DNA from: Shigella phage Sf24 | Sequence record: MF327008 | Direction: 5' to 3' (one strand) | Length of the DNA stretch: 64,000 bases | Shown: piece after piece, positions 1 through 64,000 of the stretch | Position numbering within the stretch: position 1 is the stretch's first letter | Layout: every line of letters starts with the position of its first letter | Notes under the pieces: model-generated | Database searches by the model: none | Told to the model about the DNA's origin: nothing | Seen by the model: the letters and a program-made list of their open reading frames with translations, nothing else | Translations under genes and position numbers: made by a program

Positions 1-570
1 AACATCAGTAGCTACATCAATAATAGGAGCATTACTGCGTTTAACTTCAGTAAGTTCACACTGATAAAAATCTTTGTGTGTAAAGAATGGACTGATATAA
101 GCAGTATTTTCTCCTGGGTCAACAGGTCTAATTTGCTTATTATCACCTATTCCAATTATAGTACACCACGGCGGGATAGTTGAAAGCAGAATTTTAAATA
201 GCTTTCTATCATACATTGACACTTCATCGCAGATTAATACTCTGCATTTAGCTAAATCTGGTACTTCTTTTTGTTCAAAAAGAACGTTTTCTTCATATGT
301 TACCGGGTTAATTTTAAGAATGCTGTGAATAGTACTCGCTTCTTTCCCTGATAGTTTTGAAAGAATCTTTTTAGCTGCATGTGTAGGAGCTGCTAAAATA
401 ATACCAGTTTCACCCGTAGATATTAAAGCTTCAATGATGAATTTAGTAAGAGTAGTCTTACCGGTACCAGCAGGTCCATTAATAGTTACATGATGTTTCT
501 TTTCTTTAATAGCCTTCATAACAATGTTAAAGGCATTTTTCTGGCCTTCGGTCAAATCATCAAATGTCAT
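1..570 (-). CDS. dda: Dda DNA helicase, N-terminal ~190 aa (rest lies beyond window start)
   Basis: Translation from ATG 568-570 gives MTFDDLTEGQKNAF...GPAGTGKTT (Walker A), matching T4 Dda as recalled; ORF runs off the window edge. Confidence 0.9.
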   Translation of the reverse strand, partial: MTFDDLTEGQKNAFNIVMKAIKEKKHHVTINGPAGTGKTTLTKFIIEALISTGETGIILAAPTHAAKKILSKLSGKEASTIHSILKINPVTYEENVLFEQKEVPDLAKCRVLICDEVSMYDRKLFKILLSTIPPWCTIIGIGDNKQIRPVDPGENTAYISPFFTHKDFYQCELTEVKRSNAPIIDVATDV

Positions 571-878
571 CGGAAAGTCCCTGCAATTGGAATACTAACA
601 ATACGCCCAGTATCTAGAATTCGTTGATATAATCTTTGTGTATCTACATCAGGCTTAACATGTTTAACTTCTATTTTATTAAACCAAAACTTGCGTGGAG
701 TCTCAACTAGTCTTGGAATTCCCATACCTAAAGCTAGTTTATATTGGTCTTTGAGAGTAGTAAAAACTCTATCAGCAATCTCTCTTTCAAAAAACACAGC
801 AGGACGATGTTCATCAAGTGGAACTGGCGCAGTAAATCCATCTTTGTCTCGGTAAACTATCGCATATACATAAACCAT
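567..878 (-). CDS. hypothetical protein (dda.1 position), 103 aa
   Basis: Track ORF; stop overlaps dda ATG (ATGA). Confidence 0.55.
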   Translation of the reverse strand: MVYVYAIVYRDKDGFTAPVPLDEHRPAVFFEREIADRVFTTLKDQYKLALGMGIPRLVETPRKFWFNKIEVKHVKPDVDTQRLYQRILDTGRIVSIPIAGTFR

Positions 879-879
879 A

Positions 880-1626
880 TTATCCTCGGATAAGTTTAAA
901 AATTGAACAATTTAGCGGGTATCCTCTTTTCAGTTTAAGTTTATCAATAAAAGACAAGTTTTGATACCGCTCTACACCTTGAATAATTTTATCACACATA
1001 TCATATTGCATTTCTGCTTCTGACAACTTTTTCACAATTTTCCAATCCGAGCCTTTAAGAAGAACGTTCAGTTTAACAACTTCAGCGCCTTCTGCTATGC
1101 GAGAACCATCAATACGAGCTTTAAGTGCTATAATTCTTAGCTTAATGTCAGAGGTCTGTTTTGATTTAGAAAGCTGAGAAATGTGTTCAATTCGGTTTTC
1201 ACGTTTTTTCTGTATAGCTTTAATTTGATTATAAGTCTTTTTGATTTTAGCCCATTTCTTTTCATCTAAATTTAGTTTATGAACTTTTTTCGCAGATGAA
1301 CGACCAATTCGCAAAGCAAATAAATCACGCTTTTCAATCAACTCTTCTAAAGTGTAATCAGAACGAAATGTATTATACTTTTTCTTTACTGCAATAACAT
1401 TCCCTTTAATGTATCCAACGTTATTATCAAAACGTTCTAATGATAATTTCTCTCCTTCAATACGATTATCAAAAGGTTCTCCCGAGTAAGCACAAACTTT
1501 CTGATCTAAAATGTTCTTAATGTAATTGAAGTCTAAGTTAAAATCTTTAGAACGTCTTTTTGCAGATGCCTGAGTATGCTCTAAACGACGTTTAATTTTA
1601 CGAATTTGGTTATTAGACAGCTTCAT
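880..1626 (-). CDS. hypothetical 248-aa basic protein at the srd position
   Basis: Track ORF between dda.1 and modA; early promoter immediately upstream; assignment by synteny only. Confidence 0.55.
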   Translation of the reverse strand: MKLSNNQIRKIKRRLEHTQASAKRRSKDFNLDFNYIKNILDQKVCAYSGEPFDNRIEGEKLSLERFDNNVGYIKGNVIAVKKKYNTFRSDYTLEELIEKRDLFALRIGRSSAKKVHKLNLDEKKWAKIKKTYNQIKAIQKKRENRIEHISQLSKSKQTSDIKLRIIALKARIDGSRIAEGAEVVKLNVLLKGSDWKIVKKLSEAEMQYDMCDKIIQGVERYQNLSFIDKLKLKRGYPLNCSIFKLIRG

Positions 1627-1662
1627 ATTTTTCTCACATCTTACGGACGGTTAACTACTTAT

Positions 1663-1692
1663 ACTATAACATTTTTACTTTAACTTGTAAAC
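1663..1692 (-). promoter_or_regulatory. early promoter (GTTTAC -35, TATAGT -10) upstream of srd-like ORF
   Basis: Minus strand GTTTACA-N17/18-TATAGT. Confidence 0.6.
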
Positions 1693-1749
1693 AACTTTAT
1701 GTAAAAATGCTTTAAAAATTTCATGGTATAATGAATCTAAGTCCTTCCG

Positions 1750-2352
1750 TTATAGATTAAATCCTTCAAAATCAAGAGTATAGATAGTGTATGTTGAATA
1801 CTTTTTGTACTCATATCTATCTGCAATTCTAAATACACTTCCAGCCGGTATCATTACTTCTTGTTCATCTGAAACTAATTCCATATTACGATAACGATGG
1901 CTATCCGGAAACTTAAAGTTTGGATTGTATTCTTTACAGCGTAGAGCTTTTATAGCATACTCCTGGAAATTGAATACCATAGGAGCTTTGAATTCAAAAA
2001 TAACCTGTGTGTTATACTCTAAACCGGAAGCAAAATGTAGAGCTATATTTTTATCATATGAAGCTGATACGACTTTATCAAATGTAATAATATCAATTCC
2101 TTGATTTAATACTTGCTTAGTCTCAGCTGGAACACCTCTCCAAAGAGGTTTATCGTTTGGAACCAAACGAGATTTGATTATTTCATTTAACCAAGTATGG
2201 TCATCTGGCTTATTAGTAATACAATGAATTAAAAGTTCAATTTCAGATAAATTAAACCCTTCAGAAAGCAATTCTTCACGAATAGAAGCACGCACCGATG
2301 CATCCATTGATTTTATTTTAAAATCTTTTAGTTGCATTACTGAGTATTTCAT
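1750..2352 (-). CDS. modA: ADP-ribosyltransferase ModA
   Basis: 200 aa; R (LWRGV), S-x-S (SASYD) and E-x-E (EQEVMIP) ART motifs; synteny with modB. Confidence 0.85.
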   Translation of the reverse strand: MKYSVMQLKDFKIKSMDASVRASIREELLSEGFNLSEIELLIHCITNKPDDHTWLNEIIKSRLVPNDKPLWRGVPAETKQVLNQGIDIITFDKVVSASYDKNIALHFASGLEYNTQVIFEFKAPMVFNFQEYAIKALRCKEYNPNFKFPDSHRYRNMELVSDEQEVMIPAGSVFRIADRYEYKKYSTYTIYTLDFEGFNL

Positions 2353-2972
2353 TCAACTACCTCAATATCATAAACTTTAAATGTTCCAAATGAATCGTGT
2401 AATTTTTCTTTTGAAATAGAAGTTATTTTATACTTTCCAATTGGAATCATCCATTCTTGTTCATGCACAATCATCATTAAGTTATCAGTACGCTCTGAAT
2501 CTAATCCATCAGTATCTTCATATGTATACTTAAACTCAGTATTAGGAGAAGAAAGTATAATATCGCTGATATGGTCAGAATAATTAAAAGCTTTATCAGT
2601 TTTTAAACGAAGTATTGTTTCAGTGAAATATTCAGCATAAGAAAAAGAACACGCTGTATGCAAACTAGTAGTAAATGAATCTACTCTGTTCGTTGAAAAC
2701 ACTTCTCCAACTTGTAAATCTTTAATAAGTTCTTTTGTCGATTTTGATATACCACGATATAATTGATAAGGCGATTTAGTTAAATGCTTTTTAATGATTT
2801 TATTCAACTGTCTGTGAAGAGCTTCATTCTTTTTGGCTTCCATACATTGCCAAAGAACAGACTGCTCAAAGTCAGTAAATTTTTCACAGACTTTTTTATA
2901 CATATCATATTGAAAATCAACGCTTTCAGCTTTTATAGATAACTGTTCAACATCTGCAGGATTAATAATCAT
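2349..2972 (-). CDS. modB: ADP-ribosyltransferase ModB
   Basis: 207 aa; YRGIS, STNRV, EQEWMIP ART motifs; overlaps modA start by 4 nt. Confidence 0.85.
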   Translation of the reverse strand: MIINPADVEQLSIKAESVDFQYDMYKKVCEKFTDFEQSVLWQCMEAKKNEALHRQLNKIIKKHLTKSPYQLYRGISKSTKELIKDLQVGEVFSTNRVDSFTTSLHTACSFSYAEYFTETILRLKTDKAFNYSDHISDIILSSPNTEFKYTYEDTDGLDSERTDNLMMIVHEQEWMIPIGKYKITSISKEKLHDSFGTFKVYDIEVVE

Positions 2973-2998
2973 GATAGCCTCCGTATACTTCAGAAGCT

Positions 2999-3028
2999 AT
3001 CATATCATCGTTAGAAAGGAAAGTAAAC
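2999..3028 (-). promoter_or_regulatory. early promoter upstream of modB
   Basis: GTTTAC-N18-TATGAT. Confidence 0.55.
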
Positions 3029-3039
3029 AACTTTTTGAA

Positions 3040-3222
3040 TTATTTTGCCCAGGGAGCCCAAGGCGGAGGGTCAAGATGGTATGAAGCTAGTTCTTCTAGA
3101 AGAGCATCTGGGGCTTCAATTCCATAATTCTGTAATACTATACGGTACTCTTTCTTATAATCACTAGAATCATTCTGGTTATTCGTAGAATGATTATCTT
3201 CTAACATCTCAAATAAATCCAT
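3040..3222 (-). CDS. hypothetical small protein (60 aa)
   Basis: Track ORF in packed minus-strand array. Confidence 0.45.
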   Translation of the reverse strand: MDLFEMLEDNHSTNNQNDSSDYKKEYRIVLQNYGIEAPDALLEELASYHLDPPPWAPWAK

Positions 3223-3230
3223 ATTAATTC

Positions 3231-3701
3231 CTAGCGATAAAAACCAAAGTGACGATTAGCTTCAACAATCTTTCTTTCTTCTTCGGACATTCTCCAGCGT
3301 AGTCCAACATCAAAATGAGCCCAGACCATCTTAACAAATGCGTTTATATCTTTAATATCTTCAATAATGAATGTTTTACTTTTAGAAGGTTGACTCGCTA
3401 ATTTAACTTTATCGTCTTCAAACATGTCAAAAAGACCATATTCATGAGCTCTTTTATAGCCTTTAATAGTTAAAGCTTCAGAAGAAGAAAATGGTGAATC
3501 TGTATTCTGCAAAATATCTTCAGTATGCTTTATAATTAGAATAACATTTTCTGGATATTTTCTTTCTTTTATATCTTTAATTAAAATATCCGGATTTTCT
3601 GCTAAAGGAATAATTAACGAGCATTTTTTATCAAGTGTATTTACTGATTTACCTTCTTTAGACATAAATTCTATTGAATATAATTTTGCTACTTCAATCA
3701 T
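3231..3701 (-). CDS. hypothetical protein (156 aa)
   Basis: Track ORF, starts MIEVAKLY. Confidence 0.55.
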
Positions 3702-3858
3702 GTGATTTCCTTTTGCCTACTAATGGACCGTCAGGAATTTTGTTTTCCTGAATGTATTTCTCATTTTCTTCCATCATTTTACTACCGATTTTAAGAAGCA
3801 AATCTAAGGCTTCATTTGCTTTAGCTTTAGCCTCTTCTAACGTCATGTTCTTGTTCAT
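3697..3858 (-). CDS. hypothetical small protein (53 aa)
   Basis: Hand-translated: ATG 3856-3858, [21 protein letters not shown]...; fills gap between track ORFs; below track threshold. Confidence 0.3.
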
Positions 3859-4058
3859 GATTTATCCCCATAGATATCTCTCATCAATTTAAGTGCTGAG
3901 CGTTCTAATTTCTTTTCTTTCTCAGCACTAATCATTGATTTCATCCATTCTTCCGATTCGTTCTGCATTTCTTTATTTGCCTGTTCAACCCAACCATCGT
4001 CAATATACATTGAGTTTGGTCTATTGAACCATTCAAACATTTTCTTCAGAACTTTCAT
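3855..4058 (-). CDS. hypothetical small protein (67 aa)
   Basis: Track ORF. Confidence 0.45.
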
Positions 4059-4551
4059 TTATTTTACCTAAAACAACAGTAGGAGCATCATCAAATTCAT
4101 GAATTTTTAGCAAATTTGGATGTAAACTATTCCATACAGAAGAAATAAAGTATGATAAAGCATCTTCACTCACAATTATAAATTTATTTCCTTTATCTAT
4201 TTTCCAGCTATATACTGAATCATACGAATAGAAAGATAGAGGATTATCATTATATTGTTCTGCGCTAACATTAATGTATTCGGATTTAGTAAATGCTTCA
4301 ATTGCTCTAAATGGAATATTTGGTACAGTTTCAATAATTCCGATCTTTTTAAGTTTTATTTCAGCATCTTCTGGAACTGGCATTGAAACAAAATTTTCTA
4401 CGAGATACATTGGGTCACAATAACCCTTATCAATCATTACTGCTACGGTAATTGGAACGTCTTTAGCAAACGACATACTATTACTGCTAATATACATTTC
4501 AAACAAAATCGCTTCCATAATTTTCCTCAATCGCAAGATGTAGATGAACAA
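4033..4551 (-). CDS. hypothetical protein (172 aa)
   Basis: Track ORF. Confidence 0.55.
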
Positions 4552-5021
4552 CCAGAATCACAAGAACTTCCACATGAATCACCAGTCCAAGAACTAACAG
4601 CCGTGACTGTTATAATAGGAGCGGTATCGATATAGCTTTCTGAACGTCTTGAATCTAAATGTTCTTTTAACTTTTTAGAATTCAATGGAAGCGCACCTGC
4701 ACCAACATTACCAGCTTTTTCTGGTTGACGAATAATTTCTTCCATCGTATCGTCGCTCGCATAAACATTAGTATCATATGAATCAGAACTAGACTGTGTA
4801 TTAGATGATGTAGTAGGTGTTGACCAGCGCCAAGGATTTTTATAATATTCTTGGGCTTCTTCATAAGTCATAGTAACTGCTTCTACTGTTCCATCTCCCA
4901 TATAAACATACTCAACTACAGTTAAAGGAAGGTAGTCATTTGAAATAGGAACTACACCTTCCCCAGGAGTCGTAGAGAAAAAATCTGTAAAGAAACTTTT
5001 AAACCAATTAAAGATAAACAT
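4527..5021 (-). CDS. hypothetical protein (164 aa), hydrophobic N-terminus, Cys/Ser-rich C-terminus
   Basis: Track ORF; start not verified. Confidence 0.5.
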
Positions 5022-5227
5022 TACAAAAAGCCTCTCTTAAATTCGACTTGCTTCTCGCCATAATCATATCGAATCTCTGCATTAAATTCGACAGAACCAT
5101 CTGCGTACATCATAAATGAATGCACAACAACTTCTGTAGACCATGGCTGTAGTTCATATTTCTTCATTACATGCCGTGAAATGATAATATCTAAATCTTC
5201 ATTTGGTTTAATCCAGCGATTTAACAT
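5021..5227 (-). CDS. hypothetical small protein (68 aa)
   Basis: Track ORF; ATG 5225-5227 preceded by AGAGGAGAG and an early promoter. Confidence 0.55.
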   Translation of the reverse strand: MLNRWIKPNEDLDIIISRHVMKKYELQPWSTEVVVHSFMMYADGSVEFNAEIRYDYGEKQVEFKRGFL

Positions 5228-5253
5228 AGTGCTCTCCTCTATAAGATAATTCT

Positions 5254-5283
5254 ATTATACCATACTCATTTTGGAAAGTAAAC
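5254..5283 (-). promoter_or_regulatory. early promoter
   Basis: GTTTAC-N18-TATAAT, 27 nt upstream of ATG 5227. Confidence 0.65.
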
Positions 5284-5291
5284 CATTTAAA

Positions 5292-5320
5292 TGAAAAAAG
5301 GACTCCCGAAGGAGTCCTTG
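5292..5320 (-). terminator. intrinsic terminator after soc
   Basis: RNA GGACUCC-UUCG-GGAGUCC followed by U-run. Confidence 0.7.
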
Positions 5321-5323
5321 AAT

Positions 5324-5569
5324 TTATTCACCAGTTACTTTCCACAAATCTTCATTTGCAGCAATCCATTCAGTACGTTGATTTTCTTCATATACTGTAG
5401 AATATGCTGCTTTTTCTGAAGGGAATGTCTGATAATGAGCACCAGAAATTTTGTGAACGTCAGAATAAAGAGGGAAAGCTACAGAAATTTCCTTTCCTTC
5501 AATTTTCTTATTTCCATCTAATTTCTGCTCAAATGTTTTGATATTAACATAACCGCGAGTACTAGCCAT
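5324..5569 (-). CDS. soc: small outer capsid protein Soc
   Basis: MASTRGYVNIKTFEQKLDGNKK... matches T4 Soc as recalled; late TATAAATA upstream; terminator downstream. Confidence 0.9.
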   Translation of the reverse strand: MASTRGYVNIKTFEQKLDGNKKIEGKEISVAFPLYSDVHKISGAHYQTFPSEKAAYSTVYEENQRTEWIAANEDLWKVTGE

Positions 5570-5585
5570 GTAATTCTCCTTTTAT

Positions 5586-5795
5586 TTAAATTACATGATT
5601 ATTTATAATAAATTCTCGCGGAACGTTAAAATACCCAATTTTAGTTAATATAACAATATCGCCGTTAATAATTACCGGAGAATAATCTTCTGGAGCATTA
5701 AATTTCCAATGGGCTCTAATATTATATCCATCAGAACCAAATGCTCGAGTAGCCGGTCTCCCGGCTTTTTGCCACGCGTAGAAATCAAATTTCAT
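5586..5795 (-). CDS. hypothetical small protein (69 aa)
   Basis: Track ORF between soc and 56. Confidence 0.5.
   Translation of the reverse strand: MKFDFYAWQKAGRPATRAFGSDGYNIRAHWKFNAPEDYSPVIINGDIVILTKIGYFNVPREFIINNHVI
5600..5607 (-). promoter_or_regulatory. late promoter TATAAATA for soc
   Basis: Exact TATAAATA about 30 nt upstream of soc ATG. Confidence 0.7.
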
Positions 5796-5992
5796 TTTGA
5801 ATGCTCTATAATTAATTTTAAGGCTTCTTCGCTGACAAAAATTTCATCAAGACCTTCTTCTATAACCCAATCAACCATACGAAGTTGATTAGTTAAGAGC
5901 TCACATACGAGCTCCTTGTTATAATCTTTAAATAGCTGGTCAATACGTTTCTTATGGGCTTTCTTAAGCTGACGCTTATTTAAACGAGCCAT
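5792..5992 (-). CDS. hypothetical small protein (66 aa)
   Basis: Track ORF between soc and 56. Confidence 0.5.
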   Translation of the reverse strand: MARLNKRQLKKAHKKRIDQLFKDYNKELVCELLTNQLRMVDWVIEEGLDEIFVSEEALKLIIEHSK

Positions 5993-6510
5993 TAATAACC
6001 TCGGTCTTGACGAGCGAAGTTTTCAGCATTTTTCAGGTAATAAAGTTTAAAGATTTCTTCAGCTGACATTCCAAGAGCAATAAATTTATTCATGAAAAAG
6101 TGAAATTGGTCAATCAGTTCAAATTTAATTTCAAGCTGATCTTCGGGAGATAAATCTTGAATTTTCTTGGATTGCATTTCAGAATAACGTTTCTTCCAAG
6201 GTTTCCATACAGCAGAAGCTTCTTTTTCACCATTACTCATACCACCAAGAGAAGTATATAGTTCGCGAGTTTCATCTGCGATATAATCGTCTTGGTTTCG
6301 CAACCAAGCAAGAACTTCTCCTGCGGTTTCAAGTGAATCAGGATGACGATTTGTTTCTGGTTTATCATTAGCCAAACGAATCTGTAAATGCCGCTGCATG
6401 TCAAGCATAACCTGCAATGGGTCAATACTGTGCATAATATACTCAGCATATGCACGATTTGCTTTATCAACACCTTCGATCAAATGAGCACATTCATTAA
6501 AGTGAGCCAT
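5992..6510 (-). CDS. 56: dCTP pyrophosphatase (gene 56)
   Basis: MAHFNECAHLIEG...; start moved to ATG 6508-6510 (track begins at an upstream TTG) with AAAGGA SD; 171 aa. Confidence 0.88.
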   Translation of the reverse strand: MAHFNECAHLIEGVDKANRAYAEYIMHSIDPLQVMLDMQRHLQIRLANDKPETNRHPDSLETAGEVLAWLRNQDDYIADETRELYTSLGGMSNGEKEASAVWKPWKKRYSEMQSKKIQDLSPEDQLEIKFELIDQFHFFMNKFIALGMSAEEIFKLYYLKNAENFARQDRGY

Positions 6511-6544
6511 TATTTTTCCTTTCAATTCATTAATAAGTTAAATA

Positions 6545-6570
6545 ATTATATCATTTGAGTATGTAAGCAA
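6545..6570 (-). promoter_or_regulatory. candidate middle promoter upstream of gene 56
   Basis: MotA-box-like TTGCTTAC, 13 nt, TATAAT. Confidence 0.35.
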
Positions 6571-7910
<1,340 letters not shown>

Positions 7911-7935
7911 TATATCATCCTCAGCAATTTGTTTT

Positions 7936-7965
7936 ATAATACCATAACAAGCTGAGAAAGTAAAC
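7936..7965 (-). promoter_or_regulatory. early promoter upstream of the dam-coupled ORF
   Basis: GTTTAC-N18-TATTAT. Confidence 0.6.
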
Positions 7966-8003
7966 AAATTTATGATAAATATTAATTTAAAGGAGGACGA
8001 CGC

Positions 8004-8204
8004 ATGGTACAAAAATTAATGGCAATTGTTAATGCCATCAAAGGTAATAAAAAACGTATAGCTTTTACTATTTCTGCTATGGTAGGAATTTTACTCTGGA
8101 ACTTTATTTTATCACCTGTTGCAATTGCACATGGTATTAATATTCCAGTAGTTACTCTTGATACATTCGTAGATTTAGCATTTGCTTTAGTTGGGTTAAT
8201 TTAA
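8004..8204 (+). CDS. hypothetical small hydrophobic protein (66 aa) on the plus strand
   Basis: AAGGAGG 7 nt before ATG 8004; occupies an otherwise non-coding ~190-bp gap between gene 61 stop and the 7936-7965 promoter. Confidence 0.4.
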   Translation: MVQKLMAIVNAIKGNKKRIAFTISAMVGILLWNFILSPVAIAHGINIPVVTLDTFVDLAFALVGLI

Positions 8205-9229
8205 ATCTTAGCATATTTAGATAACCTCATTTTAGCCATCAACCCCTGGGCAATATTATTTTTCATATATTCCATAATTTGTTCAGGGGTTGCACCTTCC
8301 TTTCTAATCATATCATTAACATCTTTTGATTTCCAGGGAGATTTATCCCAAAACATAACTCTTTCTCCTGCATCAACTAATTTAGTCATTCGTTTGATAG
8401 TGTCAGGGTGACGAGGTTCATTATCTAAAACCCACACTCGTCTATCTTTAAATGGAACAACTTCTAGGTCTAATTGACCACCCGTAATAGCTATACCATT
8501 TTCAATAAAAAGTGAATCTATAGGTCCTTCTAGAACATATACATCACCATCTTTAACTCGTTCAACACCGTAAATTTTTGTTGCCTCAGGATAAGCTTTG
8601 ATGGTGATATACTTTTGTGGAGCATCTTTCTTTAATGCACGTCCTTGAAAAGACTCAGCTTTTCCGTTAGCATTATAAATTGGAATAACAAGACGAGGCT
8701 CAGAAATTTCCTTTTTGTATGTTCCCGGTGCTATGCTATTAACTAATTTAGGCCATTCGGTTGTAAACCAAAGATATTTCCATTTATCCTTTGGAATACA
8801 ACGAGCTTTTACATATTTTATAATTGGATGGTCTTCCGCCAGTTTATCTAATCTAACGCATGACGGAAGAGATTTAATTATTTTCTTCTCAGGCTGTTTA
8901 GGAAGTTCTTTAGGTTTTTCTACTGGACGACTTTTACCTTTTTCTTTTCTTATTTCAAAGATATACTCACGATATAAATCAGGTTCAAACTCCTTTAAAT
9001 ATATTCCGATTGGTGCATGATAGTTACAGTTATAACAATGAATATTTCCTTCATTATTATCACCATAATACCATCCACGGGCTTTATTTTGGTCGGTTTT
9101 TGAATCTCCACAAACAGGGCATCTAAACCGCAACTTAAAGGTTGAACTATTATTTACTTGTGTAAATTTAGGTAAATGAGCTAATGCACGGTATGCAAAC
9201 TCATTATCAATCCAAGGTATTGATGACAT
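8201..9229 (-). CDS. 61: DNA primase (gene 61)
   Basis: 342 aa; zinc ribbon CPVCGDS...HCYNCNYH; TOPRIM-like VLEGPIDSLF. Confidence 0.92.
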   Translation of the reverse strand: MSSIPWIDNEFAYRALAHLPKFTQVNNSSTFKLRFRCPVCGDSKTDQNKARGWYYGDNNEGNIHCYNCNYHAPIGIYLKEFEPDLYREYIFEIRKEKGKSRPVEKPKELPKQPEKKIIKSLPSCVRLDKLAEDHPIIKYVKARCIPKDKWKYLWFTTEWPKLVNSIAPGTYKKEISEPRLVIPIYNANGKAESFQGRALKKDAPQKYITIKAYPEATKIYGVERVKDGDVYVLEGPIDSLFIENGIAITGGQLDLEVVPFKDRRVWVLDNEPRHPDTIKRMTKLVDAGERVMFWDKSPWKSKDVNDMIRKEGATPEQIMEYMKNNIAQGLMAKMRLSKYAKI

Positions 9230-9231
9230 TT

Positions 9232-9396
9232 TTACTCTTCTTTTTCTTTAGATTCCTCTTTCTTCTTTTTAGGAATCTGTTCAGGACCTTTATTTACTAC
9301 AGCACCTGACGTTGTTCCAGTAGAGATATTTTCAGGATTACCACCTGAATCTCCAGCGACCATATCTTCTTTAATAAATTCTTTATATGTTTTCAT
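9232..9396 (-). CDS. small protein (54 aa, 61.1 position) with capsid-targeting-like N-terminus MKTYKEFIKE
   Basis: Hand-translated from ATG 9394-9396 (AGAGGT SD): MKTYKEFIKEDMVAGDSGGNPEN...KKKKEESKEKEE; stop 3 nt before gene 61 ATG. Confidence 0.5.
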   Translation of the reverse strand: MKTYKEFIKEDMVAGDSGGNPENISTGTTSGAVVNKGPEQIPKKKKEESKEKEE

Positions 9397-9397
9397 A

Positions 9398-10024
9398 TTA
9401 ACCTCTATTCATAAAAGCATTAAAAATTTGGTCATCAATAGAAACATTTACTTTAGACTGTTTTTCTGATGGTAATTCATATCCACATATCACAATTTTA
9501 TGATCAATATCAAAATACACAGAAGCAATATGATTAATGATATTTTCAGTGAAGTCTAAATCGACATCAATATCTTTTTGACCAAAGCCCAAAGGATAAA
9601 TAATGCGAGTAATTCGATTATCTTTAACAAAGATTCCACCGACATACTCTGTACTGCGTTTAAAGTCTACACGCCGACGAAATGAAAAATATTCAGGCTC
9701 TTTATGAGCTCGGCTCATAGGACACAACGAATAACTAGAATAAGAGATGTCAAATCCTACGCCTTCAATATGAGCCAAAGTGTCATGATTAAACCAATTA
9801 TAATCGTACGCCAAATCCATTAGATTATAATATGTAAAAGGCACCGGATTAACATCATTAGTCACAAGCATGTAATTAGCAACTGCTATAATTTCATTGT
9901 TTTTAACGAATACAAACCGTGATTGATGCGAATGACCTGGACCCGCGTTTTCACGATTAATGATATAACACTGGGCACCTTTATATTTGTATGTATCTTT
10001 GCACTTGTGCATTTGATAGAGCAT
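9398..10024 (-). CDS. hypothetical protein (208 aa, 61.2 position)
   Basis: Track ORF between 61 and 41. Confidence 0.6.
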   Translation of the reverse strand: MLYQMHKCKDTYKYKGAQCYIINRENAGPGHSHQSRFVFVKNNEIIAVANYMLVTNDVNPVPFTYYNLMDLAYDYNWFNHDTLAHIEGVGFDISYSSYSLCPMSRAHKEPEYFSFRRRVDFKRSTEYVGGIFVKDNRITRIIYPLGFGQKDIDVDLDFTENIINHIASVYFDIDHKIVICGYELPSEKQSKVNVSIDDQIFNAFMNRG

Positions 10025-10317
10025 TATTCACCTACCACTTCAGCGATGATATTTTTGTTATTAAAGTTTTTATCGCAATACAGAACATAATTATACTGCA
10101 TTACACCACCAGACTTAAGCTGTTTTTGCACTTCAGCTTTCATTTCAGGACGATCGCGCTCAACAATATTCATAATATCCGCTTCAATTTGAGTTTCAAC
10201 CTCAGTCTGATCAGCAGTCATAGACCATTCGCACAAATCTTTATCATAACCTGCCATAGCAGGCTGAGCAGCACAAGAAGCTAAAGCAAAAATTGTAGCA
10301 AAGATAAATTTTTTCAT
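10024..10317 (-). CDS. putative lipoprotein (97 aa, 61.3 position)
   Basis: Signal peptide with lipobox-like LASC; GAGGAG SD; own early promoter; locally GC-richer. Confidence 0.6.
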   Translation of the reverse strand: MKKFIFATIFALASCAAQPAMAGYDKDLCEWSMTADQTEVETQIEADIMNIVERDRPEMKAEVQKQLKSGGVMQYNYVLYCDKNFNNKNIIAEVVGE

Positions 10318-10346
10318 GATAATCTCCTCAGTAGTTTATGTTTATA

Positions 10347-10375
10347 TAGTATCTCAATTTCCAACAAAAGTAAAC
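10347..10375 (-). promoter_or_regulatory. early promoter upstream of 61.3-like lipoprotein
   Basis: GTTTAC-N18-TACTAT. Confidence 0.6.
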
Positions 10376-10377
10376 AG

Positions 10378-10635
10378 TTATTTTAAAACTTCTGTGTAAT
10401 CACATGTTACAAACTGTTTCTCTAGCTTGACGATTTTACGAAAGTATCTTTTACATTGACGAATCTGTCGCTTAGTAGGGCGCACAGCAAACTTAATAAA
10501 TTCCACTCGACCAAATGGAGGGCTTTCTTCTGATGGAATATCTAACACCAATTCCCACGTATCTGCAATAAGTGCTTTGAATTGAGTATTTTTCCTAACG
10601 TTATACGGAGTAGGTTTAAATAAAACAATATGCAT
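10378..10635 (-). CDS. hypothetical protein (85 aa, 61.4 position)
   Basis: Track ORF 10378-10677; start moved to ATG 10633-10635 with GAGGATAAT SD to avoid overlap with dmd. Confidence 0.5.
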   Translation of the reverse strand: MHIVLFKPTPYNVRKNTQFKALIADTWELVLDIPSEESPPFGRVEFIKFAVRPTKRQIRQCKRYFRKIVKLEKQFVTCDYTEVLK

Positions 10636-10636
10636 A

Positions 10637-10819
10637 TTATCCTCGGCAATCCACTTCACATACTTTCTTGTCATCAATGAAAGCTTTAACTAATGCTTTA
10701 TTAACTTCAGCATACTGAGTAGTAGCCCATTGAACGTCATCTTTCATCATTGTGGTTTCTTTAGTAAACATGCTTTCATTCTTAAACCACCCCATAAAAA
10801 CTACCTTTACCAATTCCAT
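10637..10819 (-). CDS. dmd: Dmd antitoxin (gene 61.5)
   Basis: 60 aa, MELVKVVFMGWFKNESMFTKE... matches T4 Dmd as recalled; early promoter and GAGGAG SD upstream. Confidence 0.88.
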   Translation of the reverse strand: MELVKVVFMGWFKNESMFTKETTMMKDDVQWATTQYAEVNKALVKAFIDDKKVCEVDCRG

Positions 10820-10848
10820 AACAATCTCCTCATTTAACCAACAAGATT

Positions 10849-10878
10849 ACTATACCATAGTCTTGTCAGCTTGTAAAC
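10849..10878 (-). promoter_or_regulatory. early promoter upstream of dmd
   Basis: GTTTAC-N18-TATAGT immediately after gene 41 stop. Confidence 0.65.
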
Positions 10879-12305
10879 TAAAATTTTAATTCATTTGCCA
10901 AAGCATCTAACTGAGCTCGAGTAGATTCATTTCTTTGATAGCGATTCTGCTCAGCCTGAATCTGTTGTGAACCTGCTACTTCGTTCACTTCAGTTGGAGT
11001 AGAATCTTGTTCAATTTCTACCCATTTCTGATTTCCTTTTTGAACACCCATCAAAAACTTATTCCATTTATTCTTATCGCCATATCGTGATTTGATTTGC
11101 TTAATGAGTTGTTGTTCAGCAGCTGCTAGCTCCTCGGTTTCAATGACCGCAAGCATAAAATCAGCTGTTGCTGGAAGACCAGCAGATTCTGCAATATCGC
11201 TCATGTTAACATCGGAAGAGTCCCAAGCTTGTTTACCAACCTGCGCTGCGGTCCAAAGAACAGTTTCGGTTTCAACAGCAAGAGCACGCAATTCCTCTGC
11301 AATAGCTTTAACAGTTGTGTAACTATTTTCTGAATAAACTCTAATGCGGCAAGATTTACAAATACCTAGATAGTCGACAATAATGATTGTTGGAACAAAA
11401 TTCTTCTTGAGCTTCAATTCATTCAAGAGAGACCTGAATGTATTAGCGTCTGCTCCACCAGTAGGATATTGCTTAACGATTAAACGACCGAGAGTAGATT
11501 TCTCACGCCATTTTTCCATTTTTCCTTTATATTCGGCGTAAGAAATATGTCCATCATCAATATCGTCAAGAGAAACATCGAGCATGTTAGCATCAATACG
11601 TTTAGCACAGACTTCTTCTGCCATTTCCATGGAGATATAAAGAACGTTATGACCAAGCTGCAAATAATCTGCTGCTAATGAGCAAAGTCCTAATGATTTA
11701 CCAACGTTAACGCCAGCCATTAAAACGTTCAGTGTTCCTGTTTCAGCTCCGCCTTTTGTAATTTTATTCAAAATACGAAGTTTAAATGGAACCTTACGAG
11801 CTTTATTCATATAAGATAGCCAGCGTGCTTCGTAGTCATCCATCCAATCATGACCAACGTAGCTATCAAATGAAATTGATAATGCTTGGCGCATGATGTC
11901 AGGAATAGCACCTACATCTGGCATTTTCTTATTTCGTTTTTCCGGAGGAAGCTCAGCATTAGTTTGAATTTCGATTATTTTAGACGTAGCATTAAACATC
12001 GCCCTTTGCTGAACATATTTTTCTGTTTCTTTTACTAACCAACTATGGTCTTCCGGAGAATCAGCTAGTTTTGAAATAAGTGTTTTTACACCAGAATATT
12101 CTGTTTCAGTAAATGAACTATTTTCTAATGCAACATTTAACGCATTAATAGATGGAACGCTATGATACTCATTAACATGAGATTTAATTAATTTGAATGT
12201 ATTTTTAGCTGGACCACTTTCAAAATATTCTGAATCCATATATGGCCAAACTTTTGAAAAATAAGCTTGATCAAATATGAGATGAGAAAGAATAATTTCT
12301 ACCAC
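10878..12305 (-). CDS. 41: replicative DNA helicase (gene 41)
   Basis: 475 aa; DnaB-like Walker A GVNVGKS. Confidence 0.95.
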   Translation of the reverse strand: MVEIILSHLIFDQAYFSKVWPYMDSEYFESGPAKNTFKLIKSHVNEYHSVPSINALNVALENSSFTETEYSGVKTLISKLADSPEDHSWLVKETEKYVQQRAMFNATSKIIEIQTNAELPPEKRNKKMPDVGAIPDIMRQALSISFDSYVGHDWMDDYEARWLSYMNKARKVPFKLRILNKITKGGAETGTLNVLMAGVNVGKSLGLCSLAADYLQLGHNVLYISMEMAEEVCAKRIDANMLDVSLDDIDDGHISYAEYKGKMEKWREKSTLGRLIVKQYPTGGADANTFRSLLNELKLKKNFVPTIIIVDYLGICKSCRIRVYSENSYTTVKAIAEELRALAVETETVLWTAAQVGKQAWDSSDVNMSDIAESAGLPATADFMLAVIETEELAAAEQQLIKQIKSRYGDKNKWNKFLMGVQKGNQKWVEIEQDSTPTEVNEVAGSQQIQAEQNRYQRNESTRAQLDALANELKF

Positions 12306-12314
12306 ACTTACTCC

Positions 12315-12653
12315 TTAAAAGAATTTAAATTTTTTCTTTGACCTTTTATTAAATGCATCTTGCAGTTGCATTGTAATACATTTTTCTACATGAGGAGCTA
12401 ACTCAGCTTTTCTTTCTTGGTCAAGAACAGCAAAGTCCATTACAACCTTTCCATCAACCCAATCCAGTTTAGTTACATACACTATATGTGTAGAACCATC
12501 TTCTAGTTTAATGACAATCTCCTGGATAACATTTTCCATAGCGGATTTAATTATCTTAAGAGACTCATTAAAAAGACGTTCTTTTCTTTCTTTTTCCCCC
12601 TCCGAAGAGGGGGATTCATCGATAATTTCTAAATCTAAATCATCTTTACTCAT
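12315..12653 (-). CDS. 40: gene 40 protein (head vertex assembly chaperone)
   Basis: Synteny between uvsX and 41; track ORF starts at GTG 12671, first in-frame ATG is 12651-12653; start ambiguous. Confidence 0.55.
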   Translation of the reverse strand: MSKDDLDLEIIDESPSSEGEKERKERLFNESLKIIKSAMENVIQEIVIKLEDGSTHIVYVTKLDWVDGKVVMDFAVLDQERKAELAPHVEKCITMQLQDAFNKRSKKKFKFF

Positions 12654-13827
12654 TAAATTCTTCCATATCACTTAACTGCTCGAGGTCAGTTTCTAAATCA
12701 GCTGCTGATTTACTTTTACTTTCTGGAGATTTAAATTTTTCAACCTTTGAGTTAATCAATTCATCAACTTCAGCTTCAACAATTTCATTACTATCAATAG
12801 CACCTAACTGATAAGCACGTTTAATAGCATCTCGGAATGGCTGATGCTTAAATAAAGGACCCCAGAATGTAGTGCAGTTGGTATCTTTTGCACGCCAAGA
12901 TTTTTCTTCGCGAATCATCTCACCGGTTTCTTCGTCAAGAAATTCACGAGCATACCAGCCATTTTTAGGTTTTACCACAAATCCTAATTCAAGAGCCATA
13001 TCTAACAATCCAGAATAAGGATCGATGCCACCGTCAAATTTAACATCAATAAAGAATTTACTTTTTTCTTTAACGGTACGAGATTTTTCTACATTTAGAA
13101 CAAATTGATACCCCTGAAGATCAGAACCATCTTTAATCTGGCGCTTACCGATAATGAATACAGTATCAGCCGAATACATTACGCCTGTACCACCTGTCAT
13201 CACGGTTTTACTAAACATTTCAATTGTTTCAATTGTATGGTTAACCGCAACACATGGAATATTTTTAATGCTAAAGTAAGGAGTAACAATACGGAATAAT
13301 GACTTCAGTGATTTAGCACGAGTCATATCTGCCACAGATTTTTCATTCAAGGCATCTTCAGTTTCTTTCTTAGAAGCCATATTACCGATTGAGTCGATGA
13401 ATACAATAACTTTTTCACCGCGCTCAATAGCTTCAAGCTGATTCACCATATCAATTTTTAGCTGTTCAACTGACTGAATCGGCGTATGAATTACTCGTTC
13501 TGGGTCAACCCCCATGGATCGCAAATAAGCTGGAGTAATACCAAATTCGCTATCATAGAATAGACAAACCGCGTCAGGATATTTGTTCAAATATGCCGCA
13601 ACCATAGTCAAAGACATATTTGATTTAAAGTGTTTAGAAGGCCCTGCGAAAATAGTTAAACCAGACTGCATACCGCCATCAATCGCACCAGAAATAGCAA
13701 TATTAAGCATTGGAATTTTTGTACGAATTACATCCTTTTCATTAAAGAATTTAGATGTAGTCAGTTCAGCAGTCATTTTAGAAGTGGAAGCTTTAATCAA
13801 ACGGGATTTTAAATCTGCAATAGACAT
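12646..13827 (-). CDS. uvsX: recombinase UvsX (RecA-like)
   Basis: 393 aa; matches T4 UvsX as recalled. Confidence 0.95.
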   Translation of the reverse strand: MSIADLKSRLIKASTSKMTAELTTSKFFNEKDVIRTKIPMLNIAISGAIDGGMQSGLTIFAGPSKHFKSNMSLTMVAAYLNKYPDAVCLFYDSEFGITPAYLRSMGVDPERVIHTPIQSVEQLKIDMVNQLEAIERGEKVIVFIDSIGNMASKKETEDALNEKSVADMTRAKSLKSLFRIVTPYFSIKNIPCVAVNHTIETIEMFSKTVMTGGTGVMYSADTVFIIGKRQIKDGSDLQGYQFVLNVEKSRTVKEKSKFFIDVKFDGGIDPYSGLLDMALELGFVVKPKNGWYAREFLDEETGEMIREEKSWRAKDTNCTTFWGPLFKHQPFRDAIKRAYQLGAIDSNEIVEAEVDELINSKVEKFKSPESKSKSAADLETDLEQLSDMEEFNE

Positions 13828-13904
13828 TCATTTTTTCCATAGGCATCATTATATTTTCCTCACTGGTTAAAGATAGAGTAATTATAACACAATAAATTTA
13901 GGCA

Positions 13905-14747
13905 TTAATCAACTGCTATTGGATGAATAACATTAAACTTATGAAATGCTTCTGATTTTTCTTTACGTGAAACGCACATGCGAAGAACCTTTAATGGTTC
14001 GTCTTCTTCACCCAACGATTTTCGTTTTTCAATATTAGAAGTTTTCCAACGAGCTTGCTCTGGAAACTCTCTATTGATTTGCTCAAGCGCTCTATTATGT
14101 TTAGAATTACTACGAATTGAACTGCACCCGCCAGGAGCTTGTGCTTTTCCAGATACAACCAGATATTTGAACAAGGCCAAATGCGGATAACCTTGATTAA
14201 TTAAATTGAGAAATGCATACATATCTTCGCACAAATCAATTTTTCCATACCCAATTTGTTCTGTCGTAAGTTTTCCAAGGTCATACCATGTATTCGTGAA
14301 TCCATATGAATTTTCACGATAATTACCCCAAGATGAAGTAATTTTAAAAATTGGTAGGCGAGCATGACCATGATAATACCCGCAATCCATGGCATCCTCA
14401 ACGTATTGAATCAATTCATAGAACTGTTCACGGGTTAATTGATTAATTTTATCTACGCAGCGACGATCATCTTTCTTTCGCATTGAGCTCATACGAATAG
14501 TAGTATCATCGTCAATCATCCAGATTCGTTGACCTGCATACATATCAGTAATTGCTTTACGAGTACCGGCAATTCCGTTTACATCATCAGGAATAGTTAT
14601 AATTTTAGCTCTAGACCCATAGGCATCATAATAAGCTTTTTCTTCATGTTCACGCACTACAATATGGGGTTCATAATCAGTCGGAAACATATCAAGGGCA
14701 GAAACTGCCCCGACACGCTGATAACTTGGAATTACGAATTGAATCAT
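13905..14747 (-). CDS. putative glycosyltransferase at the beta-gt locus (not T4 beta-gt)
   Basis: 280 aa from ATG 14745-14747 (ATGA overlap with gene 42 stop, AAGGTGAG SD); RIWMIDDDTTI DxD-like motif; does not match T4 beta-gt as recalled. Confidence 0.6.
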   Translation of the reverse strand: MIQFVIPSYQRVGAVSALDMFPTDYEPHIVVREHEEKAYYDAYGSRAKIITIPDDVNGIAGTRKAITDMYAGQRIWMIDDDTTIRMSSMRKKDDRRCVDKINQLTREQFYELIQYVEDAMDCGYYHGHARLPIFKITSSWGNYRENSYGFTNTWYDLGKLTTEQIGYGKIDLCEDMYAFLNLINQGYPHLALFKYLVVSGKAQAPGGCSSIRSNSKHNRALEQINREFPEQARWKTSNIEKRKSLGEEDEPLKVLRMCVSRKEKSEAFHKFNVIHPIAVD

Positions 14748-15484
14748 TTCCACTCACCTTTATAGTCTTTTTTCACAATATGAGTTTCGCCAGTATTCCA
14801 CCAATGATCAACCAAGTAAAAATGACGAGAATATACATGAAGACTTCCGACATTCCATATAATAGAACCTGCTTTATACTGACGAGTTGAATCGCCTGCA
14901 TTCAAATCAGATACTAATTTATCTAATACGTATTTTTGCCATGCATAATCATTACGGAATCCGAAGACCACGTCATTTGAGCGCATGCTTACTACTGCAT
15001 TGACTTTCTTATCACGAATCAGGTACTGTACTGTATTAGTACACATGAAATCTGACATACCATCTTTATTGTAGTCAAATTGCATGGATGGACGAGTATA
15101 AATCATGATACCACGTCGAGAATCAGGATTTTGACCAAGTTCAGCTAAACACATATCATACTGGGCATAGTTATCTTCTGACCAAATAGCCCAACCATAA
15201 TTCGAGTTAATTTCGCCTTTAGAAGATGCTACTTGTTGCCAAATCTTCGGTGTTTCACCTGGAATATCTTTAACAAACAAACTCTTAGATTTATACCATT
15301 CAAGTTCGCGCTGAATGTATTCATCATTAAGAGCGCCAAAAATAAACGGTTCATCTGCTACAAATGATGCGCCAATAATTTCAATAGTTTTAACACCGGT
15401 TTTATCAACTACGAAATCTTTTTCCTTTAATGCAAGCCCCAAATGAAGACGGATTTCTCCAACTGTCATATAATCGTTAATCAT
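14744..15484 (-). CDS. 42: dCMP hydroxymethylase (gene 42)
   Basis: 246 aa; thymidylate-synthase-like; matches T4 gp42 as recalled. Confidence 0.93.
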   Translation of the reverse strand: MINDYMTVGEIRLHLGLALKEKDFVVDKTGVKTIEIIGASFVADEPFIFGALNDEYIQRELEWYKSKSLFVKDIPGETPKIWQQVASSKGEINSNYGWAIWSEDNYAQYDMCLAELGQNPDSRRGIMIYTRPSMQFDYNKDGMSDFMCTNTVQYLIRDKKVNAVVSMRSNDVVFGFRNDYAWQKYVLDKLVSDLNAGDSTRQYKAGSIIWNVGSLHVYSRHFYLVDHWWNTGETHIVKKDYKGEWK

Positions 15485-15491
15485 TTAAACC

Positions 15492-15641
15492 TCAATTGAT
15501 GCATTCATATTTAATTTGTAACAGTAATAAACTCCAACCTATAATAAGTGGCGGAATCATAAGAGGAACTGTTACGCTATAGTATATACTTATTATAATC
15601 ATCAAGATTAAAAGCAACACTGCTATAATTTTGCTTTTCAT
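15492..15641 (-). CDS. hypothetical 49-aa membrane peptide translationally coupled to imm
   Basis: Hand-translated MKSKIIAVLLLILMIIISIYYSVTVPLMIPPLIIGWSLLLLQIKYECIN; ATG overlaps imm TGA (ATGA); GAGAAGGA SD. Confidence 0.4.
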   Translation of the reverse strand: MKSKIIAVLLLILMIIISIYYSVTVPLMIPPLIIGWSLLLLQIKYECIN

Positions 15642-15889
15642 TCCTTCTCTCTGATGATAATTACCTGATTTGGTTGTGCAGACTTTTTAGTTTCACCCGC
15701 AATTGACCAAATAAATGTAATAAACCAACCAATAATTGACCAGTTAAACAGTAAAGATGTGAAAAAGATTCCTACTGTCGATTTTGACCCACGCATCAAG
15801 GCGATAAACCATGGAAGCATGTATATAATAATAGCCAACACACCTGAAACTAAAACCATAAAAATTGAACCTGCTACTAAAGTTTCCAT
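15638..15889 (-). CDS. imm: superinfection immunity protein Imm
   Basis: 83-aa two-TM membrane protein; synteny between 42 and 43. Confidence 0.85.
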   Translation of the reverse strand: METLVAGSIFMVLVSGVLAIIIYMLPWFIALMRGSKSTVGIFFTSLLFNWSIIGWFITFIWSIAGETKKSAQPNQVIIIREKE

Positions 15890-15896
15890 GTTTTCC

Positions 15897-16277
15897 TCAC
15901 TTAGTCAAATTTTTTACACATGAATTATAAGAATTCACTACATACTCCATCGGAGCATTTTTACCGGTACGCCATTGGTAATTATTAGCCCAATTAGCCC
16001 AAATTTCGGCGCAGTAGTTTTCAATTTTTTCTTCGCGTGTAATTACATCAGAATTACGATATGCTTGAGCAGATTCATCTGGACGAATAGCTTCGTCAAA
16101 ATTCGCCTGCATTTGTTCGACTGTTTGCTTTGGAGCTTCTTTATAACACTTGACATTAGGATTATAAAATTTGCTTGAACAGTTTACAATTTTTCCTACA
16201 TCAGACTGATTTACTACCGGTCCTTGAGCTACACAACCAGTAAGACCTAATGCAATAACCAAAATAGCGATTTTCAT
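15897..16277 (-). CDS. putative lipoprotein (126 aa)
   Basis: Signal peptide with lipobox LTGC. Confidence 0.6.
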   Translation of the reverse strand: MKIAILVIALGLTGCVAQGPVVNQSDVGKIVNCSSKFYNPNVKCYKEAPKQTVEQMQANFDEAIRPDESAQAYRNSDVITREEKIENYCAEIWANWANNYQWRTGKNAPMEYVVNSYNSCVKNLTK

Positions 16278-16287
16278 AATAATTTCC

Positions 16288-16524
16288 TCAAATGCAAGTA
16301 GTAATTACTCCAGTAGTGCTTATGCAGGTATTACCCATTTGCACACCTAAAGATCCATTTGTATTCACATGAAGATTATCATCAATTTTAACTGATATTT
16401 TACCATTAGTGTGAATAACGGTGCTAGATTCAATCACAGGTTGAGTATCATTTTCAACACTAACAAATGGAACTGCTGCTAATGCAACTAAACAAACTGC
16501 TAAGCATCCCATAACAATTTTCAT
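16288..16524 (-). CDS. hypothetical secreted small protein (78 aa)
   Basis: Track ORF 16288-16536; start moved to ATG 16522-16524 with GGAGAATAAA SD; signal peptide; early promoter upstream. Confidence 0.55.
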   Translation of the reverse strand: MKIVMGCLAVCLVALAAVPFVSVENDTQPVIESSTVIHTNGKISVKIDDNLHVNTNGSLGVQMGNTCISTTGVITTCI

Positions 16525-16558
16525 TTTATTCTCCAAATCCGTATTAGTTGATAGTTGT

Positions 16559-16588
16559 ATAGTACCATGGAAGAACAGGGATGTAAAC
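16559..16588 (-). promoter_or_regulatory. early promoter with conserved leader
   Basis: GTTTACA-N18-TACTAT followed by ACAACTATCAACT...GGAGAATAAA-ATG. Confidence 0.7.
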
Positions 16589-16667
16589 AGTTTTGTGAAA
16601 AATTTTTAATGAATTTACAGGACCTAGAATCATCTGTTTTTCATAAGTATAGATTTATATTACTTGT

Positions 16668-16691
16668 ATGAAAAAGGGACCAGGAGGTCCC
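16668..16691 (-). terminator. intrinsic terminator after gene 43
   Basis: GGGACC-UCCU-GGUCCC followed by UUUUU. Confidence 0.65.
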
Positions 16692-16704
16692 TAGATTTAT
16701 TCTA

Positions 16705-19401
16705 TCAGCCAAACAGGAAGTCTAACGAAGCTTTTTCTTCATAGTCCATACCAGCCGATTCACACATGCCTGCAAGCGGTTTAACAAACGATTTTTGGAA
16801 CAAAGTTGAGTAGTCAATCCAAGACAGTACGTCAGAACGAATTTCTTTTGGAAGTTCTGTACCCGACGGCCAAGCAATGCATTTGTCACCAAATGGATTT
16901 CCTTCACGCAATGGAAGAACCATTACTTTATTTCCATCCAAAATTGGAGCTACACCTAAACCGCTAACAGCTCGACGATAAGTTAGCACACCACGAATAT
17001 GGAACGGACATTTAAATCCTGGCCAACCTTTATCATCATATTTCGCTATATCGTTCGCAGTTTTTACTTCAGCAATAACTTTATAGTCAAGTTGACGATA
17101 TTCTTTCTCGAAGTTCTTGTAATATTCTTGGACAGACTCTTCACCTTCCTGAAGAATACGACGAATACTTTCTTCGAGAGCTTCTTGGACCGCTTTAGGC
17201 GTTGAACTCTGCTGAGTTTCCATACCCATGATTTTTAGATGCGGTTCAGCAAATCGCTTATCTTCCATATCATAAACGTTCAGAGCATAACGCTTTTTCG
17301 CTTTCCAAAATCCACCAACGCCCTTTGAACCAAGTGGAGGGCAAGAAATAGCTTCACGGTCCATATGCATCAGATGCTCGCGGTTATTCATATAATCACA
17401 TAACTCACGATATGCAACATCAATCATAGGTTCCATCTTTTTCTTACCAAACTGATTCATGAATTCAACTAAATCATTTTGTTCTTTAAAGCGATCAAGA
17501 CCTACTTTTTCAATAACTTTATCTACACAAACATATACCGAATCAGTATCACCTGCTGCGATGAAATCTTCACCATTAGTTCCACATACTTTATTCAGAT
17601 ATTCATTAATTTTGCGAGCAATCCACTGAATACCGACTTGACCGAAAATTGTGATAGCAGTAGCATTTCGCAAATCATAGTAGCGGAAATGAATATTACC
17701 AAGAGCACCATAAAGACTGTTAATAAGAATTTTACGGTTCAGCTGATTTGTGTTAGCAAGTGTAGCTGCTTTTTCACATTCTTCAATCAGACTATTGAGA
17801 ACAGATTCGGTGTAATTCGATAATTCATTTAAGAAATCATCACTGAACTTAACATATCGTTCAACTTCTGGTTTAGTTGAGCAAGACCCTGCACCTTTCA
17901 TAATAATCTTTTTAATAGCTTCGGCATTCATTTCTTCCGCGAACATTTTCTTTTTCCAATCTTTACGCTGGAAAAATACTTTAGCGATTTCCTTTGGAAT
18001 GATACCTTCTTGGTGCTTATCATACATCCATCCATTCGGAGAGCAAGAATATTCATCACTTGGCTTAGGAGCTGTTCCTGTGATATATTCATGAATTGGA
18101 TGAACTTTAAACTGCCCGCGAATAGTCTCAGGACTAATGTTAACCTGACGAATAATGCTAGGATACAGAGACGTCAAGTCAAAACTCATAATGTATCGAC
18201 GAGCAATCGGTTTAGGTTCAAACACAAATGCACCTGGAAAACTCTGTTTAACATGCGAACCTTGTTGAGGAATAACCTTATGTTCACCTTTAAGTGAGTT
18301 AAAAATAATAGCGTCCCAAGTTTTAATAGGACTCATTACACCAGAAAAAGGCATTTTAGCGTAATAAGACATACTTAAAACTAGATCGATAAACCCACGA
18401 ATTTTATCAATTGCTTGAACTGATTCTACGTCAATGATGTTATAACTAATGTATCGTTGATGATTAGTCTCACGAAGTTTATTAATAGGACCATCGTACG
18501 GCAATTTACCTTTTTTGGTTTCATGTTGAGCAACTGATTCCAAAGAGAACGATGGCAAATTAGTAAATGCGAATTTCTTGTACAAATCTAAATAATCAAG
18601 AATAGACACGCCATCAATAGAATAAATTTCTTTGCTACCGTACATATTTTGAATTAGTTTAGATTTTACCCGACCGATTGGAGAGAAGCGTTTCATACTA
18701 CGTTCACCGAGAACCATTTTAACGCGATTCATGATATACGGAACGTCAAATCCCTCAATATTCCAACCAGTAAAAATAGCAGGTCGTTTCTGTTCCCAGA
18801 GATTAATATATTCCATGAGCATATCGCGCTCATTATCAAATGGCATATAAATTACTCGGTCAAGAATTTCTTGAGGAACTTCATCACCACCTTCACAGTC
18901 AAGCTTAGCAGCTAACTTTGCATCCCATTTTGATACTGAACCATACATTGAATTCAAAAGGTCGAAAACATAAAAACGATCATCAATTGAATCGTAATGA
19001 GTGATAGCATCAATTTCATATTCAGCTTTCATTGGGTCAGGAAATTTATCACCAGTAACCTCAATGTCACAGTTAGCTACACGAACAAATTTTCGGTCAT
19101 AAACAATTTCTGAACCGTATGTATCACTGATATAAGCGAGTTTAAAATCGTTCATACCGAGAGCTTCGAGACCGATGTCTTCCATTCGTTTCATCCAATC
19201 TCGAGCATCTTTCATTGATGGAAATTTTTGAGGAGCGCAGTTTTTACCATAGATGTCTTTGTATTTTGACTCTTCCTTACAATGCCTAAACATAGTCGGA
19301 AGATATTCTACTTCACGAGTACGTTCCTTTCCGTTTTCATCAATATAACGTTCAACAATGTTATTTCCAACTGTTTCGATAGAGATATAAAATTCTTTCA
19401 T
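16705..19401 (-). CDS. 43: DNA polymerase (gene 43)
   Basis: 898 aa; family B pol, exo motifs and GDTDS. Confidence 0.97.
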   Translation of the reverse strand: MKEFYISIETVGNNIVERYIDENGKERTREVEYLPTMFRHCKEESKYKDIYGKNCAPQKFPSMKDARDWMKRMEDIGLEALGMNDFKLAYISDTYGSEIVYDRKFVRVANCDIEVTGDKFPDPMKAEYEIDAITHYDSIDDRFYVFDLLNSMYGSVSKWDAKLAAKLDCEGGDEVPQEILDRVIYMPFDNERDMLMEYINLWEQKRPAIFTGWNIEGFDVPYIMNRVKMVLGERSMKRFSPIGRVKSKLIQNMYGSKEIYSIDGVSILDYLDLYKKFAFTNLPSFSLESVAQHETKKGKLPYDGPINKLRETNHQRYISYNIIDVESVQAIDKIRGFIDLVLSMSYYAKMPFSGVMSPIKTWDAIIFNSLKGEHKVIPQQGSHVKQSFPGAFVFEPKPIARRYIMSFDLTSLYPSIIRQVNISPETIRGQFKVHPIHEYITGTAPKPSDEYSCSPNGWMYDKHQEGIIPKEIAKVFFQRKDWKKKMFAEEMNAEAIKKIIMKGAGSCSTKPEVERYVKFSDDFLNELSNYTESVLNSLIEECEKAATLANTNQLNRKILINSLYGALGNIHFRYYDLRNATAITIFGQVGIQWIARKINEYLNKVCGTNGEDFIAAGDTDSVYVCVDKVIEKVGLDRFKEQNDLVEFMNQFGKKKMEPMIDVAYRELCDYMNNREHLMHMDREAISCPPLGSKGVGGFWKAKKRYALNVYDMEDKRFAEPHLKIMGMETQQSSTPKAVQEALEESIRRILQEGEESVQEYYKNFEKEYRQLDYKVIAEVKTANDIAKYDDKGWPGFKCPFHIRGVLTYRRAVSGLGVAPILDGNKVMVLPLREGNPFGDKCIAWPSGTELPKEIRSDVLSWIDYSTLFQKSFVKPLAGMCESAGMDYEEKASLDFLFG

Positions 19402-19419
19402 AGATATTCCTTAGTTTAT

Positions 19420-19438
19420 AGCCCGAGTTATTAGGCTC
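19420..19438 (-). promoter_or_regulatory. gene 43 translational operator hairpin
   Basis: RNA reads GAGCC-UAAUAACUC-GGGCU just upstream of the gene 43 SD, matching the autoregulatory operator as recalled. Confidence 0.65.
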
Positions 19439-19462
19439 TTGATATATTATACTCCAAATAAG

Positions 19463-19480
19463 GGGCCGAAGCCCCTTTGC
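19463..19480 (-). terminator. C(UUCG)G stable hairpin upstream of gene 43 (no clear U-run)
   Basis: RNA AGGGGC-UUCG-GCCCCU. Confidence 0.5.
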
Positions 19481-19481
19481 T

Positions 19482-19718
19482 TTAAATTTCTACTGTACAA
19501 CGCGATATAACGGACTTGCCATCTTTATTTGTGGTTTTGATAATCGCATGAAATGCGCGTTGGCGTGGGTAAACTAATCGTTGGAATTCTTTTTGGAATT
19601 CTATTTGTTTATCTTCCGGGAGGTCAAAAACCAGTTGGGTAGAAGACAGACCATATGTTTGTTTTAGATTTTCGAATATTAGAAAAGCTTCGGTAAACTG
19701 AATCTCTGATTGTGTCAT
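19482..19718 (-). CDS. hypothetical small protein (78 aa) between regA and 43
   Basis: Track ORF trimmed to in-frame ATG 19716-19718 downstream of regA stop. Confidence 0.4.
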   Translation of the reverse strand: MTQSEIQFTEAFLIFENLKQTYGLSSTQLVFDLPEDKQIEFQKEFQRLVYPRQRAFHAIIKTTNKDGKSVISRCTVEI

Positions 19719-19728
19719 ATAATTTACC

Positions 19729-20097
19729 TTAATTACCAATCGTATATTTAGGAACGAGTTTCCATTCATGTTTTTGTTTAAAAGAAATAACTCGGAAGTT
19801 ATTAGTTAAATCTTTCATAAAAGTTCTTTGACCAGGAACGATTTCAATCAGTCCCCAATCTTCTAACAGCCATGCAATCGAATCACGACGAACTTCATCT
19901 TCTTCTGTCATTTCAACTTGACGGCCATCCATACGAAGCATTTCTTTAAAATGAACGATATAGTATAGTCCTTTTTTCTGAAGAATATGACAGGACTGAT
20001 ACAGAACTTTATCTTTATTATTAGCAATTCCCATACGAGTCAAAGTTTCTTTTACTTTCAGAAAATCTTCAGGTTTTTTAAGAGTAATTTCAATCAT
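19729..20097 (-). CDS. regA: translational repressor RegA
   Basis: 122 aa; matches T4 RegA as recalled; last gene of 45-44-62-regA. Confidence 0.92.
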   Translation of the reverse strand: MIEITLKKPEDFLKVKETLTRMGIANNKDKVLYQSCHILQKKGLYYIVHFKEMLRMDGRQVEMTEEDEVRRDSIAWLLEDWGLIEIVPGQRTFMKDLTNNFRVISFKQKHEWKLVPKYTIGN

Positions 20098-20098
20098 T

Positions 20099-20662
20099 TT
20101 ACCATTCCAATGCTAGTTTTTTGAGTTGTTTCTGTTCTTTTACGTTCTTAGTCACTTCTTTCAAAAAATCATCCGTGACTAATCCTTTAAGTTCTTTTAA
20201 TACTAAAGGTAGTTTTCCATTTTTAGTAAGAATTGATTTATAGTTAATTGCATCATTTGTATTAACTTGATACCGCTTAGCAAGTAACTTAATAATCAAT
20301 ACTTCGGTGGAATCTTCGACCAGTTTTGCCCATTTACCATATCTTTTACCCCGAGGAACTGCAGCCATCAGATAATTAAAATGAGCTTCATCACTTAAGC
20401 CTGATCCAATTAAATTCATAGCATATACAGCTGGCATGCACTCTGGAAATTGTGATAATGCATTTTCAACCATGAATTTTGAATAATCTTTTTGAGCAAT
20501 AGAGCATTTAGTTTTATTATTAATAGCTCCAATTATTTCAAAAAATTCATTTTCAGCTTTTTCTTTAAAAGAATCAGCAGCAGATTGGACAGCTGTCCAA
20601 TCTTTTGAATACCAAGCAACTTGATGCTCGTTTAATTGAATATCATCTTCAAATAAGCTCAT
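20099..20662 (-). CDS. 62: clamp loader subunit (gene 62)
   Basis: 187 aa from ATG 20660-20662, 1 nt after gene 44 stop. Confidence 0.9.
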
Positions 20663-20663
20663 A

Positions 20664-21623
20664 TCACTTCCACTGCATTTCACATGCTAATTGAATGAAA
20701 AGATAAGCTAAATGTAATTCAGTGTTAGCTGCAATACCATGATACTGATTATTTTCACCAACAATTTCGTACATACGAATAATACTTTGCGGAGTTACAC
20801 GTGAATAGATTTCTTCGGCAAGTTTACCCACGAACCACGAATAATCAGCTGCATATTTTGGTGCTAAAGCTCTGAGTTGTTTAACATCTTTATTTTTGAG
20901 AGACTCAAGAACATCATCAATAGCACCACGATCGTTAGTAACCAGTGATAAAATACCAGCATCCAAAACACCTTTAGATGAATAACTATCGAGCTCACCA
21001 ATAGTTTTACGAAAATCAGGAAAATTCTTTTTAACCAAAGCTGCTACAACTTTCATATCAGCTATAGCAATTCCTTCATGCTTGCAGATTTCAGTCAATC
21101 GACGAATCATCTGCTTCATCATTTCAATTTTATCTTCATCGGTCGGTTGACCGAATGTAATAACTCGGCAGCGTGACTGGAGAGGTTTAATAATACCATC
21201 AATATTGTTAGCAGTAATAATAATACTACAGTTTGAACTATAAGCTTCCATAAAGGAACGAAGATGTCGCTGAGACTCTGCTAACCCTGAGCGGTCAAAT
21301 TCATCAATAACGATTACTTTTTGACGACCATCAAATGAAGCGGCGCTGGCAAAATTAGTCAAAGGACCACGAACGAAATCAATTTTACAATCTGACCCAT
21401 TCACAAACATCATATCAGCATTTACATCATGACACAATGCTTTCGCTACAGTTGTTTTACCTGTTCCTGGAGAAGGAGAATGAAGAATAATATGTGGAAT
21501 CTTACCTTTACTTGTAATAGATTTAAAGGTTTCTTTATCAAAGGCGGGAAGAATACATTCATCGATAGTAGATGGACGATATTTCTGTTCAAGAATGTGT
21601 TCTTTTTCATTTACGGTAATCAT
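20664..21623 (-). CDS. 44: clamp loader ATPase (gene 44)
   Basis: 319 aa from MITVNEKEH (ATG 21621-23, TGAGGAAA SD); Walker A GTGKTT. Confidence 0.93.
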
Positions 21624-21657
21624 AATTTCCTCATTCAAGTTTTAGTGTAAATTATAA

Positions 21658-21671
21658 AGGGCCGAAGCCCT
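21658..21671 (-). terminator. C(UUCG)G hairpin between 45 and 44
   Basis: RNA GGGC-UUCG-GCCC. Confidence 0.45.
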
Positions 21672-21674
21672 CTA

Positions 21675-22361
21675 TTAAAAATCGTGGGTAGAATCAGCTT
21701 CAAGAGCTACTACATAATTCGCATGTTCACCTTCAAATTTAGCAGCGCCTTGTTTACCTTTTGCCCAAAGCAGAAGTTTATAATTTCCTGGTTGCATTTT
21801 CATATTTGCCATATTGATAATGAAATTAAATGTATTTTCACCATCATAATCACCAAGAGTCAAAGAATATTTAACACGGGTAAGAGCAGAATCTTCTACT
21901 TTATTAAAACCGTTAATTACGATTTTACCTTCTTTTACCGTGATAGCAATTGTATCAATTTGCAGACCACGAGATACACGCAACAGCTGTTGAAGGTCTT
22001 CAGCTTTAATTTCAGTAACAACAGATGCTACCGGGAATGGAATTGGTTTATTAGGAGCAACTACTGTACTCGGATCGGCTGCTGGCCAAAAAATTGTTGA
22101 ACGAGCATCAGCAATTTTAATATTTCCATCTTCTGACTGGGAAATTTCTGCATCATCATTAACTAGAGACAGAATACCGAGAAAACCGTTCAAATCGTAA
22201 ATTGCTACATCAAAATCAATAACGTCAGAAATATTTGCTTCCGCATAAGTTGTACCATTAACTGCGCGAGTCATAATAAATTGACCGGATTTAAGCATAA
22301 TACCGGAGTTAATAGTAGCGAAATTTTTAAGCAGAGCAGTAGTATCTTTAGACAGTTTCAT
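21675..22361 (-). CDS. 45: sliding clamp (gene 45)
   Basis: 228 aa; matches T4 gp45 as recalled. Confidence 0.95.
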   Translation of the reverse strand: MKLSKDTTALLKNFATINSGIMLKSGQFIMTRAVNGTTYAEANISDVIDFDVAIYDLNGFLGILSLVNDDAEISQSEDGNIKIADARSTIFWPAADPSTVVAPNKPIPFPVASVVTEIKAEDLQQLLRVSRGLQIDTIAITVKEGKIVINGFNKVEDSALTRVKYSLTLGDYDGENTFNFIINMANMKMQPGNYKLLLWAKGKQGAAKFEGEHANYVVALEADSTHDF

Positions 22362-22390
22362 GTAATTTCCTTCAATTCAAATGAGATTTA

Positions 22391-22415
22391 ATTTTATAAC
22401 TAATTTAATAAAGCA
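22391..22415 (-). promoter_or_regulatory. candidate MotA-dependent middle promoter for gene 45
   Basis: TGCTTTA, 12 nt, TAAAAT. Confidence 0.45.
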
Positions 22416-22416
22416 A

Positions 22417-22806
22417 TTAACGATTAAAATCAGCCGCAATTGTTTCAGCAACAATTTGAGCAGCAACAATTAGGCGTTCATCTGCATTACCGCAATATTC
22501 ATCTTCTAAACGTTCACCGCATGAAGTCATAATAAATTTAGCACCGGCGTTTAGGGATTCTGCAGTATGTTTGCGCATTAGTTCAATCCATTTATTACTT
22601 ACTTCACGATCGATAGCTTCATAATACGCATGACGAGCAGGTGCAGATTTAATTTTGTTCTGAATAACTTCCATTGCGTTATCAGAAAGAGACAAAACCC
22701 ATGCGCGACGAATTTTATTTTGGTTTTGCGGATTTGAGTCAGAACGCACGTGTTTTGGCTGAATATCTTTTACATCAACAGTATAATTCACAGTAATTTT
22801 AGTCAT
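22417..22806 (-). CDS. rpbA: RNA polymerase binding protein RpbA
   Basis: 129 aa; synteny and recalled sequence. Confidence 0.85.
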
Positions 22807-22815
22807 AATACACCT

Positions 22816-23004
22816 TTAGTCATAATAATCAGTAACAGTCCAAGCTTCATTTCTATTGGACATTATTTTTGTATATTCTGCTTTAAATGCATTCCTAAGC
22901 ATAGATTCAGTAACTATATGCTCTTCATTAGAAAAATTATTTCTCAGAATATATCGTTTTATTTCAGGAAAAGTTAATAGATGCTGTCCAGTTGAATATT
23001 CCAT
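22816..23004 (-). CDS. hypothetical protein (62 aa, 45.2 position)
   Basis: Track ORF with GGAGGAAAAAC SD. Confidence 0.6.
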   Translation of the reverse strand: MEYSTGQHLLTFPEIKRYILRNNFSNEEHIVTESMLRNAFKAEYTKIMSNRNEAWTVTDYYD

Positions 23005-23019
23005 GTTTTTCCTCCATAG

Positions 23020-23045
23020 AGATTATACTCTAATAAATTAAAGCA
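23020..23045 (-). promoter_or_regulatory. candidate middle promoter upstream of 45.2/rpbA, inside an 8-bp inverted repeat
   Basis: TGCTTTA, 13 nt, TAATCT; flanked by GAGATTAT...ATAATCTC. Confidence 0.35.
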
Positions 23046-23059
23046 TAATCTCTTATAAA

Positions 23060-24742
23060 TTAAACCATTACAGTAAATCGACCAACTTTCTTCATTTGAA
23101 GATGCTGACCATATTCTTGCGGGTCATGGTCTTTATGCGAAATTATAAAAACATTAGTGTTTTTCATTGAATTTATAATATTAGCTACACCTTTAATACC
23201 TTCGGCATCAAATGACCCATCAAACACTTCATCGAGTATTAACGTACTAATACTAACACCAGATACAATAGAAGCAATATCACGCCAAGTAAATAAAAGA
23301 GCAATATCAATTCGTGCTTTTTCACCTTCACTAAATGAAGCATAACTAAAATCTTCACGACCACGGGATTTAATTGTCTCATTAAATTCTTCATCTAATG
23401 TAAACACATAATCCGCTTCCATTATTTTAAGATAATGGTTAATCTGCTTATTAAATAATGGAACGTACTTTTTAATAATAGCACCTTTAATACCAGAATC
23501 TTTGAGCATATCAGTCAAAATTCCTCGGTGGTATTTTTCCATTACTAAATTAGTTTTTGTCTTAACAATTTTATCAAGTTCTTCTTGAAGCAGTGCTATT
23601 TCATCAGCATGGTCAATAAACTCAGAAGATGCTTTTTCTATAGCTGCTTTAACTTTTTTAGCTTTATCTACCGTCGTGATTAGAGATTGCTTTTTATTGC
23701 GAATATCATTTGCCAACGACTGCTGAGTTTTAATATTATCTCGGTATTCATCAACAAGAACTTTTAAATTATCACGGTGTGTTGAAAGCTGTTCAAACGA
23801 ATGCGTACATTCAGAAACTTTATCTTTAATTTTAGAAACAACTTTATCACCGGAACTTAATTGTGACAAACAGGTTGGACATAATCCACCTTCGTGATAC
23901 ATATTAATGACTTTATTATACGAGTCAATTTTTGATTTAATTAAAACTGCTTCTTGACCGATTTTATTAAATGCATCAGTCGGGTCTTCATCCAAAACAA
24001 TATTAACTAATCTTTCGTTAGCTTCTTCTATTTCCGATTTTAGCGTTCTAGCTTCTTTTGCCAAATCATCATACATATTTTGTAGACGTGTAAGGTTGTC
24101 ACCCGTTAATTTTTTCTGGCGTTCAACGTTATCATTATATATTTTAATTTGTTGGATAATACTATCTTTTTTAACATCAAGCACTTGGTTCTGCGAATTT
24201 AATTCACGTATTAGTGCTTTATTAAGCTTATCCATTTCAGCTAATGTTCCTACCTCAAGCAGGTCTTCCACAAGCTTTCTTCGCGCAGGGGTCGACAAAC
24301 CCATGAAAGGGGTATACCCTGCTGTACCAAGGACAACAATCTGCTTGAAACTGGCATATGACATTCCGATAAGCTGTTCAAATTCTGCTTGGAAATCTTT
24401 ACTGCTGGCAGATTCATTAAGACGTGTACCGTTAACGGTGATTTCGAAAACGTTTGGTTTTTGTCCTCTTTTGATATAGTACTTTTTCTCATCATATTCC
24501 ATCCACAGTTCAACTAAAAGTTCTTTCTTATTTGTGCTGTTTATTAATTGACCTTTCTTTACATCACGAAATGGCTTGCCAAAAAGCCCAAATGTGATGG
24601 CTTCTAACATAGTAGACTTACCACCGCCATTTCGGCCAGTAATAAGAGTTTTTTGAACCTTATCTAATTGAATGTCAATAGGATTTCCACCTACTGACAT
24701 TATATTTTGATACCTAACTCGGTTTAGTTTAAAATTCTTCAC
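23060..24742 (-). CDS. 46: recombination endonuclease subunit (gene 46, Rad50/SbcC-like)
   Basis: 560 aa; Walker A GRNGGGKST; coiled-coil middle. Confidence 0.93.
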   Translation of the reverse strand: MKNFKLNRVRYQNIMSVGGNPIDIQLDKVQKTLITGRNGGGKSTMLEAITFGLFGKPFRDVKKGQLINSTNKKELLVELWMEYDEKKYYIKRGQKPNVFEITVNGTRLNESASSKDFQAEFEQLIGMSYASFKQIVVLGTAGYTPFMGLSTPARRKLVEDLLEVGTLAEMDKLNKALIRELNSQNQVLDVKKDSIIQQIKIYNDNVERQKKLTGDNLTRLQNMYDDLAKEARTLKSEIEEANERLVNIVLDEDPTDAFNKIGQEAVLIKSKIDSYNKVINMYHEGGLCPTCLSQLSSGDKVVSKIKDKVSECTHSFEQLSTHRDNLKVLVDEYRDNIKTQQSLANDIRNKKQSLITTVDKAKKVKAAIEKASSEFIDHADEIALLQEELDKIVKTKTNLVMEKYHRGILTDMLKDSGIKGAIIKKYVPLFNKQINHYLKIMEADYVFTLDEEFNETIKSRGREDFSYASFSEGEKARIDIALLFTWRDIASIVSGVSISTLILDEVFDGSFDAEGIKGVANIINSMKNTNVFIISHKDHDPQEYGQHLQMKKVGRFTVMV

Positions 24743-25002
24743 AAAAGATTCCTTTTAATGTATCTTTTAGACCATTCTATCATATCATCATAATCTAAAA
24801 AGTATTCATCAAATTCAGCCATGCAAACAACACCTTGTACTGTTTTTGATGTAATATAAATTATTCCAACATATCTGGAATCTTCTTCGGTGTAATCAAT
24901 ATTTGCTACGAATTCATCGTTAATGTCAAATGTCGAAAACTTCACAGTATGCATCCTTAATACAAGATACAGCCATATCTCGTAATGATTTAGGTGTGTC
25001 AT
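24739..25002 (-). CDS. hypothetical protein (46.1 position)
   Basis: Track ORF; overlaps next ORF, start uncertain. Confidence 0.45.
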   Translation of the reverse strand: MTHLNHYEIWLYLVLRMHTVKFSTFDINDEFVANIDYTEEDSRYVGIIYITSKTVQGVVCMAEFDEYFLDYDDMIEWSKRYIKRNLL

Positions 25003-25189
25003 TATCTAAAATGTTGAAGTTAAAAGATACAGCCCAGTCAGTGCAGACCGTAACCTTTTTAATACAATCATCTTCAACCTCTAGCGGTTCAAACCAATAT
25101 TCAATAATTTCTTTATTCCCAATATCATCTTTTACTTCGCATTCAAAATGCTGACTCATCATAACATTTTTAAATTCATCAAAAGTCAT
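24926..25189 (-). CDS. hypothetical protein (46.2 position)
   Basis: Track ORF. Confidence 0.5.
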   Translation of the reverse strand: MTFDEFKNVMMSQHFECEVKDDIGNKEIIEYWFEPLEVEDDCIKKVTVCTDWAVSFNFNILDNDTPKSLRDMAVSCIKDAYCEVFDI

Positions 25190-26205
25190 TGTGTTGCCTC
25201 TACATATAACTGATTTGCATATTGAATAAGTGCTTCGCGATCAGAATCAGTGATGTCTGGAATTGCATTAATGTATTCTTCCATCAACGTCTGAAGAGAT
25301 TGAACTTCCACTTCTTCGCTATCATCTGACTCAACAGAGTTATCAATCTTTGACACAACTCGTAATGAATGCACAACTTTTTCTAGTTCAGATTCGAACT
25401 TCGTTAAATTTTTGTCTACTTCAGTTACTATAACACGCACTGATAGATTTGTAAAATCTTTATAGTCAATTTTTCCCTTAAATGGATATTGAATTCGACG
25501 ATGCCAGGTAGTGTTGTTTGGAATAAATTCCATTCGTTCTGTTTCTGTATCAAACATCCAGAACCCGCGAGGGTCATTCTCGTCACCTGCAGTTAGTGTC
25601 CATGGTGTCCCAATATATCTGACGTTAGCAGCCTCAGAGATAGTATGGAAGTGACCAGACCACACTTCTTTATAAGTCTTAAGGAAATCAGGTTCAAGAC
25701 CATGAGATTTCATTCCTTTATAAAAATAAAATCCGTTCAGTTCCCAGTGACCAACGCAAAAAGAAGCAGATGAAGTTTTGATGTGTTCAAGAATTTCACC
25801 AGTATTTTCTTCGCACATCCAAGGAATTAAATCAATCAAACATCCGTCAAAATCTACTGTAGTAGGCTTATCATATACTTTAACATTAGAATATTTAGCC
25901 AAAAGCTCAGTAGAAGCATTTGGAGTTAAAGTATTTTTAAAGTGCATATCATGGTTTCCTACAACAGTATGTAGGGTAATACCAGCATCATCAAGCATTT
26001 GAACTATTTCACGGGCGAACTCCATAGTTTTATGTGTGATTGCTTTTCGCACATCAAAAATATCGCCGTATTGAATCCATGTAGTAATTCCATTTTTCTT
26101 AGAATATTCTATTGCTTGTTTAATTCCATCCAACTGAATGGATTGAACCCACTCATCATCGGCTTTAACACCTAAATGCCAATCACCTAAATTTAAAATT
26201 TTCAT
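25186..26205 (-). CDS. 47: recombination endonuclease subunit (gene 47, Mre11/SbcD-like)
   Basis: 339 aa; phosphoesterase motifs GDWHLG, GDIFD, GNHD. Confidence 0.93.
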   Translation of the reverse strand: MKILNLGDWHLGVKADDEWVQSIQLDGIKQAIEYSKKNGITTWIQYGDIFDVRKAITHKTMEFAREIVQMLDDAGITLHTVVGNHDMHFKNTLTPNASTELLAKYSNVKVYDKPTTVDFDGCLIDLIPWMCEENTGEILEHIKTSSASFCVGHWELNGFYFYKGMKSHGLEPDFLKTYKEVWSGHFHTISEAANVRYIGTPWTLTAGDENDPRGFWMFDTETERMEFIPNNTTWHRRIQYPFKGKIDYKDFTNLSVRVIVTEVDKNLTKFESELEKVVHSLRVVSKIDNSVESDDSEEVEVQSLQTLMEEYINAIPDITDSDREALIQYANQLYVEATQ

Positions 26206-26342
26206 ATATCAAGAACCGTCATTGAAATGCAAAATAAAATTATTGAAATAAATCCATCTGGAGTGCTAAAGAACCCAATCCAACATGCTCTAGTGAATAG
26301 ATAAAATGCGAGAAAAAGTATCACATATCCAAGAAATATCAT
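26202..26342 (-). CDS. hypothetical 46-aa hydrophobic peptide (47.1 position)
   Basis: Hand-translated MIFLGYVILFLAFYLFTRACWIGFF...; stop overlaps gene 47 ATG (ATGA). Confidence 0.35.
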   Translation of the reverse strand: MIFLGYVILFLAFYLFTRACWIGFFSTPDGFISIILFCISMTVLDI

Positions 26343-26365
26343 TATATCAAACTCCGTATAAAGCT

Positions 26366-26383
26366 AAAGGGCCGAAGCCCTTT
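26366..26383 (-). terminator. C(UUCG)G hairpin at the 3' end of alpha-gt
   Basis: RNA AAAGGGC-UUCG-GCCCUUU overlapping the a-gt stop. Confidence 0.45.
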
Positions 26384-27584
26384 ATTTTGTAATAATGTCA
26401 AACTGTTCTTTAAAGCAGAAGCTTGAATCTTGATGCTGATACAAAAATTCATAAGCTTTTTCGCGTTCACGGTCATAAAGAGTTCGGTCAGATGACAGTT
26501 CTTTAATACGCTCAAATGTTGATTCCATGTCATTTTCATCAAACCAAACGATACCGCTATCATGAGAAATTAACGGAGTATTATCAACACGGAATTTTAA
26601 ATTTTCGCCAGTAGATTTCCAAAATACCGGAATTGTTCCACATGCACCAAGCTCGAGATGAGTATATTCTAAAGAACGTTGTAGATATTTTTTGTCCAAC
26701 TTACTCAGCTGATAACCAAATCCGGATTTACTCATGCGTTCAAGCATTTCGCTATTTACATAACGGTCAAGAATTTGCGTTGGCAAATTAGGAGCAATTT
26801 TAATTTGGTCTACTTGATGAAGACGATAATACTCGTATGGAATTCCTTTTTCTTTAATAGGAATGAACGCTGGAGAACGTTCCAGACCTTCCATAATAGT
26901 ACTTAGTCCTGCAGGTTTAAGATGTTTTTCATGAAAATCAAACATCTGATAAAAACCTTTCCATGTAGTCGTACGACCAATCCAACGGTTGATATTCATG
27001 TTAATTTCAGAAACATCTTTCCAGTAGGTTGACCGAACCTTCGCAATATCCATAGGAGGCTGAAAGTTATATACTGTCGGTGCTTCTTCAATATCATCAA
27101 ACAGAGAAACTGTTTCAGGATACCATTCTTTCATCAGAACTTTATTAAAATCACCATTATCAGAATGGCTAAAAATAACATCAGCTCGACGAACAGTTTC
27201 TTCTAATCCCAAATTTCGGCGCAAAGAAAGAGAAGAATGGTCATGTTGATAAACTACAACACGAACAGAAGGTTTAATGTTATCAATAATTTTTTTATAG
27301 TTATTAATAGTGTCTTCTTCAACCGAAGTAGCAGGAACTGAATTGATAATTAGAATATCACAATCATTTACCAGCTTAAGTGTTTTATCATATTCTTTTG
27401 CCAATAAAACCGGAATTGAAAATGATTTATAATCATGCGCGCAATTACGAGTAAATGATTTATCTTTAGCATAAACCAAAGTTACTTCATGACCATTCTT
27501 AATAAACCAATCACGTTGCTCAAGAGAAAATTTAGTTACACCACAACCTTCAAGACCTCGAGCCATAAAAATACATACTTTCAT
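26382..27584 (-). CDS. a-gt: DNA alpha-glucosyltransferase
   Basis: 400 aa; matches T4 alpha-gt as recalled. Confidence 0.92.
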   Translation of the reverse strand: MKVCIFMARGLEGCGVTKFSLEQRDWFIKNGHEVTLVYAKDKSFTRNCAHDYKSFSIPVLLAKEYDKTLKLVNDCDILIINSVPATSVEEDTINNYKKIIDNIKPSVRVVVYQHDHSSLSLRRNLGLEETVRRADVIFSHSDNGDFNKVLMKEWYPETVSLFDDIEEAPTVYNFQPPMDIAKVRSTYWKDVSEINMNINRWIGRTTTWKGFYQMFDFHEKHLKPAGLSTIMEGLERSPAFIPIKEKGIPYEYYRLHQVDQIKIAPNLPTQILDRYVNSEMLERMSKSGFGYQLSKLDKKYLQRSLEYTHLELGACGTIPVFWKSTGENLKFRVDNTPLISHDSGIVWFDENDMESTFERIKELSSDRTLYDREREKAYEFLYQHQDSSFCFKEQFDIITK

Positions 27585-27634
27585 TTAATATCCTCTTTGT
27601 TTTGGTTTATTTTACCAAAAATTTATAAAGCAAT

Positions 27635-27654
27635 ATAGGAGCCGAAGCTCCTAT
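27635..27654 (-). terminator. C(UUCG)G hairpin upstream of alpha-gt
   Basis: RNA AUAGGAGC-UUCG-GCUCCUAU. Confidence 0.45.
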
Positions 27655-27824
27655 CCACATAATACGCCATACAGAGGCTCATTAGAACTTTTAAATTTTA
27701 TGCGCTTATATTTTATAGTTCCTTCTGCTTTAGCTTTATCATGAGACGCTTTAAAGAGTCTCATCATTTCCTCTTTAGAGGAACGAATTTTATTATAATC
27801 TATTTCAGAAGTCTGGGTGTTCAT
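27651..27824 (-). CDS. hypothetical small protein (57 aa)
   Basis: Hand-translated MNTQTSEIDYNKIRSSKEEMMRLF...; below track threshold. Confidence 0.3.
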   Translation of the reverse strand: MNTQTSEIDYNKIRSSKEEMMRLFKASHDKAKAEGTIKYKRIKFKSSNEPLYGVLCG

Positions 27825-27827
27825 CTT

Positions 27828-28034
27828 TCATAACTGCCACCATTTTTTGACTTGATAAGAATCAACCCACACTTTCATATTAGGGTCTGCTCTTACAATA
27901 GGAGGATTAACTTCTTTAATTGAACTATCATGGTATTCTTTTTCAGAAATTTTCACACAAAGATGACCATTCAAAGATTCAGTAAATCCTGCATTAATTT
28001 TAAGACGCTTGAATTTTACGTGTGTAAGCATCAA
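27828..28034 (-). CDS. hypothetical small protein (68 aa)
   Basis: Track ORF. Confidence 0.45.
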   Translation of the reverse strand: MMLTHVKFKRLKINAGFTESLNGHLCVKISEKEYHDSSIKEVNPPIVRADPNMKVWVDSYQVKKWWQL

Positions 28035-28317
28035 TCATATCCTCAATTTGCGATCTAGTAGTCTTCCAAAGAATACTGATGAGTTCATCGTTATATGGCT
28101 GTTTTAGAATATCCCGACTTTTCTTGATAGCATATTCGTATTGAGCAAAATTATTATTTTCAGCTGCGATCTGAGCGTGCTTATAAAGACGATTCAGTTC
28201 GCGTTTGTTTTTAGACAATAACTTATTTGCTTTTCTTTCTGCTTCAAGACGGTTCTTTTCTTCAATAGAAGAAATAAGCTTTTCCACTTCATCATTAATT
28301 TCGGGTTTATCAGTCAT
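28000..28317 (-). CDS. hypothetical protein (105 aa)
   Basis: Track ORF. Confidence 0.5.
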   Translation of the reverse strand: MTDKPEINDEVEKLISSIEEKNRLEAERKANKLLSKNKRELNRLYKHAQIAAENNNFAQYEYAIKKSRDILKQPYNDELISILWKTTRSQIEDMIDAYTRKIQAS

Positions 28318-28318
28318 A

Positions 28319-28537
28319 TTATTTCTCTAATATAAAATAAAAATCATCATCTGTTAAATGATACCGATAGTTTAATTCTACACCATTAGATTTAAAAGCG
28401 GTATCATACGGATTTTCTGGATCAATATCAATGTCAAGAGCTAAAACTTCCCTGAGATACATTTTAAGTAAATAGGGAATAGCTTCAACTTCAGGTATTT
28501 CTTCCAAGAATCCGGAGAGGTTAATCGTTAGCCTCAT
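28319..28537 (-). CDS. hypothetical protein (72 aa)
   Basis: Track ORF. Confidence 0.5.
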
Positions 28538-29078
28538 ATAAAAAATCCAAACTAGGAGAATCGTCTACAACACTTTTCTTTTCAGCCCCCGGTGTTCTAT
28601 AGGTTGATTCTTCGTAATGCGTCATTTTATCATAGATGTCTTGAATAAAAGTTTCATCTACTAACGCAACCATATCGTCGTCACGACTGTCATAGACATT
28701 GTGAACGAAGTAACTATATTTCTTTGCAACTTCCTTACGTTCTTTTTTAATACGCTGGACGAATGCATTAAAACAAGCTTGAGTTATATACGCATGTGGG
28801 TTTTTATATTTCGTTTCATCAAAATTATGAAGCCCCTTAATAGAAGCTTCTATACCATCTGCAATCATTTCTTGTTTCCAAGACTGGGTGTATCCTGAAA
28901 AGTTGAAACGTTTAGATAAGCCTTCTGCAATAAGCATAATGGCTAATCCAATAGTATCATTTTGACGAACTACTTTATTTGGGTCTTTATTATTTGCTAA
29001 TTCTGTTTTCCAATCAATAATAGCTTGTAAAAGCTCTTTATTGTTTACGTAATTATATTTAGGCTTAGTTTCTGACAT
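28521..29078 (-). CDS. 55: late sigma factor gp55
   Basis: 185 aa from [10 protein letters not shown] (ATG 29076-78, AAGAGGTGAAA SD); matches T4 gp55 as recalled. Confidence 0.92.
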
Positions 29079-29156
29079 TTTCACCTCTTAGCTCAATTCA
29101 TAGATCTATTATATCATAATATTTGAAGATCTATCTTAAAGCATAGAGGATATCAG

Positions 29157-29426
29157 TTATCTAAGTAAACAGTATGCTTGGAATACTTTTTCCATCATCC
29201 TTTTAAATTCATGAATATCTATATAATGACTAGTTAAATCAGCATGATATAAAAAGTCTAAAAACTTTTCATGTGTACTAACATATTCGCTTTCATTTAA
29301 TTCAGAAACATGGCTTTCCCAATATCCAACACCAGTCTTATTTGGGAAAAATGAAATTTTCATGTATTGGTCAACATAGAAAATGCCATAATTTTCAATA
29401 GTAATAGAAATATTAATAAATTTCAT
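29157..29426 (-). CDS. hypothetical protein (89 aa)
   Basis: Track ORF. Confidence 0.5.
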   Translation of the reverse strand: MKFINISITIENYGIFYVDQYMKISFFPNKTGVGYWESHVSELNESEYVSTHEKFLDFLYHADLTSHYIDIHEFKRMMEKVFQAYCLLR

Positions 29427-29638
29427 ACATTCATCAACTTAGCCGCTTCAAGAGCTGCATCTAGTGAATCAAATTGGTCAACATATTCAATCAATTCGCC
29501 ATAATTGGCATATAACCACCATTGGCTAAATTCATACTCAAGGATGAATCCATTTCCTTCAATTTGAGTTAAACCATTGCCGTTTGTATTTACTTCATAT
29601 CCGGCAAGACGCAAATCGTTAATAAGAGCTTCGTTCAT
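29423..29638 (-). CDS. hypothetical protein (71 aa)
   Basis: Track ORF. Confidence 0.5.
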   Translation of the reverse strand: MNEALINDLRLAGYEVNTNGNGLTQIEGNGFILEYEFSQWWLYANYGELIEYVDQFDSLDAALEAAKLMNV

Positions 29639-29640
29639 AA

Positions 29641-29967
29641 TTATACCTTAGTAATTTTCAGGTCTGCAAATTTTTTCTTGCGTTGATTTTTCATGCGACG
29701 AATAGTTTTATCGGAAATTTCATGCTTTTGATAAGCTTTAGATTCTACACCAAAAGCTTTAACATCAAATTCTGACAAGATATATTGAACCAACAATTCA
29801 CGGACAGTATTGCGTCCAATCTTCTGATTATTCTGTTTCATCGTTTGATGAAGCTCTTTTTCCCATTTATCCAAACTTTGAGGAGTTACAATATCGCCTT
29901 TTTCTAGCAAAGAAACTACTTTATCATATGCGTAAGAATTGATGGCGTTTTTAATTTGAATAGTCAT
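29641..29967 (-). CDS. hypothetical protein (108 aa)
   Basis: Track ORF. Confidence 0.55.
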   Translation of the reverse strand: MTIQIKNAINSYAYDKVVSLLEKGDIVTPQSLDKWEKELHQTMKQNNQKIGRNTVRELLVQYILSEFDVKAFGVESKAYQKHEISDKTIRRMKNQRKKKFADLKITKV

Positions 29968-29999
29968 ACATTATCCTCAATTGCGTTAAAATTTTATTA

Positions 30000-30021
30000 T
30001 CCAAAAAGGGCCGAAGCCCTT
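30000..30021 (-). terminator. C(UUCG)G hairpin plus short U-run
   Basis: RNA AAGGGC-UUCG-GCCCUU then UUUGG. Confidence 0.5.
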
Positions 30022-30220
30022 AGCTAAACTTTTTGGCACCCTTCCAGCCTTCATACATCATTGCGGCTGATATTAATATTGCTCCTGAGCATTTTGAATA
30101 TTTGGTATTCCAAAACCAGTTTAGAAAAACTTCGTCATCAATACCTTGGGCTATCATGTTTTCAAAGAACTGACGACGAGCTTCAGCAATTCGTTGTGAT
30201 AATTTAGATTCAGGATTCAT
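30020..30220 (-). CDS. hypothetical protein (66 aa)
   Basis: Track ORF followed by hairpin terminator. Confidence 0.5.
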   Translation of the reverse strand: MNPESKLSQRIAEARRQFFENMIAQGIDDEVFLNWFWNTKYSKCSGAILISAAMMYEGWKGAKKFS

Positions 30221-30352
30221 TTAAATTTTCCAGTTACCGTTTTCATCAATAAATTCAATCCAGTCATTTACTGACCACTTAGTTGTATCGCCTTTGGGGG
30301 CAGAATTTAAAGTGTATAACCCCTGCTTAAAAAGCATTCGTTTGATATTCAT
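30221..30352 (-). CDS. hypothetical small protein (43 aa)
   Basis: Track ORF 30221-30445 trimmed to ATG 30350-52 with GAGGAAAAT SD. Confidence 0.35.
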   Translation of the reverse strand: MNIKRMLFKQGLYTLNSAPKGDTTKWSVNDWIEFIDENGNWKI

Positions 30353-30359
30353 ATTTTCC

Positions 30360-30653
30360 TCAACTGTAACGATAACATTTGTTTGATTTACGTTTTGCAA
30401 CACGATGAGAAGTATTGTAATCCAAATCATCCTCAACGTATACATCTTTTTTCAACTGACGAACTTCTTTACGCAGTTGACGATTCATCTCATTCTTGAC
30501 TTCTGAATCAACGCCATAAAAACGTTTCCATTTGTCCGAACGGAAGATATTTTTATTCAAAGTTTCTTCTGATACACCGTCAGGTGCTTTACGTCTAGCC
30601 ATGCAATTAAAATCTTTAGAAGACAATTCTTTACGACGATACGTTTTACCCAT
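30360..30653 (-). CDS. hypothetical basic protein (97 aa)
   Basis: Track ORF 30360-30692 trimmed to ATG 30651-53. Confidence 0.45.
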   Translation of the reverse strand: MGKTYRRKELSSKDFNCMARRKAPDGVSEETLNKNIFRSDKWKRFYGVDSEVKNEMNRQLRKEVRQLKKDVYVEDDLDYNTSHRVAKRKSNKCYRYS

Positions 30654-30828
30654 GGAGTTTAATTTCCTTAGCAACTGAACTAAATGCAGCACGATCGCAA
30701 ATCATGCGTTTATGTAACTTGAGTATAATATAGCAAACTTCAAAACTATTTACATGAGTAACACGAACAGCATTACCATTAATGAGATAATACTGTCCCT
30801 TTTTAATTTCTTTATCAACCACAACCAT
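30646..30828 (-). CDS. hypothetical small protein (60 aa)
   Basis: Track ORF; TGAGGAATTGAT SD; early promoter upstream. Confidence 0.5.
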   Translation of the reverse strand: MVVVDKEIKKGQYYLINGNAVRVTHVNSFEVCYIILKLHKRMICDRAAFSSVAKEIKLHG

Positions 30829-30858
30829 ATCAATTCCTCAAAGGTAATTCATATGTTA

Positions 30859-30888
30859 ATAATACCACGGTTTGAACTTGTTGTAAAC
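30859..30888 (-). promoter_or_regulatory. early promoter
   Basis: GTTTACA-N18-TATTAT with A/T-rich UP region. Confidence 0.65.
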
Positions 30889-30960
30889 AACTTTGTGAAA
30901 ATATTTTAGGGAATGACAAGAAGGGAACGATAGCTTAGAATGGTAATATACAGAATGCGA

Positions 30961-30981
30961 GAAAGAAAGGCCCAGAGGGCC
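30961..30981 (-). terminator. intrinsic terminator after nrdH
   Basis: GGCCC-UCU-GGGCC followed by UUUCUUUC. Confidence 0.55.
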
Positions 30982-30985
30982 CGTC

Positions 30986-31294
30986 TTAATCTTCTATGAT
31001 ATCTCTATCATATCCAAGTGAAATGAGAGTTTCTTTGAAGTGTTTAATGTTCTTTTGCCTAGAATCATTAATGAAAATGACCGGATACCGAATATTAAGA
31101 GATGTGAATCCGGCGCGTTTGGCAAGAGATACAATCAGTGGACGATCATACTCAATCTTACCATTATTAGTAAGAACTTTATAGAAAGTAAAAGGAGCAT
31201 TGAGCTCCTTTAGAAGTTTTGTAACTGATTGACATCCAGGACAACGACCTACTTCATCTGGAATTCCATAGACTTCAATCTTATTTTGTTTCAC
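30986..31294 (-). CDS. nrdH: glutaredoxin-like protein NrdH
   Basis: 102 aa; CPGC redox motif; upstream of nrdG/nrdD. Confidence 0.75.
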   Translation of the reverse strand: MKQNKIEVYGIPDEVGRCPGCQSVTKLLKELNAPFTFYKVLTNNGKIEYDRPLIVSLAKRAGFTSLNIRYPVIFINDSRQKNIKHFKETLISLGYDRDIIED

Positions 31295-31296
31295 AA

Positions 31297-31509
31297 CTAT
31301 TCCTTACTAAGAGCAGCATTCAGCTTGTTAGTAATTTTATCCAGACGCTCATTGAACTCACTAGAAGATAAGCCCTTTTCTGGAGAAATCAAACTAATCA
31401 CGAAAAATATAGCAATAAAAGGAATAAGGAAAATAGCTCCAACTGCCATAAACAGAAAGAATGTTACAGTTGTAAGAAAATCAGCTAAACCTTTACGAAA
31501 TTTATACAT
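31297..31509 (-). CDS. hypothetical membrane protein (70 aa)
   Basis: Track ORF with one strongly hydrophobic segment. Confidence 0.5.
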   Translation of the reverse strand: MYKFRKGLADFLTTVTFFLFMAVGAIFLIPFIAIFFVISLISPEKGLSSSEFNERLDKITNKLNAALSKE

Positions 31510-31624
31510 ATTTTACCCTTAATTAATTAACCAAGCATTGATAAGCACTAAACTATATTGGGAATAAAATTCTGGACCAAAATGAAAAATCATATCATTT
31601 ATAGTATCCATAATGTAATTCAAT

Positions 31625-32095
31625 TTAATCATGTTTCCACACCCCATCGGTATTTGACCAAAGTCGCTGATTATCTGATCCTCGCCACAGCTTTTTGGTC
31701 GGAAGATTTTTCTCATACTTCCCATCAATAATAACATCAACATATTTAAGCATTTCTAGTTGTTTAATATCTTCAAATTTATATCCTGTCCACAACCAAA
31801 TGCTTTTATTGGGATAAAGATTTTTTACTGTTTGAACAATGCAATGAACAACATCTCGGTTATCAGGATAGAGAGGGTCTCCTCCAGTTATAGTTAATCC
31901 TTCTATATAATCATTATTCAAACATTCAATTAATTGCTCTAGTGTTTCACCAGTGAATGGAACACCGTTTCTAGCGTTCCATGTTGATTTATTATAACAC
32001 CCTTCGCATTTATGCAAACAACCTGTAACGAAAAGAACGACCCTGCAACCAGGGCCATTCACAAAATCACAAGGATAAAATCTATCATAATTCAT
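31625..32095 (-). CDS. nrdG: anaerobic ribonucleotide reductase activase NrdG
   Basis: 156 aa; radical-SAM cysteine cluster CLHKCEGC. Confidence 0.9.
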   Translation of the reverse strand: MNYDRFYPCDFVNGPGCRVVLFVTGCLHKCEGCYNKSTWNARNGVPFTGETLEQLIECLNNDYIEGLTITGGDPLYPDNRDVVHCIVQTVKNLYPNKSIWLWTGYKFEDIKQLEMLKYVDVIIDGKYEKNLPTKKLWRGSDNQRLWSNTDGVWKHD

Positions 32096-33909
32096 TGATG
32101 CTTAACCCTATGCATGATTTCTTTATTTTTACCGAGATTAAATCCGCGCTCGTTAGGATTTCCCAAATAACCGCATGTTCTTCTTATAGTATTCATCTTT
32201 TTGGGATCAGTTTCTCCACAAATAGAACAAACAAATCCGTTTTCAGTAGGAGTCATTTCATGAGTGCTTCCACACGTAAAACATTTATCTACTGGCATGT
32301 TAACACCAAAATAATCTAAATGTTGTGCAGCATAATCCCATACAGCCTCAAGACCTTTTAGGTTATTTTTCATATCAGGAAGTTCAACATAAGAAATGTG
32401 ACCACCTGTCGCAATGAAATGATATGGTGCTTCACGAGAAATCTTTTCAAACGGAGTGATATTTTCTTCTACTGAAACATGGAAACTATTAGTGTACCAA
32501 CCTTTATCAGTAACATCTTTTACGCTTCCATATTTTTCAGTATCAAGTTTACAGAAGCGATAGCAAAGGTTTTCAGCAGGAGTAGAATACAAGCTAAAAG
32601 CAAAACCGGTTCTTTCGGTCCACTGCTTAAGACGAGCATTCATTTTAGTTAAAATTTCCTGTCCAATATCACGACCGACAAGAATATTCAATTCGTGAAT
32701 ACCAATGTATCCTAAGGACACTGAACTTCTACCGTTTTTAAATAACTCAATTATATCGTCATCAGGTTTAAGACGAACCCCGAATGCACCTTCTTGGTAA
32801 AGAATAGGAGCAACAGTAGCTTTAACTCCTTTTAAGGAACTAATTCTACACATCAATGCTTCAAAACATAAATCCATTCTCTCATTGAACAATTCGGCAA
32901 ATTTCTGTTCATTGAACTGTGTTCCAATATAAGAATCTAGCGCAATGCGAGGAAGATTCAGTGTTACAACACCAAGATTATTACGTCCATCAAGAATTTC
33001 ATTACCAGTCGAATCTTTCCATACGCTCAAGAAACTACGGCATCCCATCGGAGAAACAGGAACAGATGAACCAGTGATAGCTTTATTGTTCTTAGCTGAA
33101 ATAATATCAGGATACATCCTTTTGCTTGCACACTCTAGAGCAAGCTTCTTAATATCATAGTTCGGATCATCTTTATAAAGATTAACACCTTCTTCGACGA
33201 ACATAACAAGCTTAGGGAAAATAGGAGTTATCCCATCACGACCAAGACCTTTAATACGATTTTTCAGAATTGCTTTCTGAATCATTCGTTCAGTCCAGTC
33301 AGTTCCCGTACCAAATGTAATTGTTACAAAAGGCGTTTGTCCGTTTGAACTAAAGAGAGTATTTACTTCATATTCATAAGCTTGGAATGCATCGTATACG
33401 TCTTTTTCTGTTTTAGATTGAGCATAATTTAACGCATCAGCGATTTGCCATTTTTCTGCATCCTCAATATGTTTTGCATAGGTGCGTTTAACATAAGGAG
33501 AAAGTACTTTATCTACATTCGCAAAAGTCGTTCCGCCATATTGATGGGAAGCAACTTGCGCAGTAATTTGTGCCATAATTGCAGTAGCAACACCGATTGA
33601 TTTAGGAGTTTCAATCTGCGCATTACCAAGCTTAAATCCGTTCTCAAGCATTCCTTTTAAATCTACTAAACAACAATTAGTAAATGGAAGAGCAGGGGAA
33701 TAATCAATATCATGGAAATGAATAATTCCGCTTTCATGCGCTTTCATAATAAAAGACGGGACCATATTTTTGGCAATGTGTTTAGACACAATACCAGCCA
33801 TAAGGTCCCGTTGAGTTGGAAAAACACGAGAATCTTTATTAGCATTCTCGTTTAAAAGGTCTTTATTAGTTTTATGAATCAATCCTTCAATTTCTTTTTC
33901 AATTGTCAT
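32092..33909 (-). CDS. nrdD: anaerobic ribonucleotide reductase NrdD, uninterrupted
   Basis: 605 aa continuous ORF; C-terminal glycyl-radical motif RTCGYLG. Confidence 0.95.
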   Translation of the reverse strand: MTIEKEIEGLIHKTNKDLLNENANKDSRVFPTQRDLMAGIVSKHIAKNMVPSFIMKAHESGIIHFHDIDYSPALPFTNCCLVDLKGMLENGFKLGNAQIETPKSIGVATAIMAQITAQVASHQYGGTTFANVDKVLSPYVKRTYAKHIEDAEKWQIADALNYAQSKTEKDVYDAFQAYEYEVNTLFSSNGQTPFVTITFGTGTDWTERMIQKAILKNRIKGLGRDGITPIFPKLVMFVEEGVNLYKDDPNYDIKKLALECASKRMYPDIISAKNNKAITGSSVPVSPMGCRSFLSVWKDSTGNEILDGRNNLGVVTLNLPRIALDSYIGTQFNEQKFAELFNERMDLCFEALMCRISSLKGVKATVAPILYQEGAFGVRLKPDDDIIELFKNGRSSVSLGYIGIHELNILVGRDIGQEILTKMNARLKQWTERTGFAFSLYSTPAENLCYRFCKLDTEKYGSVKDVTDKGWYTNSFHVSVEENITPFEKISREAPYHFIATGGHISYVELPDMKNNLKGLEAVWDYAAQHLDYFGVNMPVDKCFTCGSTHEMTPTENGFVCSICGETDPKKMNTIRRTCGYLGNPNERGFNLGKNKEIMHRVKHQ

Positions 33910-34379
33910 TTTAAACTCTTTCTAAGCTGCTTCTTAAATGAAGCTATTAACTGTGTTTTAGTGTCAGATTCATTATATTCAAATCCTCTTTGAAGCATCT
34001 CGGCCATCATTTCCTCTTTTCCTAAACGAGAAAATTCCTTTGATTTATCTCCAACAAAGTTAGGGTGAATATTATTTTGGGTGTAATCGGATTTTAAATA
34101 AGTAAGTAAATTTTCTAACCATTCAAGATAATCAACGCCTTGTCCCTTTAAGCCAGAACGATTAAATTTGTGCTTCATTTGACCTTCTGTGGCATTGCAG
34201 AGATTACAAAGCAATCCACGTACTTTTCCTGCTTTTGGTCCATTTAATTCATGGTCATGGTCGAGGTGATTAGCTTGAACGTCAGGATTTAGTTCTCGTT
34301 GGCAAATTAAGCATTTACCGTTTTGTGCATCATAAAATTTCTGTTTTTCTTCTTTATATAATTTGCCAGTCAATAACAT
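33906..34379 (-). CDS. 49: endonuclease VII (gene 49)
   Basis: 157 aa; Zn-binding CLIC...CNLC and H-N-H region. Confidence 0.9.
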   Translation of the reverse strand: MLLTGKLYKEEKQKFYDAQNGKCLICQRELNPDVQANHLDHDHELNGPKAGKVRGLLCNLCNATEGQMKHKFNRSGLKGQGVDYLEWLENLLTYLKSDYTQNNIHPNFVGDKSKEFSRLGKEEMMAEMLQRGFEYNESDTKTQLIASFKKQLRKSLK

Positions 34380-34421
34380 AATAAAACCCTTACCTTAAAT
34401 AGATAAGGGTATTTATTATTT

Positions 34422-34907
34422 TCAAGTATTGTAAAACATTTGATTCAATCGCTTATATTGCCGAATCTTTTGGTCAGAAAAAGAAATTTGAGTTTCAAGC
34501 CATTCAATATATTCTGCCGCAGCTTGCATCAAATTTCCTTCATAGCCATCGTTATTTTCTTGTGCAGCTAATTTAGCTAATGCATATGAAATACGTTCAC
34601 CTTGAAAATCGGCTTTAGGCTTCTGAACAACTTGATTAGTTCGCTCTACAACTTCTTCAATTTCGCCATTTTCGACTGATTCAGTATTCCACAAGCACCA
34701 ATACGTAATTGGCTTATCGTAGATGTTAATAATCTTTCCATCAGAAAGTTCAATTTCAATAATTCCAGTGTCAGGCTCTATATCATCTTCACATTCTTTT
34801 GCAAGTTCACGAACTTTAAAGACAGTACCTGCACTAAGTTCCGGCCAGTAATTACACAGCCCTTTATCAGCACGATTAATTCTAAACCACTTATTTACTG
34901 CAATCAT
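34422..34907 (-). CDS. hypothetical protein (161 aa) at the pin position
   Basis: Track ORF trimmed to ATG 34905-07 giving 161 aa; assignment by synteny and size only. Confidence 0.55.
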   Translation of the reverse strand: MIAVNKWFRINRADKGLCNYWPELSAGTVFKVRELAKECEDDIEPDTGIIEIELSDGKIINIYDKPITYWCLWNTESVENGEIEEVVERTNQVVQKPKADFQGERISYALAKLAAQENNDGYEGNLMQAAAEYIEWLETQISFSDQKIRQYKRLNQMFYNT

Positions 34908-35030
34908 GTCCCATCTCCATATCAATTAAGTCATTTATTGTTGGTTCATTATATACTGTTTCTTCATCAGTGTAAACCGGTTCTTCCGGCTCTGGCTCTA
35001 CAGTTTCCCATCTAGCCGCCCACCAAGGTT

Positions 35031-35351
35031 TTATAGCGTAATCCATTCTCGTACTGTCTGAGTTACTACACGTTCACGGGGCTCGACTAGTTCAACAGTC
35101 GGAACTGCATAATACCAGTCAGAATGATAAGAACCTGAGCGAGTTTCATTTACGGAAACATGTACATTGTGTTTTGGACTAAAATAAACACACTGACGAT
35201 ATTGGCATTTACCATCTTGCACCCAGTCTTCTATTTCGATAGGTTTAAGATAATCCGAAAAATCGAAATCATAATTTTCTGAAAATGCATCATGGTCTTC
35301 GATGATTTCACTCAGAACTGCATCAACATCTAATTTATTTTCAATATTCAT
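35031..35351 (-). CDS. hypothetical protein (106 aa)
   Basis: Track ORF. Confidence 0.5.
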   Translation of the reverse strand: MNIENKLDVDAVLSEIIEDHDAFSENYDFDFSDYLKPIEIEDWVQDGKCQYRQCVYFSPKHNVHVSVNETRSGSYHSDWYYAVPTVELVEPRERVVTQTVREWITL

Positions 35352-35361
35352 TTTTCACCAA

Positions 35362-35571
35362 TTAATTTCGCAATTTATTAAGTTCTTCATAATCAATCCA
35401 TGATTCTAGTCCTGATGGCAAATCAGATTCAATTTCCCAAAGAAGTTCTTCAATTTTCTGAAGACGATCTAGTTCTTCAGCAGGAATAGTAACCATTGAC
35501 GGAGTTCTTGATACGCTAATATCGTAAATCATATTTACCCCAGTTTGACCATACAATCGCCGTATTTCCAT
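35362..35571 (-). CDS. hypothetical protein (69 aa)
   Basis: Track ORF. Confidence 0.45.
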   Translation of the reverse strand: MEIRRLYGQTGVNMIYDISVSRTPSMVTIPAEELDRLQKIEELLWEIESDLPSGLESWIDYEELNKLRN

Positions 35572-35750
35572 TTAGAAATAGACTTTTCACCATTAGAATA
35601 ATAAACTTCGAGTTTAGCACGGTTATTTTTAATTTGAATAACTTTGGCTGTCATCAAAGTTCCATAACCATAGTAAACTGCGACTTCATCACCTACATAT
35701 ACCGCGCTTCCGCGGTAGTCATGGATATAATCAGTTCCTTCGAGCATCAT
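35535..35750 (-). CDS. hypothetical protein (71 aa)
   Basis: Track ORF. Confidence 0.45.
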   Translation of the reverse strand: MMLEGTDYIHDYRGSAVYVGDEVAVYYGYGTLMTAKVIQIKNNRAKLEVYYSNGEKSISKWKYGDCMVKLG

Positions 35751-36010
35751 TTAAAGTATTCCCGCAATTGGTCAAATCCACCAATATGACTTCCATCAGG
35801 AGCAAATACTTGTGGCATCGTCAAACCAATTTGAGTATCACGACCTAGTTTCGTCAGAAGCTCAGCAATTTTCTCATCATCAAAAACACCTTTTTCCGGC
35901 ATAATGTTGATAAATTCAAACGGCTGTTTCTTTACAGTCAAAAGACGTTTTGCATTATCGCAATACACACATTTATGGATGTTGCTATTATAACCATATA
36001 CTTTAAACAT
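35747..36010 (-). CDS. nrdC: thioredoxin/glutaredoxin NrdC
   Basis: 87 aa; CVYC active site; matches T4 NrdC as recalled. Confidence 0.9.
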   Translation of the reverse strand: MFKVYGYNSNIHKCVYCDNAKRLLTVKKQPFEFINIMPEKGVFDDEKIAELLTKLGRDTQIGLTMPQVFAPDGSHIGGFDQLREYFK

Positions 36011-36011
36011 A

Positions 36012-36254
36012 TTATTCCTTAATTCCTAGTACTTGTTTAAAAGTCTCGTCGTAATCAAGACTTTGACCCGTTTGTTCTTTATGTTTGTATATAATATCAC
36101 TTACTTCTGATAGCATATTTTTATATGAACGAGTTAAAGCAGATTTAAGCACGCTGTATCTATCAGGAAATTTACCATGTTCATTATAATAAGCTATTGC
36201 TAATTCACGGACTGCCTTTTCAGCAGCCTCCATATATTCTTTACGCTTGGTCAT
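36012..36254 (-). CDS. hypothetical protein (80 aa)
   Basis: Track ORF. Confidence 0.5.
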
Positions 36255-36256
36255 TT

Positions 36257-36646
36257 TTAATCCAAAATATTATTAGGCATTGGTTGAACACTCACAAGTT
36301 CTTTAAAGAACTCAGTAGAGTCAGGCAATTTAACCATTTCCGGAGCATGCTTACTGAATTTATGTTTACATTGACGGCATTTATATTCAAGCTCTGGTTT
36401 ACGCCAGTTAATCAATTGAACTTGTTCAGTACCGCATTCAGGGCAATTAGGAACGTTTTTAGAAGCTCTTTCACGTCGTTCAACCATAGCCATAATAGCA
36501 TCCCATGCTGGAGGTTTAAAATCTAAATCGTCGCAGCCGTGAATCTTTCCACGCATTTCCATATCATCTTCCTCACCAGCCATAATAATTTTAATTAGAC
36601 TGGAATTACTTGAAGCTGCAATGTCTTCTAATAGACGCTTTTTCAT
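36257..36646 (-). CDS. hypothetical Zn-ribbon protein (129 aa)
   Basis: CPECGTEQ...CRQCKHKF. Confidence 0.55.
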
Positions 36647-37572
36647 TTCAATACCTCAATAGCATTGCGTAAACCATTTGCTTTTGCATTAAGAGCTTTT
36701 AACAATTTGGTGTGTTCTGCAATTTGGGCTTCAACTTCAATCAAACGGGCATTGAGATATTCACGTTCTTCACTCAGATTATCAACCTTTTCTACTTTAG
36801 GCTCTTTTACAACTGTCTTATATGTATTAGGGTTCTTCAGTTTAATTAGAATGCGTGAACTGTATAACATTGAACCATTATCTTCGGTTTCGTCATACAT
36901 TTCCACTACGTCCATAATTTTTAACATCATGCGGAGTTTATAAGACAACGAACGAATAGTTTTGTTGTGCTTATTAATTTCTTTAGCTGTCATGGTGCCA
37001 AGATTACGTGAGTAATAATAAGGAACCTGGATATTAATTAATACTGATGAACCACCTGGCTTGTGTGTTACTTCATCAGCAATAACCCAGTCCTTAACAT
37101 GAACTGTATTTGTACGGTCATCGCCCGCGGTAAATAGTTTGCGAGCATGCTTAAAAAGCATATTCACTTGGTCATTGAATTGACAAGCAAATTTATCAGC
37201 AAATTTAGTTTCAGGAATGGTAGATAACCAATCAGCCAAATGGGTCTTTTTAACATCGTTAACAATAGTAAATTCAACCAAATCAGTTATAGATGTCGCA
37301 GATTTAATGAAGCTCGGCTTCATAAAGTTTTTAATGTTATCACGAGCTACAGTAGAAGATAACATACGAGAACGTTTAAACCATTCAAGCAAATTGCCTA
37401 ACGAATGAGAATAAGCGTTTTGAGTATCTTTACAGATATGATTTTCCTGACCAACATATTGAAGGAAATCACGAAGAATATTATTGATTACTGCTCTGTG
37501 TCCTATCTGATAATTACGATGTTTAGTAATAAGACTGTCAAAATAATCAATATAATGTTTACGAGTTTTCAT
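36643..37572 (-). CDS. hypothetical protein (309 aa) with C-terminal coiled coil
   Basis: Track ORF; one of four tandem similarly built ORFs. Confidence 0.6.
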   Translation of the reverse strand: MKTRKHYIDYFDSLITKHRNYQIGHRAVINNILRDFLQYVGQENHICKDTQNAYSHSLGNLLEWFKRSRMLSSTVARDNIKNFMKPSFIKSATSITDLVEFTIVNDVKKTHLADWLSTIPETKFADKFACQFNDQVNMLFKHARKLFTAGDDRTNTVHVKDWVIADEVTHKPGGSSVLINIQVPYYYSRNLGTMTAKEINKHNKTIRSLSYKLRMMLKIMDVVEMYDETEDNGSMLYSSRILIKLKNPNTYKTVVKEPKVEKVDNLSEEREYLNARLIEVEAQIAEHTKLLKALNAKANGLRNAIEVLK

Positions 37573-37624
37573 GTTCTTCTCACTTGGTTAATGATTTATG
37601 CTCCGAGCCATCCTTGGCTTTAAA

Positions 37625-38626
37625 TTACTTAATTAACTGTAAAGCTTGTTCAAGACGATCCAAGCGATTGACAGATTCTTCCCAAATCTTTTTAGCCTGC
37701 TCATATTCTTTCTGCGCTTTATTAGAAATTTCTAGAACTTCTTTATAAGCTTTTTCTAATGCAATAACTTCTGGACGAATTTCTATCGGTTCAGGTGAAT
37801 CATCAAGACATTCCATTAGTTCCTCAAGAGTAGTTTCTTCTTTAGGAGTATTCACAATTTCCTCACATTTTTGTTGATAAATTTCTTTATCAGTAGGTGA
37901 ATAAGCACATTTCACTTCACGAAGACTAATTACAATTTTATATCCTTCCCATCCGCATATATTCTTAAAAGGATATGTATGAATATTTTCTACTGTTTCC
38001 ATACAAAGTAATGCAGTCTCTAACTGACGAGTTATAGTGCTAGCAATTGAGAAAAATTTATTAATATTCTTTTGGTTAGCGTTTGGTGTAAAAAATCCAT
38101 AATTCACAAAAATAGCTACTTTATTTTCATCAAGCTCATATTCTTTTACGATAATCATATCAGAAGCCAAAGGATGAATTTGACGATAATCGCCATAACA
38201 TAATTTAGAAGCTGATTTTAGAATTTGTCCTTTGAAAAGTCTGAAATTACTAATCCAACGACGAGTAAAAATATTCTCAGGGTCTTCTTTATTATTAAGA
38301 TGATAAGAATTAACATCACCGAACCAATTATATCCTACTACATCTTTGGTTCGTTTAATTTCTTTCCCAAAATTACCAAGAATATCCCGATTAACCAAAT
38401 ATGAAAGAAGACGAGACTCTTTAAAGGTTTTCTTGATATTATCTTTATCTACACGGCTAGAAATTTTACGAATTTCATGAATAAATTTAGTAGAAGAAAC
38501 AATACTTGCATCAACACTATTGAGCCATTGATTGATAATAGAAATCACACTATTCTGACTAGACATAGGTTTAACTTTATCATCAATAACGCTATTGAAT
38601 GATTTGATATATTCGTTACGAGTCAT
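37625..38626 (-). CDS. hypothetical protein (333 aa) with C-terminal coiled coil
   Basis: Track ORF 37625-38677 trimmed to ATG 38624-26 (GAGGAGA SD) downstream of early promoter. Confidence 0.6.
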   Translation of the reverse strand: MTRNEYIKSFNSVIDDKVKPMSSQNSVISIINQWLNSVDASIVSSTKFIHEIRKISSRVDKDNIKKTFKESRLLSYLVNRDILGNFGKEIKRTKDVVGYNWFGDVNSYHLNNKEDPENIFTRRWISNFRLFKGQILKSASKLCYGDYRQIHPLASDMIIVKEYELDENKVAIFVNYGFFTPNANQKNINKFFSIASTITRQLETALLCMETVENIHTYPFKNICGWEGYKIVISLREVKCAYSPTDKEIYQQKCEEIVNTPKEETTLEELMECLDDSPEPIEIRPEVIALEKAYKEVLEISNKAQKEYEQAKKIWEESVNRLDRLEQALQLIK

Positions 38627-38654
38627 ATTAATCTCCTCAGTAGAAAGTAAGAAC

Positions 38655-38684
38655 ATTATACCACATCCTTGTGGCAAAGTAAAC
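38655..38684 (-). promoter_or_regulatory. early promoter
   Basis: GTTTAC-N18-TATAAT. Confidence 0.7.
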
Positions 38685-39709
38685 TAGTTTAGTGCATTTA
38701 GTGCATTGTTCAGTTTAGAACGTTGCTTCGTAAGATTTTTGACTTTTTCTTGAGCTTTTTCTAGCATCTTTTCAGCTTCTAACACTTCATTGGTCGCTTT
38801 AACGAGTTCATCATCTACTGCCTTGATAGACTTCTCAATCGCATCGGCATGCCATTTTTCAACAGGTTTAAGACTCGGATTTTCAACAGGAAGAAAATTC
38901 ACTTTATTGAATTTCCATGCATCTTTATTACCTGAACTATACATCCAAAATTTAGGATCGTTTGATGAGTAATTGGATAAATTTAAATTTAAGTTATCTT
39001 GCACTTCTTGCTTTTTCTCTTGCGTGACTTCGTCCTTTCTCAAAAAATCGTATTTAAATGAAACGATCATATCAAGTTCATATGTTGTTGTGTCTAATTT
39101 AAATCGTTCGAAATGCTGTGAAATCTTAGACTGAACAGCAGCAACAACATCCATATACTTAAATGCTTCTGTCAACTGCGATTTAAGACATTCGCAAATT
39201 GAAAGAGAATTTTTTGTATTAGGTTTAAAGCTAATTCGTGCAGTTCTATTATTTTCTTTTAATGGTCTTACTTCCATCTGAAGAGTATAACCATCAAATT
39301 TCAGGTTCTTTAAGTTAATATCAGAACCTTTTAATCGACTCGCAGTTGATAAAATTTGCTTTAATTGTCTACGGAATAGAGCAATAAATCTCCATTCAAT
39401 ACGATAATGATTTGGATTGAAAAATCCAGATGATAAATCGACCTTACTTTGACCAACGCCTTGAACAAATAGAGGATTTTTATAATCAATAGTTTTACAG
39501 AAATCGGTGAGCTGCTCACGAGCAGTCATTTGTGTAATATACCCCGCTTTACTAAAATGACGTAACCATTCACTGCTATTCATATATTTAAAGTGAATAT
39601 CACGATTAACTTTATCAGGGTCTAAATTATTTTGGCACAAAAATGTCATAACATCACGAGTATAGCTGGCATTACGAACCATATCTTCAATTTGAGAACG
39701 AGTTTTCAT
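38684..39709 (-). CDS. hypothetical protein (341 aa) with C-terminal coiled coil
   Basis: Track ORF. Confidence 0.6.
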   Translation of the reverse strand: MKTRSQIEDMVRNASYTRDVMTFLCQNNLDPDKVNRDIHFKYMNSSEWLRHFSKAGYITQMTAREQLTDFCKTIDYKNPLFVQGVGQSKVDLSSGFFNPNHYRIEWRFIALFRRQLKQILSTASRLKGSDINLKNLKFDGYTLQMEVRPLKENNRTARISFKPNTKNSLSICECLKSQLTEAFKYMDVVAAVQSKISQHFERFKLDTTTYELDMIVSFKYDFLRKDEVTQEKKQEVQDNLNLNLSNYSSNDPKFWMYSSGNKDAWKFNKVNFLPVENPSLKPVEKWHADAIEKSIKAVDDELVKATNEVLEAEKMLEKAQEKVKNLTKQRSKLNNALNALN

Positions 39710-39717
39710 GGTGTTCC

Positions 39718-40626
39718 TTAAGATTTAAGTAAATCAACAATTTTAATTAACTTTTCACGCTCGGATTTAGCTTTACTACTCAGTCCAGATAGTCTGAAAA
39801 TTTCATCATCATATTGTTGAATAGAAATATTCAGCTCTTCAATCTGTTTATTAAAATAATCAATTTGTTCAGAATGTTTTTCGTTACTACGAACTGGTAC
39901 AGGTTTTGTAGGCAATTTAGTTGAACTGGATTCATCCGGGCGATAAATTAAAATACAACTTGAACCAATAGGGCATTTTGCACCAGATGAATATTCTAAT
40001 GTTCCAGCTTCTTTTAAAACTTCAAAAGCTAAACAGAGATGATGCCCCATATTAACATAATCTGTAGAGTGAGCTCTGACGTAATAATCATCGCCGCGAA
40101 TACTAAATTTAAAGCATTTAAGGTCTTCTGTATTATTGGTCTTAAAAATCATTTGTTTATCTAGACCTTTAGCTAATCGAGCGCCTAATGCTAATAATCG
40201 TCGTTGATTTTCCCACAAATCTGCGATCATTTGGTCAAATGATAATTTCGGCATTAGTCGACCGTAAAGATCATAGCCTTTATTATAATTGCGAAGAATT
40301 TCACTTGCATTAATACGAGACAATGCTCCAATTTTATTAAGGGCTTTCATAATGCGATTAGATAAACCCATTCCAGACCCGTTTGTTCGCTGTAAATGTT
40401 TTTCTAATCCAAATCCAATATCAACTTTAAACTTATCTAAAATTTCTGCATGAACATCTCTGTCAATAACATTCAAATCCAAAGTTGGGTTAAATCTATG
40501 AAAAAATTTATCTGGCTCTCCACGACGAAGTACAGTCCATTCATTCAATTTTTTATTAACTAAAGATTTAATTACTGCATTGACATTATTAATTACTACT
40601 GACATATTTTCCTCACTCAATTTCAA
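39718..40626 (-). CDS. hypothetical protein (302 aa) with C-terminal coiled coil
   Basis: Track ORF. Confidence 0.6.
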   Translation of the reverse strand: MKLSEENMSVVINNVNAVIKSLVNKKLNEWTVLRRGEPDKFFHRFNPTLDLNVIDRDVHAEILDKFKVDIGFGLEKHLQRTNGSGMGLSNRIMKALNKIGALSRINASEILRNYNKGYDLYGRLMPKLSFDQMIADLWENQRRLLALGARLAKGLDKQMIFKTNNTEDLKCFKFSIRGDDYYVRAHSTDYVNMGHHLCLAFEVLKEAGTLEYSSGAKCPIGSSCILIYRPDESSSTKLPTKPVPVRSNEKHSEQIDYFNKQIEELNISIQQYDDEIFRLSGLSSKAKSEREKLIKIVDLLKS

Positions 40627-41020
40627 TTTTACTAAATACGCAGAATATGATGGAAAAGACTATATAAGCACCGCATACAGATTGAACTAATACCATTCCA
40701 AAGAACCAAACAATATTATCAAACAATGTCTGTTTTACGTCGAAAGGACGTAAACTTACAGTAATATTATCGCCTTTTTCTATTGATGAATACATCTCTG
40801 GGGAAATATATTCGCTAAATCTATAACCGTCTTTGAGTTCATATACGGCAATAAACGATAAACTAGACCCCTTTCCTTGAGTTCCTGCAAGGGTATTAAC
40901 TACAGTAACATCATAATCTTTATAATGCATATAATCATTAATTGCGTAATAACCATATGCAATTACTATACATAAACAACATATCAATAAATTCAATCTT
41001 TTAATTATCAACTGTTTCAT
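40613..41020 (-). CDS. hypothetical membrane protein (135 aa)
   Basis: Track ORF; N- and C-terminal hydrophobic segments. Confidence 0.55.
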   Translation of the reverse strand: MKQLIIKRLNLLICCLCIVIAYGYYAINDYMHYKDYDVTVVNTLAGTQGKGSSLSFIAVYELKDGYRFSEYISPEMYSSIEKGDNITVSLRPFDVKQTLFDNIVWFFGMVLVQSVCGAYIVFSIIFCVFSKIEIE

Positions 41021-41075
41021 AATAATCTCAATTAAAAGGGCTTAGAACCATTATACCATCCTTGGTATAAAGCGG

Positions 41076-41603
41076 TTATGCGAGTACCGTCTTTAACCGT
41101 TCTTCAAACTTCCGAAGAGTATTCTGGCGTTCAGCTCTTTGCTTTTTATAAGTTTCAATACGCTCTGAAATGAGAGTGTATCGTTCATTTACTGATTCTT
41201 TCATAAAATCAGGAATTTCACGAGAAGCTTTAATCTCGTCAAATTTATCAATAACAGCTTGCTCTTCAACAATTAAGTTATCATACATCAAAATATCTTT
41301 CTTGATGAACTCAATATCTTCTTGAGTTACACGAGATAATTTAGATGCTTTATCCTTTTTGTACTGTTCATTAGTATCACGAGACCAGTGTAATGTACGA
41401 TTTTTATTCGTATTTTTGTAAATTTCTACAATACCAATCTCATCGATAATAACGATCCAATTCCAACGAGATTTGTAAATTTGTCCTCCGTCAACCGTGA
41501 TTTCACCTCCGATTGAGATGTCATTAAAGAACTTGCTTTGTGCTTCAGATTTAAATTTACCATCATTGTAGTTTACCAAGTTGAAAATATCTTTAGCATT
41601 CAT
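41076..41603 (-). CDS. hypothetical protein (175 aa)
   Basis: Track ORF trimmed to ATG 41601-03 (GGAGGAACAGAAA SD); track N-terminal extension is translated promoter. Confidence 0.55.
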   Translation of the reverse strand: MNAKDIFNLVNYNDGKFKSEAQSKFFNDISIGGEITVDGGQIYKSRWNWIVIIDEIGIVEIYKNTNKNRTLHWSRDTNEQYKKDKASKLSRVTQEDIEFIKKDILMYDNLIVEEQAVIDKFDEIKASREIPDFMKESVNERYTLISERIETYKKQRAERQNTLRKFEERLKTVLA

Positions 41604-41631
41604 TTTCTGTTCCTCCGTAGTTGATAGTTGT

Positions 41632-41661
41632 ATAGTACCACAGAGGAACGGTCTTGTAAAC
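41632..41661 (-). promoter_or_regulatory. early promoter with conserved leader
   Basis: GTTTACA-N18-TACTAT then ACAACTATCAACT. Confidence 0.7.
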
Positions 41662-41663
41662 AA

Positions 41664-41978
41664 CTAAAAGAAACTTCTTTCACAATTTTTTCCACTGAAC
41701 CAAGCGCTCACTGCTTTCTTAGTCTCAGGAGCAGTGTTATCCATAAACCATTCAAAAGCAGCCTTTTTATGATTCTGGAGGGCTTCTCGGGCTTTAATCT
41801 GCTCACGGTCTATTAACACTAACATATGAGCCTTTCTTGTCACCAAGGGCTTCTTATGATTTTTTGAATACTCCCAATCATTTGTCCATCGCATCGTTGT
41901 TGCGAACTGAAATACTGCTTCTTTAATTTTAGTTTCGTAAATTTCACGAGCCTTTGAGTATAACATCATTACCTCCAT
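41664..41978 (-). CDS. hypothetical protein (104 aa)
   Basis: Track ORF. Confidence 0.5.
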   Translation of the reverse strand: MEVMMLYSKAREIYETKIKEAVFQFATTMRWTNDWEYSKNHKKPLVTRKAHMLVLIDREQIKAREALQNHKKAAFEWFMDNTAPETKKAVSAWFSGKNCERSFF

Positions 41979-42067
41979 TTACCAGTTTAATTCTAGTCAT
42001 CTTTTTGATGGCAGTCCATATAATCTATTTCTGAACTGCCTTTTTATCTTAGAAGGCCTCTTATGAA

Positions 42068-43036
42068 TTATTTCAGAAGAGTAACCTCAGCGATTTCTTC
42101 CCAACCGTTTTTGTCGGTCATAATAAAGTCAGCAAGATAAAGAGCAGTACGCAGTGAAACATTGCGTAAACGATTAACATTGACTTTCATCCATGATAAT
42201 GCTTTATAAGTTTCTTCATCAGAAAGACCGCGCTTTTGCATCATGTCAGTTGAAAGAATAACATCTTCAACCCTGACCATAATTTCTTCATTAGTGTGAA
42301 CACCCAAATCCAAATAAACTGAGCGGGACACTAATGCTTGTAAGTGTGGGGCAAGTTTAGTACCACGGTCTAATTCGCGGTCAATGTCAACGTTTGTGAT
42401 AAAAACAATCGTTCCTTTAAATTCAAACTCACGCTCAATGCCTTTTTCTTCTAAGTAAGAAGATGCAGTGCTCCAGCAGACTTTACGGGTCTCTCCAGTG
42501 TCCAGAGCAGCTTTTAGAAGATTAAGAATGTCCATATCAGAGAAAACATCCACATCATCAATCAAAAGGACAGAATTCTCTTCACGATTATTCCAAAGCT
42601 GTTCATAAAGACCAATACCAGAGATTTTACCATTAATGCTTTTATACTCAATGTATCCAATATCATTTGCTTTATTTAAAGCTTTATCTAAAGAATACGT
42701 TTTACCAATACCTGCTGCTCCCGAGATAATTAATGAACGAATGTTTCCGTTAATAATACCATTCGTCATCATTCCCATAACATTAAATCTTTTATTAATG
42801 CGGGTTTTCATATCTTCATACGATTCTTTAACTTCTTCAACTTTTACACCATCATATGAAATGTCTGATTTGTAAACCCAAACACCGCGACGTTTACCGT
42901 CAATTTCAACAAAAACTTTACCATCTCCTTGTGCATCTACCGGAGCATTATCCGGGAACCATTCGCCTAAGAGCTCAAAAGTTCCAGAGATTTCTTTACC
43001 GAAGTAGATACCCTTATTGATAGTTACAGTTTTCAT
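42068..43036 (-). CDS. P-loop ATPase (322 aa)
   Basis: Walker A GAAGIGKT, Walker B LLIDDVD; start at ATG 43034-36 with GGAGAATAAA SD. Confidence 0.65.
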   Translation of the reverse strand: MKTVTINKGIYFGKEISGTFELLGEWFPDNAPVDAQGDGKVFVEIDGKRRGVWVYKSDISYDGVKVEEVKESYEDMKTRINKRFNVMGMMTNGIINGNIRSLIISGAAGIGKTYSLDKALNKANDIGYIEYKSINGKISGIGLYEQLWNNREENSVLLIDDVDVFSDMDILNLLKAALDTGETRKVCWSTASSYLEEKGIEREFEFKGTIVFITNVDIDRELDRGTKLAPHLQALVSRSVYLDLGVHTNEEIMVRVEDVILSTDMMQKRGLSDEETYKALSWMKVNVNRLRNVSLRTALYLADFIMTDKNGWEEIAEVTLLK

Positions 43037-43070
43037 TTTATTCTCCAAATCCGTATCAGTTGATAGTTGT

Positions 43071-43100
43071 ATAGTACCACAAAGCTTTATGCTTGTAAAC
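43071..43100 (-). promoter_or_regulatory. early promoter with conserved leader (near-duplicate of 16524-16590)
   Basis: GTTTACA-N18-TACTAT then ACAACTATCAACTGATACGGATTTGGAGAATAAA-ATG. Confidence 0.7.
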
Positions 43101-43123
43101 AGTTTTGTGAAAAATTTTTGAAA

Positions 43124-43150
43124 TAAAAAAAAGGGAGCCCGAAGGCTCCC
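43124..43150 (-). terminator. intrinsic terminator after the NTase-fold gene
   Basis: GGGAGCC-UUCG-GGCUCCC followed by U8. Confidence 0.75.
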
Positions 43151-43152
43151 TA

Positions 43153-44166
43153 TCATTTATAATAACTTCGGTGGTTTTCAAGATAGACCTTCTCAAGGAA
43201 GTCATCCCAAAAACTCATGTCTACTTTTTGCTGCATACCGTTCTTAGAAGCTTCAGTAGATGCTGCTTCTACTTGATCGACCACATCTTCCAAAAACTCT
43301 TGAACCGTTTTAAATGGATGCTTACCCAACTTCACGTCGAGAATAAAGGGAGCATCTTTGAGTGGATAAATCAAGTCGCCAGTTTTGTAAATTTCCAATA
43401 GTTGAAGTCCACCACGACAAGCATGACTCAGAGCTTTCCAATCAATACCTTCATTAGCTTCGGCTTTACGAGCACGTTCACCATATTCAGCATCTAATTT
43501 GTTCAGTGACTGCTTAAGCTCAATAAGAGAAAGCGTTGTCTGATATTTACGACCCAATACAGTGTAGAACGTTTGTGGGCCTGTTTTCTTATGATTATGG
43601 AACACCCATTCACAGAATTCGTTTTCTGGAAGACGATGCTTAATATCTTCAACTTTAGTGCGACGCTGCTTAATAGAACCATCTTCTTGGTAATCAACCC
43701 ATTGCTCAGGGATTTGATTAACTACTTTCAATACATCGCGTAATGCAGCCAAACGAGAACCCTTGACACCATATTTAGAAGCTTGCTTGCGAACATATCC
43801 TAAATAGGATTTCATGTTAGTCGTATAAAAACGAGAACGGTTGTCTTGAATAAACTTCCACACATCAGGCAAATCAGATTTAACCACTAGTTCAGGTGGA
43901 GTGTGAAGCATATCCAATGCTACAGTTTCACCATCTGCTGCTAATTTAAAGAAATATTTAAGACTGTATAGTTCATGGTCAATATCATCTTTAGTGTTTT
44001 TAGATGATGTGTTATTAGTGTTTTTACTCATGTGCTCTTTGACATTTCCGATAAGAATATCACGAGCAGGAGGAACAAAAATTTCTTTAAAATCTACATC
44101 AGATTCTGGGGTAGAAGTTCCATAAAGATGACTACCAAAATAGCTTTTCATTACTGTTTTCATCAT
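43153..44166 (-). CDS. nucleotidyltransferase-fold protein (337 aa)
   Basis: FGSHLYGTSTPESDVDF fits the G[GS]x9-13DxD NTase motif; followed by hairpin terminator. Confidence 0.6.
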   Translation of the reverse strand: MMKTVMKSYFGSHLYGTSTPESDVDFKEIFVPPARDILIGNVKEHMSKNTNNTSSKNTKDDIDHELYSLKYFFKLAADGETVALDMLHTPPELVVKSDLPDVWKFIQDNRSRFYTTNMKSYLGYVRKQASKYGVKGSRLAALRDVLKVVNQIPEQWVDYQEDGSIKQRRTKVEDIKHRLPENEFCEWVFHNHKKTGPQTFYTVLGRKYQTTLSLIELKQSLNKLDAEYGERARKAEANEGIDWKALSHACRGGLQLLEIYKTGDLIYPLKDAPFILDVKLGKHPFKTVQEFLEDVVDQVEAASTEASKNGMQQKVDMSFWDDFLEKVYLENHRSYYK

Positions 44167-44624
44167 TCAGCCTTATATTCAATAACAGGACATACTTTAG
44201 CTTTACGAGCTTTTAAAAATTCAACGATAATCGATTTCTTGGGTTGAATAGGAGGTAAACCTTTATACGCCCTATCAATATTTTCTATGTGTAAAGCATA
44301 ATCCTTTTTCCATTTATAATCTTTATATTTTTCATGCAAATGTGCAGGAATAACAAATGAACCGATAATAAGTAAAACAACCAAAAGCGCAAGTATAAAT
44401 GCTGATGGAATAAGAGTCCATAAACTACCAAAAATAAGCCATTTCTGCATGATTTCTGCGCAGATAATAGTTAGACCTGCGAGTATAGTACATCCGAAAA
44501 AAGAAACGAAAAATGTAGGAATAACAACAGACCAAAAATATGCACACAGTGTCTTAGGTCGTTTCCATTCATCATTAAACATTTTGAATAATTTATAGTG
44601 CCAAGAGTTTTCATTAATAATCAT
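44163..44624 (-). CDS. hypothetical membrane protein (153 aa)
   Basis: Track ORF, multiple TM segments; stop overlaps the NTase ATG. Confidence 0.55.
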   Translation of the reverse strand: MIINENSWHYKLFKMFNDEWKRPKTLCAYFWSVVIPTFFVSFFGCTILAGLTIICAEIMQKWLIFGSLWTLIPSAFILALLVVLLIIGSFVIPAHLHEKYKDYKWKKDYALHIENIDRAYKGLPPIQPKKSIIVEFLKARKAKVCPVIEYKAE

Positions 44625-44626
44625 AA

Positions 44627-45148
44627 TTATCCTTTCATTGAAGGTGTAACAGTTGTTAAATACTTAATCATAGCTTCAGCTTCTGATTTTGATAATGAAA
44701 TTTCTCCATTGTTTTGACGAATAGAAATAAAATCCGGATGACGGTCACCACCAGCTTTTAAAATACACATATAAGTATCAGTTTCATCTTCAATATCTGA
44801 AATGATTGAAGCAGTTCCGCATGAATGTGGTTTTTGATAAATCAATGCAGCTTTTCTTCCGCCATTTGACTGTTCATAAACTTTTAATACATCAAACAAA
44901 TCACTTCTTTTATCAATAGCTAAAATGTTATTTTCATCTTCAATGTTAAATCCTTCGGATACTTCATAAAGTGTCACCCATAAATCGCCAATATCAATAA
45001 CAGCGTTCACTTTTCCATGACTTTCAAGAGCATGACAAATTTTCTTGATTTCGTCATAACTCATTTTAATAATATCATCTCCTTGACTAAGGAAGATGTC
45101 ATTTTTAAATTCAACACGAATTAAACCGCTTCCACTTGAAATAAACAT
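44627..45148 (-). CDS. hypothetical protein (173 aa), paralog-like with next ORF
   Basis: Track ORF; FNIEDEN and C-terminal YLTTVTPSM resemble the neighbour. Confidence 0.55.
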   Translation of the reverse strand: MFISSGSGLIRVEFKNDIFLSQGDDIIKMSYDEIKKICHALESHGKVNAVIDIGDLWVTLYEVSEGFNIEDENNILAIDKRSDLFDVLKVYEQSNGGRKAALIYQKPHSCGTASIISDIEDETDTYMCILKAGGDRHPDFISIRQNNGEISLSKSEAEAMIKYLTTVTPSMKG

Positions 45149-45154
45149 ATTTCC

Positions 45155-45700
45155 TCACTTTGAAATCATAGTTGGAATAACAGAATCAAGATAAATCTTT
45201 AGCGCAATAGCTTCGTCTTTGTTTAATGTAATGATATGTGATCGAAAATCGTCAATTTGACGAATAGATACTACATCTCCCTCTTCATAGCATTTTGAAA
45301 CATTTAAAATAGTTTCATCATTCTGATTACAGGAGTTAGTAATAATAGCATTACATTTTTTAAACCATTTTAAACTATGTTTTCTTTCATTAGAATAATA
45401 AAAATATTTAATCTTATCTATAAAACTATCCCAATGGATAACTGATAAGCATATTGACTCGCTTTCAATATTAAATCCTGGGCATGAAGAATAAAAATGA
45501 ATTTTATGCTCATCATTAATGCTTACAATTTTATCAGTATAAGGATTTTCAATTTTGGTTAAATGAATGATTTCACTAGGCGTAAAATACAGCATATCGT
45601 CTTCTTGTGTCAAACGATACATATTATTTACTTTTTCTATAGCCAATTCACCAAAAAGTGAACTAACTTCTAATACTAATCGTTTCGCCGCTACCGTCAT
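45155..45700 (-). CDS. hypothetical protein (181 aa), paralog-like with previous ORF
   Basis: Track ORF; FNIESES and YLDSVIPTM. Confidence 0.55.
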   Translation of the reverse strand: MTVAAKRLVLEVSSLFGELAIEKVNNMYRLTQEDDMLYFTPSEIIHLTKIENPYTDKIVSINDEHKIHFYSSCPGFNIESESICLSVIHWDSFIDKIKYFYYSNERKHSLKWFKKCNAIITNSCNQNDETILNVSKCYEEGDVVSIRQIDDFRSHIITLNKDEAIALKIYLDSVIPTMISK

Positions 45701-45804
45701 TACATACTCCTCTGAATCATATCAATAATGGTGTTCACCAGATTATAAGTAAACATTGGGTAATTATATTGAATCACCACATACACAACAAACAAAACTT
45801 TCAT
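45700..45804 (-). CDS. hypothetical 34-aa hydrophobic peptide
   Basis: Hand-translated MKVLFVVYVVIQYNYPMFTYNLVN...; AAGGAGAAGAGA SD; early promoter upstream. Confidence 0.25.
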   Translation of the reverse strand: MKVLFVVYVVIQYNYPMFTYNLVNTIIDMIQRSM

Positions 45805-45832
45805 TCTCTTCTCCTTGGCAGTTGACAAGATT

Positions 45833-45862
45833 ACTATACCATAACCTTGCCAACTTGTAAAC
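45833..45862 (-). promoter_or_regulatory. early promoter
   Basis: GTTTACA-N18-TATAGT. Confidence 0.65.
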
Positions 45863-45864
45863 CA

Positions 45865-46038
45865 TTAAATGACGTTTTCAATAAAATTCTGAAGCTTTGT
45901 GTGAGCATCAACCATGATTTTCATTTCTTCTTTTGCGAAAGCTGTACCTCTTTCCCGAGCAGAATACTCATAGTCAGAAACTGCATTAGCATATTCTTCA
46001 ATTAGCTTCATTAAAAACATCTGCTTTTCAGTTTTCAT
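45865..46038 (-). CDS. hypothetical small protein (57 aa)
   Basis: Hand-translated MKTEKQMFLMKLIEEYANAVSDYEYS...; below track threshold. Confidence 0.3.
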   Translation of the reverse strand: MKTEKQMFLMKLIEEYANAVSDYEYSARERGTAFAKEEMKIMVDAHTKLQNFIENVI

Positions 46039-46222
46039 TATTCCACCTAATCATTTCAAGATATTGAACTAACTTAGCTTTGGATTTATCCAAATCTCTT
46101 TTAGCTGCTTCTATACCGTCGTATGAATATCCTTCACAATGCTCAACTGCTAATTGATATGAATCTATTTCAATATCACGTGCTAATTTAATGATTTTTT
46201 CAAACTGTTCACGTGTTAGCAT
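46028..46222 (-). CDS. hypothetical protein (64 aa)
   Basis: Track ORF. Confidence 0.45.
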   Translation of the reverse strand: MLTREQFEKIIKLARDIEIDSYQLAVEHCEGYSYDGIEAAKRDLDKSKAKLVQYLEMIRWNNEN

Positions 46223-46224
46223 AA

Positions 46225-46464
46225 TTAAACTCTCGTATTATGATCGATAATTTCATCAAGAAACATATCTAACGCTTCTAAAGCATTATCAACTTTAGCT
46301 TCAAGTTCTTCAATACTTTTATTTGCAATGCCTGACGAAAACCAAGCAAAGTCACTAAGTTCCTCATCTGCTTTACGAATTAAAGCTACCAATTCCTTAA
46401 TTTTATCCGCTTGTTCGATACTAATCATTATTCCACCACATATGAAAGAGAGAATATTGCACAC
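46225..46464 (-). CDS. hypothetical protein (79 aa)
   Basis: Track ORF. Confidence 0.45.
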
Positions 46465-46616
46465 GCCATGTGAGTTGCAACTTCATCACACATATTATAA
46501 CGTTTCTTAAGAAATTCTACAAGTTCTTCACTAGTAACTTCATCCATGTCGACGAAAAAATCACCATTAATGATGACGTAGATATTTCCTTCTTGATTGA
46601 GTGCTTCAATTTTCAT
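46428..46616 (-). CDS. hypothetical protein (62 aa)
   Basis: Track ORF trimmed to ATG 46614-16 (AAGAGGAGAA SD) below early promoter. Confidence 0.45.
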
Positions 46617-46644
46617 GATGTTCTCCTCTTTATCCGATAGTTGT

Positions 46645-46674
46645 ATAGTACCACAGCTCAAACGGAAAGTAAAC
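46645..46674 (-). promoter_or_regulatory. early promoter
   Basis: GTTTAC-N18-TACTAT then ACAACTATC. Confidence 0.6.
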
Positions 46675-46683
46675 CGGTAAAAT

Positions 46684-46706
46684 GAAAAAAGTCTCCCGAA
46701 GGAGAC
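46684..46706 (-). terminator. intrinsic terminator
   Basis: GUCUCC-UUCG-GGAGAC followed by U6-7. Confidence 0.7.
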
Positions 46707-46711
46707 TAATG

Positions 46712-47098
46712 TTATTCGAGGGAAAGAAGATATTTACTCTGGTAAAACATTCCAGTAATATCATCTATCGTGCTTTGAATGGCTGGAGGCATTTCTTTAT
46801 AAATGCTGTTAGATTGGTCTAGTATACGATCAATCATTTTAATTGTGTCGGTAGGAAGTTTACTAGCATCTGGAGTTGAAGGTGTGTATTTTCTACCAGA
46901 ATACCCCAAATATTGCTCACCAAATTTATCAATCAAATCTGGCAACTCGGAGAAAATAAAATCGTATGCTTTGTGTCTAGCATAACTTTTAGTTTCAAAA
47001 TGTGCAGAATGAAAATAAGCTTGTGCAGCCATTAATAAACCTAAGTATTCATCTGCCTTTGAAGGTTTTCCACTTTGTGAAAAGTCGCTGAATTTCAT
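46712..47098 (-). CDS. hypothetical protein (128 aa)
   Basis: Track ORF followed by hairpin terminator. Confidence 0.55.
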
Positions 47099-47388
47099 TC
47101 AGTCTCCAATTTAATGTTCATAATTCTAGCGTATGATTGTGCCATCTCCGCGCCTCGTTCTATACATTCAAAATCAGAAGAGCACGGGTCATTTTTATAG
47201 GTCGTTCTCATAAAACTATAGAATTGTTCAGACGATTCTACGCTTTTATTTTCAAAAAGCATATAAACGTGCCTAATACCAGATTCCATAAATTTATCAA
47301 AATGAGGATCGACATTCGCTTCAATCGATGGAGATAAAACAAATGACAATCCTAGCATGGCAAAAAGTGCCGTTGCTTTTAAGGCCAT
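47095..47388 (-). CDS. rI: lysis inhibition regulator RI
   Basis: 97 aa; N-terminal signal-anchor; position upstream-adjacent to tk region. Confidence 0.7.
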   Translation of the reverse strand: MALKATALFAMLGLSFVLSPSIEANVDPHFDKFMESGIRHVYMLFENKSVESSEQFYSFMRTTYKNDPCSSDFECIERGAEMAQSYARIMNIKLETE

Positions 47389-47400
47389 AAAGGCCTCCTA

Positions 47401-47613
47401 TCATTTTTGTCCTGTATTTACTTTATGCCGATGCACGGCCTTAACTTTATCAAGGTATTTTTCAAAATTTCGCAATCTAGTATAGTCTGCCGGAGATTGG
47501 TTGAGTGATACTTCTCGACGCAAAGCTGAAATGATATTTCCAACTTCCCTACGAATTTCATCTAATTGAAGAACAGTAAGATTGCGAAGTTGCTTTTCAG
47601 TTAATTGTAGCAT
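47401..47613 (-). CDS. hypothetical protein (70 aa)
   Basis: Track ORF; late TATAAATA 26 nt upstream; AAAGGGG SD. Confidence 0.5.
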
Positions 47614-47638
47614 ATATACCCCTTTAGTTAGATAAACC

Positions 47639-47646
47639 TATTTATA
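47639..47646 (-). promoter_or_regulatory. late promoter TATAAATA
   Basis: Exact TATAAATA 26 nt upstream of ATG 47613. Confidence 0.55.
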
Positions 47647-47655
47647 ACTTTTGCA

Positions 47656-48237
47656 CTAACCGAGCTTTTTAGTTAATTCATTCCAATGTTTTCTACACAA
47701 AGAAACATAAATTTCATCACCAATACAGATTTGATTACCTTCTTTAACTGGTGTTCCATCTTCCATTAATCGAGCTGTCATAATCGCTTTTTTACCACAA
47801 TGACAAACTGCCTTTAGTTCAATAAGTTTATCTGCAATCGCTAAAAGTTCTTTAGAACCTTCAAACAATTTTCCAGCGAAATCAGTCCTTAATCCATAAG
47901 CCATAACAGGAACATTATATGTATCAACAATTCGGCTCAATTGATGTACTTGTTCAGTTTTTAAAAATTGGGCTTCATCTACAAATACGCAATGAATATC
48001 TTTTTGTGCTTCAGCCCATTTATAGAACTCGAAAATATCCATATCATCTGTAATAATATTCGCTTCCTGTTTAATTCCAATGCGAGAAACAACTTCACAG
48101 ACAGAATCGCGAGTATCAATAGCAGGCTTAAGAACTAATACACTCATTCCGCGTTCTTTATAATTATGTGCAGCAGTTAAAAGAGAAGCAGATTTTCCAG
48201 CATTCATTGCTGCATAAGTAAAAATTAAACTCGCCAT
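47656..48237 (-). CDS. tk: thymidine kinase
   Basis: 193 aa; P-loop AAMNAGKS; Zn-ribbon-like CHCGKK. Confidence 0.92.
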   Translation of the reverse strand: MASLIFTYAAMNAGKSASLLTAAHNYKERGMSVLVLKPAIDTRDSVCEVVSRIGIKQEANIITDDMDIFEFYKWAEAQKDIHCVFVDEAQFLKTEQVHQLSRIVDTYNVPVMAYGLRTDFAGKLFEGSKELLAIADKLIELKAVCHCGKKAIMTARLMEDGTPVKEGNQICIGDEIYVSLCRKHWNELTKKLG

Positions 48238-48238
48238 T

Positions 48239-48427
48239 TTAGTCCTTAGTTAAATTTTCTAAATATGTTTCTAAATCATTTTCAGCTTTATCGATAGATT
48301 TTACTAATTCGTAATATGTTTCGGCATCTCCATAATCAGAAGATAATTCAAAAGACAAATCCTTTTCTAAACTAATAATTTCACCAACTAAAAATAATAT
48401 TTCGTTCTTTTGTTCACGAGTAATCAT
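48239..48427 (-). CDS. hypothetical protein (62 aa)
   Basis: Track ORF. Confidence 0.5.
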   Translation of the reverse strand: MITREQKNEILFLVGEIISLEKDLSFELSSDYGDAETYYELVKSIDKAENDLETYLENLTKD

Positions 48428-48609
48428 AAAGAATTTATATAATCAATGAGTTCTTGTTCTTTATTATCGAATTCTTTAGAAAGTTCTTCGTATTCATTTG
48501 CATTAAAAGGACCGCATTCATCACAAACTTTTTCCAATTCACTGTTTTTATCCATAACTTCGTGGATAAGAGAAAAGAGTTTGTCTTTTTGTTCTTTGCT
48601 TAAACTCAT
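48424..48609 (-). CDS. hypothetical protein (61 aa)
   Basis: Track ORF; similar to previous ORF (both begin M..REQK.., acidic coiled-coil-like). Confidence 0.5.
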   Translation of the reverse strand: MSLSKEQKDKLFSLIHEVMDKNSELEKVCDECGPFNANEYEELSKEFDNKEQELIDYINSL

Positions 48610-48775
48610 ATATTAATTTCCAAAAGTTTTAAAATAATTCGCTTTTGCTTAAATATTTCCACAGTTAAATGATCAGTATCTTTTTGACCAATTCCAATGG
48701 CAAAACCTTTATTAACAGCGAGTTCAATTAAATTATCAAGTTCACGTAACACTTCATATTGTAACTCAGAACTAT

Positions 48776-49003
48776 TCATTTCGGTTTACCTTCTTTAACG
48801 AAATCTGGATAAGGATAAAATCCCGAATAAAATCCTTCACCTTTATGATTGATGCATCCTTTATTAGAACAATAGCACCAATAATCGAAATCACAAGCCA
48901 TTTCATCGTTGCATAAAGCAAAAACAACCGGCCATTTACACTTTTCACAGTGGGCATTTTTAAGAATACTAGTTTGGCTCATAACCATGTAACCTTTAAG
49001 CAA
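48776..49003 (-). CDS. hypothetical Cys-rich protein (75 aa)
   Basis: Track ORF; CEKCKW...CYCSNKGCINH; preferred over overlapping 48772-48957 frame. Confidence 0.45.
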   Translation of the reverse strand: MLKGYMVMSQTSILKNAHCEKCKWPVVFALCNDEMACDFDYWCYCSNKGCINHKGEGFYSGFYPYPDFVKEGKPK

Positions 49004-49191
49004 TATTCTTCTACATGTTGTTTACGACCTTTCTTATCAATAAAGGTATATTCAACGAATGTCCCAATGTAGTCTTTATCTACATCATGTGGACTATTAA
49101 TTGGACATTTAGTACGGCAAATGCGTTCCCATTGACGAATAATTACTGCTTTGTTTTTAGGATCAAACGGATGTGGGTAATGCACTTTCAT
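48979..49191 (-). CDS. hypothetical protein (70 aa)
   Basis: Track ORF. Confidence 0.45.
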   Translation of the reverse strand: MKVHYPHPFDPKNKAVIIRQWERICRTKCPINSPHDVDKDYIGTFVEYTFIDKKGRKQHVEEYCLKVTWL

Positions 49192-49642
49192 AATCCACCA
49201 CTATTAAATCAATATCAGGAGTAAACATGTCGATTAATTTAGAAACCTTATCCCAATCGCCGCCAGCAATACCACAACCTATGCGTGGAATGTAAATTAC
49301 CGGTTTAAACAAAAGGGTTTCTGCCTGTAGATTTAATTCTATCATGCAGTTTACTAAAGCACCATAATCAAGATTAGGACCTGGTTCGTATTGCGTATAC
49401 AGGTTATAGCATATACCAAATCCCGTAGGACTATGTTTAAAAACAATAGACATATCGCCTAATTTATCGCGAGAACCGTACTCAGTAGTGGTTTTATCTA
49501 TTTCTAAAATTTTGGGATAGGCTCTGGCTAATTGACCCGCTACACCTGAACCCATAGTATGAAAACAATTGCACCCGTGCGCAATAATATTACCTTGAAG
49601 AAATAGGGCGACAATATCGCCCTTGATATATTTTACAATCAT
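49163..49642 (-). CDS. macrodomain-like protein (159 aa)
   Basis: GDIV...AHGCNC...MGSGVAGQL and IPRIGCGIAGGDW resemble macrodomain glycine-rich signatures. Confidence 0.55.
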   Translation of the reverse strand: MIVKYIKGDIVALFLQGNIIAHGCNCFHTMGSGVAGQLARAYPKILEIDKTTTEYGSRDKLGDMSIVFKHSPTGFGICYNLYTQYEPGPNLDYGALVNCMIELNLQAETLLFKPVIYIPRIGCGIAGGDWDKVSKLIDMFTPDIDLIVVDYESALPTSV

Positions 49643-49980
49643 CTAGTACTCAATCCTCGATTATAAGAATCTACCAAACGGTCAACCATTGAATGACAAG
49701 CGGCTTTATCTTTCTCCTCCGCAACTGAACATTCTAAGGTATTCCACTTTTTAGCATATCGTTTTAACAATGTATCATTTTTGTATCTGCTTGATTTATC
49801 TCTTTCTCCGTCTTTATATGCATATATTAATTTCTGCGCAAATTCAGCTTGGCATGCTTTATTTTTCCCGCAATAATCCGCTGCAGTACGGTTTACATAC
49901 TCTCTAATTTCAGTATATGATGTATCTGCTAACGCAGAAAATGAAATTAATCCTATACATAAAACCAAAATTTTAGTCAT
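49639..49980 (-). CDS. hypothetical secreted protein (113 aa)
   Basis: Track ORF with signal peptide. Confidence 0.5.
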   Translation of the reverse strand: MTKILVLCIGLISFSALADTSYTEIREYVNRTAADYCGKNKACQAEFAQKLIYAYKDGERDKSSRYKNDTLLKRYAKKWNTLECSVAEEKDKAACHSMVDRLVDSYNRGLSTR

Positions 49981-50518
49981 TTACTATTTCCAAAAGTTTA
50001 TTATTTTTAAGGTAATTAGCCTTTTCTAGGACTTCAGAAGCATATTTAGAACCTGCTTTAACATTCCATCCCGAATTATAAGAGGATATTGCTTTTCTTA
50101 TATCGCCCTTATGTATATTTAACCAATAAGAAAGTTCAATGTACGCCCAGGAAGCTGAATTGGACCGTTTATTCAACATTCTTTTTATTTCAGCATCGGT
50201 CATATTATAACCAAGTTCCTTAACTCTTGCTCGCATAGTAGGCAAATAATTTTGGAACATTCCGTAGGCGTGATGCTTTGGTTTAGATTTTAAATTAACT
50301 CCGCCAGAGCTTTCTTGCCATAAAATAGCAGCCATTATATGACCTAATCCGCTCTTGTGGATATTTTTGTGTGTTTTATATTTTCCATCCTTAGAAAATT
50401 GTTCCCCGAATTGATACGCGTAACGCATGTTATCGAGTTGGACATTACTGAAAGTATGCTCGGAGCTATGTGCCATCATTGAAATGGCCAATAGACCAGC
50501 GAGTAGTGCTTTTCTCAT
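49973..50518 (-). CDS. lytic transglycosylase-like protein (181 aa) with signal peptide
   Basis: Signal peptide; AAILWQESSGG and YNSG motifs. Confidence 0.6.
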   Translation of the reverse strand: MRKALLAGLLAISMMAHSSEHTFSNVQLDNMRYAYQFGEQFSKDGKYKTHKNIHKSGLGHIMAAILWQESSGGVNLKSKPKHHAYGMFQNYLPTMRARVKELGYNMTDAEIKRMLNKRSNSASWAYIELSYWLNIHKGDIRKAISSYNSGWNVKAGSKYASEVLEKANYLKNNKLLEIVND

Positions 50519-50525
50519 GCTTACC

Positions 50526-50987
50526 TCATTGAGTTTTAATTACTGCTTTAGAAGCCTTTCCTGGTAAACGACGACTGTTGATAATTGCCATCCTGCATTG
50601 AAGTGACGGGTTTTTGAACTTCTCATTAGGCTTACAAACCGTAAATCCAAGCCAAAGATTTCCATCTGTGATTTCTAAACGTCCAGGACGATATTCAACC
50701 CCATCAATAAAATCCTCGTCAATGTCAGGACGCGGAGGCATACTCAGGAATTCATTAACTTCTAAAACATGGTCTTTTATTTTATGGAATAATTCAAAAA
50801 CATATGTCTCATCAATCTCCCGTTGAATTGCACGATCAAGAAGATGTTGAGAATATTTTAGATGAAACGATGAGACTCCTGCTGCCTTTGATGCCTCACG
50901 AATCTCATTGTTAATTTGACGAAACTCCGACTCAAAGTGACGACGAAGCTTATTTCGACGGATAAAAACTTCTGTATTGATAGTCAT
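50526..50987 (-). CDS. regB: endoribonuclease RegB
   Basis: 153 aa; synteny; early promoter upstream. Confidence 0.8.
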   Translation of the reverse strand: MTINTEVFIRRNKLRRHFESEFRQINNEIREASKAAGVSSFHLKYSQHLLDRAIQREIDETYVFELFHKIKDHVLEVNEFLSMPPRPDIDEDFIDGVEYRPGRLEITDGNLWLGFTVCKPNEKFKNPSLQCRMAIINSRRLPGKASKAVIKTQ

Positions 50988-51014
50988 GTTATTCTCCTCT
51001 TAACTGATAGAAAA

Positions 51015-51044
51015 ATTATACCACAGTCAAGAGGAAAAGTAAAC
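51015..51044 (-). promoter_or_regulatory. early promoter upstream of regB
   Basis: GTTTAC-N18-TATAAT. Confidence 0.7.
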
Positions 51045-51046
51045 AA

Positions 51047-51367
51047 TTATTCTTTAAATCTAATCAATTTATTCATAGACTTTGAAACTTCTGCACGAAC
51101 CTCATGCAAGTTTTTAAGCTGTTCAAGACGCTGTTCATAGTAAGCAATTTCATCTTCTTCGAGACAGTCCTGTGAATCTTCTTTAAGATAACGTGCATAG
51201 TCCTGGAAAGCTTTACGGACTACTTCCTGGAAGTCATCAAGACTTTGAATTTTCTTAGGAGCAACAGATACACGACGAGGGGCAGTATAATACTCATAAC
51301 CAAACCCTGCACTTAATTGAGCCATTAGTATTTTTCCTCTGGTTGGAACACTGCACGACAAGCCCAC
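51047..51367 (-). CDS. hypothetical protein (106 aa)
   Basis: Track ORF. Confidence 0.5.
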
Positions 51368-51627
51368 ATACTGGCTTCTTTGAGTTTCGTTTTAGCAATA
51401 GTTAACTGATCGAGGCTTTCAGCATAATTCTTCGCGAGTTCATCATCTTCACAATTATCTAGTGCTTCCCAGAATTCATCGTATAAAGCGTCAAAGATAA
51501 GTCCTAAACGAACTTCAGCGTCTTTAATAGCATTCACTTTACCGATTTTCTCTTCAGTATGCGGCTTATAACCTTTAATGTCTTCAATCATATTTGACTT
51601 CCTCACCAGTACATAAATTATATTCAA
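51325..51627 (-). CDS. hypothetical protein (about 90-100 aa, vs.4 position)
   Basis: Track ORF; start uncertain. Confidence 0.5.
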
Positions 51628-51805
51628 CTAAACGAATAGGTTCATGAATGCCATATCCTTGAACAGAAATTTCTGTTGTAGGATAAATTCCATCAATACC
51701 ACCCATATTCCATGCTTCATTAAATTGCTGTTCGCCTGAATTACTAAACCACTCGGCGAAAGCATTTAACACATCTTTAGAACCTTCAATAATTATCTTT
51801 GCCAT
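51584..51805 (-). CDS. hypothetical protein (73 aa)
   Basis: Track ORF. Confidence 0.45.
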   Translation of the reverse strand: MAKIIIEGSKDVLNAFAEWFSNSGEQQFNEAWNMGGIDGIYPTTEISVQGYGIHEPIRLVEYNLCTGEEVKYD

Positions 51806-52167
51806 TACAAACTCTCAGTAAAGGTACGAGCGATAACGTCGCGCTGCTGTTCCGGAGTCAGAGAGTTAAAGCGAACTGCATAACCGGATACACGGATGGT
51901 CAGCTGCGGATATTTTTCCGGATGCTTAACTGCATCTTCCAGAGTTTCACGACGCAGAACGTTAACATTCAGGTGTTGACCACCTTCAATTTTAACCGTA
52001 GGCTGTGGTTCAATTTCAATTTCACGGGCATGCAAACCGTAGAAAATTTCCGGGTCTACAAAAGAGTCCTCTTTAAAGGTTTTAGAGACAATAATTCGTG
52101 CTTGAATACCATCTTCAAAATAAATAGTACCTTTATGCGTGCCTTCAAGAATTTGATATGCTTTCAT
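51805..52167 (-). CDS. autonomous glycyl-radical cofactor, GrcA/YfiD-like
   Basis: C-terminal half ...[40 protein letters not shown]... carries the RVSGYAV glycyl-radical motif; that half is GC-richer than surrounding phage DNA. Confidence 0.85.
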
Positions 52168-52173
52168 ATAACC

Positions 52174-52554
52174 TCAATTAGAAAATAAATTTATCCAAGA
52201 TTGTTCTTTAATTAAAAATGGCTCAGAATCATATGCCATTAAACTTTGGGTGATTAGTCCTTTAAAAGGTCCATCAATAAATTCCATGGTAAAATATGGA
52301 ATTTTATTCATTAATCTTGCATTAGGAGCAGTGCACAAAACTCTGCATCCTTTGAATACGCCTTTTTGTAATTTGTATTGCTTAGGATAAAATTCGCTCA
52401 AGACGTTGTTATTTGCCAAAATTTCAAAATGATTCACCAATTTATTTTTAATAGTTTTTGGCGAAAAATAAAGATATTCGAAAAGTTGCGTGTCTGTCAT
52501 CATTGCATTCCGATTATGAAAAACTGTGGACGAGTAATACCACCAATGCAACAT
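52174..52554 (-). CDS. hypothetical protein (126 aa)
   Basis: Track ORF. Confidence 0.5.
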   Translation of the reverse strand: MLHWWYYSSTVFHNRNAMMTDTQLFEYLYFSPKTIKNKLVNHFEILANNNVLSEFYPKQYKLQKGVFKGCRVLCTAPNARLMNKIPYFTMEFIDGPFKGLITQSLMAYDSEPFLIKEQSWINLFSN

Positions 52555-53003
52555 TTAATATTACAGCAGCAGTGTACAGTGTCAATATGGACACTATAAA
52601 TCTTATCCATATCAGGAGATTTGACAGGCTCGTCAATTATATACAAAATTCGCGAAAGCGATAAACCTCTGAACTTACTTCCTTTATTACCGATAAAACT
52701 ACGGACAGAATCGGTAAATAAACGGAATCGAATATCATCGCTAGAATAACGAGAAAATTCTTTTTTAATGTGGCCTGCAGAAATTTTAGCGTAAGCTGAA
52801 GTATTAGAAAGAACAATAACTGTTCCACCGTCATACAACCAATTAGCGGCAAAATTAGTTACTGCAGTTGATTTACCAGATTGACGTCCACCATCTAGTC
52901 GAAGTGTGCAGTACTGTTTAAGTAATTCTTCAAATGGCGGGATATATTCGTTTTTACAAATTTCTTCTACTCTAGCGTCAGAATGGTGTGTAAAAGCATT
53001 CAT
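52500..53003 (-). CDS. hypothetical P-loop protein (167 aa)
   Basis: Walker A GGRQSGKST, Walker B-like ILYIIDEP; 3' end overlaps next ORF. Confidence 0.5.
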   Translation of the reverse strand: MNAFTHHSDARVEEICKNEYIPPFEELLKQYCTLRLDGGRQSGKSTAVTNFAANWLYDGGTVIVLSNTSAYAKISAGHIKKEFSRYSSDDIRFRLFTDSVRSFIGNKGSKFRGLSLSRILYIIDEPVKSPDMDKIYSVHIDTVHCCCNIKCCIGGITRPQFFIIGMQ

Positions 53004-53191
53004 CAGGATAGATAAGGACCAGTTAAAAATGTTCTCATTTTATTCTCTCTAAATTTGGGCCATTCCGTGGCGCATGAATTGTCCATTTCTGTATTTACCC
53101 ATTACCGCACTCAGGCTCGACCTTATTACAGGTTGGCGGGAATCCCTCATAGAATCATGAGGTCCAGGTTGTTCCCATATTTCTTATTTGC

Positions 53192-53665
53192 TTATTTGAA
53201 TGATTTGACGTACTGAATAGAGCCTTTGCTATTCACGAAAGCGATTTTACCATTTTTGTTATACATGGTAGCAGTACGCTGATAGCCATAAGTTTGCTTA
53301 CCAGATTGATAACCAACTAATGCAAAATTATCTTCACCCATTTTATTCTGTTTGGCGCGGATACGTTCATGACCGTGCGCCATAAGAACCTTAGCATCGC
53401 CAGTTGAAATTGATCTACGAGTTTTTTCATCTTCAACTGTATTAACAAAGTCGTCAAATGAATCAAATTTAGCGTGAGATTTATTATACAGTTTTCCATC
53501 TACTGCATAATTATATCCCTGTACATCCATCTCAACTTCTGTACCATCATCCAATACAGCAGTGATTTTTTGACCTTTTTTAAATTTCAAAAGATCAGTA
53601 AAAGATTCAGCAATAATTTGAGAATTAATAGCTGCTTCAGTGATAAATTCTTGATATGTTTTCAT
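53192..53665 (-). CDS. internal (injected) head protein with capsid targeting sequence
   Basis: N-terminus MKTYQEFITEA matches the CTS of T4 internal proteins as recalled. Confidence 0.75.
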   Translation of the reverse strand: MKTYQEFITEAAINSQIIAESFTDLLKFKKGQKITAVLDDGTEVEMDVQGYNYAVDGKLYNKSHAKFDSFDDFVNTVEDEKTRRSISTGDAKVLMAHGHERIRAKQNKMGEDNFALVGYQSGKQTYGYQRTATMYNKNGKIAFVNSKGSIQYVKSFK

Positions 53666-53674
53666 ATGTTTCCT

Positions 53675-54091
53675 TTAAATGTAAATATTTTTACCGTAAT
53701 ACTTATACCAGTGTGGTTTCATTAAAATTTTTTCATCAAGTCGTTGTTGACTCAATTTAATAGCTGATTTGCATGGATTATAATCATTTTTCCATTCTAC
53801 TGGAATATCGCTGATGTCAGGAACTTCAGTATCTTTTATACTGAACCCTCGTTTTAAGCATTCCGTTATAATGTCTAATTGACGCTTTCGCAAAAATTCT
53901 AACTTATCGTAAAAGAACGTAACATGACCAGAACCTAAAATAAACTCGGAAGATATTTTAAAATCTTTAACGCGCTTACCGTTTGCCACATGCTTACGAA
54001 CTATACCAAAAACACGCGGCAATTCACGGTATTCTGCGATTAAATGTTGATCAGCAAGTTCAGATACTAAAGTCAAATTAATACGAGTCAT
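53675..54091 (-). CDS. denV: endonuclease V (pyrimidine dimer glycosylase)
   Basis: 138 aa; [17 protein letters not shown]... matches T4 DenV as recalled. Confidence 0.92.
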
Positions 54092-54116
54092 TTTATCCCT
54101 CCAAGTAACTGTGAAT

Positions 54117-54146
54117 ATACTATCACAATTCTAGGAGAAAGTAAAC
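54117..54146 (-). promoter_or_regulatory. early promoter upstream of denV
   Basis: GTTTAC-N18-TAGTAT. Confidence 0.6.
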
Positions 54147-54150
54147 AACT

Positions 54151-54681
<531 letters not shown>

Positions 54682-55137
54682 TTAAAAGAGGCTGTTCATT
54701 ATTCGGTAAAGTGAAGGACCCATCACATATTGCCACTGAGTACGAGGAATAAGGGCAAAAGCATCCATCTCTGGAATCATAACACCATCTTTATTTTCAA
54801 AATAAGACTCGCAATGGCAATTTCTGAACATCTCATGCTCTACTGGAATCGTATAATAAAATAACTGTAAGTCTTTATTACTAGAATATTTAAATACACC
54901 TAGGTCTTCTAGAAGGTCTGGATTATAATTGTTAAAACCAGTCTCTTCTGAGCATTCTCTTCGTGCTGCATCTAATGCGCTTAAATCAGAATTTTCTACA
55001 CGCCCCTTTGGAATATCCCAGCGATGTGCCATCATTCCAGGCTTACGAGAACCAGTAACTCGTCCCATAAATAAATCTTTATCTTCTGTCATAAAGATAA
55101 TACCAGCTGATAATGTTTTCATTTTAATTTCCTGCAT
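54682..55137 (-). CDS. nudE: Nudix hydrolase NudE
   Basis: 151 aa; Nudix box GRVENSDLSALDAARRECSEETGF. Confidence 0.85.
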   Translation of the reverse strand: MQEIKMKTLSAGIIFMTEDKDLFMGRVTGSRKPGMMAHRWDIPKGRVENSDLSALDAARRECSEETGFNNYNPDLLEDLGVFKYSSNKDLQLFYYTIPVEHEMFRNCHCESYFENKDGVMIPEMDAFALIPRTQWQYVMGPSLYRIMNSLF

Positions 55138-55607
55138 TCAGTGATAAAATTATTTAAATTTTGAGTATATTTCTTTTCATCAAAAATCTTTTGCTGCCTA
55201 CGTAACCGCCATGGCATTTCAATGAACACGCACCATATTCCTGATAGTACTGCTGCTGTAAAAATATTAACAAGTATAATTAAAAGAATCCAATCTTCCG
55301 TTCTGCCTACTGGACTTTCTCCAAAGAAGCAAAATACAAATGATGTCACAGGAAAACTAATAATATACCACAGAATAACCTTCTTATCTGTGAACCAATC
55401 AGCGTTCGTTAACTTAGCACGACCATTTTGAATACACACGAATTTATCATCTGTTACAGTAGATGGCTTAACTGCTTGATATCCCATTCTAAACTCCCTA
55501 ATTAATCGTTTCTTTGTATCTTTAGAACAGCCACTCCAATCAACTCTATCAACTGAAATGCCATCGTCCCCATCATCTAAATCATACCAGCGAGTTTTTA
55601 AAATCAT
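55119..55607 (-). CDS. hypothetical membrane protein (162 aa)
   Basis: Track ORF with TM segments. Confidence 0.5.
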   Translation of the reverse strand: MILKTRWYDLDDGDDGISVDRVDWSGCSKDTKKRLIREFRMGYQAVKPSTVTDDKFVCIQNGRAKLTNADWFTDKKVILWYIISFPVTSFVFCFFGESPVGRTEDWILLIILVNIFTAAVLSGIWCVFIEMPWRLRRQQKIFDEKKYTQNLNNFITECRKLK

Positions 55608-55978
55608 TTAATTTTCCTACAATCACTCACAAACTCTTCCATTGATTCTTTTTCAATATAAGACATGTAGTTATTATATTCATTTAATTGTATTTTGTAA
55701 TCCTTTTTTCTTTGCCAATTTATTTTAAAATTATCATAATGAAAATATAACATGGTACCAAAGAATGAAAATAATGAAATCGCTATAGTATAACGAAGTT
55801 CACTCCAAACTTCTATTATATCTACTATACCGCTGACGTTACTGCGGATGTTTAAAATAATACAGTCAATCATTAATCCAATAAGACTACCAGCAAGAGC
55901 TGCAGCCAACGCCACAGCAAAAATTAAAAATGACTCAGAAAAAGAATATTTGACTTTATTTAGTTTTGGCTTTTGCAT
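55604..55978 (-). CDS. hypothetical membrane protein (124 aa)
   Basis: Track ORF, two TM segments. Confidence 0.5.
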   Translation of the reverse strand: MQKPKLNKVKYSFSESFLIFAVALAAALAGSLIGLMIDCIILNIRSNVSGIVDIIEVWSELRYTIAISLFSFFGTMLYFHYDNFKINWQRKKDYKIQLNEYNNYMSYIEKESMEEFVSDCRKIK

Positions 55979-56373
55979 CGTGATTCCTTAACAAATTTCA
56001 TAATTTCATTAAATTCATACATATTTAGTTTAAGCTGGTGTTCCTTTTTAATCTTTTTACACTGAGCTTTCCATTCACGTACACGTTTACGATAATGCCT
56101 TCCTTGATACCAATATCCTACCCAATTTACAGGTACCAATAAAAATGGAACTACTAATGGAAGAATTAATACTAACAAAAATATTACGCCAGATTCAATA
56201 TCAGTCATAAAGTCTATAACCATTCCAACAATCAATAGAATTACAAATGATATAGCTGTCACAGGACCTATTAATACATCAGTAGGAATTAGCTGACGCT
56301 TTAGTTCATACTTCACAGGTTCACTTGGAAGGTATAGTGATGGCTTTGACATATTCTCTACATTCCTTAACAA
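55960..56373 (-). CDS. hypothetical membrane protein (137 aa)
   Basis: Track ORF, two TM segments. Confidence 0.5.
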   Translation of the reverse strand: MLRNVENMSKPSLYLPSEPVKYELKRQLIPTDVLIGPVTAISFVILLIVGMVIDFMTDIESGVIFLLVLILPLVVPFLLVPVNWVGYWYQGRHYRKRVREWKAQCKKIKKEHQLKLNMYEFNEIMKFVKESRCKSQN

Positions 56374-56926
56374 ATTTTTCTAATAATAAATCGCTTTCAA
56401 AATTAGGATTTTCTACGAATTTATCAAAAAGATCATCAACAATAGTTAAGATATTCTTTTTACTAAGAATACGTTTATTTTCATGCTTTGTTTCAGAATC
56501 AACTATAAGAGTAAAGAAATATTTCTTTCCCTGAAATTTTACCGTAGTATCAATATAAAATAAATTTGACTTTTGTAAATTACGTTTAAACCATGCGTCG
56601 CTTAAACTATAAACGCCAAGATAATCATAATCGTCGTTTAAATAACAAACCGTCCATTCAGGAGAAATGAAATCAGTAAATTCAACATCAAAATCACATG
56701 TCAATGAATGAATTGATTCAATACTTTTAATGAGTATTCCAGGACGTATTAAAGACTTTTTACCTTTATAAAATCCAGAAAGACTTTCATCAGTTTCATA
56801 TGAAGACCCCCAATAGTAATTACGTCCTTCTGCCATACGTTTAAGAGCATTTAGTAATTGATCTGGAACATCAACCTGTCTTTGGAACTCTTCAAACATT
56901 GAATTGAAATCACTTTGCATTTTCAT
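56321..56926 (-). CDS. hypothetical protein (201 aa)
   Basis: Track ORF. Confidence 0.55.
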   Translation of the reverse strand: MKMQSDFNSMFEEFQRQVDVPDQLLNALKRMAEGRNYYWGSSYETDESLSGFYKGKKSLIRPGILIKSIESIHSLTCDFDVEFTDFISPEWTVCYLNDDYDYLGVYSLSDAWFKRNLQKSNLFYIDTTVKFQGKKYFFTLIVDSETKHENKRILSKKNILTIVDDLFDKFVENPNFESDLLLEKFVKECREYVKAITIPSK

Positions 56927-56946
56927 TCCTACTTACTCCAAGTAAT

Positions 56947-56962
56947 AGGGGCCGAAGCCCCT
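56947..56962 (-). terminator. C(UUCG)G hairpin after the PspA-like gene
   Basis: RNA AGGGGC-UUCG-GCCCCU. Confidence 0.45.
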
Positions 56963-56967
56963 TATCA

Positions 56968-57561
56968 TTATTTCAGAGAATTAATATATTCCTGAACATC
57001 GGCAGAGGTAGTTTCAACCCCAGAAATATTACCATTAAAGGTTTCAACTCGGGCGAGAGTATCTTCAATATCAACTTTAGTTAGCGCTGCAATTTCAACT
57101 ACATCATCAGCAGTACTAATTCCAAGGGCATTTGCTGCACGAGTTTCACGGATATATTCCAATTTAACTGCAAGTTCTTGGCGAGCATCATCCAATTCAA
57201 CTACTTTCTTGGCGATTTCAATTCGCATTTCAGCATAACCATCAGCTTTAGTAGTCAACTGTTCAGCTGTTCGACGATATAGCAAGCCGAGTTTAGCATG
57301 CATTGTTACATCTTGACCTTCAGAAAGAAGCTTGCGAATTTCACGCTCTTTTGATTCGGCCTGTCGATTCTTTTCGACAATAAGTTCACGAATACGTTTT
57401 TCTTCATTAATAGATTTAACAGAAGCAGTTTTTAGATCTTTAATCTTATCAAGTAGTTTTGCTGCCGCAGCAGTATACTGTTCTTCAACAGATAAATTTT
57501 TAGCCATAGCAGAACCAAGTTTAGTGCGAATAAACTCAACAATTTTCTTCAGCATGTTCAT
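56968..57561 (-). CDS. PspA/IM30-like coiled-coil protein (197 aa)
   Basis: Long heptad-rich helices; loosely resembles PspA family; own early promoter; UUCG hairpin downstream. Confidence 0.55.
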
Positions 57562-57606
57562 AGCATTTCCTTTAGTTAATTAAGGGGTTTTATAATCCGT
57601 GGGAGT

Positions 57607-57636
57607 ATTATACTCTACTCCCAAGAGTTTGTAAAC
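57607..57636 (-). promoter_or_regulatory. early promoter overlapping inverted repeat GGGAGTA/TACTCCC
   Basis: GTTTACA-N18-TATAAT. Confidence 0.65.
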
Positions 57637-57969
57637 TTATTCTTCGTCCAATTCATCAATAAATTTATCGATACTACTATTAATAGACTCATCGATGATT
57701 AACAAAGCATCATCATCCATAATATTAATATTTTCTAAAGCATCAATATAAGCTTGATTGACTATAGACCATGCCCTTTGAAAATATGGGGCTTCATCAT
57801 CAGGACTGAACCAACGTACACCTTCAAAGATACGTTTGGCATAATCTAACACCCATTGTACAGGCATGTTTTGAGAACGTTCGTTAAACTCTTTAAAGTC
57901 CTTAGATTCAAAAAGCTCTTCAGGATAATAATTTCTATTACAAAAAGCTTTACTAAAGTTACGTTTCAT
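57637..57969 (-). CDS. hypothetical acidic protein (110 aa)
   Basis: Track ORF; early promoter upstream. Confidence 0.55.
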   Translation of the reverse strand: MKRNFSKAFCNRNYYPEELFESKDFKEFNERSQNMPVQWVLDYAKRIFEGVRWFSPDDEAPYFQRAWSIVNQAYIDALENINIMDDDALLIIDESINSSIDKFIDELDEE

Positions 57970-57995
57970 AATGTTCTCCTCAAAGTTATAGGCTC

Positions 57996-58025
57996 ATAAT
58001 ATCTCAATCATGAGCCTGTGTAAAC
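57996..58025 (-). promoter_or_regulatory. early promoter overlapping inverted repeat GGCTCAT/ATGAGCC
   Basis: GTTTACA-N18-TATTAT. Confidence 0.6.
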
Positions 58026-58289
58026 TTATTTCATATTATTGAAATATTCTTCTGCGATTTCATCGTTATCATGGTAAACTTTAGAAGACAGTTTAACATA
58101 ACCTTCAGCAGTGAACATGTTAATCACAACCTTTACAGTATACCACTGACCATCTTCATTACCCATTACTGCGTAAGTTTCAAACATCGGATGATCAGGA
58201 CCGATAACTTTAATATCATTCACTGTACGACCAAAATCTTCTGAAACACATTTCATAAAGAAGTTGAACAGTTCGCCGTAATTATCCAT
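58026..58289 (-). CDS. hypothetical protein (87 aa)
   Basis: Track ORF begins at TTG 58301; first ATG 58287-89 with GGAGAATGAA SD; early promoter upstream. Confidence 0.55.
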   Translation of the reverse strand: MDNYGELFNFFMKCVSEDFGRTVNDIKVIGPDHPMFETYAVMGNEDGQWYTVKVVINMFTAEGYVKLSSKVYHDNDEIAEEYFNNMK

Positions 58290-58332
58290 TTCATTCTCCA
58301 AGTTGTTTTCTGTATCAGTAGTTGATAGTTGT

Positions 58333-58362
58333 ATAGTACCATGGAAGGGTAAGGATGTAAAC
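58333..58362 (-). promoter_or_regulatory. early promoter with conserved leader
   Basis: GTTTACA-N18-TACTAT then ACAACTATCAACT. Confidence 0.7.
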
Positions 58363-58480
58363 TGTTTTGTGAAAAAAATTTTTAAAAAGTTTTGGGGAAT
58401 TCTAGGGCAGGGAGGGGCAATTAAAAGATAGGATAATATATTATAAAGGGTAGAAACTAAATGATGTCTAGAGAGGCCCG

Positions 58481-58507
58481 GAAAGGCCTAGATACCAAAA
58501 AGCCCCA
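58481..58507 (-). terminator. hairpin plus U-run at the distal end of the tRNA / small-RNA transcription unit
   Basis: GCCCCGACC-GAAAGG-UUGGGGC followed by UUUUU. Confidence 0.55.
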
Positions 58508-58573
58508 ACCTTTCGGTCGGGGCTAAGCCTTGCGGCAACCTTGTCGGGGTTCCACCTGCTAAGGCAAGTGTTT

Positions 58574-58667
58574 GTACGAAACGCCGGGATTCGAACCCGG
58601 TTATCAAGCAGTTGACGCTACTCAATATTTTTAAAAGGCCATATCTCGACCATATCCGAACGTTCCG
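58574..58667 (-). ncRNA. tRNA-like element / candidate stable small RNA downstream of the tRNA cluster
   Basis: Minus strand carries acceptor-like CGGAACG/CGTTTCG pairing and a perfect T-arm CCGGG-TTCGAAT-CCCGG, but is about 94 nt with no clean anticodon arm; no ORF in 58380-58830. Confidence 0.3.
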
Positions 58668-58835
58668 TCAAAAACGCTACTCGGCTTACGGCAAAGATAT
58701 TTCCTCGAATCGATAATTCGGTGCGCCGTTTCTGCTGTGATATAAGGGGGCATTAACAAAACATAAAGATTTATTAATGCCAGTCCTTAAACAGGGAACA
58801 TCAGTCCGACGACTTACCGGTAGCGACCCGGTTTC

Positions 58836-59186
58836 TTAATATTCTTTTAAAGCATCAATTTGTTCACGGCGTTTACGCCATAAATCAATTGCTTCATAAG
58901 CAGATTCAGCATTTCGAATTAGCCGACATTTATGTAAAGACTTATGATTTTGATATTGTGTAGATAACGGAATTTTATCTAAAAGGTCTTTACGTTCAAA
59001 ATATTCGTAACCATCTAAACCAAATGAACGATTTTTGAGAAATTGCCAATGACCAAATTCGTTTTCGACATAAACATAATCTGCATGCTGATAAAGCAAA
59101 TTAATTACACGTTCAGAAATAACAGTATCATTATGATTAAAATAGAATGTTAAATCATGAACTACTAAGTAAACATTGCCTTTCAT
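58836..59186 (-). CDS. hypothetical protein (116 aa) immediately downstream of tRNA-Arg
   Basis: Track ORF 58836-59234 trimmed to ATG 59184-86 (GAGGAAAAT SD) because the longer form overlaps tRNA-Arg. Confidence 0.5.
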   Translation of the reverse strand: MKGNVYLVVHDLTFYFNHNDTVISERVINLLYQHADYVYVENEFGHWQFLKNRSFGLDGYEYFERKDLLDKIPLSTQYQNHKSLHKCRLIRNAESAYEAIDLWRKRREQIDALKEY

Positions 59187-59204
59187 ATTTTCCTCACTTA
59201 TAAT

Positions 59205-59281
<77 letters not shown>

Positions 59282-59285
59282 TATT

Positions 59286-59360
59286 TGGCGGACATGCATG
59301 GATTCGAACCATGGACCAATTGATTAACAGTCAACTGCTCTACCATTGAGCTACACATCC
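59286..59360 (-). tRNA. tRNA-Asn (anticodon GUU)
   Basis: Hand-folded: anticodon loop CTGTTAA, T-arm CATGG-TTCGAAT-CCATG, CCA encoded. Confidence 0.75.
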
Positions 59361-59364
59361 AAAT

Positions 59365-59451
59365 TGGTGGGGAGTGATGGAGTCGAACCACCCGAGTCGC
59401 AATGACAATGAATTTACAGTCCACACCGCTACCTCTACGGGATAACTCCCC
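59365..59451 (-). tRNA. tRNA-Tyr (anticodon GUA), long variable arm
   Basis: Hand-folded 87 nt: acceptor GGGGAGT/ACTCCCC, anticodon loop CTGTAAA, T-loop TTCGACT, CCA encoded. Confidence 0.75.
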
Positions 59452-59463
59452 TAATTCATAATT

Positions 59464-59538
59464 TGGTGGCCCTGGGTGGAATTGAACCACCATCTGGCGA
59501 TTATGAGTCGCTTGCTTGAACCTTCCAGCTACAGGGCC
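59464..59538 (-). tRNA. tRNA with CAU anticodon (Ile2-type or Met)
   Basis: Hand-folded: acceptor GGCCCTG/CAGGGCC, anticodon loop CTCATAA, T-loop TTCAATT, CCA encoded. Confidence 0.75.
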
Positions 59539-59539
59539 T

Positions 59540-59615
59540 TGGTGCTGATTGACGGAATCGAACCGCCGACCTTCTCATTACAAGTGAGTTGCTCTACCTA
59601 CTGAGCTAAATCAGC
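59540..59615 (-). tRNA. tRNA-Thr (anticodon UGU)
   Basis: Hand-folded: acceptor GCTGATT/AATCAGC, D-arm GCTC..GAGC, anticodon loop CTTGTAA, T-loop TTCGATT. Confidence 0.8.
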
Positions 59616-59620
59616 AAAAC

Positions 59621-59710
59621 TGGCGGAGGCGATAGGATTTGAACCTATGAGTCGCCGGAGCGACTGCCGGTTTTCAAGACCGGTGCATTAAACCACTCTG
59701 CCACGCCTCC
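59621..59710 (-). tRNA. tRNA-Ser (anticodon UGA), long variable arm
   Basis: Hand-folded 90 nt: acceptor GGAGGCG/CGCCTCC, anticodon stem CCGGT/ACCGG with loop CTTGAAA, T-loop TTCAAAT. Confidence 0.8.
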
Positions 59711-59712
59711 AG

Positions 59713-59786
59713 TCTCCATACAAGGATTTGAACCTTGGACCTCCTGATCCCAAATCAGGCGCTCTACCAAACTGAGCTACACGGAG
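59713..59786 (-). tRNA. tRNA-Pro (anticodon UGG)
   Basis: Hand-folded: anticodon stem CCTGA/TCAGG with loop TTTGGGA, T-arm CAAGG-TTCAAAT-CCTTG; CCA not encoded. Confidence 0.8.
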
Positions 59787-59796
59787 TAAATTAAAT

Positions 59797-59870
<74 letters not shown>

Positions 59871-59875
59871 AAATT

Positions 59876-59962
59876 TGGTGCGAGAAGTGGGACTCGAACC
59901 CACAAGGAAATCATTCCGCAGCATTTTAAGTGCTGTGCCTTTACCAATTTGACCATTCTCGC
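59876..59962 (-). tRNA. tRNA-Leu (anticodon UAA), long variable arm
   Basis: Hand-folded 87 nt: acceptor GCGAGAA/TTCTCGC, anticodon stem CAGCA/TGCTG with loop CTTAAAA, T-loop TTCGAGT. Confidence 0.8.
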
Positions 59963-59963
59963 G

Positions 59964-60036
59964 CTGGGAATAAAGGACTCGAACCTTTGCATCCTGGAAT
60001 CAAAATCCAGTGCCTTACCAACTTGGCTAATTCCCA
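59964..60036 (-). tRNA. tRNA-Gln (anticodon UUG)
   Basis: Hand-folded: acceptor TGGGAAT/ATTCCCA, anticodon stem CTGGA/TCCAG with loop TTTTGAT, T-loop TTCGAGT; CCA not encoded. Confidence 0.8.
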
Positions 60037-60122
60037 ATTATTAACAAAGGCTCTCAAGCAAGAACCCTTGATGATAGAGGGTATTAATCAGTGCGGTATG
60101 AGTTAATAATAACAAATAATTC

Positions 60123-60638
60123 TTAAAGCAAATTAAACATTTTAACGGTCGGCAAAACAATTTCTTCTTCTATATAAGAGTATTTAACACTCTCAACTAC
60201 ACGCAAGAAATCATAGTCATAATATTCAGAAGCATGACCAAGAATATCAATAAGGCCTTCAAATATCTTATTACCATTCACAAAGAATAAGTCAAATACA
60301 CGTTCTTCATCTTCTTCGGATTTATTACCAAGGTCAACTTCTATATCAAAGACCTTTTTAATGAATTCTGGATAAAGTTGTTCTGAGAACAGTCCTTCAA
60401 CCAAGTATTCATAAATAAAAAGCGATTGCTCGCTGAACAAGCCATTACCACAATAACGTTCAGCTTTAGTACTAGAATGTCTGCTTTTAAACTTCTTTAA
60501 AAGATATTGGAACTGTAAGATTTCATGCTCTTCTACGCCAAACAGTGTTTTAGTTTTATAGTTGTCACCATCATTTTCCCAGGTAGTGACATCAATTACG
60601 TAACCCTGCGGAATTGTAGTACCTAAACAAATATTCAT
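60123..60638 (-). CDS. hypothetical protein (171 aa)
   Basis: Track ORF begins at GTG 60647; first ATG 60636-38 with GGTGAAA SD. Confidence 0.55.
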   Translation of the reverse strand: MNICLGTTIPQGYVIDVTTWENDGDNYKTKTLFGVEEHEILQFQYLLKKFKSRHSSTKAERYCGNGLFSEQSLFIYEYLVEGLFSEQLYPEFIKKVFDIEVDLGNKSEEDEERVFDLFFVNGNKIFEGLIDILGHASEYYDYDFLRVVESVKYSYIEEEIVLPTVKMFNLL

Positions 60639-60640
60639 TT

Positions 60641-60931
60641 TCACCACGCTGCATTAATATAAGTATATTTAATACATTCAAGACTTAAAGGATTCTTGAA
60701 AATATCATATTCAAGAGGACCTTTTTCTGTTTCAATAAAGAAATCAAAATTTACTGTATTAAATTTACGATCTTCCTTCACTAATTTAACCTGAGAAGAT
60801 GAACGGTCAATGTAAACCTTTTCAACTTCAAAACATGTTAAAATGCCATAATCATCAATCAAGGCTTTAGCTGCTTCTTGATCATATTTATATCCATTTT
60901 CAATGGACGATACTTTAGCATAAAGAATCAT
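60641..60931 (-). CDS. hypothetical protein (96 aa)
   Basis: Track ORF. Confidence 0.5.
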   Translation of the reverse strand: MILYAKVSSIENGYKYDQEAAKALIDDYGILTCFEVEKVYIDRSSSQVKLVKEDRKFNTVNFDFFIETEKGPLEYDIFKNPLSLECIKYTYINAAW

Positions 60932-60933
60932 TA

Positions 60934-61314
60934 TTACCCTTCATCAACAATAGTATGAGTGTGGGCATTTACAATTTGCCACCAATCAAAGCGATTAGAA
61001 CCATACATCGGTTTGTTTTCATTTTCTTTGATAATATCACGAAGTTCATCTTCGGTAGCGGCTTTCGCGATTAAATCAGCATATCCACCGCGAGGATAAT
61101 AATTATCACCTGCAAAAAGTAAAAAGTTCGGTTTAATGTTATTGAACTCTTCAAGAGTAATAACCTTTCCTGACGGTTGAACAATCTCTACATATTTATA
61201 TCCCAATTTTTGAGCAGCATCTACTGCTTCAAGCAAAGTATCATGAGCCCATCCAATTTGACAACCTGGCTTTTCAGATGGATTAGCCTGATAATCCGCA
61301 TACACTTTGTACAT
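60934..61314 (-). CDS. hypothetical protein (126 aa)
   Basis: Track ORF 60934-61353 trimmed to ATG 61312-14 (AAAGGTG SD). Confidence 0.55.
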   Translation of the reverse strand: MYKVYADYQANPSEKPGCQIGWAHDTLLEAVDAAQKLGYKYVEIVQPSGKVITLEEFNNIKPNFLLFAGDNYYPRGGYADLIAKAATEDELRDIIKENENKPMYGSNRFDWWQIVNAHTHTIVDEG

Positions 61315-61315
61315 T

Positions 61316-61501
61316 CTATTCACCTTTAGAAATTTTATCCATAACGATAGCAATTAAACCAATTAAAAATGCTACTACAAGTGAAAATACATTTTCTGCT
61401 GTAGTTAATAATCCGCATATAAATCCAACAAACATTGAAAAACTAAAAGCGGAAGCAGAAATTGCAATAGCAACATTTCGAATTAATTCACAACGTTTCA
61501 T
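61316..61501 (-). CDS. hypothetical membrane peptide (61 aa)
   Basis: Track ORF, two TM segments; early promoter upstream. Confidence 0.45.
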   Translation of the reverse strand: MKRCELIRNVAIAISASAFSFSMFVGFICGLLTTAENVFSLVVAFLIGLIAIVMDKISKGE

Positions 61502-61529
61502 TTTATTCTCCTCAGTAGTTGATAGGGTA

Positions 61530-61560
61530 ATAGTATCACTACTAAAACCCCCGTGTAAAC
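61530..61560 (-). promoter_or_regulatory. early promoter (19-nt spacer)
   Basis: GTTTACA-N19-TACTAT. Confidence 0.5.
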
Positions 61561-61572
61561 AACTTTGTGAAA

Positions 61573-61830
61573 TTATTTTAAATCTTCTAATCGTTTCTTC
61601 ATCTTAGAACCATTTTTAGCGATTTCTCCTGCGTCAGAGCATAATGCTAAAAGTGCTTTAACTTTAGTTTGGTCTCCTTTAAAAGACGAAGGATCGACTG
61701 CAGCAGCAAGTTCTTTAATACGAGAGAAAAGACGCTCAGCTTCGGCTAAAGCCATTCCAAGCTTTACTTCCATACCATGAGAAGATTCAGTGATAATAGT
61801 TTCTGTAGCAAACTCTTTATAAGTTTTCAT
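61573..61830 (-). CDS. internal (injected) protein at the ipI locus with capsid targeting sequence
   Basis: 85 aa, N-terminus MKTYKEFATE (CTS-like); position between tRNA cluster and 57B; early promoter upstream. Confidence 0.7.
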   Translation of the reverse strand: MKTYKEFATETIITESSHGMEVKLGMALAEAERLFSRIKELAAAVDPSSFKGDQTKVKALLALCSDAGEIAKNGSKMKKRLEDLK

Positions 61831-61860
61831 TTTATTTTTCCTAATTAATTTTGATGAGGT

Positions 61861-61890
61861 AATAGTATCACTACCTCATCAGTGTGTAAA
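61861..61890 (-). promoter_or_regulatory. early promoter with -10 inside a 10-bp perfect inverted repeat
   Basis: GTTTACA-N18-TACTAT; TGATGAGGTA...TACCTCATCA brackets the -10. Confidence 0.65.
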
Positions 61891-61903
61891 CAACTTTGTG
61901 AAA

Positions 61904-62600
<697 letters not shown>

Positions 62601-62601
<1 letters not shown>

Positions 62602-63314
62602 TATAGTACCTTTAGTGTATTTTTAATTTTAGAAAAAAGTTCTTCAAGAGAACCATCGTTTGTAATTACTAAATCGCCATCACGAATTGGCAATCCAGCT
62701 TCTGTAATATGTGTATCATTGGATTTTTGACCAGGACGAACTACATGAATTACTGTAGCACCCATCGCCCTAGCCGCATCCATTTCATGATCTTGACGAG
62801 TATCAGGAACGATATAATAATCATAACCTGAGTTAAATTTATCAAGATAATCTAAAGCAAATAATTTTACCCAGTACATGCGGTCGAAGTTATTAACAAT
62901 CAAATCCGTACCTAGGGCTTGCATCAGACGACGGACTGACCATTGATCTTCAATATTATTTATAACGTCAGCAATCTTGTTAAATGCTACGAAATTAACT
63001 GCGTCATCAAAAACAAACACACCTTTAATTGGGCTTTTACTATTAAGATAGCAAAATGCTTGTTCCATAATCGTAATTACTTCTAATTTAGTCAGATTTA
63101 AATTAGTTTCACGATCATAGTCAATTCCTTCAAACTCTTTACGAGTTAAACAAGGATAGTCAGTGTTTGCTGCAAATACACCCCATGCATAAGCCAATGC
63201 ATCCTTAATAGGACCAGCAAGTTGATATTTAACTGCAGAATAATTATTCATAATAAAATCTGCAGTAGTATCTTTTCCACTACGCTTTACACCACTTAAA
63301 AAGATTAGTTTCAT
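62601..63314 (-). CDS. 1: deoxynucleoside monophosphate kinase (gene 1)
   Basis: 237 aa; P-loop GVKRSGKDT. Confidence 0.9.
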
Positions 63315-63363
63315 ATGTTTCTCCTCAAATTTAGTTAAGATTATAACACATGAAACTGAAGCA

Positions 63364-63894
63364 TTAAACTTCTGCTATAATTTTTCCATCTTTTTCTACT
63401 TGAAAATACGTATAAGGAATCGTTGCTGTGCATACTAAGGCTGGGTCTGAATCTTCTGTGTAGCTAAATTCTACTTCAGACAGGTCAGAAACCCAAGGCT
63501 TATAAAAATTTATTGACATCACGATTTCAGTTTTACTATTATCTAAAATGTAAAGCGTAATGTATTCAGGACCTGTTTTTTGGGCAGTATTTTCGCCTGT
63601 AAGATAGTTACTAGTTCCTAGCATCCATTCATACATTCCTATCCATGACTTAAGCTCTTCATCAACTATAAATCTCACGATGAGTGGGTCGTACTCAAAT
63701 GTAACACCTGGACGTTGTGCTCGGCCTAGTCCAAACGGCCCAGTCACGGTATCAGTAACAGGTATCCTAATTCCCGGAATAGGAACTGACTGAGCATTTA
63801 AAGTAAAAGCAGATGTAGTATTACTATGCGGTATTGATACTACAAAGTTAGTTGTATTTGCTTGGTTAAAAATTTGTTGTAGTGCTTGCGACAT
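63364..63894 (-). CDS. 3: tail sheath stabiliser / tail tube terminator (gene 3)
   Basis: Track ORF 63364-63975 trimmed to ATG 63892-94 (GAGGAA SD) giving 176 aa MSQALQQIF... Confidence 0.8.
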   Translation of the reverse strand: MSQALQQIFNQANTTNFVVSIPHSNTTSAFTLNAQSVPIPGIRIPVTDTVTGPFGLGRAQRPGVTFEYDPLIVRFIVDEELKSWIGMYEWMLGTSNYLTGENTAQKTGPEYITLYILDNSKTEIVMSINFYKPWVSDLSEVEFSYTEDSDPALVCTATIPYTYFQVEKDGKIIAEV

Positions 63895-64000
63895 ATATTC
63901 CTCATAATGCTTCATAAATGTTGGTGGTATAATGGGTCTAAGTCCCTTCCATTCAATTCCAATTAGAACAAACAATAGAAAAGAATGGAAGATAATAGAA

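Follow-up and report, generated by a model that had tools for sequence, protein, structure and literature searches.

Two stable RNAs of bacteriophage T4 are the closest described counterparts of the locus studied here. rnaC (species 1 or band 1 RNA; T4s001, NC_000866 70908-71046) and rnaD (species 2 RNA; T4s002, NC_000866 71053-71171), known from T4 maps since the 1970s-80s and included in the annotation of the T4 reference genome and of some relatives, are made within a tRNA precursor of ∼1.75 kb that ends after rnaC, and both accumulate as stable RNAs late in infection (PMC2330249, PMC9697503, PMC3014915). The end of the T4 tRNA transcript was placed after the species I gene (PMC2330249), a stable, discrete T4 rnaC transcript of ∼140 nt has been documented by Northern blot, and a 58-nt RNAC template oligonucleotide has been published (both PMC9697503). 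The role of these RNAs is a 50-year-old question (PMC3014915, PMC9697503), and no function was assigned to either in the literature searched. During adaptation of a T4-like phage to E. coli ECOR34 a convergent SNP arose in rnaD (PMC12685909), which suggests that the role depends on the host and makes this idea testable.

The window, a 64,000-nucleotide stretch of Shigella phage Sf24 (MF327008), comes from a Tequatrovirus, a T4-like coliphage. We explain its interval 58380-58830, with a probability of about 0.85 for the whole reading including the maturation and payload steps proposed below, as the distal end of the tRNA operon. On the minus strand from 58839 to 58497, in the order of transcription, lie rnaD, a 6-nt A/U spacer, rnaC, a 50-nt trailer and an intrinsic terminator. 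The features are as follows.

58720-58839, minus strand: rnaD, orthologue of T4 species 2 RNA, ∼120 nt, aligned to the T4 annotation
58714-58719, minus strand: spacer GAAUUA, A/U-rich and single-stranded, between rnaD and rnaC
58575-58713, minus strand: rnaC, orthologue of T4 species 1 RNA, 139 nt following the T4 annotation, a tRNA-like four-way junction
58706-58712, minus strand: 5' strand of the rnaC acceptor-like stem, CGAUUCG, pairing with 58583-58577 and including a tandem U.U
58636-58705, minus strand: rnaC long arm, nt 9-78 (70 nt), in the place of the tRNA D arm
58602-58627, minus strand: rnaC 10-bp arm with hexaloop CGUCAA (58617-58612)
58584-58600, minus strand: rnaC T arm, CCGGG-UUCGAAU-CCCGG
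58575-58583, minus strand: 3' strand of the acceptor-like stem, CGUUUCG, followed by U and A
58525-58574, minus strand: trailer from rnaC to the terminator, with an invariant core at 58572-58538
58497-58524, minus strand: intrinsic terminator of the tRNA/rnaD/rnaC operon, AGCCCCGACC-GAAA-GGUUGGGGCU and a U run
58475-58488, no strand assigned: GGCC(C)...GGCC hairpin, broken in T4
58333-58362, minus strand: T4 early-type promoter for the downstream e.8 homologue, GTTTACA-N14-TGGTACTAT, from a promoter scan

An earlier note on this DNA had described the interval as an ORF-free structured region and had likened it to the T4 species 1/2 RNAs. The ORFs overlapping it do not exceed 45 aa, and, judged by alignment and gene order, its RNAs are orthologues of the T4 species rather than analogues. 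On alignment to NC_000866, rnaC matches T4 rnaC end to end at 136 of 139 positions, with the same length, on the same strand relative to the tRNAs and in the same place, between rnaD and the terminator that precedes e.8. Two of the three substitutions fall in the 10-bp arm, where they turn T4 U-A pairs into U.G wobbles. The published RNAC oligonucleotide is identical to the 5' end of rnaC here. A covariance model of rnaC, R1, scores the Sf24 copy at 163.8 bits, T4 itself at 165.5 and the homologues at 82-165. rnaD maps to 58839/58836-58720 with ∼90% identity to T4 rnaD (nhmmer profile match 58837-58717, E 1e-38); the 5' ∼50 nt, the 3' ∼30 nt, the gene order and the spacer are common to both phages, while the ∼10% divergence lies mostly in the central hairpin. 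The synteny is that of T4, running from the distal end of the tRNA operon through rnaD, rnaC and the terminator to the e.8 homologue (phrog_2678), with one difference: T4 has no ORF between tRNA-Arg and rnaD, whereas in Sf24 the 5' end of rnaD abuts a 116-aa ORF, the annotated end overlapping its TAA stop. One or both RNAs are annotated at this place in the records of RB68, Kha5h and RB59, and 810 phage records match the query, 678 of them over at least 80% of its length. The locus is thus already known and ordinary for T4-like phages, not a new element; the finding is a rediscovery, and what is added is a covariation-tested structure for rnaC.

The surroundings fit an RNA locus. G+C content is 41-50% in the region, like that of the tRNA cluster, and 29-37% in the flanking ORFs, which match only PHROG families of unknown function and carry no Pfam domain. 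ARAGORN finds ten ordinary tRNAs in the window and none within 58380-58840. Rfam 15 holds no family for rnaC or rnaD, and scans at gathering thresholds over the whole window and at E up to 10 over 58200-59250 gave no relevant match other than the sub-threshold tRNA-Sec signal described below. The description of the region as structured held up, since rnaC, rnaD and the whole 356 nt all fold better than shuffled sequences (z = -3.8, -3.4 and -5.5, respectively; MFE of -49.3 kcal/mol for rnaC and -36.9 kcal/mol for rnaD).

The minimum free energy fold of rnaC is a four-way junction, which was found independently for the homologues in TG1 (z = -6.5) and PG7 (z = -3.8); taken alone, Klebsiella-type homologues have weak folds (z = -2.2 and -0.8). 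RNAalifold on six sequences found compensatory change in 19 of 46 pairs. A MAFFT alignment brought together 13 distinct homologues, drawn from four or more Tevenvirinae genera. Across it, 91% of the cells of the four-way junction are paired and 24 of the 49 pairs show compensatory double changes; none of 500 shuffles matched this score, and slid controls pair at 36-45%. Folding with covariation from related phages, proposed as a check in the earlier note, shows that rnaC is a conserved, covarying 139-nt four-way junction. The two ends of the RNA pair in a 7-bp acceptor-like stem that sits directly against a canonical T arm, as in the acceptor/T minihelix of a tRNA.

The acceptor-like stem has five Watson-Crick pairs and the tandem U.U and is 73.6% paired overall. 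One pair covaries, pair 3 being A-U in four sequences and G-C in nine; 12 of 13 sequences retain the tandem U.U, TG1 having U-A and C-G instead. The long arm starts from a 3-bp base (AGG/CCU), continues through an internal loop AA...GG into an irregular hairpin of ∼60 nt, and is capped by a UGAC apical loop. Pairing reaches 90.7% in its helix 2 and 96.7% in helix 3, 13 of the 27 pairs have both partners changed, and in Klebsiella-type homologues the arm has a similar length and a different sequence. In the 10-bp arm compensatory changes affect 8 of the 10 pairs, and the loop is CRYCAA in every sequence. The T arm is paired throughout, with covariation at two of its five pairs, and its loop is conserved across the homologues. 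CIP9 and IME523 show a joint change of the T-loop and of the GG at nt 74-75 in the long arm. The perfect T arm had been recognised before and is real, but belongs to the minus strand: CCGGGTTCGAATCCCGG occurs once in the window, at minus 58600-58584, where 100 shuffles led us to expect none. The genomic sequence that continues from the 3' strand of this stem is U-ACA-A here, U-UCA-A in TG1 and U-CCA-A in four homologues from Klebsiella phages. GAAACG in rnaD (58732-58727) was considered as a third 5' partner for the 3' strand of the stem. It pairs perfectly, yet was rejected because in PG7, CIP9, TG1 and KLB31 the sequence upstream of rnaC is a tRNA or CDS and not rnaD.

rnaD combines ends that do not vary with a central hairpin that is exchanged between phages. 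Among relatives ∼50 nt at the 5' side and ∼30 nt at the 3' side are invariant, and the centre occurs in three unrelated versions. The predicted fold has a 5' hairpin ACCGG-GUCGCUA-CCGGU at 58832-58816, a long-range closing stem GUCGUCG/CGGCG-AC and the variable hairpin at ∼58781-58749. Five pairs are changed on both sides, and U38-A108 switches to A-U; the outer helices are invariant, so covariation does not bear on their pairing. Two candidate elements were rejected. A tRNA-like 3' end, as the T4 sequence ...GCGCACCA might suggest, fails because other phages end in CACCG, CACAG or CACCT; T4 ...CACCA is ...CACCG here, and the CCA-like end of T4 is therefore not conserved. A hammerhead-like core (CUGAUG...GAAAC, against the CUGANGA and GAAA cores between three helices that were wanted) has no Rfam match, has U at A9 and lacks a stem I at the required place, and the U of CUGAUG covaries as a base pair.

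Relatives carry the two RNA genes independently. Dhakaviruses have rnaD and the trailer without rnaC; rnaC is present in Karam-, Kanagawa- and Tegunaviruses, where the rnaD profile had no match. In PG7 and Pet-CM3-4, tRNA genes lie within 3-6 nt of rnaC on both sides, and a leader related to the spacer separates the CCA of the upstream tRNA from rnaC (AAUUAU in PG7, AAUAAA in CIP9). A metagenome scan added near-identical Tequatrovirus copies only. Matches to the patterns CRTCAA-N14-GGYTCGAATCC and TCGGTYCGAGGA-N-GGCCT in IMG/VR were mostly ordinary tRNAs or unrelated DNA, and weak covariance-model matches of 23-37 bits (L164, L154, L113:1073-1190) were ordinary tRNAs.

The fold of rnaC invites comparison with a canonical tRNA (RF00005). 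The end-to-end stem of 7 bp adjoins a 5-bp T stem with a UUCGAAU loop, there are unpaired 3' nucleotides that read U-CCA in some homologues, and the gene lies within a tRNA cluster. The differences are that rnaC has a 70-nt arm and no D arm, a 6-nt CRYCAA loop on a 10-bp stem in place of a 7-nt anticodon loop on a 5-bp stem (13 of 13 sequences), junction linkers of 0, 8, 1 and 0 nt rather than 2, 1, 4-5 and 0, and the tandem U.U in its acceptor, and that neither ARAGORN nor RF00005 detects it. Several RNAs that are not tRNAs carry tRNA-like domains and borrow tRNA processing, among them tmRNA, YrlA (a bacterial Y-RNA-like RNA), MALAT1 mascRNA and the tRNA-like RNAs of gammaherpesvirus 68. By analogy, rnaC may share their principle, an acceptor/T-arm minihelix on a non-tRNA body that would be recognised by RNase P and other tRNA enzymes, giving excision and stability. 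None of these RNAs matches it in sequence or through Rfam; it lacks the tag-peptide ORF and the pseudoknots of tmRNA and has no G3.U70 and no Ro-binding stem.

From these features a course of maturation can be proposed. The acceptor/T minihelix would lead host tRNA-maturation enzymes to excise rnaC from the precursor and would stabilise it. RNase P would act on the 5' side, where position -1 is usually U, and 3' trimming, possibly with CCA addition, would follow; the A/U-rich spacer may serve as an endonuclease site. In Sf24 tRNA-Gln and tRNA-Pro are without an encoded CCA, and some rnaC homologues encode U-CCA. The T4 annotation leaves a U 5' and UA 3' of the stem, so the annotated ends are not exactly those expected of RNase P and CCA addition. 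RNase III and RNase E were also implicated in the maturation of species 1 RNA in the literature of the 1970s-80s. The long arm and the hexaloop arm would then be the functional payload, binding a protein or RNA partner, and the two RNAs would be accessory, host-dependent factors rather than components of translation.

Another possibility is that rnaC and rnaD have no function in trans and are cis modules for folding, processing or 3' protection of the tRNA precursor, left over as stable by-products. In T4-type phages they are co-transcribed with the tRNAs and stand at the 3' end of the operon, and T4 mutants that have lost the entire tRNA region remain viable on laboratory hosts. The search for a partner fits as well: in a blastn search of 5,426 E. 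coli genomes, rnaD and rnaC had no more than four matches, each of 27 nt (E = 3), with no extended complementarity or similarity that would mark an antisense target or a host origin. We nevertheless hold this unlikely, as in PG7, Pet-CM3-4 and TG1 the place of rnaC is not the operon end but within the tRNA cluster or ahead of tRNAs, and each RNA is lost or kept as a clean module while the trailer and terminator persist. Moreover, the hexaloop stays constant while its stem covaries freely, and ∼80 nucleotides of rnaD do not vary; both speak for sequence-specific recognition over and above folding.

A bolder version of the payload idea, which as a whole we put forward as speculative and rather improbable, takes rnaC as a tRNA mimic with the ∼60-nt hairpin inserted in the equivalent of the D-loop, matured by RNase P, CCA-tailed and occupying a host factor that binds tRNA, with rnaC and, independently, rnaD acting in host range or counter-defence. 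The unpaired, conserved AA...GG at the base of the long arm may stand for A14/R15 and G18/G19, and candidates for the factor are immune nucleases directed at tRNA, modification enzymes and translation factors. The U-CCA of the Klebsiella phages, the invariant hexaloop, the joint change of T-loop and GG and the ECOR34 SNP in rnaD are hints short of evidence for such mimicry.

Returning to rnaC as a non-tRNA RNA with a tRNA-like minihelix, the structure also bears on the suggestion in the earlier note of a degenerate, oversized or intron-containing tRNA gene, which we consider very improbable. An 8-bp acceptor, ACGGAACG (58668-58661) with CGUUUCGU (58583-58576), can indeed be drawn so that with the perfect T arm it encloses ∼93 nt, the 94-nt body described before. 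The sole Rfam signal is a weak match to tRNA-Sec over 58576-58668 (16.4 bits, with a gathering score of 47; E 3.7), and in other records annotation pipelines call tRNAs at the corresponding place, as a 95-nt 'tRNA-Met' in PG7, 'tRNA-OTHER' in G9062 and 'tRNA-Lys' in G2133. The 5' partner is, however, the wrong one: this acceptor has no compensatory changes, one of its positions is unpaired in 7 of 13 homologues and it is broken in TG1, whereas its 5' strand sits in a helix that covaries at five of seven pairs. ARAGORN reports no tRNA and Rfam no tRNA or intron family at threshold, the loop of the arm that takes the anticodon position is 6 nt long in all homologues, and the parts foreign to a tRNA, above all the long arm, are maintained by compensatory changes, unlike those of a decaying pseudogene. 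The tRNA-gene reading is thus already contradicted by covariation. A group I intron within a tRNA finds no Intron_gpI or other intron match at E up to 10, the insert being a simple 60-nt hairpin, and tmRNA has neither an ARAGORN call nor an Rfam match at the locus. That the interval codes for small proteins is scarcely credible in spite of minus-strand ORFs of 42 and 45 aa with TTG starts and of CDS features in many GenBank records (ACG-C40_0132a/b, of 47 and 46 aa; 'hypothetical protein' in AR1, RB51 and others), given that the homologues, at 143, 144, 145 and 146 nt, differ by indels of 1-3 nt, substitutions come in pairs across the helices, the element in PG7 and Pet-CM3-4 is wedged among tRNA genes with no room for ORFs, and T4 makes a discrete RNA seen on a Northern blot (PMC9697503).

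Such misannotation follows from the lack of an Rfam 15 family for rnaC and rnaD, as a result of which many GenBank records call the locus hypothetical proteins or odd tRNAs; with a covariance model such as R1, hundreds of them would be put right. For mutagenesis and pull-down, the four-way junction, the CRYCAA loop, the tandem U.U and the modular presence or absence across genera offer defined starting points.

Downstream of rnaC, the core of the trailer forms a hairpin, CACUUGC-CUUA-GCAGGUG, followed by GAACCCCGACAAGGU, and is invariant in seven phages of four named genera; the trailer is retained without rnaC in IME08, EcoM005 and VR26. A hairpin and U-run terminator had been placed at 58481-58507, but that interval spans only an A5 run and parts of two hairpins. 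A terminator does exist, on the minus strand at 58524-58497, where a terminator scan found a 10-bp stem with seven G-C pairs, a GAAA loop and a U run. It is annotated in Kha5h, and its stem changes with pairing kept (GCCCC/GGGGC versus GGCCC/GGGCC). The GC-rich hairpin reported earlier, GGCCCGGAAAGGCC, is present at plus 58475-58488; it is broken in T4 (AGCC...GACC) without compensation and is therefore probably not a functional element. The early-type promoter at 58333-58362 belongs to the next transcription unit and not to rnaC/rnaD. It has 9 of 12 matches with a TG, is preceded by an A/T-rich tract (58400-58363) and is conserved in T4 and ACG-C40.

According to ARAGORN, the minus strand carries ten tRNA genes between 60036 and 59205, in succession Gln, Leu, Gly, Pro, Ser, Thr, Met, Tyr, Asn and Arg; Rfam confirmed nine of the ten at its gathering threshold. 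A megablast search with 58300-58860 matched 771 phage records, nearly all from Tequatrovirus and related coliphages, with a top identity of 98%. The interval 58380-58830 thus lies, in the direction of transcription, just downstream of this T4-like phage's tRNA cluster and is to be read on the minus strand. Its G+C content is 41-50%, similar to that of the cluster, compared with 29-37% in the adjacent ORFs, and no ORF of more than 45 aa overlaps it, in agreement with its earlier description as ORF-free.

The T4 reference annotation has tRNA-Arg, rnaD (species 2 RNA, 119 nt) and rnaC (species 1 RNA, 139 nt) consecutively, upstream of gene e.8. Aligned to T4, rnaC occupies 58713-58575 (minus strand), with 136 of 139 positions identical, and rnaD occupies 58836-58720 (minus strand; from 58839 if the first three bases of T4 are counted) at ∼90% identity. 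Both RNAs are annotated at the homologous place in RB68, rnaC and a terminator in Kha5h, and annotations of the rnaC/rnaD type are also found in RB59, RB3 and T2L; in many other records the same DNA carries a ‘hypothetical protein’ CDS or tRNA calls instead. Thus, the earlier note, which offered stable small RNAs like the T4 species 1/2 RNAs as its first interpretation, was right on this point and is borne out in part overall. In T4-like phages this is an ordinary feature, known before; the new points are the structure of rnaC, tested by covariation, and its phyletic pattern, a corrected fold, and the absence from Rfam of families for rnaC and rnaD. Automated calls on the rnaC homologue in matched GenBank records (H43, H96, H105) include ‘tRNA-Lys’ in G2133, a 95-nt ‘tRNA-Met’ in PG7 and ‘tRNA-OTHER’ in G9062. 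The elements of the two RNAs, with rnaC positions counted along its 139 nt, and the promoter that follows them are:

rnaD: 5′ hairpin ACCGG-GUCGCUA-CCGGU, then a long rod with closing stem GUCGUCG/CGGCG-AC
rnaC nt 2-8 with 131-137: terminal stem CGAUUCG/CGUUUCG, with two U·U
rnaC nt 9-78: long irregular arm
rnaC nt 79-86: A-rich linker
rnaC nt 87-112: 10-bp stem with loop CGUCAA
rnaC nt 114-130: T arm, directly adjoining the terminal stem at its 3′ strand
58362-58333: T4 early-type promoter GTTTACA ... TGGTACTAT, for the e.8 homologue, the next transcription unit

The predicted rnaC fold is a four-way junction (MFE −49.3 kcal/mol, z −3.8). Homologues were collected by low-stringency BLAST, which reached Enterobacter, Yersinia, Klebsiella and Cronobacter phages, and by searching IMG/VR and JGI metagenomes for sequence patterns and screening the results with a six-sequence covariance model; full-length matches scored 82-165 bits. 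They span Tequatrovirus, Karamvirus (PG7, Pet-CM3-4), Kanagawavirus (CIP9, IME523, KLB31) and Tegunavirus (TG1), as well as the unclassified Klebsiella phages kv_tblp2 and Clarke_MM3. When 13 distinct sequences were aligned independently with MAFFT, the four-way junction had 91.0% of its cells paired; shuffles gave 80.8%, and sliding the partners lowered the figure to 36-45%. Two-sided changes occurred in 24 of 49 pairs, and none of 500 shuffles matched the observed values. Covariation was seen at eight of ten pairs in the 10-bp arm, whose loop is constant (CRYCAA), at five of seven in the long arm's apical helix and at two of five in the T stem; pair 3 of the terminal stem is G-C in nine sequences and A-U in four, and the tandem U·U is retained in all except TG1 (12/13), which has U-A and C-G. 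Independent folding gave the same architecture for TG1 (z −6.5) and PG7 (z −3.8). The Klebsiella-type RNAs fold weakly, but they retain the terminal stem and both the hexaloop and T arms.

Two further features of the rnaC sequence were seen. The copies in CIP9 (phage sequence L006, 1507-1651) and IME523 (L185, 1116-1260) have a degenerate T-loop, UGCAUGC, and in these same copies the long arm has CG at its base in place of a conserved, unpaired GG; the two changes may reflect tertiary partners that changed together, or decay of both. The sequence GAGUAGCGU occurs twice, at nt 32-40 and 91-99 (58674-58682 and 58615-58623, minus strand). The rnaD 5′ hairpin loop CGCUAC (58822-58827) is complementary to GUAGCG, and the long-arm copy of GAGUAGCGU is conserved also where rnaD is missing; the repeat and its complementarity to the rnaD loop may be due to chance.

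The T-arm motif that had been picked out from the sequence is present, unique in the window and unexpected by chance, and lies on the minus strand at 58600-58584. The oversized 94-nt tRNA-like body built around it was rejected by covariation in the 13-sequence rnaC alignment. That fold, the counterpart of the PG7 95-nt ‘tRNA-Met’ and of a sub-threshold Rfam tRNA-Sec match, pairs ACGGAACG (rnaC nt 46-53) with the rnaC 3′ end. Its acceptor shows no compensatory changes, has one position unpaired in 7 of the 13 sequences, is broken in TG1, and has a 5′ strand that overlaps the strongly covarying apical helix of the four-way junction. GAAACG at the rnaD 3′ end was also rejected as the partner: rnaC directly follows a tRNA CCA in PG7 and CIP9, and a CDS in TG1 and KLB31. 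Neither ARAGORN nor Rfam called rnaC as a tRNA, tmRNA or intron.

What rnaC shares with a tRNA is the minihelix formed by the terminal 7-bp stem and the T arm; unlike a tRNA, it has no D arm, no 7-nt anticodon loop and different junction linkers. It lies in or adjoining a tRNA cluster in every case. The genome 3′ of the stem reads U-ACA-A in the window; TG1 has U-UCA-A there, and four Klebsiella-phage copies have U-CCA-A. The T4 rnaC annotation extends past the stem by one U on the 5′ side and UA on the 3′ side. Within the operon, tRNA-Gln (59963-60036) and tRNA-Pro (59712-59786, both minus strand) encode no CCA, and the addition of CCA by the host enzyme therefore belongs to the operon's normal biology; the remaining eight tRNAs encode CCA. 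The Gln/Leu and Pro/Ser genes are separated by 0-1 nt, an adjacency without CCA that resembles the classical T4 dimeric precursors. From the minihelix, the location, the 3′ sequences and the CCA-less tRNAs we infer that the minihelix would give the host's tRNA-maturation enzymes a handle for excising and stabilizing rnaC. In the primary papers on species 1/2 RNA processing, RNase III and RNase E have reportedly been implicated as well.

For rnaD, the MFE is −36.9 kcal/mol (z −3.4). Comparison of 24 distinct copies shows essentially no variation in the first ∼50 nt or the last ∼30 nt, and three unrelated versions of the central ∼50 nt (58745-58790, minus strand, in the window; also phage sequences L051, L009 and L197), each hairpin-capable, looking in sequence as if a hairpin cassette had been exchanged between fixed flanks. 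Only the inner part covaries, at U38-A108 (switched to A-U) and at four pairs that flank the central module; the outer helices do not vary and hence give no covariation signal. The CCA-like 3′ end of T4 rnaD is not conserved. The 116-aa ORF between tRNA-Arg and rnaD (58836-59186, minus strand; phrog_3355, function unknown, no Pfam domain), whose TAA stop overlaps the annotated rnaD 5′ end, is present in the window and many relatives, including RB68, RB69 and ACG-C40, and absent from T4, where tRNA-Arg directly adjoins rnaD. In EcoM005 (L188, 1131-1200), ∼70 extra nt between tRNA-Arg and rnaD are partly rnaD-like (GUCGUAUGAAGGACUGAU...CACCGGCGCAAC) and, judged by sequence, may be a degenerate duplication of rnaD.

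The two RNAs occur separately. In Dhakaviruses (IME08, EcoM005 and several IMG/VR genomes) rnaC is cleanly missing and rnaD is fused directly to the trailer, the conserved stretch between rnaC and the terminator (58525-58574, minus strand). An rnaD profile search found no match in the rnaC-bearing Karam-, Kanagawa- and Tegunaviruses. In the Klebsiella phages a shorter rnaD-like core, AAGUCGUCGAACUGACGUUCCCUG...UAUAUCACAGCUUGAAGCGGCGCA (nhmmer E 2e-6; kv_tblp2, L182 736-812; also L183, L210 and L213), precedes rnaC by ∼390 nt, and a tRNA-Met gene lies between the two.

Both RNAs have been classed as late RNAs, validated by Northern blot (PMC9697503), and their function is given as unknown (PMC3014915, PMC9697503). 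When a T4-like phage was evolved on E. coli ECOR34, every line acquired one convergent rnaD SNP (PMC12685909), which hints at a host-dependent role. Extended complementarity was looked for in E. coli genomes and not found. The best account is that rnaC and rnaD, once cut from the tRNA precursor, act in trans as two accessory RNAs, each independent of the other and under structural constraint. The tRNA mimicry of rnaC would then serve biogenesis, and its long arm and invariant hexaloop would be presented to a putative partner. That both are mere by-products of processing is less likely, because the hexaloop is invariant while its stem covaries freely, ∼80 nt of rnaD do not vary, and rnaC lies inside tRNA clusters in other genera.

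In T4, a middle promoter that precedes the tRNA cluster gives rise to the ∼1.75-kb tRNA transcript, which ends after the species I gene (PMC2330249). A consensus scan found one strong terminator-like site, at 58524-58501 (minus strand): its 10-bp stem, with seven G-C pairs, is capped by a GAAA loop, and a U run follows. A hairpin and U run had been recognized before, but placed imprecisely at 58481-58507, which holds an A5 run and fragments of two hairpins. The GGCC hairpin, likewise noticed earlier, exists at 58475-58488 on the plus strand, but is broken in T4 without compensation and is not regarded as an element.

The trailer core AACACUUGCCUUAGCAGGUGGAACCCCGACAAGGU (58538-58572, minus strand) is invariant in seven phages of four named genera, and is kept without rnaC in Dhakavirus and in Gaprivervirus VR26, where only the last ∼10 nt of rnaD remain. 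It in part duplicates the 5′ half of the terminator (CCCCGAC...AAGGUU), and could be a processing signal or a 3′-end-derived small RNA. Directly after the terminator U run (window ∼58497, minus strand), RB68 (L001, 2414-2887), Kha5h, PE37 and many relatives carry a ∼555-bp insertion with a 157-aa ORF; it is absent from the window, T4 and ACG-C40, and the post-terminator junction is therefore an insertion hot spot.

Follow-up and report, generated by a model that had tools for sequence, protein, structure and literature searches.

What occupies the ipI slot of Shigella phage Sf24, and what might its product do for the phage? We examined a 64,000-nt stretch of DNA from this phage (sequence record MF327008; hereafter the window). 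A preliminary description, made from the sequence alone, had reported an 85-aa CTS-bearing protein distinct from T4 IPI in the polymorphic ipI slot, and had regarded it as a candidate injected anti-restriction protein with possibly different target specificity. Our analysis bore out the CTS-bearing protein, its place in the polymorphic slot and its distinctness from T4 IPI, with which it aligned over the leader alone. We then weighed its possible function against published restriction tests and transposon data.

Identity and genomic setting of the gene

The coding sequence (61573..61830, minus strand) was defined by the ORF list, by PHROG 3499 and by identity to RB51 Ip5. It starts with ATG and encodes 85 aa plus a stop codon, beginning MKTYKEFATE (MKTYKEFATETIITESSHGMEV...), and its full translation is MKTYKEFATETIITESSHGMEVKLGMALAEAERLFSRIKELAAAVDPSSFKGDQTKVKALLALCSDAGEIAKNGSKMKKRLEDLK. 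The ORF list contained no overlapping ORF of at least 30 aa on the opposite, plus strand, and a Shine-Dalgarno sequence AGGA, read directly from the sequence (61839..61842, minus strand), lies 8 nt 5′ of the ATG.

The product is certainly Ip5, a T-even internal protein that has already been named. It was 100% identical at the amino acid level to RB51 Ip5 and to Sf25 gp268, so that the idea of a new allele did not hold, and it matched PHROG 3499 ("internal head protein") from end to end (positions 1-85 of 85, E = 3.7e-50). The same gene is annotated as Ip5 in RB51, T2, PP01, ime09 and wV7, and the RB51 record carries the remark "similar to Ip5 from T6, T2, RB15 and RB70 and RB69ORF127c". Over the 1.1 kb around ip5, identity was approximately 99.9% with Shigella phage Sf25 and 96.5-98% with the remaining Tequatrovirus genomes listed. 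The protein was 95-96% identical to the Ip5 of T2 and Bas37, and relative to T2, e11/2 and Bas37 it differed only in the leader, at positions 4, 10 and 12, apart from one Ala deletion in T2. By tblastn, the protein was present in 495 GenBank phage records, about 267 (Tequatrovirus-type) reaching at least 80% identity and about 228 lying near 51%; the records sampled from the latter group were Mosigvirus-type phages, in which the gene occupies the second IP locus, beside lysozyme e. Ip5 is among the commonest internal-protein alleles, and a literature search under the name "Ip5" found nothing relevant. The preliminary description had staked its reading on the protein not being identical to a characterised allele of known specificity; the identity proved to be with a named allele, though not with one of established specificity. 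Nor is the feature new at the sequence level: gene and name, the variability of the locus and the promoter/stem-loop repeats have all been described before.

Upstream of ip5, on the same strand, come 57B, 57A and gene 1. The immediate neighbour 57B (61904..62359, minus strand) is the Acb1 anti-CBASS nuclease (Pfam PF23474 Acb1, 2.6e-60); its RefSeq and PHROG label is "RNA ligase" despite this match. The downstream neighbour is the small membrane protein gene trna.4 (61316..61501, minus strand; PHROG 1692, 6e-35), annotated in T4, RB51 and Sf25, and it is followed by trna.3, trna.2, an extra 174-aa ORF and 10 tRNA genes (59205-60036). The slot had been placed between the tRNA cluster and 57B, which is correct as to position, although about 1.3 kb of other genes intervenes. 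The tRNA cluster itself (59205..60036, minus strand) comprises ten genes, including Asn and Tyr, compared with eight in T4, and the homing endonuclease segB is absent from among them. The 174-aa ORF (60123..60647, minus strand; PHROG 2290, unknown function) lies between the tRNAs and trna.2, where T4 has no counterpart.

The variable slot and the second IP locus

Two regions mark the IP loci, namely 57B-trna.4 and e/denV, and ip5 lies in the first of them. Among 35 IMG/VR loci anchored on 57B, this slot contained 0-4 CTS-bearing ORFs belonging to at least 17 sequence families, with Ip5-type genes in two of the loci, and trna.4 formed the conserved downstream boundary in 30 of 35 related loci. 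In other phages, the promoter/stem-loop cassette described below brackets ipI, ip6 and ip7 as well. Diversity at the IP locus comes from cassette exchange, not from point mutation.

At the second IP locus of the window, Ip4 (53192..53665, minus strand; 157 aa, PHROG 3155) lies downstream of denV (53675..54091) and shares 99.4% identity with the Ip4/ipIV annotated in ime09 and PP01. According to the ORF list, no ORF of 50 aa or more was present between e (54151..54645) and denV, where T4 has ipIII and ipII, and a pattern scan of this locus found no CTS-bearing ORF besides Ip4. Ip4 and Ip5 were thus the internal proteins with a CTS detected in the window. Just upstream of e are two TATAAATA late-promoter motifs (54659-54666 and 54672-54679, minus strand), 13 nt apart. 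Far from the IP loci, a 54-aa ORF (9232..9396, minus strand), the positional counterpart of T4 gene 61.1, starts with the capsid-targeting-like MKTYKEFIKE. It belongs to PHROG 1823 (unknown function), occurs in 1227 phage records, and in distant phages the match begins at residue 10. This ORF may encode a packaged peptide that has so far escaped notice, or its leader motif may be coincidental.

A promoter and inverted-repeat cassette

A promoter scan placed a sigma-70-type early promoter upstream of ip5, with the -35 element TTTACA (61885-61890) and an upstream element TTTCACAAAGTTG (together 61885..61903, minus strand), a 17-nt spacer, and the -10 element TACTAT (61862..61867, minus strand) with TG upstream of it. 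A repeat search detected a perfect 10-bp inverted repeat with a 10-nt loop (61852..61881, minus strand; arms 61852-61861 and 61872-61881, 100% complementary), and the -10 element falls in the loop, in agreement with the preliminary description. The stem reads TGATGAGGTA/TACCTCATCA, followed by AAAAUUAAUU. The predicted fold of the 80-nt intergenic RNA reached -20.5 kcal/mol (z = -4.9), and none of 200 shuffled sequences was equally stable; the hairpin is not due to chance.

Almost base for base, nearly the same 85-bp cassette is found upstream of T4 ipI, and the inverted repeat is identical in T4 and carries one G-U change in T2. Additional copies lie between ip5 and ip6, ip5 and ip7, ip6 and trna.4, and ip7 and trna.4 in e11/2 and T2. 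Across ten cassette copies, the block GTGATACTAT around the -10 element was invariant, 78% of stem cells were paired and two pairs showed compensatory changes, an alternative version of the arms with both changes occurring in other copies; in four of the ten, the stem was degraded or shifted. In the window, a second copy of the promoter cassette (61502..61572, minus strand; matching TTTACA-18-TACTAT) drives trna.4 and, with the first copy, brackets ip5 between direct repeats. The direct repeats shared by the two cassettes, spaced 331-332 nt apart, are D1 (36 nt, 97% identity) and D2 (24 nt, 92%).

Transcription from the ip5 promoter should start near 61855, within the distal arm, and the whole hairpin would therefore form only in read-through transcripts from upstream. 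Such read-through might come from a TATAAATA late-promoter motif at 62957-62964. No terminator was called at the hairpin in the scan, and there is no U-tract after the stem, so that it is no canonical terminator. When positions 59000-62700 were searched against Rfam, only tRNAs were detected, and the hairpin matched no described RNA family. Arbiol et al. 2010 credit Repoila et al. 1994 with the observation of "PeSL-like" sequences at either IP locus and describe the versions found there as weaker and AT-rich; such sequences were proposed to mediate IP shuffling (PMC2839356). With up to 3 mismatches allowed, the 19-mer TTTCACAAAGTTGTTTACA, represented at ip5 by the -35 and upstream element, has 8 occurrences in the window where 0.07 would be expected, all of them on the minus strand (positions 1686, 3022, 16582, 30882, 43094, 58356, 61554 and 61885), and looks like a generic extended early-promoter consensus of the phage.

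Leader and predicted processing

In T4 internal proteins, the first ~10 residues target the prohead core, with positions 4 and 7 being critical, and gp21 removes the leader at (L/I)-x-E (PMC9026906). The predicted capsid-targeting propeptide of Ip5, MKTYKEFATETIITE (codons 1-15; 61786..61830, minus strand), shows both features: MKTYKEF agrees with the CTS pattern MKT(Y/F)xEF, with aromatics at positions 4 and 7 (Y4, F7), and I13-T14-E15|S16 provides the predicted prohead-protease site, I-T-E|S. E15 was invariant in all nine aligned family members, Mosigvirus having L-N-E|A or L-S-E|A at this point, and the T4 IPI counterpart of the site reads ...ITE|A. A natural variant has lost five leader residues and retains a 10-aa leader ending in MTE directly before SSHGMEV, which supports S16 as the mature N-terminus.

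By BLASTP, Ip5 residues 1-22 and IPI residues 1-26 were the only parts of the two proteins that aligned (Ip5, MKTYKEFATET----IITESSHGMEV; IPI, MKTFKEFTSTTTPVSTITEATLTSEV). The Ip5 leader likewise aligned with the leaders of IPII, IPIII, Ip4, Ip6 and Ip7, as with that of IPI, and similarity between the mature 70 residues and these six proteins was undetectable; the PHROG families differ as well. Ip5 is probably packed in the capsid, processed and injected with the DNA. Its packaging is read from the leader alone, since our search of the accessible literature found no virion proteomics or ejection report on Ip5.

The mature domain

The predicted mature protein, Ip5* (61576..61785, minus strand), has 70 aa, a mass of 7.5 kDa, a pI of 9.2 and a net charge of only about +3. 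AlphaFold2, run on a 9-sequence alignment, predicted an all-helical structure with a mean pLDDT of 84.5. Residues 1-20 were floppy, with low confidence in the propeptide (pLDDT 55-58), and residues 21-85 reached pLDDT 90-96; helices spanned residues 17-44, 54-63 and 67-83. Foldseek comparison of this model with the PDB found nothing (E > 7), generic helices at most, and a BFVD fold comparison returned only another Ip5. The predicted fold permits no functional inference for Ip5.

Sequence searches were similarly confined. A full HMMER scan of the mature part against 1.84 billion representative proteins detected two clusters only, Tequatrovirus and Mosigvirus, so no relatives were found outside Tevenvirinae, and a word-indexed protein search gave only five close clusters. 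A Pfam scan of Ip5 yielded nothing above threshold, and a PDB sequence search yielded no match, the best hit (E = 0.56) being a designed protein. The dN/dS of ip5 was 0.05-0.11 within Tequatrovirus and approximately 0.3 between Tequatrovirus and Mosigvirus. The gene is real, intact and constrained by purifying selection.

Published restriction tests

Silas et al. 2025 reported that Ip1, Ip2 and Ip3 each inhibit a GmrSD of their own without cross-protection, that all three matched enzymes restrict T2 and T6, and that ip4-10 showed no reproducible inhibition of further GmrSD variants (PMC12373910). In He et al. 2015, T2 withstood CT596 GmrSD only when IPI was supplied (PMC4437046 Table 3), and both T2 and T6 were sensitive to the UTI89 enzyme (PMC4437046). 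Four enzymes in all act against T2, the GmrSD of CT596, ECOR21 and ECOR17 together with the UTI89 enzyme (PMC12373910, PMC4437046), and because T2 carries an Ip5 whose mature part is essentially identical, Ip5 does not neutralise these enzymes. Protection against GmrSD-type enzymes, which had been suggested as a check on the function of the window protein, has for the most part been put to the test in published work, with negative outcomes both for Ip5-positive T2 against four GmrSD and for the ip4-10 panel (PMC12373910, PMC4437046).

Two candidate identities were rejected on this basis and on the annotation of phage Bas37. An IPI-like inhibitor of CT596 GmrSD was discarded, as the Ip5-carrying T2 is sensitive. 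A new McrBC inhibitor, the Ip6-type Bas37_0260, has been described "at the ipI locus" of Bas37 (bioRxiv 10.1101/2025.11.20.689424). In the Bas37 genome (KarlGJung, MZ501089), bas37_0260 translates to a 77-aa Ip6-type protein, and Ip5 is the adjacent bas37_0261; Ip5 is therefore not the McrBC inhibitor. That inhibitor, needed by Bas37 on K-12, is absent from the window phage. Among more than 30 known internal-protein variants, the literature that we searched gives identified targets for only Ip1, Ip2, Ip3 and an Ip6-type protein.

Between uvsX and gene 42, the window encodes a beta-glucosyl-HMC-alpha-glucosyltransferase of the T2/T6/Bas37 type (13905..14753, minus strand; PHROG 842). Since this enzyme type is shared, the DNA modification of the window phage should resemble that of Bas37, and it is probably the T2/T6-type gentiobiosyl modification, not the T4 beta-gt type.

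A strain-specific requirement in Bas37

The mature part of bas37_0261 is 100% identical to that of the window protein, and we examined its behaviour in Extended Data Table 7 of the HIDEN-SEQ preprint, where log2FC is given relative to K-12 (bioRxiv 10.1101/2025.11.20.689424). On K-12, the reference, the gene is fully dispensable, with 18 of 18 TA sites hit (bioRxiv 10.1101/2025.11.20.689424). On CFT073 its log2FC was -2.09 (about 4-fold depletion, adjusted p < 1e-5), and on CFE299, CFE303, CFE331 and CFE336 the values were -0.01, -0.01, -0.13 and +0.26, respectively. Among five UPEC isolates, Ip5 disruption was thus costly only on uropathogenic CFT073 and neutral on the other four. A single pooled transposon experiment, covering 17 TA sites, underlies the CFT073 effect, and the authors made no bas37_0261 deletion. 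Among the rows listed for CFT073, 5 of 108 genes were significant. The downstream genes were not depleted on this strain (bas37_0260, +5.04; bas37_0259, +0.06), so downstream polarity cannot explain the effect; the upstream 57B was depleted (log2FC -1.56), and weakly so on CFE303 and CFE331. The CFT073-specific requirement went unremarked by the preprint authors and is the one useful lead from these data.

We then inspected the immigration-control region of CFT073, which lacks mcrBC and mrr and in which a type I R-M system has a GmrSD-family locus on either side (L045, E. coli CFT073 NC_004431, 32680-34773 and 41397-43049). One locus (C_RS25630) encodes an intact GmrSD_N+GmrSD_C protein of 550 aa (WP_001304525.1) next to hsdR (hsdRMS); the second (C_RS30460/C_RS30465) appears in the reference assembly as two pieces, a DUF262 pseudogene and a GmrSD_C+DUF5655 ORF. 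He et al. listed c5421 as a CFT073 GmrSD homologue (PMC4437046). To name these genes as candidate Ip5 targets is a reasonable guess, the link being purely circumstantial. We consider it conceivable, but on balance doubtful, that Ip5 is an injected inhibitor of a defence resident in CFT073, for which a GmrSD-family gene (WP_001304525.1 or its split neighbour) would be the most plausible choice.

Interpretation and competing explanations

Our preferred reading, to which we assign a probability of roughly 60%, is that ip5 is an interchangeable T-even internal-protein cassette and that Ip5 is an injected, strain-specific anti-defence protein. If Ip5 follows the rules established for its T4 counterparts, residues 1-15 would direct the precursor to the prohead core, and the gp21 prohead protease would cut after Glu15, at I-T-E|S. 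The 70-residue, mildly basic, helical Ip5* would then be packaged alongside the DNA and, on infection, be ejected into the cell, where it would neutralise a host defence of some strains only, ahead of any phage gene expression. Its most plausible mode would be the binding of a nuclease that attacks sugar-modified hmC DNA, in the manner of IPI, IPII, IPIII and the Ip6-type. The target would be none of the GmrSD enzymes of CT596, ECOR21 and ECOR17, nor the UTI89 enzyme, nor McrBC, and would be present in CFT073. An anti-defence function is likely from the precedent of the class and the strain-specific phenotype, and the fact that in the Bas37 data Ip5 disruption is costly on CFT073 only keeps such a role plausible. 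The earlier proposal is thus supported in part. Several points weigh against our reading: the ip4-10 panel was negative, Ip5-carrying T2 is sensitive to four GmrSD enzymes, the near-invariant mature sequence is unlike a fast arms race by point mutation, and the CFT073 effect, drawn from one pooled experiment, is modest and accompanied by the depletion of 57B (-1.56), to which polarity or a regional effect may contribute.

The same near-invariance in Tequatrovirus would suit a generic head cargo that condenses DNA, neutralises charge or fills the core and has no specific host target, as would the basic mature part (pI 9.2), the dispensability on K-12, the neutrality on four of five clinical isolates and the contribution of T4 IPIII to head morphogenesis (PMC9026906). 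We regard this as unlikely, since a net charge of about +3 is small, a structural role should be independent of the host and yet the defect appears on CFT073 only, and all Ips of known function are anti-restriction factors; a slot that holds 0-4 unrelated proteins from at least 17 families, and sometimes none, is likewise unexpected for a needed structural function. Alternatively, Ip5 could be injected and act on some other early defence or a host factor of CFT073-like strains, not on a modification-dependent nuclease. The uniformly negative GmrSD and McrBC tests with Ip5 or Ip5-carrying phages, an all-helical predicted fold that matches no known inhibitor, and the neighbouring Acb1, which shows that the region is not confined to anti-restriction functions, would all accord with this. 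We nevertheless hold the odds of such a target to be low: all four characterised proteins of the class target Type IV enzymes, the GmrSD tests cover a limited set of a very diverse family, and CFT073 does carry GmrSD-family genes.

The CFT073 signal itself might be an artefact of polarity, of a regional effect shared with 57B or of noise, with Ip5 having no measurable function in the hosts tested. The single pooled experiment with 17 TA sites, the depletion of the adjoining 57B (-1.56) and the silence of the preprint authors on the effect fit this explanation, which we judge quite improbable given the adjusted p below 1e-5 with 5 of 108 genes significant among the rows listed, the behaviour of bas37_0260 (+5.04) and bas37_0259 (+0.06), the lack of effect of the same library on four other strains, and strong purifying selection across 495 genomes, which argues for function. 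That Ip5 is a functional analogue of IPI* directed against the same CT596-type GmrSD is hardly credible; locus, promoter cassette and leader type are all the same, but sequence similarity ends with the leader, and T2, whose Ip5 has the same mature part apart from one Ala deletion, needs a supply of IPI to withstand CT596 GmrSD (PMC4437046 Table 3; PMC12373910).

If Ip5 does inhibit a GmrSD-family enzyme of CFT073, it would form a further internal-protein/Type IV restriction pair, with an all-helical fold unrelated to IPI*, and might be part of the reason why CFT073 served as a screening host for Bas37 and not for T4, which is apparently unable to infect it. A genuine CFT073-specific requirement would offer a direct route to the target of Ip5. 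It would also provide a marker predicting T-even growth on uropathogenic strains like CFT073, a matter of relevance to the choice of therapeutic phages.

Comparison with known systems

T4 IPI, whose processed form IPI* is an injected inhibitor of E. coli CT596 GmrSD, shares with Ip5 its genomic slot, a nearly identical promoter/stem-loop cassette, the MKT(Y/F)KEF leader and the I-T-E cleavage motif. The two differ in PHROG (4363 for IPI, 3499 for Ip5), and their mature sequences are unrelated. Ip5 lacks mature-domain homology to T4 IPI*, and the restriction of Ip5-positive T2 by CT596 GmrSD also speaks against placing it in the IPI* family. IPI* is said (reportedly by Rifat et al. 2008) to have a small alpha/beta fold, whereas Ip5 is predicted to be all-helical.

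Bas37_0260, the 77-aa Ip6-type McrBC inhibitor, is also CTS-bearing and shares slot and cassette architecture with Ip5, beside which it sits in Bas37 and e11/2; the window phage lacks it. The likeness between the two proteins is limited to 11 leader residues, and their screen phenotypes are opposite, Bas37_0260 being needed on K-12 (McrBC+) and unneeded on clinical isolates.

The cassettes resemble the PeSL cassettes of T4-like phages, in which a repeated early promoter and stem-loop flank small non-essential ORFs in the hyperplastic region, as here. A strong sigma-70-like early promoter with a stem-loop is repeated on either side of the variable ORF in the window, and the GC-rich (GGGG...CCCC) terminator stem of PeSL is lacking. 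The window stem differs further in being AT-rich, without a polyG/polyC tract or a U-tract, and in enclosing the -10 element rather than lying beside the promoter.

The closest counterparts are the Ip5 proteins of the T-even phages themselves (RB51 ACP31062, T2 BBC14757, RB70 Q38378; PHROG 3499), which are the same protein at the same locus with the same flanking genes. The content of the slot varies, with Ip5 alone in the window phage, Ip5 and Ip7 in T2, and Ip5 and Ip6 in e11/2 and Bas37. The Ip5-like protein of Mosigvirus, RB69ORF127c (93 aa), is a true homologue in the same PHROG, 51-54% identical across the whole mature domain, with a conserved L-x-E|A site corresponding to the cleavage motif of Ip5. 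Its gene is located between e and denV, with an overlap of 4 nt with e, its product has an 8-residue C-terminal extension, and the DNA of these phages carries arabinosyl-hmC, not glucosyl-hmC (PMC6024577).
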